Below, piece after piece: positions 1-37,179 of a stretch of 37,179 bases of DNA; position 1 is the stretch's first letter, and each line of letters begins with the position of its first letter. This stretch comes from a virus. A model generated the notes under the pieces. It was not told where the DNA came from, did not search any database, and was given only the letters and a program-made list of their open reading frames with translations. The stretch lies in IMG/VR virus record IMGVR_UViG_3300009100_000009, one strand, 5' to 3'. The position numbers were made by a program, and so were the translations under genes.

Positions 1-123
1 CGCCGCGAATGCGGCCGGGGACTTCTCGTACGAGTTGCAGTATCCGGCTAACGCCACGTGCACCCCGGGCGGACTCGGGCTGCACAACGCGCTGCCGTCG
101 GGCTCCAGCGCGGACCTCGAAGC
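1..123. repeat. Terminal overlap: nt 1-123 identical to nt 37057-37179 (circular closure of the contig, or a short direct terminal repeat)
   Basis: Both copies run from cgccgcgaatgcggccggggacttctcg to gcggacctcgaagc. One ORF reads through the junction in frame. Confidence 0.9.
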
Positions 124-340
124 CAACGCGCTCGCGCCGGACGCGACCTCTCCTACGGGCGCGATGCCCTACGGCGCGTCGACCGCGCTCAGCGGCATTC
201 TCGTCAAGGCCCGCATCGTCATGGGGGTCACGGCAGGCAATCTGTTGGTCGCGTGGGCGCAGCTCGCCAGCAACGGCAACGCCACCACACTCAAGGCCGG
301 GTCGTGGCTGACCGCTCGCCCGGTCGACGGAAGCATCTGA
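2..340 (+). CDS. Minor tail protein, C-terminal part (continuation of 36866..37179 across the circular junction; about 176 aa in total)
   Basis: Frame of ORF 35..340 is open from nt 2. The peptide AANAAGDFSYELQYPANATCTPGG is also encoded at 37058..37179. It sits last in the tail module, before the endolysin. Confidence 0.6.
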   Translation, partial: AANAAGDFSYELQYPANATCTPGGLGLHNALPSGSSADLEANALAPDATSPTGAMPYGASTALSGILVKARIVMGVTAGNLLVAWAQLASNGNATTLKAGSWLTARPVDGSI

Positions 341-367
341 CCACAGTAGACACAGAGGGGAAGCGCG

Positions 368-1258
368 ATGGCCGGAGATCACGCCGACGTGCCGTTCGTA
401 CAGGCGCTCAAGTTCGGCGAGGGGCGCCCGGACGGTCCGCCGATCTGGATCGTGTGGCACACGACAGAGGAGCACGAACTCGATAGCACCGCCGAGCGGG
501 TAGCCAATTACTTCCGGACGCTGCCCGATGGCCGAACGGTCAGTTCGCACTACGTGCACGACAACAACTCGTCCGTCCAGTGTGTACGCCTAGCCGACCG
601 GGCCTGGACGGCCGGCAACCGGCCCGGTAACAACCGGGGGATCAACATCGAGCTAGCGGGGTTCGCCTCGCAGGGCGCCGCCGGCTGGGCGGACGTCTAC
701 TCGCAGGCGATGCTCCGCCGCGCGTGCGCCATCGCCAGGCGCGACATGATCGAGTACAAGATCCCAAACCGCTGGTGCTCGATCGCGGACCTCACGGCGC
801 GCCGCGGCGGACACACGACGCACAACGATCTCCGGATCGCATTCAATGTCACCACGCACACCGATCCGGGGCCGACGTTCCCGCGGTCGCTCGTACTGGC
901 CCTGGTGGCCGGAGAGGAAACGGACATGAGTCTGACAGACCCACAGGACAACGCGCTCGGCGAGGCATGGGCGACCTCGGTCGCCTTGCGGGATGGCACC
1001 CCAGTGCCGCCGGCCGGCAACTACCCTGGTGGCCCGGCCTGGGTGGTCGAACAGCTCAAGAGCATCGGCACCGCGGTCAGCACACTGAACGCCAAGGTGG
1101 ACGCGCTGAGCGTGCCGGTGCCCGCGCCAGTGGACACGGTCGCACTGGCCACGGCATTGCAGCCGTTGCTCCAGACGGGCGTGACCGCCGAGCAGGTCGA
1201 GCAGATCGTGGACACCGAGCTGGACGAGCAGTCCCGCTCGGGCGCCGACGCGGACTGA
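368..1258 (+). CDS. Endolysin, N-acetylmuramoyl-L-alanine amidase (Amidase_2/PGRP fold)
   Basis: Motifs WIVWHTTE..., SSHYVHD..., NNRGINIELAG..., THTDPGP match zinc amidase_2 signatures. RBS gagggga lies upstream, and the gene sits immediately before the holin. Confidence 0.85.
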   Translation: MAGDHADVPFVQALKFGEGRPDGPPIWIVWHTTEEHELDSTAERVANYFRTLPDGRTVSSHYVHDNNSSVQCVRLADRAWTAGNRPGNNRGINIELAGFASQGAAGWADVYSQAMLRRACAIARRDMIEYKIPNRWCSIADLTARRGGHTTHNDLRIAFNVTTHTDPGPTFPRSLVLALVAGEETDMSLTDPQDNALGEAWATSVALRDGTPVPPAGNYPGGPAWVVEQLKSIGTAVSTLNAKVDALSVPVPAPVDTVALATALQPLLQTGVTAEQVEQIVDTELDEQSRSGADAD

Positions 1259-1268
1259 GCTCGCGGGC

Positions 1269-1541
1269 ATGACTGCGGAGCACCAACCCCCCGGCAACGG
1301 GGGTGCCGTGCAGCTGCGCGAGGTGTACACGCTCGTGCAGGCCACCAAAGCGGAGATCATGGCCGAGCTGCGCGCGATCGACTCCCGTTGGGACCAGCGG
1401 CTCACCGCGCACGAAGTTGAGCACGAGCGGGAGGAGACCCGCCGGTCCCAGCTCGTCCGGTGGGCCGTGACGAGCATCCTGTCCGGAGGGGTCGGGCTGG
1501 CCGCGACCGCGCTCGGCGTGATCAATCTGATTCAGCGCTGA
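1269..1541 (+). CDS. Small lysis-cassette protein with a C-terminal transmembrane helix
   Basis: 90-aa ORF between endolysin and holin. C-terminus WAVTSILSGGVGLAATALGVINLI is hydrophobic. Confidence 0.5.
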   Translation: MTAEHQPPGNGGAVQLREVYTLVQATKAEIMAELRAIDSRWDQRLTAHEVEHEREETRRSQLVRWAVTSILSGGVGLAATALGVINLIQR

Positions 1542-1555
1542 GAGAGGATCATCCT

Positions 1556-1927
1556 ATGTGGAGAGCCGAGTTCTGGAAACAGGCCGTCGAGCGGGCGGTG
1601 AAGACGTTCGCTCAGGTGCTGTTCGCCGCGTACGTGGCGGGAAAGCTCGATCTGCTCAAGATTGACTGGTCGGCCTGGCGGGACGTCGTGATCACAGCCG
1701 GCATTGCCGCGGGCGTCAGTGTGATCACGTCGCTCGCGTCGCTGGCGATCGGGCCGGGCGGTACGCCGAGCTGGGTCCGCGTCTGGGACACTGCCCAGCT
1801 CCGGCTGGCCGAGCGCGCCCGGGGACTGGCTCAGGCGGCAAGAAAGGCGCCCACGCCGGCACCCGTAGACCATGCCGCGTACAGGGCGGAGCAGGCTCTC
1901 GCCGAGGTCGGGCAGCTCAAGCTGTGA
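1556..1927 (+). CDS. Holin, phage r1t-holin family
   Basis: RBS gagagga then ATG 1556. N-terminus FWKQAVERAVKTFAQVLFAAYVAG and the second helix VITAGIAAGVSVITSLASLAIG match the r1t/LL-H holin pattern as I remember it. Confidence 0.8.
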   Translation: MWRAEFWKQAVERAVKTFAQVLFAAYVAGKLDLLKIDWSAWRDVVITAGIAAGVSVITSLASLAIGPGGTPSWVRVWDTAQLRLAERARGLAQAARKAPTPAPVDHAAYRAEQALAEVGQLKL

Positions 1928-2199
1928 GCGCGTTCACCTGGGCGTGGGTTGGCTTCGCGGCGTACTTCGCGGTGGTCGAGGGTGTCGCGCTCTACCAGTC
2001 CGGCAAGGCCACCGGGCGCGGCGAGGCTGACCCACGGGACACGCTGTCCGAGCATCTGTGGTACTGGTTCGGTGTGAACCGTGGCGGTACGGGCGTGATG
2101 CGCGACAGCAACGTGTGGGCGCGCCTACGGCGGGTCGCGCTCGGCGCCGCGGTACTGTGGTTGGGCGTGCACCTGATGACCGGGGGCGCCTACTTTTAG
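1924..2199 (+). CDS. Two-TM membrane protein (lysis-associated, function unknown)
   Basis: GTG 1924 overlaps the holin stop (GTGA). Hydrophobic segments FTWAWVGFAAYFAVVEGVALY and VALGAAVLWLGVHLM. Confidence 0.5.
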   Translation: MSAFTWAWVGFAAYFAVVEGVALYQSGKATGRGEADPRDTLSEHLWYWFGVNRGGTGVMRDSNVWARLRRVALGAAVLWLGVHLMTGGAYF

Positions 2200-2230
2200 A
2201 CTCCCGCGTTCTTGGCCGATCCGCGGGGTT

Positions 2231-2261
2231 GCGGCCCGCCTCTCCCCCAGAGGCGGGCCGC
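2231..2261. terminator. Bidirectional stem-loop between convergent lysis and leftward operons
   Basis: Perfect 12-bp stem gcggcccgcctc / gaggcgggccgc with a 7-nt loop. Confidence 0.65.
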
Positions 2262-2309
2262 TTGGTCATCATGACTTCTCCTTTGTGGATGGTGGATGGT
2301 GGATGGTCA

Positions 2310-2332
2310 GGGGTGCCCCCGGTGGGCACCCC
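2310..2332 (-). terminator. GC-rich hairpin just downstream of leftward gene 2355..2669
   Basis: ggggtgccc-ccggt-gggcacccc, a 9-bp perfect stem. Confidence 0.5.
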
Positions 2333-2354
2333 CGGGGTTAGGTGGTTAAGACTG

Positions 2355-2669
2355 TCAACGGATAGTCGGAACGGGTTGCGGTTCGCGGCAGCCTGGTCCC
2401 TGCGGTTTCGGTTGCACGTTGTACCGCCGGCCGGTCGCCGTGGTGTAGACCTCGCGGGCGGTGCCCCGGTCGTCGCAGATCACCCAGTAGGCAACGGGCA
2501 CGCTCCGATGGATCTCGGCGTCGAAGTCGTGCAGGATGCCGTGCTTGGTGCGGCTGACGAACTCCAGCAGTTCGCGAGCGCCGACGACATGGGTCGGGTA
2601 GCCCTCGCTCCGTGGGTCGACGTCCAGCCAGTTGTGATGGGTGTCGTATGCCTGAACCAGATACTCCAT
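2355..2669 (-). CDS. Hypothetical protein (104 aa), last gene of the leftward operon
   Basis: RBS taggagg 6 nt before the ATG. High GC3 frame. No motif recognised. Confidence 0.6.
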   Translation of the reverse strand: MEYLVQAYDTHHNWLDVDPRSEGYPTHVVGARELLEFVSRTKHGILHDFDAEIHRSVPVAYWVICDDRGTAREVYTTATGRRYNVQPKPQGPGCREPQPVPTIR

Positions 2670-2708
2670 TGTGGACCTCCTAAATGGTTAAGACTGTTAA
2701 GGGAAAGG

Positions 2709-2734
2709 GGGAGGGCGCCCGGGGGCACCCTCCC
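2709..2734 (-). terminator. Imperfect GC-rich hairpin after the DUF2637-like gene
   Basis: gggagggcgcc / ggcaccctccc with one C-A mismatch. On the minus strand it is followed by ccccuuucccuuaa. Confidence 0.4.
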
Positions 2735-2744
2735 GAGTGGACGA

Positions 2745-3200
2745 TCAGACGGCGCGCAGCTTGCGCGCCGGGGACTTGCGGGTGGCTGGCTTGGCTGGCT
2801 TGGCGGTCGCCTGGCGCCGGCTGGCCGAGGTGCCGCGGGCCGAGTGGATCAGCAGCTCGACCGTGCAGATCAGCGCGACCGCGGGAATCAGGTTGACCAG
2901 TACGGCGTCCGTGCTGGCGTAGCCGGAGTGCGCGACGTTGGCGTAGATCGTCGCGACGAAACCGAAGACGCGGCCGAACCGGGCCCAGAAGCGCGCGGCC
3001 TTTGGGACGCCGTTCCGGACGACCAGCGTCAGCGCGCTGATCATGATTACTGCGTCGATGCTGACCGGGTAGAACAGGGCCACGTCGGCAGTGTTGCCGT
3101 GCGCCATGGCTACGGCCACGATGTGCCGGAAGCTGGTGTAGAACACGCCGAGGGTGACGACGACGATGAGGGCGATGCGGAGCTTGGCGGTGGTGGTCAC
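2745..3200 (-). CDS. Integral membrane protein, DUF2637-like
   Basis: Four hydrophobic helices (IALIVVVTLGVFY, FYPVSIDAVIMISALTLVV, VFGFVATIYANV, LIPAVALICTVELLI) plus a basic tail. The layout matches the actinomycete plasmid/phage DUF2637 family from memory. GTG start with RBS gaaaggac. Confidence 0.55.
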   Translation of the reverse strand: MTTTAKLRIALIVVVTLGVFYTSFRHIVAVAMAHGNTADVALFYPVSIDAVIMISALTLVVRNGVPKAARFWARFGRVFGFVATIYANVAHSGYASTDAVLVNLIPAVALICTVELLIHSARGTSASRRQATAKPAKPATRKSPARKLRAV

Positions 3201-3260
3201 GGGATGTCCTTTCTGGACGGTGGTCGCGGAGCGCTGAGCGCTACGACGCGGGGATGTCGG

Positions 3261-3326
3261 TCGGGCTGAGCGCCCGCGGCGGGGACCGGCCGGTAGGCCA
3301 GCCTCACCGTGGGGGTTCAGTACGTG
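3261..3326. repeat. Copy 1 of a ~66-nt direct repeat spanning a gene 3' end plus intergenic region
   Basis: 43 nt identical to 3573..3615 (tcgggctgagcgcccgcggcggggaccggccggtaggccagcc), then a near-identical tail through the stop codon. Confidence 0.9.
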
Positions 3327-3550
3327 TCGCCAAGCTCGAATCGCTCAGTGGTCACCACGCGTGTGACCTTGAATAGCCGGTACTCGACCTGTGGGCCCCA
3401 GCCTTCATCATCGTCCAACAGCATCCTGATCGACTGTTTGACGGCCTCGGTGTCGACCCTGATCTCTTCCCATAGCTGCCAGGCGTTTGTCGACCAGCCG
3501 GGTTGGCGGTACTGCACAGCGATGACTTGGGTGGTGATGGTCTCGCTCAT
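3317..3550 (-). CDS. Hypothetical protein (77 aa)
   Basis: Internal ATG at 3550 preceded by RBS aaaggagag. The upstream part of the long ORF overlaps the repeat and looks non-coding. Confidence 0.6.
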   Translation of the reverse strand: MSETITTQVIAVQYRQPGWSTNAWQLWEEIRVDTEAVKQSIRMLLDDDEGWGPQVEYRLFKVTRVVTTERFELGDTY

Positions 3551-3572
3551 GACTCTCCTTTGTGGACGTTGC

Positions 3573-3641
3573 TCGGGCTGAGCGCCCGCGGCGGGGACCG
3601 GCCGGTAGGCCAGCCCCACCGTGAGGGCTCAGTAGTACGTG
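3573..3641. repeat. Copy 2 of the ~66-nt direct repeat
   Basis: See copy 1. Relative to copy 1 it has 3 substitutions and a 3-nt (gta) insertion. Confidence 0.9.
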
Positions 3642-3850
3642 CCGGGCCGTGGCTCTGGCAGCGAACCTTCCACGATCAGCTGGGCATACATGTTGACTTC
3701 GTCCGCGATTTGCCGCGGGGTCATTCGGGTACTGCGCTCACTGGACATGATCGCCTTCAGTGCCTCGGCCCGCGCCCAGGCGGCAATCGACGGGACGACG
3801 TGGTACTGCTCGGCCTCGTCGTAGGTGTGGATGATCTCGTCTACGTTCAT
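3629..3850 (-). CDS. Hypothetical protein (73 aa)
   Basis: ATG 3850 with RBS gaaggga. The protein starts MNVDEIIHTYDEAEQY. High GC3. Confidence 0.55.
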   Translation of the reverse strand: MNVDEIIHTYDEAEQYHVVPSIAAWARAEALKAIMSSERSTRMTPRQIADEVNMYAQLIVEGSLPEPRPGTYY

Positions 3851-3887
3851 GGTCGGTTCCCTTCGTCGTAACTGTCGGTTGCCCGGT

Positions 3888-4214
3888 TCAGCGGGTCGGA
3901 TACTCGCACATACCCGCCGCGTTGCGCTCGGCGTAGGAACGCTCCCGCCCAGCCTCGTCAACCAGATCCGCGTGCCGGCCTACTACCCGCAGCCACAGGT
4001 CGTCAGAGCCGTGCCAGCTCGCGCCCGTGCCGTCGATGTCGATCGTGCCGACCCGCTGGCCGTCGCCGCCCGCCGTCCACACCTGCCACTCCCGGTCGAA
4101 CGGCTCTACCTCACCCGTGTACATGAAGCAGATCTCGTAGCCGGCCTCACGGAACAGCTGCGCCCACCGGCGGGCCTCATTGCGCTGGTCTTCGATTGTC
4201 GCTGTCTCGATCAT
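3888..4214 (-). CDS. Hypothetical protein (108 aa), first gene of the leftward operon
   Basis: ATG 4214 preceded by RBS aaaggagatc. The longer 246-aa ORF upstream is Arg/Pro-rich and crosses the repeat-rich non-coding region. Confidence 0.6.
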   Translation of the reverse strand: MIETATIEDQRNEARRWAQLFREAGYEICFMYTGEVEPFDREWQVWTAGGDGQRVGTIDIDGTGASWHGSDDLWLRVVGRHADLVDEAGRERSYAERNAAGMCEYPTR

Positions 4215-4851
4215 GGTGATCTCCTTTAGTCGAGGGGCGCGCTCGTGCGCACCCCTTCGGGTGTCGTTCTCGGCGACCTGGTTGTCTCGGTTCCGGTGGT
4301 CGAGGGGCTTCGTCGCTGGGTGTCGTTTTCCTATGCCCGGGTGCTCAGTCTCTTGGGCGGCTTCAGGATGGTGTGCCGCGCTACGCGTGTGTTCCGGGGT
4401 CCTTTGTTTTGTGCCCGTATCCCATTGACTTCCCTCGCCAGCTCTCCGGTTCGGAGTGGCTGTGCATGTCGCGTAAGAGCAGTGTGGCCTACCGTGTGGC
4501 CACGTACAAGGCGTGCCTGACCTGCGGTTATGCAACTGTGCGGCGGCGTGAGGCCTGACAGGCGGCCGGTCGACGCTCTCGGGAATCGGACATATCAGGG
4601 CAGTGTCGCGGAGCGTAGTCAATTCCACTGTGCACTGTCCATATTGGAGGTAGGCAAACCGGACACGGGTGGCCTATCGTGTGGCCAACTATGACCGAAC
4701 GGCTGATGTCGATACCGGGTCAATTCAGACACGCGCCGGAGACTCACTGGGATATCGGACATAACGGCATGATCAAGGAACGAAACGGACACCACGGGGA
4801 GTAACATGGGTGGCCATGGCGTAGGCCACATACGTGTGCCACACTGTGGGC
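4215..4851. promoter_or_regulatory. Divergent control region with multiple repeated motifs (candidate operators/promoters)
   Basis: No credible ORF. Visibly lower GC. GTGGCC-N6-GTGGCC at 4484 and 4669. Palindrome GTGGCC-N8-GGCCAC at 4810. ATCGGACATA at 4585 and 4754. GTCAATTC at 4618 and 4719. GTCGAGGGGC at 4229 and 4299. Confidence 0.7.
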
Positions 4852-5064
4852 ATGAGCAGATACACCACCCACCGGCTGGCCGCGCTCGGCGGCCGGCATC
4901 GCGAGCTCGTGAGCGACCTGGCCGCGAACCGCAAGGAGATCATTGCCGAGATCATCGCCGCGCGCCGCGCTGGCGTGTCACAGGGGGTGGTCGTGGCGCT
5001 GTCCGGGTACAGCCGCGAGCAGATCCGCCGGATCGAGCGGGCGCACGGGATCGGAGGGTCCTGA
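4852..5064 (+). CDS. Small putative HTH DNA-binding protein (70 aa)
   Basis: C-terminal VSQGVVVALSGYSREQIRRIE resembles a helix-turn-helix. First rightward gene after the control region. Confidence 0.45.
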   Translation: MSRYTTHRLAALGGRHRELVSDLAANRKEIIAEIIAARRAGVSQGVVVALSGYSREQIRRIERAHGIGGS

Positions 5065-5133
5065 ACGGCAGCGAGCGGCCGGGCATCACGTGCGCCGACC
5101 GCCCGCGCATCCATAGGGACCTGTGGAGCGGGA

Positions 5134-5179
5134 CGGGGGCCGCGGGGTCGGGTGTGCGGCACGCCGCCACCGCGGCCCC
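5134..5179 (+). terminator. Stem-loop (11-bp stem) downstream of 4852..5064, nested in a larger inverted repeat
   Basis: gggggccgcgg (5134-5144) pairs with ccgcggccccc (5169-5179). Outer arms are agggacc (5114) and ggtccct (5192). Confidence 0.45.
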
Positions 5180-5295
5180 CGTCGGGGGTGTGAGGTCCCT
5201 GGTCCAGCAGGGAGCCCCACACGCGACAACCTACGTCACTTACGGCACTTACGGCAAGTACGCTACGTGCGTCACTTGCAGCGGAGGAGATCATC

Positions 5296-5565
5296 GTGGT
5301 CGAATTGGGCGTCCAGCAGGGAGCACCATTGACCACGCGCCCGCCGTGGTCGCGTCGCATCGCCGACGAGATCACGGACCTCATCACGTCCGGCCGATGG
5401 CGGCCGGGCCGGCAGCTGCCGTCCACGTCCCGCCTCGCCGAGCAGTACGGGGTCTCCGAGGCGACCGCGTACCGCGCCGTGCGCGAGCTGCATCGACGGG
5501 GGCTGGTCGTCGGCGAGCGTGGCCGCGGTGTGTATGTCGCGGACCCGACTCACCCGATCGGGTGA
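5296..5565 (+). CDS. GntR-family winged-HTH transcriptional regulator (DNA-binding domain only)
   Basis: LPSTSRLAEQYGVSEATAYRAVRELHRRGLVVGERGRGVYV is a textbook GntR N-terminal domain. RBS ggaggag then GTG. Confidence 0.85.
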   Translation: MVELGVQQGAPLTTRPPWSRRIADEITDLITSGRWRPGRQLPSTSRLAEQYGVSEATAYRAVRELHRRGLVVGERGRGVYVADPTHPIG

Positions 5566-5596
5566 TCGCGCGGTTGCGCCCGGGGCGCCCCGGGCG

Positions 5597-5782
5597 ATGT
5601 CCTCGGGTATGGACGAGCTGGCCGCAATCTACGTGATAGCCGATCCGGACCAGGACCGCTGGACCGAGGCCTGTCGGAGGTACTGCGCCGAGCAGGGGTA
5701 CAACCTGGCCGCGGTGGTGCTGGTCGAGCCGGGCGACGACGGCGCCCGGTGGGTGCAGGTGCACGCCATTTGTATGGGCTGA
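5597..5782 (+). CDS. Small protein resembling a degenerate serine-recombinase N-terminus
   Basis: High-GC3 frame. LAAIYVIADPDQDRWTEACRRYCAEQGYNLAAVVLVEPGDDG parallels the resolvase beta1-alpha1-beta2 region, but the catalytic Ser position is Asp/Ala. Confidence 0.4.
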   Translation: MSSGMDELAAIYVIADPDQDRWTEACRRYCAEQGYNLAAVVLVEPGDDGARWVQVHAICMG

Positions 5783-5784
5783 CC

Positions 5785-5822
5785 TTGACATTCTCAGGCT
5801 CAGCCTGAGAGACTCAGGCTCA
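5785..5822 (+). promoter_or_regulatory. Promoter with embedded 19-bp palindromic operator; leaderless start of the XRE gene
   Basis: TTGACA (5785-5790), 18-nt spacer, gagact (5809-5814), ATG at 5822. Palindrome tctcaggct-c-agcctgaga at 5792-5810. ctcaggctca is repeated at 5793 and 5813. Confidence 0.55.
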
Positions 5823-6049
5823 TGACACAACCTCTCGCGGACCACGTGGCCGCGGAGATTCGCGCGGAGATGGGTCGCCAACACCGTAGCCAGCGCTGGC
5901 TGGCGGAAGTGCTCGGCCTGTCGCAGGCGCAGATCAGCGACCGCTACCGCGGCGAGGTCGAGTTCCGCATCAGCGAGCTGGAGATGGCCGCGGTAGCACT
6001 GGGCGTGCCCGTGGCGCAGTTCGTACCCGCCCCGGCGCGCGCCTCATGA
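5822..6049 (+). CDS. XRE/Cro-C1-type HTH regulator
   Basis: RSQRWLAEVLGLSQAQISDRYRGEVEFRISELEMAAVALGV is a typical HTH_3 layout. Confidence 0.8.
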   Translation: MTQPLADHVAAEIRAEMGRQHRSQRWLAEVLGLSQAQISDRYRGEVEFRISELEMAAVALGVPVAQFVPAPARAS

Positions 6050-6225
6050 CCGGTCCGCGCTTCGGGAGCACACCGCCGGACCCCCGGCCGGAACCCCGGC
6101 CGAACCCCGTGCCGCGGCCACGCCCAGAGCCACACCCGGTGGACCCGCGCGACCCACGGACCCGGTAACGGAAATCGGGTCACCCGACCGACGAGTGACC
6201 CGACCGCCCCGAAAGGAGATCCCGA

Positions 6226-6657
6226 ATGCCCGAGATCCTACCATCGACGTCCACTGGCCCCCCGGCCCGTGAGCCGTCCCCGCGCGGCCTGCTGGAGGAC
6301 GCGCTACGCCATGGCGTGCTCGGTCACATGGAGGACGTCGCAGTGGGCCTGGTGCTCTGCCAGCGACGCGCGCTGTACGCCGGCCCGGCAATGGCGCGTT
6401 ACATCGTGCACTGGGACAAGGACGGCGCGCCGGCCGCCCGGATCCTCTGGGCGCGCCTGGCCGAAGACCTGCGGCGCGACGTGTCCGCGGTGCCCACCGA
6501 TCGCGACGAGCGACGCATGCTCGCAGTGGCCTGCTCGATCGGCGGTGGCGCCCCCGTCTCGCTCAACGATGCGCTCAACACGCACAACTACGTCACGCAG
6601 CTCATCCTCTCCCACGCCCTGCGCAGGGCGCTCGGCGGGCCGGGCGAGTCGTTATGA
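6226..6657 (+). CDS. Hypothetical protein (143 aa)
   Basis: RBS gaaaggag then ATG. First of a chain of start/stop-overlapping genes. Confidence 0.55.
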   Translation: MPEILPSTSTGPPAREPSPRGLLEDALRHGVLGHMEDVAVGLVLCQRRALYAGPAMARYIVHWDKDGAPAARILWARLAEDLRRDVSAVPTDRDERRMLAVACSIGGGAPVSLNDALNTHNYVTQLILSHALRRALGGPGESL

Positions 6658-6908
6658 GCGGCAGTCACGGCCTGCCCCAACCAACCACCGGCCCGATCAC
6701 CCCGGACACGCACCGCTGCCCCGGGTGTCTCGCGCCGGGCGTACCCAATCACAAGTTCGCCTGCCGGAGTTGCTGGTTCGCACTGCCCACCAAGTTGCGC
6801 CGGCCGATCACCGCGGCGTACCTCGCGGGTGACAGCGCAGCACACGCGGCAGCCATGCAAGCGGCCATCGCGTGGTTCCGTGCCGGGCCGCGGTCGGCGG
6901 GTGCGTGA
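6654..6908 (+). CDS. Hypothetical zinc-ribbon protein (CxxC...CxxC)
   Basis: ATGA overlap with the upstream stop. HRCPGC...FACRSCWF. Confidence 0.55.
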   Translation: MSGSHGLPQPTTGPITPDTHRCPGCLAPGVPNHKFACRSCWFALPTKLRRPITAAYLAGDSAAHAAAMQAAIAWFRAGPRSAGA

Positions 6909-7159
6909 TGGGGCAAACGAAACTGCGCGAGACCTACCGACTGGCCATGAACGTCCAGGAGGGTTACGAGGTTCTCGTCGACTGTGGACAGTGCAAGGGT
7001 AGTCACTGGGTGCGCGTGGCCAGCGCGCTACACATCCTGGCGCCGTTGCCACTCAGTAGCTTCACGGTCGACGGACACGAGCCCTGCGTACCGCAGGGTG
7101 CCTGGTTCACCAGGCACCCGCGTGCAAGCGTCATGTCGCGTCGCCCGGCGGGTGCGTGA
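6908..7159 (+). CDS. Hypothetical protein (83 aa)
   Basis: TGATG overlap at the conserved junction gggtgcgtgatg. Protein starts MGQTKLRETYRL. Confidence 0.5.
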   Translation: MGQTKLRETYRLAMNVQEGYEVLVDCGQCKGSHWVRVASALHILAPLPLSSFTVDGHEPCVPQGAWFTRHPRASVMSRRPAGA

Positions 7160-7500
7160 TGAGCGCGGGGATCATCTACCTGTTGCACTTCGACCGCCCG
7201 TACGCCCACGCGCGGCACTACCTCGGGTGGACAAACGGGAAGCTCGGGCTGCGGCTCGATAGGCACGCCGCGGGCAACGGCGCACGACTGCTCACGGTCG
7301 TCGCCTCGGCCGGTATCGGATGGAGCCTGGCGCGCACCTGGCCGGGCACCCGGGCGCGTGAGCGCCAGATCAAGCGCCAGGGTGGACTCTCGCGCAGCTG
7401 TCCACAATGCGGCGTGACGCCCTTGAGCAAAGTGGACCGGCGCCGGCTGACCAATCTGGCACTGCTCTACCCGCAGTACGTACGCCCGGTGGGTGCGTGA
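7159..7500 (+). CDS. GIY-YIG-like nuclease-domain protein with C-terminal CxxC
   Basis: GIIYLLHFDRPYAHARHYLGWTNGKLGLRLDRHAAG resembles GIY...YIG..T...R...H, followed by RERQIK and CPQCG. Same junction motif at its start. Confidence 0.45.
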   Translation: MSAGIIYLLHFDRPYAHARHYLGWTNGKLGLRLDRHAAGNGARLLTVVASAGIGWSLARTWPGTRARERQIKRQGGLSRSCPQCGVTPLSKVDRRRLTNLALLYPQYVRPVGA

Positions 7501-7685
7501 TGGCAGAGATACGGGTCTGGGTGGAGATCTTCACGACCCAGCGATTCCAGGAACAAACGGTGGAATGCCCGGATGCTGAGTGGGACGCCATGACGCCCGA
7601 CCAACGGCAAGACTGGATGGCTCTTGCGTTTGAGGACTATCGCAACGAGCTAGCCGATGGTGGGTTTGAGCAGGTGACACCATGA
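7500..7685 (+). CDS. Hypothetical acidic protein (61 aa)
   Basis: TGATG overlap at the third copy of the junction motif. Protein starts MAEIRVWVEIFTTQRFQEQ. Confidence 0.5.
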   Translation: MAEIRVWVEIFTTQRFQEQTVECPDAEWDAMTPDQRQDWMALAFEDYRNELADGGFEQVTP

Positions 7686-7888
7686 CGCTCGCGGAAGGCG
7701 CCGGCTACCTCGCGCTCGGCATGGCGTACGGCGTCACGGTCGCCCTGATCGCCGTCACGCTGTTCATGCTGTTCTGCCTCGCGATCGCACCGAGGCAGGC
7801 GCCCGCCGGTCGGCACCGGGCGACCTCCGGTGGTCGACTGTGGACGGTTGACGGGCCGCGCGTCCGCAGCCACCGGGGGTCGTCATGA
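7682..7888 (+). CDS. Small single-TM membrane protein
   Basis: ATGA overlap. YLALGMAYGVTVALIAVTLFMLFCLAI is hydrophobic. Confidence 0.5.
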   Translation: MTLAEGAGYLALGMAYGVTVALIAVTLFMLFCLAIAPRQAPAGRHRATSGGRLWTVDGPRVRSHRGSS

Positions 7889-8071
7889 CCCTCGACAAAA
7901 GGTCGTGCGTGCGACGGCAAGCAGCGCCACAGCAACCGCCAGGGCGCGGTCGACCAGATTCACTCCCTGGCGCGCACCCGCGGCGCCAACCCAGCTCGGT
8001 ACGAGCCGTACCAGTGCAAGCACTGCGGCGCCTGGCACATCGGGCACCGGGCGAAACGGAGTAGCACATGA
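7885..8071 (+). CDS. Zinc-ribbon protein that needs a +1 frame change at A-AAA-AGG (7897-7902); may instead be a homopolymer sequencing error
   Basis: ATG 7885 (ATGA overlap) is in frame 1. The high-GC3 frame encoding GRACDGKQRHSNRQGAVDQIHSLARTRGANPARYEPYQCKHCGAWHIGHRAKRSST is frame 2. Frame 2 has no start codon and ends in an ATGA overlap with the next gene. Confidence 0.45.
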
Positions 8072-8340
8072 ACATCCGACCGTTGACCCTTGGTGAAACC
8101 GGCTACCTGGTGCCTCGCAGGGATACCGCGCCCAGCGCTGCCTACCGCCAGCCCAAAATCACCGTCATCGGACGCAACGGGCCCCGCCTGACCGTCCGAC
8201 TCGACGACGGAACCGAGATCGAGACCGACGAGCGCAACGTGTTGCGCCATCGTCCGCGACCACCCAAGCGACGCAAGCAACGAGCGCCCGTGCCACGCCC
8301 CTCACTACCTGACGGCGCAGAGGAGATACCGCTGTGGTAA
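8068..8340 (+). CDS. Hypothetical protein (90 aa)
   Basis: ATG overlaps the upstream frame-2 stop. Basic Pro-rich tail. Confidence 0.5.
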   Translation: MNIRPLTLGETGYLVPRRDTAPSAAYRQPKITVIGRNGPRLTVRLDDGTEIETDERNVLRHRPRPPKRRKQRAPVPRPSLPDGAEEIPLW

Positions 8341-9665
8341 CCACCATCGAACTCGCCCCGCAACAGCGAGACGCGGTTGCCGCCATCACGGACTGGTATC
8401 GGGGTGAGCAGCAGACGTTCCGACTGTTCGGCTATGCGGGTACCGGAAAAACCACCCTCGCGCGGCACATCGTCGACACCCTCGGCGCCGGGCGTGTGCT
8501 CTACGCCGCGTACACGGGTAAGGCCGCGTATGTGCTGCGCGGCAAAGGATGCCACGCAGCGTCCACAGTACACAGCCTGATCTATCAGCCGGTGGAAAAG
8601 GCCCGTGCCGAGCTGGAGCGACTCAAGCGTGAGCTGGCCGACCTGCGTGACCAGCCGCTGGACGTGCTCACCACCGAGCAGCTACGACGGTGCACCGAAC
8701 TTGACGCGTTGATCAAACGCGAACAGGCCAAAGTGGACAGTCCGGATTGGATCCTGCGGGACGAGACCGAGCTGGAAACCGCGGACCTGCTCGTGCTTGA
8801 CGAGGTGTCGATGGTCGGCGAGCGGATGGCGCTGGACCTGCTCTCCTACGGCTGCAAGGTGCTGTGTCTCGGCGACCCTGCCCAGCTACCGCCGGTTGAC
8901 GGCGGTGGGTATTTCATCAACGCGCCGGCCGATCAGCTACTCACCGAGATCCACCGTAGCGCGCTCGACTCGCCGGTCACCCGGCTGGCCACCGCGGCCC
9001 GCAACAGCCAGCAGGGTGACCAGTGGTACGGCATCCGCGGGCGTGACGGCGACAGCGGGCGCATCGACCAGCTCGCCATCGCCGACCTGCTCGCCTTCGA
9101 TCAGGTGCTCGTCGGGCGCAACGCAACCCGCTGGCAGGCCGTGCACCTGCTGCGCGCCCTGCGCGGCCTGGGCGGCACCATGCCGCAGCCCGGCGACCGC
9201 ATCATCACCCTGGCCAACTCCAGCACCGCACAGGTGTTCAACGGCCAGCAGTTCGACGTCCTCGCCTCGGCGCCACACCCGGAGCGCGACGACCGCTACC
9301 GGCTCGTCGTACGCGACGAGGACGGTGTCGAACGTGACCTACCTGTGTGGGCGGCCGGCTTCCGCGACTTCGAAGGCGAGCAGAAAGCCCAGCGGGACGG
9401 ACGTGGCAACGTGGCCGCGGCCACCTTCGCTCAGGCCATCACCGTCCACAAGTCGCAAGGCTCGCAATACCAGCGGGTACTGGTCATCGACGAGTCCAGC
9501 GTCTTCCATTCGGCCGCCTACCGCCAAGCGGTGCGGGTGCTCGGACCCACCGCGGCGGCCGAAGCAGCCCATGTCAACGGCTGTCGCTGGCTGTACACCG
9601 CGATCACCCGGGCGTCCGAGCAGGTCGTGATCGCGCCACGACTCAACGGGCTGGTGACCGCATGA
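8334..9665 (+). CDS. SF1B DNA helicase (RecD/Dda-like)
   Basis: Walker A GYAGTGKTT, Walker B LLVLDEVSM, GDPAQLPPV, TVHKSQGSQY and YTAITRA motifs, all in the correct order. Confidence 0.9.
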   Translation: MVTTIELAPQQRDAVAAITDWYRGEQQTFRLFGYAGTGKTTLARHIVDTLGAGRVLYAAYTGKAAYVLRGKGCHAASTVHSLIYQPVEKARAELERLKRELADLRDQPLDVLTTEQLRRCTELDALIKREQAKVDSPDWILRDETELETADLLVLDEVSMVGERMALDLLSYGCKVLCLGDPAQLPPVDGGGYFINAPADQLLTEIHRSALDSPVTRLATAARNSQQGDQWYGIRGRDGDSGRIDQLAIADLLAFDQVLVGRNATRWQAVHLLRALRGLGGTMPQPGDRIITLANSSTAQVFNGQQFDVLASAPHPERDDRYRLVVRDEDGVERDLPVWAAGFRDFEGEQKAQRDGRGNVAAATFAQAITVHKSQGSQYQRVLVIDESSVFHSAAYRQAVRVLGPTAAAEAAHVNGCRWLYTAITRASEQVVIAPRLNGLVTA

Positions 9666-9733
9666 TCAGCAAACTGGGCACGCTCACGATCATGGTTGTG
9701 TTCGTGGTGCTGGCGCTGTGGCTATGCATATAG
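9662..9733 (+). CDS. 23-aa hydrophobic peptide (possible small membrane protein)
   Basis: ATGA overlap with the helicase stop. MISKLGTLTIMVVFVVLALWLCI. Confidence 0.3.
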   Translation: MISKLGTLTIMVVFVVLALWLCI

Positions 9734-9736
9734 GGG

Positions 9737-10081
9737 ATGTCGATGAATAACCACGATGCCGACTTGCAGGTAACCGAGGCGACCGCTTGCGTCCTCTACG
9801 AGGTCGCCCGTGAGCGATGCCGCCAAGACGCCAAGTGGGGCGAGCAAAATCACCCCGACGGCACAGGCGGCGAGATTGACCGGATCACTTCCGAAGCGAC
9901 CCGCCGTGCCTGCAAGCGCGCAGCCGATCGAGGTGGGATCACCTGGCGCCACATTCTGGCCGAGGAGGTCTACGAGGGGTTCGGCGAACCAAGCGCCGAC
10001 ATGCTTCGCACCGAGCTGATCCAGGTTGCCGCGGTCGCAGTCGCGTGGGTCGAAGCCATCGATCGGCGACGGTCACGATGA
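9737..10081 (+). CDS. All-alpha NTP pyrophosphohydrolase (MazG-like) candidate
   Basis: ERCRQDAKWGEQNHPDG and the later EEVYEGFGE...ELIQVAAVAVAW resemble phage MazG-like proteins from memory. Confidence 0.4.
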   Translation: MSMNNHDADLQVTEATACVLYEVARERCRQDAKWGEQNHPDGTGGEIDRITSEATRRACKRAADRGGITWRHILAEEVYEGFGEPSADMLRTELIQVAAVAVAWVEAIDRRRSR

Positions 10082-10317
10082 GCGAGCAACGTTGCTCCAT
10101 CACCGAGTTGCTCATCGACCAGTGCGCGCACTGCCGGCCGGCGCCCGCCACTGACCCGGTCGAGCTGCTGCTCGCGCCCAAGCTGGGCCCATGGTTCGAA
10201 GCACGATATGACGGTGGTGAGTGCATCAACTGTGGGTGGGGATTTTCGGTCGGGGACCAGATTCGCGCTGACGGTGATGGCGGATGGCTTTGTGTCGACT
10301 GTGGGCAGTTGTCATGA
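10078..10317 (+). CDS. Cys-rich (zinc-ribbon-like) hypothetical protein
   Basis: ATGA overlap. CAHC...CINCG...CVDCG. Confidence 0.5.
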   Translation: MSEQRCSITELLIDQCAHCRPAPATDPVELLLAPKLGPWFEARYDGGECINCGWGFSVGDQIRADGDGGWLCVDCGQLS

Positions 10318-11363
10318 CCAGCCATGAAGCACTCGCCGAGCTGATTGGCAGGATGGAATCGCGCCAGCCGGCCGGCCCGCCCTGCCTCGACCCGTGGTGC
10401 GGCAACACCCGCAACCCATGCGGGCATACGCCGAACGCGCACATGGAACACCATGGCGCCCGCGCCATCATCGCCGGCCAGGCCGACGGGAAGTGCCGTA
10501 ACCCCCTCTGTGGTGGGGATGGCGGGCAGTGCCCGACGTGCGAGCTCGACGTCCGTCCGCCGCTTCCGGCCGCGGTCGACGACACCCCGCCACCGTCCAC
10601 AGTGGCCGAAATGCGCACCGCCCTGAAAGACTACGACGACAACCGTCCGCGCAGCATGCAAACCACCCTCGGCCCGTCCGAGCTCGGCACCCCGTGCCAG
10701 CGTCAGATGGCTTACAAGCTGTCCGGCGCCACCAGACAGGTCATCAACGCGCCCAAGTGGGCGGCCATGCAAGGCACCGCCATGCACGCTCTCATGGAAG
10801 ACGTGCTGGGATTCCACAATGGACAGCTCGGCCGGCCCCGGTGGGTAATCGAACAACGGGTCGACGTAGACGACGAGATCGGCGGGGCGGGCGACGCCTA
10901 CGACGCTGATCACGCCCTGGTCGTGGACTGGAAGTACGTCGGTGTCACCACCCTGCGCAAGGTGAGACGCAAGACGGTGCCCGTTGAACAGCTCGTCACC
11001 CCCGACTACCGGGTGCAGGCGCACCTGTACGGCTACGGGCACGAGCGAGCCGGTCGACCCGTCCGGTGGGTGCGGCTCGTGCTGCTCGCCCGCTCCCATG
11101 ACTACGACGACAGTGCAGAGTGGACCGAACGGTACCGACCCGAAATCGCCATCGCCGCGCTCGACCGGTACTACGCCACACAGGATTTGGTGGCCGCGCT
11201 CGGCCTGCCGGATTCCGGCCTGTTCGGCGCAGTACCGGCCACGCCCGGCGACGCCTGCCAGTGGTGTGAGTTCCGTCGGCCGGGCGGCACAGCCGATGCC
11301 ACTGGCTGCCCTGGCAACACCGATGAGAAGATTGACAAACAGGTACGGGGACTGATCGCATGA
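10314..11363 (+). CDS. PD-(D/E)xK exonuclease, Cas4/RecB-like with Fe-S cysteines
   Basis: PSELGTPCQRQMAYK (N-terminal Cys), GDAYDADHALVVDWKYV (D..D-x-K), YRVQAHLYGYG (QxxxY), CQWCEF...C (C-terminal Cys cluster). Confidence 0.8.
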   Translation: MTSHEALAELIGRMESRQPAGPPCLDPWCGNTRNPCGHTPNAHMEHHGARAIIAGQADGKCRNPLCGGDGGQCPTCELDVRPPLPAAVDDTPPPSTVAEMRTALKDYDDNRPRSMQTTLGPSELGTPCQRQMAYKLSGATRQVINAPKWAAMQGTAMHALMEDVLGFHNGQLGRPRWVIEQRVDVDDEIGGAGDAYDADHALVVDWKYVGVTTLRKVRRKTVPVEQLVTPDYRVQAHLYGYGHERAGRPVRWVRLVLLARSHDYDDSAEWTERYRPEIAIAALDRYYATQDLVAALGLPDSGLFGAVPATPGDACQWCEFRRPGGTADATGCPGNTDEKIDKQVRGLIA

Positions 11364-11665
11364 CCACCACCGCCGTCGACACCATCGACATCAGCGTCGG
11401 ACTCATCCTCGACGGGCACCGGCTCGCCCTGCGTGGCCCCGAACGCGTCGCCGCCATCCATGCCATGAGCGAGCGTGGCCTGCCATTGCACGTGATCGCC
11501 GCCCGGCTGTGTCTGCCGGTCGACACCGCCCGCACCGCATGTAACCGGGCCGGTGTCACCTTCCCACCACCACCGCAGCCGTGGTGGGTCGCCTACATAG
11601 AACCGTCACGGGCGCGCGGCTACCGCACGCGCCGTCAACCGTCCATAGTAGACCCACTTACGTAG
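11360..11665 (+). CDS. Putative HTH DNA-binding protein
   Basis: ATGA overlap. ERVAAIHAMSERGLPLHVIAARLCLPVDTARTACNRAG resembles a sigma-region-4/LuxR-like HTH. Confidence 0.45.
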   Translation: MTTTAVDTIDISVGLILDGHRLALRGPERVAAIHAMSERGLPLHVIAARLCLPVDTARTACNRAGVTFPPPPQPWWVAYIEPSRARGYRTRRQPSIVDPLT

Positions 11666-11677
11666 GGGAGTTGTTCA

Positions 11678-11827
11678 ATGACAAAGGAAGACCTGATCAT
11701 GACGATTGAAGCATTCCTGACGAACCACGAGCAGTCCGAAAGTGCTGGACGTGTCGACGGCGAGGACGCCGTAGGCGTTGAGTTCCAAGACGGAACTCAA
11801 TATTTCATCGAAGTGCAAGACGTATAG
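11678..11827 (+). CDS. Small acidic hypothetical protein (49 aa) in a low-GC islet
   Basis: RBS ggggag then ATG. MTKEDLIMTIEAFLTNHEQSES... Below the ORF-track length cutoff. Confidence 0.4.
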   Translation: MTKEDLIMTIEAFLTNHEQSESAGRVDGEDAVGVEFQDGTQYFIEVQDV

Positions 11828-11865
11828 GCACAGCCAAGAGCATTACCGTCCACAAAGGAGGCACA

Positions 11866-12609
11866 GTGAGCCAACCGCAAGACGCCAACGATCTGCTGAT
11901 GAACGGCGGCACCCCCTCGGTCAAGTGGGAAGGCCGCGCCATCGGACACACCGTGATCGGCACCATCACGGACCAACCGAAGGCAGTGCAGATGACCAAA
12001 TACCAGTCCAGCGAGCTGGACTACTGGCCTTCCGGCGATCCCAAGATGGAGATCATCTGCGTGGTTCAGACCGACGAGCGCGACCCGGCCAAAACCGGCG
12101 ACGACGGCCGTCGCCGGCTGCACATCACCCCCCGCATGCAGAAGCCGCTCCGCGAGGCAGTGCAGCGGGTGGGCGCGCCCGGCCTGGCCATCGGCGGACG
12201 CATCGCCTTCCGGTGGATCTCCGGAACCGGGGTCGGCGAAGGCAACGCCCGTGAATTCGCAGCAGACTACGCCCCGCCCGTGGTCGACCCTGGATCCCTG
12301 CTCGGCGCCAACGGCGGTCAGCCGGCCGCACAGTCGCCGCTGAACGCCACCGCACCCGCACAGCCGGCCCCGGCTGCACAGGCGCCCGGTGGTGGCGTGT
12401 GGCTCGGCCAGCAAGCAGCACAGCAGCAAGCGGCACAGGCAGCACAGGCGCCCGGACTGTTCGGTACGCCCGGGGCCGTACCGCCGCCACCGATCACCAC
12501 CTGCCCGCCGGGTGTCGACCCGGGCGTGTGGGCGCAGCTGCCCGAAACGCAGAAACAGGCCGTCCTGGCCGCCATGGCCAACCCGGCAGCGTCCGCACCG
12601 CCGTTCTAG
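11866..12609 (+). CDS. Hypothetical protein with SSB-like architecture (globular N-domain, Q/A/P-rich linker, C-terminal ...APPF tip)
   Basis: RBS aaaggagg then GTG. Sits immediately upstream of the primase. Low-complexity AAQQQAAQAAQAPG linker. Confidence 0.35.
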   Translation: MSQPQDANDLLMNGGTPSVKWEGRAIGHTVIGTITDQPKAVQMTKYQSSELDYWPSGDPKMEIICVVQTDERDPAKTGDDGRRRLHITPRMQKPLREAVQRVGAPGLAIGGRIAFRWISGTGVGEGNAREFAADYAPPVVDPGSLLGANGGQPAAQSPLNATAPAQPAPAAQAPGGGVWLGQQAAQQQAAQAAQAPGLFGTPGAVPPPPITTCPPGVDPGVWAQLPETQKQAVLAAMANPAASAPPF

Positions 12610-12626
12610 GACCCCAACCCAGAACC

Positions 12627-12668
12627 CCCGGCCCCGTCGCGATACCAGGGGGTTGCGACGGGGCCGGG
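12627..12668 (+). terminator. Strong stem-loop (14-bp perfect stem)
   Basis: cccggccccgtcgc / gcgacggggccggg with a 14-nt loop, 18 nt after the stop at 12609. Confidence 0.6.
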
Positions 12669-12688
12669 CCAACCCGAGCGGAGCATAG

Positions 12689-15223
12689 ATGGCCAGTGAT
12701 GCCGGACCGGTCGCCGATCTCGCGCACGCCCGTCAATGGCTGGCCATCCTGCACGGTGACGCGCCCGGCCTCACGCACATCTGCTCGACCGACGACTGGG
12801 CCGGGCGGGCCTTCGCCGACCTGGGCGCCGCGATCAACTACGTGCGCTACCTCGACACCGAAGGCCGCGAGGGCATCTACGTGCGGGTGTCCACCCTGCG
12901 CGCCGCCCTGCCACCCGGGCGCCGCGGCGGGGCCGCTGACACGCAGGCCCTGCCCGCACTGTGGGCGGATCTCGACCTGGCCGGCCCCGGTCACGAAGAG
13001 ATCAACCTACCGCCCGACGAGCAGGCCGGGCGCAAGGTCATCACCGTGTCCGGCCTGCCGGATCCCACCTTGTGGATCCACTCCGGCGGGGGGCTGTACC
13101 CGATCTGGCTGCTCGACCAGCCGTGGGTCATCGCTGACGACCAGTTCGACCACGCGCGCCGGCTCGCCGCCGACTGGCAGCGGGTCATCGAGCACGCCAC
13201 GGCGTCCCTCGGCTGGCGGTACGGGCGCGGCGTTGGCGACCTGGCCCGGGTGCTGCGCCTACCCGGCACCGTCAACCGCAAGGCCGGACTTGCCCGCCCC
13301 TGCCGGATCATTGATGCCACCGACACCCGGTACAGCGTCGAGCAGCTCGACCAGGCCCTGGCCGCCGCCGTCGAGCGCATCGCCCCGCCGGCCGATTCGC
13401 GAATCGTGAATCCCGCCGGCGGAATAGTTGCGCCGTCAACAAATTCGCCGGCGGGACAGCGCGTTACCGCGCCCGGCGACGGCCCCGGTGACGACTACAA
13501 CGCGCGGGGCCCGGCCTGGCCGGCCATCCTGGAGCCCCACGGCTGGCGTGTGCACTACCAGCAGGATGACGTCACCTACTGGACCAGGCCCGGCAAGACC
13601 ACCGGCACGAGCGCCAGCACGAACGCGCTCGGCACCGACCGGTTGCACGTGTTCAGCACGAACGCCACGCCGTTCGAGGCCGGCCAGTCGTACCACCGTT
13701 TCGCCGCCTATGCCCTGCTCGACCACGCGGGCGACTACCGGGCCGCGGCCCGTCAGCTTGGAGAGCAGGGCTACGGCGCGCCCCTACCCGACCTGGCCGC
13801 CGAGCAGGCCGACAACCTCGCCGCGCTGCTCGGGCCGGGCGCCGCCGGCATGAGCACGGGCACACCTGCAACGGCCCCCAGGAAGGCCGCAGGCGGTCCA
13901 CCATCCGCGTACTTCAGGGATGGTTCGCTGCTCGTCGAGACGCTCTCCAGCGCCATCCTGGCCCGCCATCCGTGCGCCCTGACCCGGGAGCACAAGGTGG
14001 CCGTCTACGCCGACGGGGTCTATCGGCTCGACACGCTCGCGCTCTCGGCCGCGGTCGCCGAACTGCTCGGCGACCGGTTCTCGCCCCGCCACCGTGGCAC
14101 CGTCGCCGAGTTCATCGCGGCGCGCCTCTACCTCGACCGCCGGTTCCTACCCGAACGGGTAGCGGCGCCACTGCTCAACCTACGCAACGGCATGCTCGAC
14201 CTGCTCACCGGCCAGCTCGAATCACACGACCCCAGCCACCTGTCCGCAGTCCAGCTACCCATCCAGTGGCAACCGGATGCCACCTGCCCGCGGTACGAGT
14301 CATGGCTGGCCGAGGTCATCCCCGACCAGGTTGACGACCTGGAAGAGATTGCCGGGACCATGCTGGATCCGAGTCGCACGCCCACCCGCGCCCTGTTCGC
14401 CTTCGGGCCGGCCCGCTCAGGAAAGTCGACCTTCCTGCGACTGCTCGCCGCGATAGCCGGCGCACCCAACACATCCGCCGTCACTCTGCATCAGCTCGTC
14501 GACAACCGATTCGCGGCAGCCAACGTGTACGGGAAGATCCTCAACAGTGCTGCCGACATATCCTCGGCGCACGTCGAGGACATCGGCATATTCAAGATGA
14601 TGACCGGCGAGGATCCCATTCATGCGGACCGCAAATACGGCGGGCAGTTCACATTTACCAATCGAGCGCTATTCGCATTCAGCGCCAACACGTTGCCGAC
14701 CGTCGGGGAATCATCGCGTGCCTATGTCGAGCGTATCAAGCCGTTTGCTTTTGAGTCGTCTTTCGCCGGTCGGGAAGATCCCCAAGTCGAGGTGGCGATG
14801 ATGTCCGAGCTGCCCGGCATCCTGGCCCGCTGGGTGGCCGCGTACCGCCGGCTGCTCGGCCGCGGACGTCCCCTGGACACTCCGCAAAAGGTGCGAAACG
14901 AGTTCGAAGAGCGCTCCGACCGGGTGCGCCAGTGGGTGGCAGATTGCTGCGAGCTGACCGGCAATCTGCCACCCACTGGCGCACTTCTGCCACCGACCGA
15001 AGTGGCCTCCCGGCGATGGCTCGCCAGGGCGTTCAACGACTGGGCGAGAGACCAGGGAAGCGCACCCATGGGTGAACGTAAGATCCTCGACCGCCTGACC
15101 AGCATCGATGGTGTGGTCGAGGTGCGAAATGCAGTCGACAAGTCCCGGGGGCTCAATATCCGAGTAACCGGAGGGCATACACACAGTGACCTACTCGGTG
15201 GCAGAAGTGGCAGAAATGGATAA
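12689..15223 (+). CDS. Bifunctional primase-polymerase / SF3 (D5/P4-type) helicase
   Basis: N-terminal prim-pol features (LWADLDL, LPGTVNRK). Central primase-C region. Walker A GPARSGKSTFL and Walker B-like ILNSAADIS of the P4/D5 NTPase family. Confidence 0.85.
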   Translation: MASDAGPVADLAHARQWLAILHGDAPGLTHICSTDDWAGRAFADLGAAINYVRYLDTEGREGIYVRVSTLRAALPPGRRGGAADTQALPALWADLDLAGPGHEEINLPPDEQAGRKVITVSGLPDPTLWIHSGGGLYPIWLLDQPWVIADDQFDHARRLAADWQRVIEHATASLGWRYGRGVGDLARVLRLPGTVNRKAGLARPCRIIDATDTRYSVEQLDQALAAAVERIAPPADSRIVNPAGGIVAPSTNSPAGQRVTAPGDGPGDDYNARGPAWPAILEPHGWRVHYQQDDVTYWTRPGKTTGTSASTNALGTDRLHVFSTNATPFEAGQSYHRFAAYALLDHAGDYRAAARQLGEQGYGAPLPDLAAEQADNLAALLGPGAAGMSTGTPATAPRKAAGGPPSAYFRDGSLLVETLSSAILARHPCALTREHKVAVYADGVYRLDTLALSAAVAELLGDRFSPRHRGTVAEFIAARLYLDRRFLPERVAAPLLNLRNGMLDLLTGQLESHDPSHLSAVQLPIQWQPDATCPRYESWLAEVIPDQVDDLEEIAGTMLDPSRTPTRALFAFGPARSGKSTFLRLLAAIAGAPNTSAVTLHQLVDNRFAAANVYGKILNSAADISSAHVEDIGIFKMMTGEDPIHADRKYGGQFTFTNRALFAFSANTLPTVGESSRAYVERIKPFAFESSFAGREDPQVEVAMMSELPGILARWVAAYRRLLGRGRPLDTPQKVRNEFEERSDRVRQWVADCCELTGNLPPTGALLPPTEVASRRWLARAFNDWARDQGSAPMGERKILDRLTSIDGVVEVRNAVDKSRGLNIRVTGGHTHSDLLGGRSGRNG

Positions 15224-15306
15224 CCCTACGCCAGACGGATGCGCGCGTGCGCGTGTATGTATGCGCGTGAGGGTAGGGGAGGGTCATTTCTGCCACTTCT
15301 GCCACC
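15197..15306. repeat. Perfect 22-bp inverted repeat, each arm being two tandem GTGGCAGAA 9-mers, flanking a 31-nt alternating Pu/Py tract (candidate ori, cruciform or terminator)
   Basis: Left arm 15197-15218 ggtggcagaagtggcagaaatg. Right arm 15285-15306 is its exact reverse complement. Inner helix ccctac/gtaggg. RY tract at 15239-15269. Confidence 0.85.
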
Positions 15307-15324
15307 CAAGATCGGGAGGCAGGG

Positions 15325-15609
15325 GTGAGACATCGGCACATGATCAGCACGGTGGCGACCAAGACCCGGTGTGGGCGGTGCCGACATCCCATCCTCGCCG
15401 CGCTCGACCAAGGGCTACCCGCTCGTGTCGAGCTGACCGCTCTCGACCGCAACGACGAAATAGCCGCATTGCTGGCCGGTCTCCACACCTATACGTACAC
15501 CGCCAATCATGAGCTTGTCGAGCGCAGTACCGAACGAATCACAAGTGGCAGGCCGGTCGGCACTATTCATGCCCAGCACCAATGTCCAGCACCGAAGGGA
15601 GAACGGTAA
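15325..15609 (+). CDS. Hypothetical protein (94 aa; CxxC near the N-terminus)
   Basis: RBS ggaggcagg then GTG 15325 (alternative ATG at 15340). Confidence 0.5.
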   Translation: MRHRHMISTVATKTRCGRCRHPILAALDQGLPARVELTALDRNDEIAALLAGLHTYTYTANHELVERSTERITSGRPVGTIHAQHQCPAPKGER

Positions 15610-16100
15610 TGCTCCTTGCTATTGATCCCGGCAACGCTGAGTCTGCATATGTCGTAATTGATGATAAGTGCCGACCGGTTAACTTCGGTAAGCTTCGTAA
15701 CCAAGATCTGTTGACTCACATAGGTTCAATAGCACATGAGGTCGAAACTGCGGCAATTGAGATGGTCGCCTCGTACGGCATGGCCGTGGGTGCCGACATC
15801 TTCGACACCTGTGTGTGGATCGGGCGCTTCTATCAGGTATTGGTCGGACCTATTTCGTCGGTACCGACGCGGTTGATCAAGCGATTGCAGATCAAGACCC
15901 ACCATTGCCACTCAGCGAAGGCGAATGATGCGAATATCCGTCAAGCGTTGATTGACCGGTTCGCCCCTGGTGAGCGGAACTATGGCAAAGGTACCCAGAA
16001 AGAGCCAGGTTGGTTCTTCGGTTTCCACTCCGATGTCTGGGCTGCCTACGCACTTGCCGTCTATGTCGCTGACGTCGCTACCGATCGGGGTAGCAGGTGA
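15609..16100 (+). CDS. RuvC-like Holliday junction resolvase
   Basis: MLLAIDPGNAESAYVV (catalytic Asp), AAIEMV (Glu), FHSDVWAAYALAVY (C-terminal Asp) follow the phage RuvC layout. TAATG overlap. Codon third positions are visibly AT-richer than in neighbouring genes. Confidence 0.75.
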   Translation: MLLAIDPGNAESAYVVIDDKCRPVNFGKLRNQDLLTHIGSIAHEVETAAIEMVASYGMAVGADIFDTCVWIGRFYQVLVGPISSVPTRLIKRLQIKTHHCHSAKANDANIRQALIDRFAPGERNYGKGTQKEPGWFFGFHSDVWAAYALAVYVADVATDRGSR

Positions 16101-16555
16101 GTCGCGTAGCCGCGCTCGACACCGATCGCGATCGACTCGTGCGGGAGGTTGCCGACGCGGTGCGCGAGCTGACCCAACCGTACCGGCGCGAGGTCAAGAG
16201 CTACCGATGGTCGAAGAGCAGAAACCGGGTATGGACGAGCTGGACGACGCAGTTCCCCTCGCTGCTCGACCAGATGCACGATGCGGCCGCCTACGATCGC
16301 CGCGGACAGCTCGGCGGCGGCGGTCGGCACATCCGGCCAGGCTCTGCCGTTTCGGCCGTCCTGGTGGCACTGGAGGGCATTCGGGTGTCGGTTCACGGGT
16401 GGGTGGTCGAGTTGGGCGGGGCGCCCGGGGGACTCGCCGCGGATCTTCGCCTACTCGTCGCCCTGGCGCCCATTGTCGATCATCGGACACTCGTGCGACT
16501 CGCCGCGGACGTGGCGCGCTGGCATCGGATCGCCGAGACATGCTCGGGCTGGTGA
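16097..16555 (+). CDS. Hypothetical protein (152 aa)
   Basis: GTGA overlap with the RuvC stop. High GC3. Confidence 0.5.
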   Translation: MSRVAALDTDRDRLVREVADAVRELTQPYRREVKSYRWSKSRNRVWTSWTTQFPSLLDQMHDAAAYDRRGQLGGGGRHIRPGSAVSAVLVALEGIRVSVHGWVVELGGAPGGLAADLRLLVALAPIVDHRTLVRLAADVARWHRIAETCSGW

Positions 16556-16556
16556 C

Positions 16557-16585
16557 TTGACATGATGGAGATCAAATACGAAGAT
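16557..16585 (+). promoter_or_regulatory. Candidate sigma70-like promoter
   Basis: TTGACA (16557-16562), 17-nt spacer, gaagat (16580-16585), followed by RBS gggaggag. Confidence 0.35.
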
Positions 16586-16608
16586 TGCGACGGGAGGAGT
16601 CTGTCCCA

Positions 16609-16794
16609 ATGGACGATTGGCTTGGACTCGATGTCTGGCAACGTGCGGGTTCCATCGAGGGTCGCGAATCGGCGCACATGGTCACGGTGGTCGATCCCGA
16701 TCTTGGCGCCATCGCTGAGTTGACCGATCTGGCCGGGAATCGGTTCTATGGCGTAGATCAGCGGGCTACCCAGCCGGCCTCGACGCAGCGCTGA
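16609..16794 (+). CDS. Hypothetical protein (61 aa)
   Basis: RBS gggaggag 8 nt before ATG 16609. Its 3' end overlaps the convergent gene. Confidence 0.4.
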   Translation: MDDWLGLDVWQRAGSIEGRESAHMVTVVDPDLGAIAELTDLAGNRFYGVDQRATQPASTQR

Positions 16795-17180
16795 GCGAAC
16801 CCATCCGCCGCGATTCGCCAAGCGCTTGTCGACCCGTCCGCGACCCGCGCCAGATCGGCCGCAAGATCTGTGATCCGCTCGGTGCGCGAGGTGCGCGCCC
16901 ACTCGTTGACCCGTCTGGCCAGCTCGGCCCGCTCGGCAGGCGAGTCCGCTTGCGGATACCCGGCAGCGAAGTCGTCACAGGCCAGGCGCGCCGCGTCGTC
17001 CAGCTCGACGGCCGCCGCAGGCGCAGGGGTGGGAGTGTCGTCGCCGAGCAGTCCCACGAAGACGCCCGCCACGGCCACGGCCAGCAGTCCGGCCAGCAGT
17101 CCGAGCAGCCACACAGGAGGCTTCCGGCTGGACTTAGGGCGCACGGGGACACGCTGGGGAAGCTGAGAATGTTGGGTCAC
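16758..17180 (-). CDS. Reverse-oriented single-TM membrane-anchored protein (moron-like)
   Basis: VWLLGLLAGLLAVAVAGVFVGLL is a TM helix followed by a soluble domain. GTG 17180 would be leaderless behind ttcaat-18nt-tatgct (minus strand, 17187-17216). An alternative ATG at 17225 is possible. Confidence 0.5.
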   Translation of the reverse strand: MTQHSQLPQRVPVRPKSSRKPPVWLLGLLAGLLAVAVAGVFVGLLGDDTPTPAPAAAVELDDAARLACDDFAAGYPQADSPAERAELARRVNEWARTSRTERITDLAADLARVADGSTSAWRIAADGFAQRCVEAGWVAR

Positions 17181-17227
17181 GCCGATAGCATAGCGCGTGA
17201 GCCTATAGCGATTGAAGGGCGCCACTG

Positions 17228-18409
17228 ATGCCGTTTCCGGCCAGCGTCACCACTGTCACGGTGCACATGGCCCTGCTCGACGGGCAGGGCCAGCCTTTCG
17301 CGGGACAGGTCATGTGGGTGATCCCGCAGGTGCTGCGCGACGTCACCGGGAACATCGTGATCACGCCAGGAGCCCACATCGCCGAGCTGGACGCGGACGG
17401 CGAAGCCTCGATCACCCTGCCCGCTACCGACGATCCCGACCTCGCGCCGCAGGGCTGGACGTACGACGTCGTGATCTCCGGAACAGGGATGCGCAGCCAG
17501 GCGATGCGCATACAACTGCCGGTTGCGCTCGGCGCCGGACCGGTCGAATTCAGCGACCTGGCGACCGTCGAAGACCCACCCGACGTCATCGCGTACCTGC
17601 CCATCGTCGGCGGCACGCTGACCGGCCCGCTCGTCCTGTCCGGCGCACCGACACAGGCGCTGCACGCCGCGACGAAGGCCTACGTCGATGCCGGCGCGGG
17701 TGGCATTTCGCCGACCATCCTCGACGCCAAGGGCGACCTTCTGGCCGCCAGTGCAGCGGACGCGCCGGTTCGCGTGGCGGTCGGCAGCAACGGACAGGTG
17801 CTGACCGCCGATTCGACGCAGGTCGCGGGGGTGCGATGGGCGACGCCATCCGCGGGCGACGGTGGTGCGCTCTACCCGCCGGAGGGCTACGGGCTCAAGG
17901 CGATGTCTGCCGATCCGACACACCACCAGGGCTCTGCGGGCATCGGCTCTGACACGATCTGGGCCACACGGCTGTGGATTCCGGCTGGTGTCGCCATCGC
18001 CAATCTCTACGTCGCGGTGCGGGCCGGCGGCACGCACAACGGCGCCACGGCCGGTAACCAGCTCGGCCTGTACGACGACACAGGCGCGCAGGTCGACACC
18101 ACGGCCAGCGACGACACACTGTGGACGGCGGCCGGCTGGCGGGGCGGTGCCCTACAGGGTGGGGCCGTTGCGGCGCAGGGGGCCGGGCGATTCGTCTACG
18201 TCCTGTGGATCACGCGGGGACTCACCGTCAACGTGAGCATCCCCTATCCCAGCAGCGCGGATGACGCCAACGCGGTGTATGCCTCCACCGGGGTGGGTGG
18301 TGGCAACCGGCGCGCCATGTACGCCGCTGGCGCGTCGCTGCCCGCATCGTTCGACCCGACGTCCTATGGCACGTCCACCGGCTTTCTGTCGCTGGTAGGC
18401 GTCAGCTGA
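17228..18409 (+). CDS. Tail fibre / receptor-binding-like protein, located away from the tail module
   Basis: GGTLTGPLVLSGAPTQALHAATKAYVD and KGDLLAASAADAPVRVAVGSNGQVLTADSTQVAGVRW are motifs I associate with actinophage tail fibres and minor tail proteins. Confidence 0.6.
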   Translation: MPFPASVTTVTVHMALLDGQGQPFAGQVMWVIPQVLRDVTGNIVITPGAHIAELDADGEASITLPATDDPDLAPQGWTYDVVISGTGMRSQAMRIQLPVALGAGPVEFSDLATVEDPPDVIAYLPIVGGTLTGPLVLSGAPTQALHAATKAYVDAGAGGISPTILDAKGDLLAASAADAPVRVAVGSNGQVLTADSTQVAGVRWATPSAGDGGALYPPEGYGLKAMSADPTHHQGSAGIGSDTIWATRLWIPAGVAIANLYVAVRAGGTHNGATAGNQLGLYDDTGAQVDTTASDDTLWTAAGWRGGALQGGAVAAQGAGRFVYVLWITRGLTVNVSIPYPSSADDANAVYASTGVGGGNRRAMYAAGASLPASFDPTSYGTSTGFLSLVGVS

Positions 18410-18711
18410 TGACCTCCCGGGAGTGGCGTACCGTACCCCTACCCCCGGGATGGAAGACCCGCATCGTCCCGCGCATCCTGCGCAGGGATCCACGATGCAG
18501 GCTGCGGACACACTGCTGGGGTGCGAAGAGCACCGAGGTCGACCACATCGACGACCCAGCGGACCACAGCGACGCCAACCTGCGCGGCGTGTGCAGCAGA
18601 TGCCACGCTCACCGCACCGGACAACAGGGCGCGGCAGCGATGCACGCACGACGACCACGGCGTGAGCGCAGGCCCGCGCCGCACCCGGGCCTGCGCGGTG
18701 ACGCGGCGTGA
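18409..18711 (+). CDS. HNH endonuclease (packaging-associated)
   Basis: CRLRTHCWGAKSTEVDHIDDPADHSDANLRGVCSRCHAHRT matches C..C...H-N-H...C..CH. It lies upstream of the terminase genes. Confidence 0.85.
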   Translation: MTSREWRTVPLPPGWKTRIVPRILRRDPRCRLRTHCWGAKSTEVDHIDDPADHSDANLRGVCSRCHAHRTGQQGAAAMHARRPRRERRPAPHPGLRGDAA

Positions 18712-18853
18712 CGGCGGGGGTGGGGGGAGACCCCGGCCCAGGGGGCTGACCAGCGGCGAGGGTTAGCGCCTGCCAGCCTGTGTGAAACTTGATCACTCTG
18801 TGTAGTCGTCGCCGGCGTAACGCATTCAGTCTCACGAATGGGGAGTATCTACA

Positions 18854-19063
18854 ATGGACTCAGCGGACATCGCGCACCGGTTCGAGTTTCACCCGGCCAC
18901 CACGGACGAGAAGCGCGAAGCGCATGAGAACGTTCGCCAGAACTGCGGGTGGTTGGCCAGCTACCTGAACGAAGTCCTCCCCGATGGGCGCGAGAAGTCC
19001 CTCGCGATTACCCACCTGGAGGAAGTCATGTTCTGGGGCAATGCTGCCCTGGCTCGGGCCTGA
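18854..19063 (+). CDS. Small helical protein, Acb2-like (Phage_gp49_66 family) candidate
   Basis: RFEFHPATTDEKREAHENVRQ...PDGREKSLAITHLEEVMFWGNAALARA. The motif assignment is from memory only. Confidence 0.4.
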   Translation: MDSADIAHRFEFHPATTDEKREAHENVRQNCGWLASYLNEVLPDGREKSLAITHLEEVMFWGNAALARA

Positions 19064-19077
19064 CGGGGAGGGCATCC

Positions 19078-19536
19078 ATGGCTGTCGCTGGGCGCAAGCC
19101 TAAGCCGGAGGACCAGCGGCGTAACCGGCATGCGCCAACCCACCAGTGGACCGAGGTGCCCGACGTCCCGCACGAGGGGGCGCCCGCGCTGCCGGACCGG
19201 CCGCCGTTCGTGCACCCGAAGTACGGAGTCGTGCTGGCCGAGTCCTGGCCGCCGGCCACCGAGCGCTGGTGGCGGGTCATCTCGCGGATGCCGCACTGCG
19301 TGCTCTGGACCGAGGCCGACTGGCAGTACGCGATGGACACTGCCGAGGTGCACGCTCGCTGGACGCTGGGCCTGACCGGCGCGACCGAGCTGCGTATCCG
19401 GGAGAAGCGCCTCGGTAACACGCTGGACGCCAGGCGGGACCTGCGGATCCGCTACGTCGCGCCACCGACCGAGCAGGCGCCGGACGAGCCGGGCGAGGTC
19501 GTGCAGCTCGACCAGTACCGTGACCTCTACGGCTGA
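19078..19536 (+). CDS. Terminase small subunit (P27-like)
   Basis: RBS ggggagg then ATG 19078. N-terminus AGRKPKPEDQRRNR and its position before TerL. Confidence 0.7.
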   Translation: MAVAGRKPKPEDQRRNRHAPTHQWTEVPDVPHEGAPALPDRPPFVHPKYGVVLAESWPPATERWWRVISRMPHCVLWTEADWQYAMDTAEVHARWTLGLTGATELRIREKRLGNTLDARRDLRIRYVAPPTEQAPDEPGEVVQLDQYRDLYG

Positions 19537-21286
19537 CCTGGACCTCCCGCCCGGGTACTACCGGGACCGGTGGCGCGGGACCGGGGCATGGTGCACGCTG
19601 CCATGGCCGGACGACCTGTCCGAGCTGCCGCCCTCGATCGGCCCGCAGGTCATCGCGTGGGCAGAGTGGCGGACGTACGAGCAGACCGGCCAGCCGGGAC
19701 TCATCCACCACCTGACCGGCGAACCGTGGGCCTTCACCCCGGGACAGCGGCGGTTCCTCCACTTGTGGTACGCCTACGATCCGGAGACCGGCCGGTGGAC
19801 CTGGCGCCGGGGGGTGCGCCGCGGTGCCAAGGGGACCGGCAAGGACCCGTTCGGTGGCGCGCTGTGCGACATCGAGCTCGTCGGCCCGTCGTGGCTGGTG
19901 TGGCGGGATGGGCGCTGGATCGGTGAGCGGCACCGCATGCCGCTGGTCCAGGTCGCGAGCAACTCCGAGGCACAGTCCAAGGACCTATTGAGGGTCGCCA
20001 ATGGACTGTTTGGCCGGCACGCCCGCGAGTTCTACCGTATCGACTGCGGTGAGACGCGCACGATCGTCGAGGACGACGATTTCGGCGGCCGGCTGGAGGT
20101 GCTCACCAGTTCGGAGCGCACCGCCGAAGGCGACCCGGCCACATTCATCTTTCTGAATGAGACCCACCACATGACCGAGAGCAACGGTGGGCACCGGATC
20201 GCCCGGGTGGCGCGGCGCAACGTCGGCAAGTCCCCGGCCGAGTTGCAGGCCCGGGTGTGCGATGCCACGAACGCGCACGAGCAGGGCAGCGACTCGATCG
20301 GCGAGCGGGCCTATGAGGCCTGGCAGAAACAGGTCAGCGGCAAGTACCCGAACCTGCGCCACGACATCCTGTATGACTCGATCGAGGCGCCACCGGACAC
20401 CGACCTGTACGACGACGAGTCGCGCCGCGCCGGCCTGGCCGCCGCGTACATGGACTCGCCATGGTCGGACCTGGAGCGCCTCGACGGCGAGGTGCTCGAC
20501 CCGGAGACGAGCCTCGCCGACTCGATCCGGTACTACCTCAACGGCCTGGCCACCCGCGAGGACGCGTGGATCGACCCGCGCAAGTTCGACGCGCTGACGC
20601 GGGCCGGGACCGTCATCGCCGACCGCGAGCAGGTTGCCCTGTTCCTGGACTGCTCGAAATCCGGTGACTCGACCGCCCTGGTGGCCTGCCGGATCTCCGA
20701 CGGCTACGTGTTCGTGCTCGGCGTATGGCAGCGCCCGCACGGTGACCGCGGCAAAGGCTGGTTGGCACCGCGGCACGAGGTCGACGTACAGGTGCGTACC
20801 GCCTTCGAGCGCTGGGCGATCGTGTGGTTCGGTGTCGACCCGTCGCCGGCCCGTGACGACGAGGACGAGCACAACTATTGGATGCCGCTGGTCGACGCCT
20901 GGCATCGGGACTTCCATCGCAAGCTGAAGGTGTGGGCGACCGGCGGGGCGAAGCGTGGGCACAGCGTGCTGTTCGACATGCGGGTCAAGATGCCGGGTGG
21001 AGCGGAGCGGAACCGGATGTTCACGGCGGCCGCGGAGCAGGCCGCCGCGGACATCGACGAGCACGGCACGTTGACACACGACGGATCGGCGATCCTGCGC
21101 ATGCACGTGCACAACGCGCGACGTCGCACCAACCCGTGGGGTGTCTCGCTCGGCAAGGAAACTCGCGACTCGAAGAAGCTCGTCGATGCCGCGGTGTCCA
21201 TGGTGGGTGCTCGGATGGGTAGGCGGATCGCGTTGAACAGCGGCAAGGTCAAGCAGCAACGGCGGACGGGAAGGGCGGTTTTCTAG
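19520..21286 (+). CDS. Terminase large subunit
   Basis: 588 aa. Walker-A-like RRGAKGTGKD, ATPase FIFLNETHHM, and a C-terminal nuclease-like region. Synteny TerS-TerL-portal. Confidence 0.9.
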   Translation: MTSTADLDLPPGYYRDRWRGTGAWCTLPWPDDLSELPPSIGPQVIAWAEWRTYEQTGQPGLIHHLTGEPWAFTPGQRRFLHLWYAYDPETGRWTWRRGVRRGAKGTGKDPFGGALCDIELVGPSWLVWRDGRWIGERHRMPLVQVASNSEAQSKDLLRVANGLFGRHAREFYRIDCGETRTIVEDDDFGGRLEVLTSSERTAEGDPATFIFLNETHHMTESNGGHRIARVARRNVGKSPAELQARVCDATNAHEQGSDSIGERAYEAWQKQVSGKYPNLRHDILYDSIEAPPDTDLYDDESRRAGLAAAYMDSPWSDLERLDGEVLDPETSLADSIRYYLNGLATREDAWIDPRKFDALTRAGTVIADREQVALFLDCSKSGDSTALVACRISDGYVFVLGVWQRPHGDRGKGWLAPRHEVDVQVRTAFERWAIVWFGVDPSPARDDEDEHNYWMPLVDAWHRDFHRKLKVWATGGAKRGHSVLFDMRVKMPGGAERNRMFTAAAEQAAADIDEHGTLTHDGSAILRMHVHNARRRTNPWGVSLGKETRDSKKLVDAAVSMVGARMGRRIALNSGKVKQQRRTGRAVF

Positions 21287-22690
21287 GTGCCACTGTCCGA
21301 GGACGCGGCTGTTGAGCGGGCGCAGGAGATGATGGAGCGGCACCGTTCCGAGCGTGCCGAGCTGGACGTGTTGCGCCGGTACTGGACTGGGCGGCAACGG
21401 TTTCCCGCGGTCATTCCGAATGACGCGCCGGCCGAGGTGCGTGAGATGGCCCGGGTCGCCCGGGTCAACATCTGTGACATCGTGGTCAACTCGCTGACAC
21501 AGGCGCTGTTCGTCGATGGCTTCCGGGCGCGCGATGAGGAATCTGGTGACGACGTCACGGTGCCTGTCTGGTCGGCCTGGCAGGCCAACCGCATGAACAA
21601 GCATCAGGCCGGCTTGCACCGGGCCACCATCGCCTACGGCACTGGGTACACGGTGGTCACCCCCGGCGACCCGGTGCCGGTGATCCGGGCTGTGTCACCG
21701 CGGATGCTCACCGCGGTCTACGGCGCCGATCCCGACTGGCCACGCTTTGCCCTTGAGAAGCGCCCGACCGCTGGGGACTGGCGCCTGTACGACGACTCCG
21801 CGGTGTACACGCTGCGGATGGAGCGCGACCGATTTGCAGTTGCCGCGATCGATGAGCATGGCTTGCCATACACTCCCGTGGTTCGCTACCAGGACGCGCA
21901 GGATCTCGACCTGGACGATGACGCCATAACCGAGGCGCCCGGCCGCGTGGGTGGCGCCGCGACCACCACCATCGTGTGTGGACAGATAGCGCCGCTGATG
22001 ACGTTGCAGGACCAGATCAACCTGACGTCGTTCTCACTCAAAGCCGCGGAGTGGTACTCGGCGTTCCGGCAGCGCTGGATCGTAGGCTGGACCCCGGCGA
22101 GCGACGAGATCAAGATGAAGGCTGCCGCGTCACAGATGTGGACCTTCGACGAGGTGCCCGATGACGTCCAGCTCGGCGAGTTCGCACAGACCGTGCTCGA
22201 CGGGTACCTGCGCTCCCGCGAGGCCTCAGTCAAGTATGCGGCCACCCTGAGCCAGACGCCCGTACACGAGCTCGTCGGCGAGCTGGTCAACCTGTCCGCC
22301 GAGGCGCTGGCCGCGGCCGAGGCCGGCAAGGATCGCAAGGTCGACGAGCGCAAGACCGGTTTCGGCGAGTCGCACGAGCAGACCTTTCAGACCGTGGGCG
22401 CGCTCATGGGCATCGAGGTGCCGGATGACGCCCAGGTGATCTGGCGGGACACGTCGGCTCGCGCGTTCGGTGCCATTGTGGACGGACTCGGCAAGCTGGC
22501 GCAGATGCTCGGCATCCCGCCGCAGGAGCTGTGGGATCGGGTGCCCGGCGCCACTCAGCAGGATGTCCGCCGCTGGCGGGCCGCGGCCGAGTCCGGGGAC
22601 CTGATAGCCGGTCTCAACTCGCTCATGGGGCAGGGCGGGGCGGGTGACGGCGGCTCAGGCGCGGGCGCTGACGCTGGCGCACAGGCGTAA
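21287..22690 (+). CDS. Portal protein
   Basis: 467 aa directly after TerL (TAG then GTG). Size, position and an acidic/Gly-rich C-terminal tail are typical. Confidence 0.8.
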   Translation: MPLSEDAAVERAQEMMERHRSERAELDVLRRYWTGRQRFPAVIPNDAPAEVREMARVARVNICDIVVNSLTQALFVDGFRARDEESGDDVTVPVWSAWQANRMNKHQAGLHRATIAYGTGYTVVTPGDPVPVIRAVSPRMLTAVYGADPDWPRFALEKRPTAGDWRLYDDSAVYTLRMERDRFAVAAIDEHGLPYTPVVRYQDAQDLDLDDDAITEAPGRVGGAATTTIVCGQIAPLMTLQDQINLTSFSLKAAEWYSAFRQRWIVGWTPASDEIKMKAAASQMWTFDEVPDDVQLGEFAQTVLDGYLRSREASVKYAATLSQTPVHELVGELVNLSAEALAAAEAGKDRKVDERKTGFGESHEQTFQTVGALMGIEVPDDAQVIWRDTSARAFGAIVDGLGKLAQMLGIPPQELWDRVPGATQQDVRRWRAAAESGDLIAGLNSLMGQGGAGDGGSGAGADAGAQA

Positions 22691-23099
22691 CCTCGCCGCG
22701 CTCACGTCCGTCGTCGGTCGCCAGGTGCGCTCGATCACCGTAGGCGCTGACCTGGCCGCGATCGAGGACTGGTGGCTGGCCGGCGCCGGCCGCAGGGCCG
22801 AGCAGGCTGTCACGGCCGGGCATCGCGCCGCGGTGACGCTGGCCGTACGGTACCTGCGCGCGCACGCGGACGCGTCCGGCGCCACGGTGGACCCGTTGCC
22901 GGCGCGTCTGGATGTCGAGAGGATGCGCGGCTCGCTGTTCGTGAGCTCGGTCGGAGCGTTCCTGGACAATCTGCGGGTCTCGCAGTCCCAGCCGGCCGCG
23001 GCGCGGGTGATGACGTCGCGGCTGGTCGCCTCGGCGCATCGGCTCGTGCTGGCCGGAGAGCGGGACACGGTGACCGGCACGTTCCTGGCGGGGCGGTAG
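22644..23099 (+). CDS. MuF-like head morphogenesis protein, N-terminal segment (ends at an in-frame TAG)
   Basis: Portal-adjacent position. Same reading frame as 23100..23948. The MuF Cys/His signature starts only a few residues beyond the TAG. Confidence 0.55.
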   Translation: MTAAQARALTLAHRRNLAALTSVVGRQVRSITVGADLAAIEDWWLAGAGRRAEQAVTAGHRAAVTLAVRYLRAHADASGATVDPLPARLDVERMRGSLFVSSVGAFLDNLRVSQSQPAAARVMTSRLVASAHRLVLAGERDTVTGTFLAGR

Positions 23100-23948
23100 A
23101 TGCCCGTCGCAGGGTTCCGGCGGGTGACGAGCGGCTCGCCCTGCGCGTTCTGTTCGATGCTGGCCAGCCGGGGCGCCGTCTACTCGCGTCGCGGCGCTGA
23201 CTTCCAAGCGCACGACGGATGCTCGTGCTCACCGGAACCGGTATGGGAGCACGAACAGGAGCCACCCGAGGTCGTCGAGTTGCAGCGTCAGTGGCGCGAG
23301 GTGACCGCCGGCAAGTCCGGCAAGGACGCGCTTCGCGCCTGGCGTCGGCACGTCGAGTCGGGCGGGCTCGCTCGGCCACCGACCGCCGTTCCGCTTACCC
23401 CTGCGACCGGCGTTGATGCGCTGGCGGCCGCGCCACGGAGCCTGATGCGCCCCGAGTCGTTGTCATCGGAGGAGTTCAGTTTCCTGCGACAGTACAAGGG
23501 GACGGCGTTTGTCAATATCAATGAGGCATTGCGACGCGTGCGTGGCGACCTGCCACGCACGTTCGGATTTGAGTTCCATCGCGAACTTACCGGCGAGATC
23601 GACAAGGTGATGCGTCGCTCGCGTCTCACGTCCGACGTGCGGGTGAAGCGCGGCATCAAGGATGGCCGGAAGGTCTTCGGCGCACGCTGGGATGGGTCGC
23701 TGGTCGGCGCCGAGTGGACAGAGCACAGCTACCTGTCTACTTCGGCGGATGGTCAGATAGCCGAGACGTTCGGGGGCCCGGATGGCGCTGTGCTGGACAT
23801 CCTGCTACCCCGGGGCACCGGGGCGATCGAGCTGTCCGACTCCCGGTACGAGGCTGAACTGTTGGCTCAGCGCGGGTTACGGTTACGGGTAGTGGCGGAC
23901 ACAGGCCCCGGTCCGGGCCGAGTGATAGAAGTGGAGGCCATCCGGTGA
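23100..23948 (+). CDS. MuF C-terminal motif fused to an ADP-ribosyltransferase (R-S-E type) domain
   Basis: SPCAFCSMLASRGAVYS...FQAHDGCSCSPEP (MuF). FLRQYKGTAFVNINEALRR, VRVKRG, SYLSTS and RYEAELLAQRG (ART Arg, STS and ExE motifs). Confidence 0.75.
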   Translation: MPVAGFRRVTSGSPCAFCSMLASRGAVYSRRGADFQAHDGCSCSPEPVWEHEQEPPEVVELQRQWREVTAGKSGKDALRAWRRHVESGGLARPPTAVPLTPATGVDALAAAPRSLMRPESLSSEEFSFLRQYKGTAFVNINEALRRVRGDLPRTFGFEFHRELTGEIDKVMRRSRLTSDVRVKRGIKDGRKVFGARWDGSLVGAEWTEHSYLSTSADGQIAETFGGPDGAVLDILLPRGTGAIELSDSRYEAELLAQRGLRLRVVADTGPGPGRVIEVEAIR

Positions 23949-24079
23949 CACAGGCGGACCGCGGGCGCGCACGCGATCGCATGACGATGGATTACCCGAT
24001 AGAGCTCGATCGGGAACCGGAAGAGTCCACACTGGACGATGAAGAGGACTCCGGCGAGAACGAGTCGGAGGAACAGTAA
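23945..24079 (+). CDS. Tiny very acidic ORF (44 aa)
   Basis: GTGA overlap with the ART gene stop. ...IELDREPEESTLDDEEDSGENESEEQ. Below the ORF-track cutoff. Confidence 0.3.
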   Translation: MTQADRGRARDRMTMDYPIELDREPEESTLDDEEDSGENESEEQ

Positions 24080-24116
24080 CGGTCCACATAGGACCGGTAA
24101 CGGAGAGGATCCGGAA

Positions 24117-24755
24117 ATGGCAGAGGACACCACCGGTACCGACAACAAAGGCACCGGGACCACCGCGACGTTCAGCCAGGCCGACGTGGATCGCATCGTG
24201 CGGGAGCGACTGGCACGCGAGCGGGAGAAGTTCAGCGACTACGACGATCTCAAGGCGAGAGCTGCCGAGGGCGACAAGAACAAAACGGCACTTGAGAGGG
24301 TGCTGGAGAAGGTATCCGGCCTGGAGGAGCGGGCCACGAAGGCCGAGCGCGCCGCTCTGCGCTCCGAGGTGGCGACCGCAAAGAAGCTGCCGGCCTGGAT
24401 GGCGAAGCGCCTGACCGGCGATACGCGGGAAGCACTGGAGTCGGACGCGGACGAAATGCTCGCTGCGCTCAAGGCCGAGGCCGGCGCGAGCAAGGGCACC
24501 GAGGGTGACGGCGACAAGGCCGGGGAGGGTAAGGGCACCGAAGACGACAAGGGCGCCGGGGGTACCGGAGGCAAGGGCACCGGGGAAGATAAGGGCACCG
24601 AAGGCGACAAGGGCAAGGGCGCCGGGGACGGGCGCAAGTCGTTGCCGCCGTCCGGGCGCCCCACGGAGCGGCTCACCAGCGGTGCCGCGCCGAGCACGAC
24701 GGGGGACAAAACCCCGGCACAGATGGCTGAGGAGATCCTCAAGTCCGGTTTCTGA
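24117..24755 (+). CDS. Scaffolding protein
   Basis: RBS ggagagga then ATG 24117. FSQADVDRIVRERLAREREKFSDYDDLK is the classic actinophage scaffold N-terminus. KGTEGD-type low-complexity repeats. Immediately upstream of the capsid gene. Confidence 0.8.
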   Translation: MAEDTTGTDNKGTGTTATFSQADVDRIVRERLAREREKFSDYDDLKARAAEGDKNKTALERVLEKVSGLEERATKAERAALRSEVATAKKLPAWMAKRLTGDTREALESDADEMLAALKAEAGASKGTEGDGDKAGEGKGTEDDKGAGGTGGKGTGEDKGTEGDKGKGAGDGRKSLPPSGRPTERLTSGAAPSTTGDKTPAQMAEEILKSGF

Positions 24756-24806
24756 CCTGCGATGGTGATAGCCATCGCCAACCAGTCCACAAGGGAGTAG
24801 ACAGCG

Positions 24807-25688
24807 ATGGCTGTTCTTACCGCGCAAGGCATTTCGGCGCTTGCGATCGAACTGCTCACGCGTACGCTCGTGCTGCCGATGACCGTGTCCCGTATCTCGG
24901 GCGCGGAGTTCGCCGGCAGCAACGGCGACACGATCACTGTCCGGGTGCCGCAGCCGTCTTCTGCGCGCGTGCAGGCGACGCCCGGCGCGACCATCACCTA
25001 CGACGACGTTGACGAGGTGCCGGTGAACGTCACGATGACGCACCTGTACCACGCGAAGCTCGTCTCTGACGAAGAGCTGTCGATGTCCCTTGAGGACTTC
25101 GGCCGGCAGATCACCCGGGTCCAGGTCGCCGCGGTCGCAACCGAGGCGGAAGACCTGCTCGGCACCGCCATGAACGACCTCGACGCGGACGGCACCATCG
25201 ACGCGGACGGCGGCAACATCGAGGCCATCATCCTGGAGGCGCGTGAGACGCTGGGACGTAACGACGTTCCGGCCGACAACCGGTTTTTGGCCGTGTCGCC
25301 GGAGGTCGCCACGTTCGTTCTCGGGCTGCCCAACCTGTCTGACGTGGATAAGGCCGGCAACGCGTCCGCGCTGCGCGACGCCGTTATCGGTCGGTACCGC
25401 GGTTTCACCGTGGTCGAGTCCAACGGCCTGACCGCCGGCCGGGCAGTGGCGTACCACCGTTCCGGGTTCGCGTTCGCCAACCGCGTTCCGGTGGTGCCCC
25501 GTGGCGTGGTCAGCTCGGCGACCGCCGAGGCCGGCGGCATCAGTCTGCGGCAGATCTTCCAATACGTACCGGACAAGTTGTCGGACGCTACGGTCGTGAG
25601 TACGTTCAGTGGCGCCGCCGCGGTGCCGGACGACGATTCCGGCCTGACGTTCCCGCGCATCTTCGTGATGGACACGGCGGCAAGCTAA
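24807..25688 (+). CDS. Major capsid protein
   Basis: 293 aa after the scaffold gene, RBS aagggag. Typical size and position. Confidence 0.8.
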   Translation: MAVLTAQGISALAIELLTRTLVLPMTVSRISGAEFAGSNGDTITVRVPQPSSARVQATPGATITYDDVDEVPVNVTMTHLYHAKLVSDEELSMSLEDFGRQITRVQVAAVATEAEDLLGTAMNDLDADGTIDADGGNIEAIILEARETLGRNDVPADNRFLAVSPEVATFVLGLPNLSDVDKAGNASALRDAVIGRYRGFTVVESNGLTAGRAVAYHRSGFAFANRVPVVPRGVVSSATAEAGGISLRQIFQYVPDKLSDATVVSTFSGAAAVPDDDSGLTFPRIFVMDTAAS

Positions 25689-26113
25689 TGCCGGACCTCG
25701 CGCCACTGTCCACAGTGGTCAAGCTCGGTATCCGTCTCGGCTACCCGGAGGGGGTCTTCCCTACCGATGCCGAGACGGACCGGGCCGAGGCGGCACTGGT
25801 CGACGCGTCCGATCTGATCCGCGACATCGGCGATCCCGACTGGACCGCCGCAACGGTCCCCTCGCGGGTCGAAAAGATCTGCCTCGCTTCCGCGAAACGG
25901 GCCTTCGAGAACGCCGAAGGTCTGACCCAGCGGTCGATCGGGGACTCTGCGCGATCATATGATCGGTCGCGGCGGGAGGGTGGCGAGGTCGTCTACCTGA
26001 CCGATGGGGAGCAGCGCGTGGTGCGCCGCGCGGCAGCTGCCAGCTCGTTTGTCGCCGTGACGCTCGTCTCGCCCTACTCGGGCGACGACACGGAGAGCGT
26101 GCTCGGCTCGTGA
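25688..26113 (+). CDS. Head-tail connector/adaptor (gp6-like)
   Basis: TAATG overlap with the capsid stop. Call rests on size and position. Confidence 0.5.
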   Translation: MPDLAPLSTVVKLGIRLGYPEGVFPTDAETDRAEAALVDASDLIRDIGDPDWTAATVPSRVEKICLASAKRAFENAEGLTQRSIGDSARSYDRSRREGGEVVYLTDGEQRVVRRAAAASSFVAVTLVSPYSGDDTESVLGS

Positions 26114-26451
26114 TCGGGGCGCATGAACTCAACAGGACGTTGGCCGTGTGGCGCCCGGTCACGGACGACGACGGGGCTGGTGGCCAGACGGTCACCATGA
26201 CGGACATCGGCGATGTGCGCGCCCGGGTGTCGCAACCCTCCGCTGCCGAGCGGGTGGCTGCGATGCAGGCCGGCGCCGAGCTGTTGATGCCGGTCTACCT
26301 CGCCCCGGACGCGGACGTGAGCCGCGGTGACGAGCTGCGCGGCGATGGCGAGGTGTACCGGGTCAAGGCGACCGTTCGGCCGTCCGAGGTCGAGTACCTA
26401 CGGGCGGACTGCGAGCTTGTCCAGGTCGAGCCGGAGAGCGAGGGCACGTGA
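26110..26451 (+). CDS. Head closure / head-tail joining protein
   Basis: LNRTLAVWRPVTDDDGAGGQTVTMTDIGDVRARVSQPSAAE...GEVYRVKATVRP resembles the Phage_H_T_join pattern. Confidence 0.65.
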   Translation: MIGAHELNRTLAVWRPVTDDDGAGGQTVTMTDIGDVRARVSQPSAAERVAAMQAGAELLMPVYLAPDADVSRGDELRGDGEVYRVKATVRPSEVEYLRADCELVQVEPESEGT

Positions 26452-26600
26452 TCACAATCGTCGTCTCCGCGACGGTGGTTACGGATGATCCCGGGCATGC
26501 CGCCCGCGCCGCTGAGGTACTGGCCAGGGCTGCTGCCGGCCTGGTGCTGGAGGGAATCACGGTAAGCGTGTCGATGGCCGTACCGGATGAGGACACGTGA
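26448..26600 (+). CDS. Small hypothetical protein (50 aa)
   Basis: GTGA overlaps at both ends. High GC3. Below the ORF-track cutoff. Confidence 0.35.
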   Translation: MITIVVSATVVTDDPGHAARAAEVLARAAAGLVLEGITVSVSMAVPDEDT

Positions 26601-27526
26601 TCAGGGCGGTCGTACTGGGTGCGCCCGACCTGGGCGGTCCGGCGATGGAGTGCTGGCACGATGACGTGGTCGACGGCGCGCGGGCGCTCGGATGGAGCGT
26701 CGAGTACCTACGGGTGCGTGGCGCACCGGTCGATGACATCGTGCGCGCCAGCAAGGGCGCCGATCTGCTGCTCTGGTTGCGAACGGTGTCCCACAACCCG
26801 CGGGGCGACGGGCACGCGATGCTGCGGCGCATCGTGGATGCCGGCACGGCCACCGTGGGCATCCACATGGATCTCTACTGGGGGATCCGGATGCGCGAGC
26901 AGCGCATCGGCGCCGAGGCGTGGTGGTCCGCTCAACACGTGTACACCGCCGACGGCGGGCCGCGGGACTGGGCCGGTCGGGGAGTCAACCACAGATGGTG
27001 TCCACCCGCCTTCGGCACCCGGTACCTGGGCCACGGCCGGCGTGATCCGACGGTCACCGCGCGAGCGGCATTCGTGGGCTCGTACGCGCCGCGGCTGCAC
27101 GGCTCGCACCGGGCGCACCTGATCGCGTGGGGCCGGCGCCAATGGCCGGGCGCCTTCCTGCACGTCGGCGACAGCCGGCGCACCCGGCTGTATCACCGCA
27201 AGCTCAACGATCTGTTCGCGTCGATCGATGTCGTGCTGGGGGATTCAGCGCCGGCCGAGCGCTACTGGTCCGACCGGGTGCCGCGCACGCTCGGACGTGG
27301 CGGGTTGCTCGCCTACCCACGCACGGATGGTCTGGCCGAGCAGGGCTTCACCGATGACGCGATGCTGCTCTACGACCGGGGTCGGTTCGATCAGATTGCT
27401 GAGCGGCTGCACGCGTTATCCCCGGTTGGCCGGCGGATGATGACCGCCAACGCCATCCAGGTCGTTCGCGAGCGGCACACCTGGCCGGTACGGCTGGCTA
27501 CGATCGCATCCGAGGTGCTGCCATGA
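26597..27526 (+). CDS. Glycosyltransferase, CgeB / Glyco_trans_1_2-like
   Basis: C-terminal DVVLGDS...SDRVPRTLGRGGLLAY...LYDRGRFDQIAERL...VVRERHTWPVRL matches the GT-B C-terminal half of the CgeB-like family. Confidence 0.65.
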   Translation: MIRAVVLGAPDLGGPAMECWHDDVVDGARALGWSVEYLRVRGAPVDDIVRASKGADLLLWLRTVSHNPRGDGHAMLRRIVDAGTATVGIHMDLYWGIRMREQRIGAEAWWSAQHVYTADGGPRDWAGRGVNHRWCPPAFGTRYLGHGRRDPTVTARAAFVGSYAPRLHGSHRAHLIAWGRRQWPGAFLHVGDSRRTRLYHRKLNDLFASIDVVLGDSAPAERYWSDRVPRTLGRGGLLAYPRTDGLAEQGFTDDAMLLYDRGRFDQIAERLHALSPVGRRMMTANAIQVVRERHTWPVRLATIASEVLP

Positions 27527-28788
27527 CGTGGACGATCCTCATACCGACGCTCGGGCAGCGCAACCAGATGCTCTCCCGTCTGCTGACCACGTTGCTACCG
27601 CAGGTCGAGCTGTACCGCGGCGCGGTGCGAGTGCTGGCGTACTACAACAATGGCTCTCCGTCGCTGGCCCACATCCGCCAGACGCTGGTCGAGGCGGTCC
27701 GCACCCCGTATATGTCCTTTGTGGACGATGATGACATGGTGCCCGATTACTTCGTCGACGAGACGATGGCCGCGCTGGCCAGCGAGCCGGACTACGTTGG
27801 CTGGCAGACCCAGTATTACGCCGATGGCGTCAGGCGCGAGCCGCTGATCGACCAGAGCCTGCGGCACGAGCGCTGGTATGAGGACCGCCGGACCGGCGCT
27901 CTGTACCGCGACATCACACACATCAATCCCATGCGTACGTCCATTGCGCGCCTGGCGGACTTTCGGCGGGTGCGACCGGGCCGGGCCGAGGATCGGGCGT
28001 GGGTCGCGCAGCTACGCGGCAAGCTGCGTACCGAGGTCTACATAGACAAGATCATGTATCACTACTTCTGGACGTCCGCGGGTACCTCGTGGCAGCGTCC
28101 GGAACGCATTCAGCCCGGTCCGAGGCTGGAGGTCGATCACCCGCATTTCACCTACTACGGAGAGGACCGCGAGGTGCCTGGTATCGACTTGCCCGCGTCG
28201 CTCGATGCCCTCGCGGCCAATCTGCACGTACAGAGCGGCATGCTCAAGCTGCACTCGGACCTCGCGCGGTACGCGGCCATCATCGAGGCCACCAAGCCTG
28301 AGGTGATCGTCGAGACGGGAACGCTGACCGGCGCGTCGGCGTTGTGGTTCGCCAGCCACGGACTCGACGTCATCACGGTGGACGTTGACCCACAAATGCC
28401 CGACTGGGCCCAGCACGACCGGATCACCTATGTGGTTGGCGACTCGGCGGATCCGGCGGTCGCCCGCTACGTCCGCGAGCTGGTCGCCGGTCGGCGCTGC
28501 ATGGTCTCGCTCGACTCGGATCACAGCGCGGCGCACGTCACCCGGGAGATCGAGCTGTACGGGCCGCTGGTCTCGCCCGGGTGCTACCTGGTGGTCGAGG
28601 ACGGCATCCTGGGCCACGCACCACCCTCGCTGCTGGCGCAGCACGGGCTCCGCGGGATGGTCGGCTCGCCGCTGGACGCCATCGCGGCGCGGCTGGCCGG
28701 CGCCACGGGCTGGACGCGCGACCTGGACATCGAGCAGGCCAACCCGGTCACGCACCACGTTGCCGGGTGGTGGCGCCGTGACGGATGA
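27523..28788 (+). CDS. Bifunctional GT-A (family 2-like) glycosyltransferase / CmcI-type SAM methyltransferase
   Basis: N-terminus WTILIPTLGQRNQ...SFVDDDDMVP (DxD). C-terminus PEVIVETGTLTGASALWFA...VITVDVD...VSLDSDHS...LVVEDG (CmcI/rhamnosyl O-methyltransferase-like). Confidence 0.7.
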   Translation: MTWTILIPTLGQRNQMLSRLLTTLLPQVELYRGAVRVLAYYNNGSPSLAHIRQTLVEAVRTPYMSFVDDDDMVPDYFVDETMAALASEPDYVGWQTQYYADGVRREPLIDQSLRHERWYEDRRTGALYRDITHINPMRTSIARLADFRRVRPGRAEDRAWVAQLRGKLRTEVYIDKIMYHYFWTSAGTSWQRPERIQPGPRLEVDHPHFTYYGEDREVPGIDLPASLDALAANLHVQSGMLKLHSDLARYAAIIEATKPEVIVETGTLTGASALWFASHGLDVITVDVDPQMPDWAQHDRITYVVGDSADPAVARYVRELVAGRRCMVSLDSDHSAAHVTREIELYGPLVSPGCYLVVEDGILGHAPPSLLAQHGLRGMVGSPLDAIAARLAGATGWTRDLDIEQANPVTHHVAGWWRRDG

Positions 28789-29482
28789 GCTCGTCGTTAT
28801 CACGCCGTCCCGCGGGCGCCCGCGCCAGCTCGTCGAGATGATCCAGGCAGTGACCGAGACCACGTACGGGCACGTGCGGGTGCTGCCCTGCCTCGACGAC
28901 GACGATCCCGAGCTGGCCGAGTACCGGCGAATCCTGCCGCTGTCGCCACGGCTGGTCGGTCCGCGCAAGACGCTGGTCGGCTGGACCAACCACGCCGCGC
29001 GGGTGTTGCTCGACCAGCGCGACCCGCCGCGGTACCTGGCGTCGCTGGGCGACGATCATCGGCCACGTACGGCGCACTGGGACCAGATATTGATCAGTTC
29101 GCTCGATGGTCGGCCGGGCATCGCGTACGGGGACGACCTGTACCAGCACGAGCGGGTGCCCACGGCGTGGGTCGTGTCGGCCGAGATCGTGCGGGCGGTC
29201 GGCTGGATGATGCTGCCCACCTGCGAACACCTGTACGTGGACAACGCCGTGCGCGACCTGGGCTTGACGGCCGGGTGCCTGGTGTACCGGCCGGACGTGG
29301 TGATCGAGCACATGCACCCGGTGGCCGGCAAGGGCGAGTGGGACGCCAGCTACCGCGACAGCAACGGGTCGCGCTTGAAAGCTCGCGACCGTGACGCGTA
29401 CCGACGGTGGGTCCGGAGTGGGTTGGACAGCGACGCGGCCAAGATCCGCGCGTTACGAGAGGGAGCAGGCCAGCGTGTCTGA
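28778..29482 (+). CDS. GT-A-fold glycosyltransferase
   Basis: GTG 28778. LVVITPSRGRPRQL...LDDDD...LGDDHRPRT resembles the nucleotide-sugar binding core of GT2-like enzymes. Confidence 0.55.
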   Translation: MTDELVVITPSRGRPRQLVEMIQAVTETTYGHVRVLPCLDDDDPELAEYRRILPLSPRLVGPRKTLVGWTNHAARVLLDQRDPPRYLASLGDDHRPRTAHWDQILISSLDGRPGIAYGDDLYQHERVPTAWVVSAEIVRAVGWMMLPTCEHLYVDNAVRDLGLTAGCLVYRPDVVIEHMHPVAGKGEWDASYRDSNGSRLKARDRDAYRRWVRSGLDSDAAKIRALREGAGQRV

Positions 29483-29786
29483 GATCATGATCGCGGTACG
29501 GCAGGGGCACATCCGTATCGACGGGCGCCGGTACATCGTCCGGCGCGGCGTTACCACGGCGCACCGGGATCACCCGGTCGTGCGCGACCACCCGAATCTC
29601 TGGGAGCCGATCAAGATCGACTACCCGATGCCGGATGGTGCCGGCTCTGTGGGCGCCCCGTCCGGTGAGCCGGACAACGCCGTGGTCCGCGCGTGGGCCA
29701 CGGGGGCGGGTATTCCGGTCGCGCCCTACGGCAAGGTGCCCTCTGCTGTGATCGAGGCCTACCGTGCCGCCCACGCAGCCCCCTGA
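29475..29786 (+). CDS. Protein with an Lsr2-type C-terminal DNA-binding domain
   Basis: NAVVRAWATGAGIPVAPYGKVPSAVIEAYRAAH aligns by eye with the Lsr2 C-terminal domain ([29 protein letters not shown], from memory). Start is GTG 29475 or ATG 29487. Confidence 0.6.
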   Translation: MSEIMIAVRQGHIRIDGRRYIVRRGVTTAHRDHPVVRDHPNLWEPIKIDYPMPDGAGSVGAPSGEPDNAVVRAWATGAGIPVAPYGKVPSAVIEAYRAAHAAP

Positions 29787-29817
29787 GGGGCCGTCTGCGC
29801 CGTTGACCCCCCGGCGC

Positions 29818-29934
29818 ATGGCGCGCCATCATGCCGCGCTCGATGACACGCCCAGAGCCGTCGTGTGGGCGCTGGTGGCCATCGCTGACGAGCTGGCCGA
29901 GATACGCCAGGCGCTGAAGCGGGCGCCGCGCTGA
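29818..29934 (+). CDS. Small hypothetical protein (38 aa; possibly from GTG 29764)
   Basis: TGATG overlap with the downstream gene. MARHHAALDDTPRAVVWALVAIADELAEIRQALK. Confidence 0.3.
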   Translation: MARHHAALDDTPRAVVWALVAIADELAEIRQALKRAPR

Positions 29935-30170
29935 TGTCGAGCTGTCACTACTGCGGCCGAGCGGACCGCGAGATGCGTCCCTACGGCCCCGGGGGCGCCA
30001 CGGTGTGCCATCCGTGCGCGACCGAGACGCCGGAGCGTCAGGTGGCCGCGGAGGGCGCGTACGGGGCACTGCTCGCCGCGGCCGGCGCCGTCAGCCCGGT
30101 CAACACAGTCGTGATCGGTCGACAGTCTGGACCCCAGCCGTACGTCCCCCGTGATGAGGAGTCGCGCTGA
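29934..30170 (+). CDS. Zinc-ribbon hypothetical protein
   Basis: CHYCG...VCHPC. Confidence 0.5.
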   Translation: MSSCHYCGRADREMRPYGPGGATVCHPCATETPERQVAAEGAYGALLAAAGAVSPVNTVVIGRQSGPQPYVPRDEESR

Positions 30171-30544
30171 TGCCGCGCCGGAGCAAGGTCATCATTGAGG
30201 GGCTCGAAGGTCTGGAGCGCAAGCTCGACGAGCTGTCCGCCGCGGTCGCGCGGGGCGAGCGGCGAGCGGTCCGCGATGAGGTCGACGAGCTCGCCGACGA
30301 CATGCGCCGCGGTGCGCCGCGGGACACGGGCGCGCTGATCGAATCCATCCAAGGGGAGGTCAGCGCGAGCGGCCTATCCGGTACCGTCGCGGCAACCGCG
30401 CGGCACGCGCCGTTCGTTGAGCATGGCACCTCGGACACCGCGGCTCAGCCGTACGCGATGCCGGCCGCCGAGCGTGCGCGAGTGCGGTTCGTTGCGCGCG
30501 TCAAGCGCGAGATCATCGCCGAATTGAAAGGCCTCACGAAGTGA
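30170..30544 (+). CDS. HK97 gp10-family head-tail connector
   Basis: GAPRDTGALIESIQGEV...ARHAPFVEHGTSDTAAQPYAMPA is the gp10-family signature. Confidence 0.75.
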   Translation: MPRRSKVIIEGLEGLERKLDELSAAVARGERRAVRDEVDELADDMRRGAPRDTGALIESIQGEVSASGLSGTVAATARHAPFVEHGTSDTAAQPYAMPAAERARVRFVARVKREIIAELKGLTK

Positions 30545-30966
30545 TCTCCAGCTCGCCGGTCCACCCGGTCCAGGTCGGGATCTACGACCTGCTCTCCGGC
30601 GACGCGACCCTGACAGCGCTGGGTGTCGAGGGGGTCTACGACCAGGTGCCCGAGAGCGCCCCGATGGACTACATCAGGATCGGGGACCACCTGTCCATCC
30701 CGGACAACGCACACGGCCGGTTCGGGCGGGAGATCACCTCGACCATCCACGTGTGGACCCGTGCCCGGGGCAACGCGAACGGTCAGGCCATCGCCGCGCG
30801 GATCATCGCGCTGCTCGACCACCAGCACGGGGACCTGAGCGCACTGGTGGACGGGCACCGAATCGTGTCTATACGGCTTGAGTTCGATCAGGCATTGACG
30901 GATCCCAATCCGGAGATTCGTCATCACGTGCTGCGGTTCCGCATCATCACGGACCAGGAGGAGTAG
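30541..30966 (+). CDS. Tail terminator / tail completion protein (DUF3168-like)
   Basis: GTGA overlap. IYDLLSGDATLTAL...VYDQVPE...ITSTIHVWT pattern, and its position before the major tail gene. Confidence 0.65.
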   Translation: MISSSPVHPVQVGIYDLLSGDATLTALGVEGVYDQVPESAPMDYIRIGDHLSIPDNAHGRFGREITSTIHVWTRARGNANGQAIAARIIALLDHQHGDLSALVDGHRIVSIRLEFDQALTDPNPEIRHHVLRFRIITDQEE

Positions 30967-30969
30967 AGC

Positions 30970-31401
30970 ATGCCAGGGTTAGACGCGTTCGGGACGCTGT
31001 TCAAGCGTGGCGACGGCGCCACGGTCGAAGCGTTCACGACCATCGCCAACGTGACCAACATCGGGGGTCCCGCCCGCAAGCGCGAGACCATCGACGTCAC
31101 CGCGCACAACTCGCCGGACGGCTGGATGGAGTTCGTGGGCGGTATCAAGGACGGTGGTGAGATCTCGCTGGAGATCAACTACGATCCGACCGAGGCCACC
31201 CACGACCTGGACGACGATTTCGACGACGTCGAGCCGCGCAACTACCAGATCGTCATCCTGCCGGACACGGCGGACGAGCACACCTGGGACTTCGCCGGCA
31301 TCCTCACCGAGCTGGGTGATGAGTTCCCCTACGACGATAAAATGGCGAGATCGATGACCATCAAAGTGACCGGCAAGCCGGTCCTCACCGCGACAAGCTA
31401 A
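30970..31401 (+). CDS. Major tail (tube) protein
   Basis: 143 aa, RBS ggaggag. FTTIANVTNIGGPARKRETIDVTAHNSPDGWMEFVGGIKDGGEISLEINYD is typical of the Phage_tail_2 family. Confidence 0.8.
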   Translation: MPGLDAFGTLFKRGDGATVEAFTTIANVTNIGGPARKRETIDVTAHNSPDGWMEFVGGIKDGGEISLEINYDPTEATHDLDDDFDDVEPRNYQIVILPDTADEHTWDFAGILTELGDEFPYDDKMARSMTIKVTGKPVLTATS

Positions 31402-31413
31402 GGACATCCCCCC

Positions 31414-31809
31414 ATGGCCCTACTGAGCCGCGATGCCATTCTGGACGCTGACGACCGGGAATACGATGAGGTCGAGTGCCCGGAGTGGGGCGGCAGTGTC
31501 CGACTCCGCTCGATCACAGGCGCCCAGCGCGACGCGTACGAGCAGTCGCTGATCGAGCAGCGTGGTAACAACCGACAGATGAACCTGCGCAACGCACGCG
31601 CCAAGCTGATCGTGCTGTGCGCGATCGACGAAGCCGGCGCGCGCCTGTTCGCCGAGGACGACATCCGCGCGCTCTCGCGCAAGAATGCCAAACCGGTAGA
31701 CCGGCTGTTCGACGCGTGCCGCAAGCTGGCTCGACTGTCCGATGAGGACATCGACGAGCTGACCGAGGATTTCGACGCAACCCAGGGCGACGACTCTACT
31801 TCCGACTAG
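31414..31809 (+). CDS. Tail assembly chaperone (G-type)
   Basis: Position between the tube and tape-measure genes. Acidic C-terminus. Confidence 0.75.
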   Translation: MALLSRDAILDADDREYDEVECPEWGGSVRLRSITGAQRDAYEQSLIEQRGNNRQMNLRNARAKLIVLCAIDEAGARLFAEDDIRALSRKNAKPVDRLFDACRKLARLSDEDIDELTEDFDATQGDDSTSD

Positions 31810-32138
31810 CCCAAGCCCTGGGCTGCACCGTGGGCGAACTGCTCGCGCGGATCGACTCGCGCGAGCTGGCCGAGTGGGTCGCGTACGAGCGGGTCGCCGG
31901 TCCGGTCGGACCAGAGCGGGCCGATGTGCTCTCCGCTATCGTCGCGTCCACTGTGGCAAACGCGATGCGCGGCAAGCGTGGTAAGGCATTCAAGCTCTCC
32001 GACTTCACAGTCAGGTGGGATGACCCTGCCCGGTGGCAACAGGCTGAGCAGAGCGGACAGGATCACCTGCGCCTGGCGCAGTCGATAACCCGGATGATGA
32101 GCGGAAGGGGCACGGCGCGACGTGAGCACGCTAGCTGA
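31746..32138 (+). CDS. Tail assembly chaperone -1 frame extension (T-type; expressed by frameshift or from GTG 31830)
   Basis: The -1 frame is open from 31746, overlapping the last 64 nt of the G gene, and runs to the TMP start. Confidence 0.55.
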   Translation, partial: GHRRADRGFRRNPGRRLYFRLAQALGCTVGELLARIDSRELAEWVAYERVAGPVGPERADVLSAIVASTVANAMRGKRGKAFKLSDFTVRWDDPARWQQAEQSGQDHLRLAQSITRMMSGRGTARREHAS

Positions 32139-34095
32139 TCTGCTCGTCAAGGTGGGCATCGACGACACGGGCGCCGAAAAGGGCGGGCGCTCGATCTCGG
32201 CGAAGCTGGAGAAGACCTGGGACGGTGTCAAGAAGACCGCCGCGGTAGCCGGCGCCGCGGTCGGCCTGGCCCTGGTCACCGGCATCATGGGCGGACTGGA
32301 CGCTGAGGCGGCCGGGGACAGGCTGGCCGCCTCACTCGATGCCACGGCCGCCGAGGCGGGTCGCTGGGGCAAGGTCGCCGGAGACCTGTATGCCGGCGCG
32401 TGGGGTGAGTCCATAGACCAGGTTAACGGCGCGCTCGGGTCGGTCGTCACCAGCATCGAGGGCATGCGTGGCGCCAGCGACGAGGTTCTGACCGCCACAA
32501 CCGCCAAGGTGCTCGACATGGCTACCGCTTTCGAGATCGACGTGGCGCGGGCCGCGCAGGTCGCCGGACAGAGCGTCAAGTCGGGACTGGCGAAGGATGC
32601 CGGGCAGGCGCTCGACCTGTTGACCGCGTCGCTCCAGCGGGTACCCGCCGCGGTGCGCGACGACCTACTCGACGCGCTCGACGAGTATGGCCCGTTCCTG
32701 ACCTCCATCGGGGTTACCGGTGAGCGCGCCTTCGGGCTGCTGGTCAAGGGCGCCGAAAAGGGCATGTACGGGATCGACAAGACCGGTGACGCGCTCAAAG
32801 AGTTCACGATCCGCGCCACCGACATGTCTACCGCGAGCAAGGTCGGATTCGACATCCTCGGCATGTCCCAGGAGAAGATGGCCGGCAGGTTGCTCAAGGG
32901 TGGCGCTGACGGAGCGAAGGCGTTCGATCAGATCGTCAAGGGCTTACTGTCCATAAAGGACCCGGTGAAGCAGAGCCAGGCCGCCCTCGCGCTGTTCGGC
33001 ACGCCGCTGGAAGACCTGTCCGTGGCGGAGATCCCGAAGTTCCTCGGTGGACTGCGGACCGCCGAGGGTGGGCTGGGCGAGGTGGCCGGCGCCGCTGACC
33101 GGATGAGCGCCACCCTCAACGACAACGCCAAGGTGTCGCTGGAGTCGTTCAAGCGCTCAGTTCAGCAGAATCTCGTCAACGCGCTGGAGCGCGCGATACC
33201 CGCCATGCAGGCCACCTTCGGCTGGCTGTCGCGCAACAGCGGATGGGTGGTGCCGCTGGTCGCCGCGCTCGGCACGTTCGCCGCGATCGTGTACGTGATC
33301 ATCACCGCGATGAAGATCTGGACCGCAGTGCAGACGGCGTGGGGCATCGTGATGGGCATCAGCCTGGCGCCCATCTACCTCATCATCATCGCGATAGCCG
33401 CGGTGATCGCCATCATTGTGCTGATCGCCACCAAGACGACGTGGTTCCAACAGCTCTGGGGCGCCGCCTGGGGCAGCGTCAAGGCCGCGGCCGGCGCGGT
33501 CGCGGCATGGTTCTCGGGTCCGTTCGTGAACTTTTTCAAGCGCACGTGGAAGATCCTCTCCGACCTGGTGACCGGGTACTACCGGTGGGTCTTCACCACG
33601 CTGGGCAAGGTCGTGTCCTTTGTGGCCAGTCTGCCCGGCAAGATTGCCAGTGCGGGCCGGGGGCTGTTCGACGGGCTCGTCGCGGCCGGCAAGGGCGGCA
33701 TCAATAAGCTGATTTCGCTGTGGAACCGGCTCGACTTCGGCATCAACATCAGCATCCCGTCGTGGGTGCCGGGCGTGGGCGGCAAGGGCTTCCACGTGCC
33801 CGACCTGTTCCCCGACATCCCGCTGCTCGCCAAGGGCGGCATGGTGCGCGCCACGCCCGGCGGCACCCTCGCCGCGCTCGGCGAGGGTCGCCACGACGAG
33901 GCGGTGATACCGCTGCCGCGCGGCGTGCGCGACCTGGCCAACCGGGACGACGACCGCCCGCCCATCGTGGTGACGGCCGGGCGCGGCGGGACCTCCGCGG
34001 ACCGGGCACTGGCCGCGCTGGCGCTGCACGCGATCAACGTCGGTGCGTTGCAGTTGACCGTCCAGAATGGACGCGTGGTGGCGCGCAATGGCTAG
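32122..34095 (+). CDS. Tape measure protein
   Basis: 657 aa. Helical N-terminal half, central hydrophobic block (VVPLVAALGTFAAIVYVIITAMKIW...IIIAIAAVIAIIVLI), and canonical position. Confidence 0.9.
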   Translation: MSTLADLLVKVGIDDTGAEKGGRSISAKLEKTWDGVKKTAAVAGAAVGLALVTGIMGGLDAEAAGDRLAASLDATAAEAGRWGKVAGDLYAGAWGESIDQVNGALGSVVTSIEGMRGASDEVLTATTAKVLDMATAFEIDVARAAQVAGQSVKSGLAKDAGQALDLLTASLQRVPAAVRDDLLDALDEYGPFLTSIGVTGERAFGLLVKGAEKGMYGIDKTGDALKEFTIRATDMSTASKVGFDILGMSQEKMAGRLLKGGADGAKAFDQIVKGLLSIKDPVKQSQAALALFGTPLEDLSVAEIPKFLGGLRTAEGGLGEVAGAADRMSATLNDNAKVSLESFKRSVQQNLVNALERAIPAMQATFGWLSRNSGWVVPLVAALGTFAAIVYVIITAMKIWTAVQTAWGIVMGISLAPIYLIIIAIAAVIAIIVLIATKTTWFQQLWGAAWGSVKAAAGAVAAWFSGPFVNFFKRTWKILSDLVTGYYRWVFTTLGKVVSFVASLPGKIASAGRGLFDGLVAAGKGGINKLISLWNRLDFGINISIPSWVPGVGGKGFHVPDLFPDIPLLAKGGMVRATPGGTLAALGEGRHDEAVIPLPRGVRDLANRDDDRPPIVVTAGRGGTSADRALAALALHAINVGALQLTVQNGRVVARNG

Positions 34096-36841
34096 GCAGG
34101 ACACGACAGTTGAGTTGTTCTACGGCGGGACGTGGCACGAGCACTCCCTGAACGCGGAGGAGTACGCCCGCGCGGACGACATTGTGCTCACCCGGGGGCG
34201 GGGTGACCTACAGGCTGAGCCTCCACCGTCGCTGGCCGACTTAACGTTCGATGACCGCACCGGTTGGGCGGACCCGAGCAGCCCGTTATCACCGCTGTAC
34301 GGGGTGACCGGGCGCAATACGCCGATACGACTGTCTCTGCCCGACGATGCCAACGGGTTCGACGACCAGTTCGCGGGCTCCAGCACGGACACCTGGGATC
34401 GCGCCGGTCACGACTACCAGCACGTGATCGGGGGTAGTGGCAGCATCGCTGACTTCGACGTGGCCGCCGGAGTGGGCACCCAGGTGGTGGGTGGCGCCAA
34501 CACGTATCGGATGGCGGTACGCGAGAGCGCCATGCCCGCTGACGGAGAGGTGCTGGTCGGCCCGATCGAGCTGCCCGTCGCCAACGTCACGGGTGGATCG
34601 CTGGAGATCGACGTCGCGGTGCGCATGCGCACCCTCCTGGATTACTACACGTTCCGTGTCGAGTATGGCACCTTCGAGGATTTGATCACGGTCATCTATT
34701 CACCAGGTGACGATGTGCTCGACATCGCCGCGCCGTACGCTTCGGCGGACTGGACGCCCGGCGAGGACATCATGATCCGCGCCCAGTGGGAGGGCGCCAG
34801 CTTGCGCATGCGCGTCTGGCCCGCCTCGGTCGCCGAACCGTCCGTGTGGCACGTCGAGGCGACCGACAGCACGTACCTGGGCAGGGGCAGGGTCGGCCTG
34901 CGGTGCGGCGCCGCAGCGGGCAACACCAATGTGCCGGTGACGTTCGGGTTCGGTGCGTGGACGGTGACGGCGCTCGACTTCCGTTTCTGCAATCGGGTGT
35001 CGAGCTGGCGCCCCGGTCGCTCCATCAAGGGCGACCGGTGGACCGACGTGACAGCCAGCGGACCGCTGCAACGCCTACGGGAAGGCGCTCGGCCGCTCAA
35101 GAGCCCGGTGCTCCGCGAGGCTACCGATCCGGCCGAGCTGGCCGCGATGGTGGGCTACTGGCCGTGTGAGGACGGCAGCACGGCTACCCAGCTCGCGTCC
35201 GGGCTGACCGATGGTTCGCCGATGCGGATCGTGGGCGACCTCAACCTGGCCGCATCCTCTGACGTGTTCACGGGCTCTCGGCCCCTGCCCGAGCTGGGGG
35301 CGACCGGCATCGGTCCGGGGCGCTGCAACGCCTACACGGGTACCGGGGAGATTGCCTTCCGGGGGCTGTTCTCGTTCCCCGACGCGGGGTTGACCAACGG
35401 CACGATCCTCATGGAGCAGTGGCAGGCCGGCTCTGCGGTGGTGGCGCGCTGGCGCCTGGTGTACGGCACCGCCTCGGGCGGCACGCTCCAGCTCGTCCCC
35501 ATCGGGCCGGCCGGAACAGCCGTCGAGTCACCTACCGCGGTTGCGTACGGGCTCAACGGTGCGCGGTTCATGCTCGGTTGGAACGTGTTCGACAACGCGG
35601 GTACCGCGCACTGGGCGACGTTCGGGCGTCGCATCCTCGACGACGGGTCGGTCTCCGAGGGTGGCTTCGACGACGATTTCACCACGGTGACGCCGGCAGA
35701 CATCGGCGTGGCCGGAGACCTGTACGTGGCGCAGAACCGCGACATGGCCGGCTGTGTGGTGGGGCATTTCATGGTCGGGTCCAGCGTGGCTCTGGTGTCC
35801 TCGCTGGAGGACGCGATCGTCGGCTACCAGGGTGAGACCGCCGCGGCGCGTTTCCTGCGGCTGTGTCGCCAGGAGGGCGTCCTGGGCGCCCTGGTGGGTG
35901 AGGTGACCGACACAGAGCCGATGGGGCCGCAACCCATCGGCACCTTCCCCGACCTGATCGCGGAATGTGAGCGCACGGACGGCGGGATCCTGTGCGAGGC
36001 GCGCAACGAATACGCCCTGGTGTTGCGGACCCGGGTATCCCTGTACAACCAGGACCCCGTGCTGGCGCTCGACTTCGCGGCAGGGCAGATCACGGACATC
36101 TCGCCGGACCTGGACTTTGCGCTCGTGCGCAACGATGTCACGGTGAAGCGCTCCGACGGGTCCTCTGCCAGGGCAGTGCAAGAGGCCGGGCCGCTTAACG
36201 TCAACGAGCCGGAGGATGACCCGCAGGGCGCCGGCCGATGGGAGACCGAGGTCGACGTCAACACCGAGACGGACGACGTACTTCCTGCACACGCGAGCTG
36301 GCGTCGACACCTCGGCACCATCGACGCGACCCGTTACCCCTTCATCAAGGTCAACGTCGACAAGGTTCCGACCGACGTGACCCGGGTCGACATCGGTGAT
36401 CTGATCACCATCGACAACCTGGGGCCAGACACGATCAGGCTGCTCGTGCTCGGATTCACGCCGGAGACGATCCGCCCGTACGAGCGGCTCATCACGTTCA
36501 GCTGCATACCGGCGGACGGCTACTTCGTGGCCACCACGGACGCCCGTGCCGCTACCGACGGGTCCGAGCTGGCCGCGGGTGTCGATGGTGATGATACGAG
36601 CCTGTCCGTGTCTCCCACGGCGCCCTACACGGACCTATGGGTGACCGGCAACTTCGTTACCAACCCAACCGATTTCCCGATGGACGTGGTGGTCGGGGGC
36701 GAGCGGATGACCGTGACCGAGATCTCCGGATCGAGCGCGCCGCAGACGTTCACGGTGACGCGCTCGATCAACGGCGTTGTCAAGTCCCATGCCGCGGGCG
36801 CGCCGGTCCAGGTGGTCGACCGCGGCTACGCGCCGCTGTAG
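34088..36841 (+). CDS. Minor tail protein with a distal-tail (Dit/Sipho_tail-like) N-terminus and a long C-terminal extension
   Basis: ATG 34088 overlaps the TMP end. VELFYGGTWHE...VLTRGRGD...LADLTFDDRTGWADPSSPLSPLYGVTGRNTPIRL resembles the Sipho_tail N-terminal domain. Confidence 0.6.
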   Translation: MARQDTTVELFYGGTWHEHSLNAEEYARADDIVLTRGRGDLQAEPPPSLADLTFDDRTGWADPSSPLSPLYGVTGRNTPIRLSLPDDANGFDDQFAGSSTDTWDRAGHDYQHVIGGSGSIADFDVAAGVGTQVVGGANTYRMAVRESAMPADGEVLVGPIELPVANVTGGSLEIDVAVRMRTLLDYYTFRVEYGTFEDLITVIYSPGDDVLDIAAPYASADWTPGEDIMIRAQWEGASLRMRVWPASVAEPSVWHVEATDSTYLGRGRVGLRCGAAAGNTNVPVTFGFGAWTVTALDFRFCNRVSSWRPGRSIKGDRWTDVTASGPLQRLREGARPLKSPVLREATDPAELAAMVGYWPCEDGSTATQLASGLTDGSPMRIVGDLNLAASSDVFTGSRPLPELGATGIGPGRCNAYTGTGEIAFRGLFSFPDAGLTNGTILMEQWQAGSAVVARWRLVYGTASGGTLQLVPIGPAGTAVESPTAVAYGLNGARFMLGWNVFDNAGTAHWATFGRRILDDGSVSEGGFDDDFTTVTPADIGVAGDLYVAQNRDMAGCVVGHFMVGSSVALVSSLEDAIVGYQGETAAARFLRLCRQEGVLGALVGEVTDTEPMGPQPIGTFPDLIAECERTDGGILCEARNEYALVLRTRVSLYNQDPVLALDFAAGQITDISPDLDFALVRNDVTVKRSDGSSARAVQEAGPLNVNEPEDDPQGAGRWETEVDVNTETDDVLPAHASWRRHLGTIDATRYPFIKVNVDKVPTDVTRVDIGDLITIDNLGPDTIRLLVLGFTPETIRPYERLITFSCIPADGYFVATTDARAATDGSELAAGVDGDDTSLSVSPTAPYTDLWVTGNFVTNPTDFPMDVVVGGERMTVTEISGSSAPQTFTVTRSINGVVKSHAAGAPVQVVDRGYAPL

Positions 36842-36865
36842 GAGTAAAGGGAAGGCAGGATCCTC

Positions 36866-37179
36866 ATGTCGCTGGCCATTCTCCCGGGGATGCTGCTCAC
36901 GCCGACCAGGCTCAACCGGCTCGTACCCATCACGGTGGCCAAGTCGGGCGACACGTCGCGGACGAGCACGATCGCGCGGACCGCGGACCCTGACCTCGTG
37001 CTGGCGCTACTGCCGTTCTACACGTACGACGTTGACGGGATGCTATTCGTCACCAGCGCCGCGAATGCGGCCGGGGACTTCTCGTACGAGTTGCAGTATC
37101 CGGCTAACGCCACGTGCACCCCGGGCGGACTCGGGCTGCACAACGCGCTGCCGTCGGGCTCCAGCGCGGACCTCGAAGC
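36866..37179 (+). CDS. Minor tail protein, N-terminal part (continues at nt 124 of the window after circular closure)
   Basis: RBS gggaagg then ATG 36866. The ORF runs off the window end in the same frame as 2..340. Confidence 0.6.
   Translation, partial: MSLAILPGMLLTPTRLNRLVPITVAKSGDTSRTSTIARTADPDLVLALLPFYTYDVDGMLFVTSAANAAGDFSYELQYPANATCTPGGLGLHNALPSGSSADLE
37057..37179. repeat. Second copy of the 123-nt terminal overlap
   Basis: Identical to nt 1-123. Confidence 0.9.

Follow-up and report, generated by a model that had tools for sequence, protein, structure and literature searches.

In MuF polymorphic toxins, such as the EFV toxin of E. faecalis, a protein of the head module ends in a toxin that varies from one member to another, and ADP-ribosyltransferases (ARTs) account for 14% of the set; their injection is still a hypothesis, even for the canonical cases (PMC5576092). 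ARTs of the Alt/VIP2 type have been found fused to MuF (PMC9503650), and fusions of MuF-like and VIP2 domains are known from Microbacterium phages, the actinophage fusions being alternatively annotated as [quoted passage not shown] (PMC7302621). In SPP1, gp7 reaches the interior of the procapsid through targeting by the portal, and the delivery on infection of toxins fused to gp7-like proteins has been proposed (PMC6316719). The idea of a fusion between a MuF-like protein and a VIP2-like ART is not new: it has been published and is routinely annotated in actinophages. The precedent of MuF-toxin and MuF-ART fusions, to which the original prediction appealed, is real (PMC5576092, PMC9503650, PMC7302621).

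We analyzed a gene encoding a related protein in a stretch of DNA of 37,179 nucleotides from a soil phage (IMG/VR record IMGVR_UViG_3300009100_000009; hereafter, the window). The genome is complete at about 37 kb, with a circular assembly and a terminal overlap of 123 nt. The gene of interest (23100-23948, + strand) is the second of two adjacent cistrons between which a MuF-like head protein is split. The gene sits in a head-protein setting: an SPP1-type portal gene (PF05133; 21287-22690) lies directly upstream of the split head-protein genes, and the scaffold (about 24117-24755) and the major capsid gene (24807-25688) follow downstream of the ART gene. The order portal, head protein, scaffold and capsid was also found in three other genomes (L046, L050 and Footloose). 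SPP1 presents the same order, with a gp7-like protein in the second position and no protease between these genes, and we found no prohead protease gene in the head module of the window.

The original prediction placed this gene among the toxins of temperate phages, for which we saw no support: in this complete genome, searches against Pfam and PHROGs identified no integrase or repressor among the larger ORFs and some of the small ones. MuF polymorphic toxins, in contrast, have been reported only from temperate phages and prophages. No close DNA relative of the phage was found with blastn among 50,697 phage records, and only matches of about 100 nt were obtained, in Curtobacterium phages. With tblastn, many ART/MuF-like fusion genes of isolated phages were matched, at about 30% identity. 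We also scanned 185,579 species genomes with one strict peptide pattern, and the only match was an 8-kb contig of a Micromonosporaceae MAG; this single contig is no more than a hint that the host belongs to the Micromonosporaceae. As part of the explanation that we find best, the genome would be that of a siphophage of an actinobacterial host.

The ORF spans exactly 23100-23948, from ATG to TGA, and encodes 282 aa in which all the motifs quoted in the original prediction are present. An exhaustive search yielded 2933 homologues at E<=1e-3, and the protein was modeled by AlphaFold2 with a mean pLDDT of 91.5. Three parts were distinguished: a C-terminal module of the VG15 family (aa 1-87; 23100-23360), a Pro/Ala-rich linker (aa 88-118; 23361-23453) and an ART domain (aa 119-282; 23454-23945). 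The linker differs in length between homologues and presents low pLDDT, which falls to 60 over residues 91-100 and below 50 in the matching segment of a homologue with a continuous head domain (P0002).

The ART domain matched PF03496 (ADPrib_exo_Tox) over aa 119-264, with 36.4 bits for a gathering score of 23.4 (E 4e-9), and the scores of three homologues (P0002, P0004 and P0074) ranged from 33 to 63 bits. The catalytic arginine R184 lies in VRVKRG (23649-23651), the STS motif S213-T214-S215 (23736-23744) in SYLSTS (aa 210-215), and the ExE motif E251-A252-E253 (23850-23858) in RYEAELLAQRG (aa 249-259), in the substrate-recognition loop. R184, S213 and all three ExE residues are invariant in 10 ART-bearing homologues. 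The three motifs occur in canonical order and align residue for residue with the corresponding sites of ExoT (6gnn_C), R184 being aligned with the arginine of "vktfRG". The segment that had been proposed as the NAD-site helix, FLRQYKGTAFVNINEALRR, corresponds to aa 128-146. When the model was compared with the PDB using Foldseek, 143 matches were obtained at E<=1e-3, and the best 50 of the 143 were all ART toxins (target TM <=0.71). Certhrax, C3larvin, C2-I, C3bot1, VIP2, CDTa and iota Ia were matched at E 7e-11 to 2e-8, and the sequence identity to the matched ART toxins of the PDB was 14-23%. The profile match, the invariant residues and the predicted fold bear out the R-S-E ART domain of the original prediction, and support the view that the second cistron carries a mono-ADP-ribosyltransferase of the C3/VIP2/Alt type with all its catalytic residues intact. 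Arginine is most likely the acceptor, because the ExE motif is present. The protein has its predicted fold and its R-STS-ExE set in common with the PF03496 exotoxins (C3, VIP2, C2-I, iota, CDTa, Certhrax and ExoS-ExoT). Those toxins, however, are secreted by bacteria and act on eukaryotic actin, Rho, vinculin or Ras, whereas this one belongs to the head module of a phage and presumably has a bacterial target.

The N-terminal part of the protein does not belong to the family that had been expected. PF04233 (Phage_Mu_F) had been suggested, and we obtained zero Pfam matches to it at E<=1, both for the proteins of the window and for the continuous homologues. It was ruled out in favor of PF25310 (VG15, a family of MuF-like head proteins of actinophages), a profile of 212 positions of which 143-211 were matched by aa 4-67 with 60.4 bits for a threshold of 26 (E 3.7e-16). 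Based on this alignment, the ORF is the last third of a VG15 domain, and the remainder is encoded by the upstream ORF. In the model, the module consists of a beta-strand, a CxxC (C15, C18), an H38-x2-C41-x-C43 and then two helices. These five residues are nearly invariant across 48 sequences, and their Cys/His motif is a probable zinc site. The two segments that had been read as the MuF motif, SPCAFCSMLASRGAVYS (aa 13-29) and FQAHDGCSCSPEP (aa 35-47), both fall in this module. The description of the ART as "MuF-anchored" holds insofar as a MuF-like head protein contributes its conserved Cys/His motif to the chain of the enzyme; it does not hold for the whole domain, which is split into two cistrons.

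No significant sequence link between VG15 and the classical MuF proteins was obtained. SPP1 gp7 itself matches PF04233 (6.8e-33) and presents no significant sequence or profile similarity to VG15: hhalign returned a probability of 1%, with the H..C.C motif alone aligned. Both proteins nevertheless share a C-terminal H/D..C.C motif, although gp7 is a single polypeptide without an effector domain. The model of the continuous homologue P0002 found its best match in BFVD in the Percival "ADP-ribosyltransferase domain and MuF-like fusion protein" (E 1.5e-18), and it also matched several "MuF-like minor capsid proteins" (target TM 0.64-0.76). An Alt-like "RNA polymerase ADP-ribosylase" was a weaker match (rank 50, E 6e-6). 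Against the PDB, the fold of the full-length homologue matched ARTs only, and no solved MuF-like structure was found. The label "MuF-like" for VG15 rests on synteny, the H..C.C motif, predicted-fold matches and the names given by other annotators. The closest described relatives are the ART/MuF-like fusions of actinophages (Percival gp4 and Arthrobacter cluster AZ; PMC7302621), which combine the same VG15-type and PF03496 families in the same position after the portal. These fusions are single chains with a complete head domain, whereas here the protein is divided between two cistrons and the ART is attached to the last ~87 residues only. The MuF polymorphic toxins (PMC5576092) are comparable in that a head-module protein likewise carries a variable C-terminal toxin. 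They differ from the present case in being defined on PF04233, and in presenting the toxin and the whole MuF domain on one chain, which are here divided by the stop codon at 23097-23099.

We favor, with reasonable but not strong confidence, the view that this gene, the second of a split MuF-like head protein, encodes an ART that is packaged in the head, co-injected with the DNA and able to modify a host protein. For packaging, injection, association of the two halves, enzymatic activity and target, we infer the following steps. The two genes would be translated as separate polypeptides through the tight TAG/ATG stop-start. By analogy with SPP1 gp7, of which the portal recruits a few copies into the procapsid, the Cys module would then place the ART inside the head, either alone or once docked on the bundle encoded by the first gene. 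At infection, the ART would exit the head along with the DNA and, with NAD+ of the host as the donor, would ADP-ribosylate one of its proteins early in infection, probably on arginine. T4 Alt, an injected ART that acts on RNA polymerase, enters the head by means of a capsid-targeting sequence and is a substrate of the prohead protease. Its packaging involves no MuF-like handle, unlike the proposed route through the Cys module. The proposed logic is otherwise the same as for Alt, a head-borne ART injected with the DNA (PMC9503650). It speaks against packaging that no more than about a third of the VG15 domain is present on the ART polypeptide.

The ART gene is followed by a small, very acidic ORF of 44 aa (23945-24079, + strand), the GTG of which overlaps the stop codon of the ART (GTGA), with a GGAGG located 7 nt upstream. 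The JGI, ENA and Logan assemblies include it among their genes and the NCBI MAG does not, and it presented no Pfam or PHROG match. In two other lineages, the effector gene is also trailed by a small ORF (46 aa in L001 and 76 aa in L046), and none was found in L050, which lacks an effector. The small ORFs of the window, L001 and L046 show no visible similarity to each other. MuF polymorphic toxin genes are likewise trailed by a small ORF (PMC5576092). Candidate roles for the 44-aa product are those of an inhibitor, an immunity partner or a scaffold accessory.

Alternatively, the ART could be made late and stay unpackaged, acting in the producing cell (for instance on host or phage proteins in assembly, or in the shutdown of a defense) or being released at lysis as an interbacterial toxin. 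The tight coupling of the small acidic ORF, as if the producer needed protection, is consistent with this scenario, as is the absence of most of the head-protein domain from the ART chain. Unpackaged ARTs also exist in T4 (ModA and ModB). We consider it unlikely, however, given that the enzyme shares its chain with the best-conserved module of a head protein encoded next to the portal. In this clade, the module is kept as the N-terminus of many different effector domains, which makes best sense if it is a common delivery handle. In addition, the gene belongs to the late head operon, where it lies after the portal gene and ahead of the scaffold gene, and an intracellular role late in infection would need no handle.

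A second alternative is that the domain has an ART fold without a protein target, and acts as an NAD+ glycohydrolase or as a modifier of nucleic acids or small molecules. Precedents are available in Tne5 (PMC13285283), an mRNA ART (PMC11618068) and a tRNA ART (PMC13617354). This seems improbable: the nearest relatives by sequence and predicted structure are ARTs that modify protein arginine or asparagine (Certhrax, C2-I, iota, CDTa, VIP2, C3 and ExoS/T), and the full R/STS/ExE set of protein ARTs is present.

The remaining alternatives concern the split itself. Based on alignment with the continuous homologues, the first cistron (22644-23099, + strand; 151 aa) encodes the N-terminal two thirds of the VG15/MuF-like head protein. 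Its product ends in ...TGTFLAGR, followed by TAG, and is 43% identical to the N-termini of two continuous VG15 homologues (P0009 and P0011). On its own, it gave no Pfam match, and stand-alone orthologues were identified (P0189, 96%; P0190, 55%). Its GC3 is 0.91. The product is predicted to be a four-helix bundle: in the model of P0002, four long helices (residues 5-150) precede the split site, which falls in the loop joining the helix bundle and the Cys module. The junction (23097-23102, + strand) consists of a TAG (23097-23099) followed by an ATG, with zero gap and in frame, spacings of 0, -1 or -4 being usual for the genes of the head operon. It is identical in every assembly compared (seven plus four more loci, from at least three samples), which rules out a sequencing or assembly error at the TAG. 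The window contains no tRNA genes and TAG is the stop codon of 7 of the 30 genes of the genome, which rules out a suppressor tRNA or a reassigned stop.

The same site was found to be a gene boundary in five further lineages (L001, L046, L050, L056 and L057/58). The junction of L001 is in frame (TGA-gcc-GTG), and those of L046, L050 and L057/58 (TGATG overlap) and of L056 (TAG-cc-GTG) are out of frame. In total, the halves are out of frame in four of the six split lineages, and a start codon is present at every junction. The second genes of these lineages bear differing C-terminal domains. The upstream DNA of P0115, P0176 and P0179 was left out of this comparison. A pattern search in metagenomes yielded seven loci, none of them split, and a word-indexed protein search with the split N-termini returned short proteins only. 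Relative to a variant that is 96-98% identical, dN/dS was about 0.05 for the ART region, a value that relies on as few as 8 synonymous substitutions and 1 non-synonymous one, 0.24 for the first gene and 0.08 for the portal and capsid genes. We found no other stops and no frameshifts, even in a homologue with 46% identity (P0003). Because the junction is conserved, the split recurs out of frame in relatives and dN/dS is low, the split is a stable two-gene arrangement under purifying selection, neither a pseudogene nor a readthrough fusion.

Programmed readthrough of the in-frame TAG would produce low levels of a 434-aa MuF-like-ART fusion, which would be the packaged species, with the stop codon tuning its copy number. 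The shared frame and the absence of any nucleotide between TAG and ATG would allow it, as would the in-frame junction of L001, and continuous homologues of 457-470 aa do exist. We regard it as very improbable, however, since readthrough cannot join the halves in the out-of-frame lineages, the stop codon differs by lineage (TAG or TGA), and neither the tRNA content of the window, the use of TAG elsewhere in the genome nor the start codons at the junctions fit with it. Finally, it is hardly credible that a MuF-ART fusion was disrupted by a nonsense mutation and survives as a decaying remnant, with the 282-aa ORF as a gene-caller artefact: the in-frame stop does fall inside a domain that most homologues have in one piece, but a pseudogene is contradicted by the conservation of the junction, the recurrence of the boundary with its own start codons, the intact catalytic residues, the dN/dS of both genes and the lack of additional stops or frameshifts.

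Returning to the head-packaged ART that we favor, we further propose, as a tentative possibility, that a clade of uncultured soil actinophages, whose one complete genome analyzed here gave no sign of a temperate lifestyle, has made a two-part delivery system out of the MuF-like head protein, composed of a constant helical adaptor gene and a self-sufficient Cys/His targeting handle of ~90 residues for swappable cargo. In this reading, the second genes of the clade always start at the same residue (MP[IV]xG[WF]RRV...), and the cargo observed on them so far includes an ART, a PI3/4-kinase-like domain, HeH/Rho_N DNA-binding proteins, a polyvalent ART and metallopeptidase of 1114 aa, and none at all. 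If true, this two-part organization would pin down the smallest packaging signal of MuF-type effectors and would represent a natural, swappable cassette for loading enzymes into the heads of phages.

Another head-packaged ART adds little by itself, as the strategy is known, if mostly untested. The split is the useful and unusual part: the effector is covalently joined only to a small Cys/His module, and the split therefore suggests that the capsid is targeted through this module of ~90 residues, alone or in complex with the helical half. With the Cys/His module, a compact tag is available to test, and possibly to engineer, how phage heads deliver proteins. Moreover, a complete genome in which no integrase was found among the ORFs scanned would weaken the view that such toxins occur only in temperate phages, and would favor a role in host takeover or anti-defense over warfare between lysogens and their competitors.

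The 282-aa product of the second cistron (23100-23948, plus strand, ATG to TGA) carries, where predicted, every motif on which the original prediction based a MuF-anchored ADP-ribosyltransferase (ART). Using hmmscan, residues 4-67 were assigned to VG15, a family of MuF-like actinophage head proteins (PF25310; E = 3.7e-16; 60.4 bits; gathering score 26), and residues 119-264 to ADPrib_exo_Tox (PF03496; E = 4.3e-9; 36.4 bits; gathering score 23.4). Among 1.84 billion representative proteins searched exhaustively with HMMER, 2933 relatives reached E ≤ 1e-3, of which 44 reached E ≤ 1e-30. The domain feature is real and far above chance level. Matches in PHROGs were to "head maturation protease" and "head morphogenesis" families, with a weak match to an ART toxin family.

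The ART claim was borne out by alignment and predicted structure as well as by the PF03496 match, which exceeds its gathering score. Nine residues are invariant in 10 aligned ART-bearing homologues: Y132, G134, N141 and R145, which belong to the YxGxxYxxINxxLR helix, and R184, S213, E251, A252 and E253. A phmmer search against PDB sequences aligned VRVKRG, YLSTS and YEAELL with the R, STS and ExE motifs of Pseudomonas ExoT (6gnn_C). The AlphaFold2 model (mean pLDDT 91.5; 48-sequence input alignment) matched exclusively ART toxins among the PDB matches listed by Foldseek (Certhrax, C3larvin, C2-I, C3bot1, Plx2a, BECa, VIP2, CDTa and iota Ia; E = 7e-11 to 2e-8), with TM up to 0.71 on smaller targets. 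Enzymes of this clade that carry ExE rather than QxE are associated with arginine acceptors, and the motif suggests an arginine acceptor here. We also observed that GC at third codon positions is lower over the linker and ART (23364-23945; 0.72-0.79) than in the first cistron (0.89-0.93), which would fit a cargo that differs in origin from the head-protein portion and arrived more recently.

The anchor itself differs from what was proposed: the ART does sit on a head-protein module, but of the 212 positions of the VG15 profile the 282-aa ORF covers only 143-211. The original prediction overlooked that the head-protein domain is split. The first cistron (22644-23099, plus strand, 151 aa) lies in the same frame and aligns with unsplit VG15 proteins at their N-termini (43% identity to P0009 and P0011 of Streptomyces). 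It terminates in ...TGTFLAGR-TAG, and ATG-CCC (MPVAGFRRV...) comes immediately after. Continuous VG15+ART homologues measure 457-470 aa, as in Frankia sp. AgPm24. The model of the Frankia protein (pLDDT 87.5) presents four long helices (5-150), a small beta/alpha module (154-241) carrying CxxC...HxxCxC, a disordered linker and the ART. The split site maps to the loop between the helices and the beta/alpha module and therefore represents a fission at a domain boundary.

Nor did the ORF match PF04233 (Phage_Mu_F), the profile named in the original prediction and the family to which SPP1 gp7 cleanly belongs. Profile comparison of VG15 with this minor head protein was not significant and aligned only the H/D..C.C motif. 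The window protein is thus a PF25310 member whose PF04233 membership is not demonstrated, and the name "MuF-like" rests on synteny, motif and predicted fold. Footloose gp4, annotated "MuF-like minor capsid protein", is also a VG15 member. The best BFVD match of the Frankia model was the "ADP-ribosyltransferase domain and MuF-like fusion protein" of phage Percival (E = 1.5e-18), and other top matches included several "MuF-like minor capsid", "minor capsid" and "head morphogenesis" proteins.

The two genes of this locus are translationally coupled cistrons; a pseudogene and an error were rejected, and a readthrough fusion is very unlikely. An assembly or sequencing error at the TAG is ruled out because the TAG-ATG junction does not vary among the assemblies compared. 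Comparison with a variant of 96-98% identity shows eight synonymous differences and one non-synonymous difference in the ART region (dN/dS 0.05; gene 1, 0.24; portal and capsid, 0.08). TAG is the stop codon of 7 of the 30 genes of this genome, intercistronic gaps of 0, -1 or -4 nt are usual, and the terminase-portal junction may also be TAG-GTG. A G-rich 10-mer, GGCGGGGCGG, lies just 5' of both the first-cistron GTG and the TAG-ATG junction (22630-22643 and 23087-23096). Gene 1 of the relatives always closes with Ala-Gly-Arg codons (GCG GGN CGN), and this terminal element might also provide ribosome binding for the second gene.

Five other lineages have a gene boundary at the corresponding alignment position, and in four of the six split lineages (window counted) the halves cannot be joined by readthrough. 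Locus L001 keeps the frame (...LAAGR-TGA-gcc-GTG), and its second gene encodes a 46% identical ART protein. The other four change frame, through a TGATG overlap after ...FRAGR (L046 and L050) or ...FAAGR (L057/58), or at ...MAAGR-TAG-cc-GTG (L056). The second gene of L050 encodes 114 aa without an effector. That of L046 (747-4091) encodes a 1114-aa polyvalent protein with a Gly/Pro/Ala-rich repeat of ~60 aa, the VG15 C-module, SAP/HeH/Rho_N motifs, long helical regions, an ART whose ExE position appears by eye as SDE, and a C-terminal HEFGHH metallopeptidase motif. In L056 (2501-3532), L057/58 (about 2501-3601 in L057), P0089, P0139 and P0146, the same Cys-module handle bears a ~250-aa domain whose resemblance to PI3/PI4-kinase catalytic motifs is weak and below threshold (E = 6e-5 to 1e-3) and which is possibly a packaged kinase-like effector. 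At the protein level, cluster representatives P0115, P0176 and P0179 begin at the same residue (MPIVGWRRV...) with other C-terminal regions. VG15 genes of lower similarity are continuous.

The ART stop overlaps (GTGA) the start of a very acidic 44-aa ORF (23945-24079; GGAGG 7 nt upstream), called as a gene in most assemblies. Small ORFs, with no visible similarity to one another, also follow the effector genes of L001 and L046, and none was found in effector-less L050. This echoes the immunity-gene argument made for MuF toxins (PMC5576092), here with only three cases versus one.

Nucleotides 1-123 of the window are identical to 37057-37179, and the assembly is accordingly circular and complete, at about 37,056 bp; other, independent assemblies span 37,176-37,197 bp. 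The split locus follows the small terminase (PF25673), large terminase and SPP1-type portal (21287-22690; PF05133), and precedes the scaffold (about 24117-24755), major capsid (24807-25688), connectors, tail, tape measure and minor tail genes; lysis and replication genes make up the remainder. As in SPP1, no prohead protease was found between portal and capsid. We detected no tRNA genes in the window and, using Pfam and PHROGs on its larger ORFs and some small ones, no integrase or repressor. The early region encodes a DUF2637 membrane protein (2745-3200, minus strand) and a GntR-type winged-helix regulator (5296-5565, plus strand), neither recognizable as an integrase or CI-type repressor.

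Several other plus-strand genes were observed. A 393-aa ORF (17228-18409), remote from other tail genes between replication genes and terminase, matches tail-fibre PHROGs at its N-terminus (E about 1e-12). Just 5' of the small terminase, a 69-aa ORF (18854-19063), also present in MAG contig L048, contains the Acb2/Tad1 hairpin domain (PF24729; E = 5e-20) and is a candidate anti-CBASS or anti-Thoeris sponge of cyclic-nucleotide defence signals. Two genes of the structural operon, between the head-completion and tail genes (26597-28788), encoding a Glyco_trans_1_2 protein and a GT2 plus rhamnosyl O-methyltransferase/CmcI protein (E = 4e-31), may glycosylate virion proteins. An Lsr2 DNA-binding domain gene (29391-29786; E = 3e-10) lies inside the structural block, comparably placed in L050 (6352-6735). 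The phage or its 96-99% identical variants occur in several JGI, ENA and Logan assemblies. An 8-kb contig that was assigned to a Micromonosporaceae MAG carries it as well, which is only a hint of the host.

In SPP1, the portal brings a few copies of gp7 into the procapsid, and delivery at infection has been proposed for toxins fused to gp7-like proteins (PMC6316719, PMC5576092). Going beyond domain identity and gene arrangement, we infer that the 282-aa protein is probably cargo inside the head: the Cys/His module would serve as its handle, by itself or bound to the helical bundle of gene 1, the linker would allow the ART to move, and the ART would modify a host protein after ejection. The main rival, an unpackaged enzyme acting late or released at lysis, appears unlikely.

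The core idea of a head-protein-fused ART is correct and already well known, and matching fusions are routinely annotated. Alt/VIP2-family ARTs are repeatedly fused to MuF (PMC9503650), and MuF-like+VIP2 fusions were described in lytic and temperate Microbacterium phages alike (PMC7302621). Our literature searches found no account of a MuF-like domain that is divided in a conserved manner and bears variable cargo on its small C-terminal module. This split arrangement suggests a minimal capsid-targeting handle, which is directly testable.
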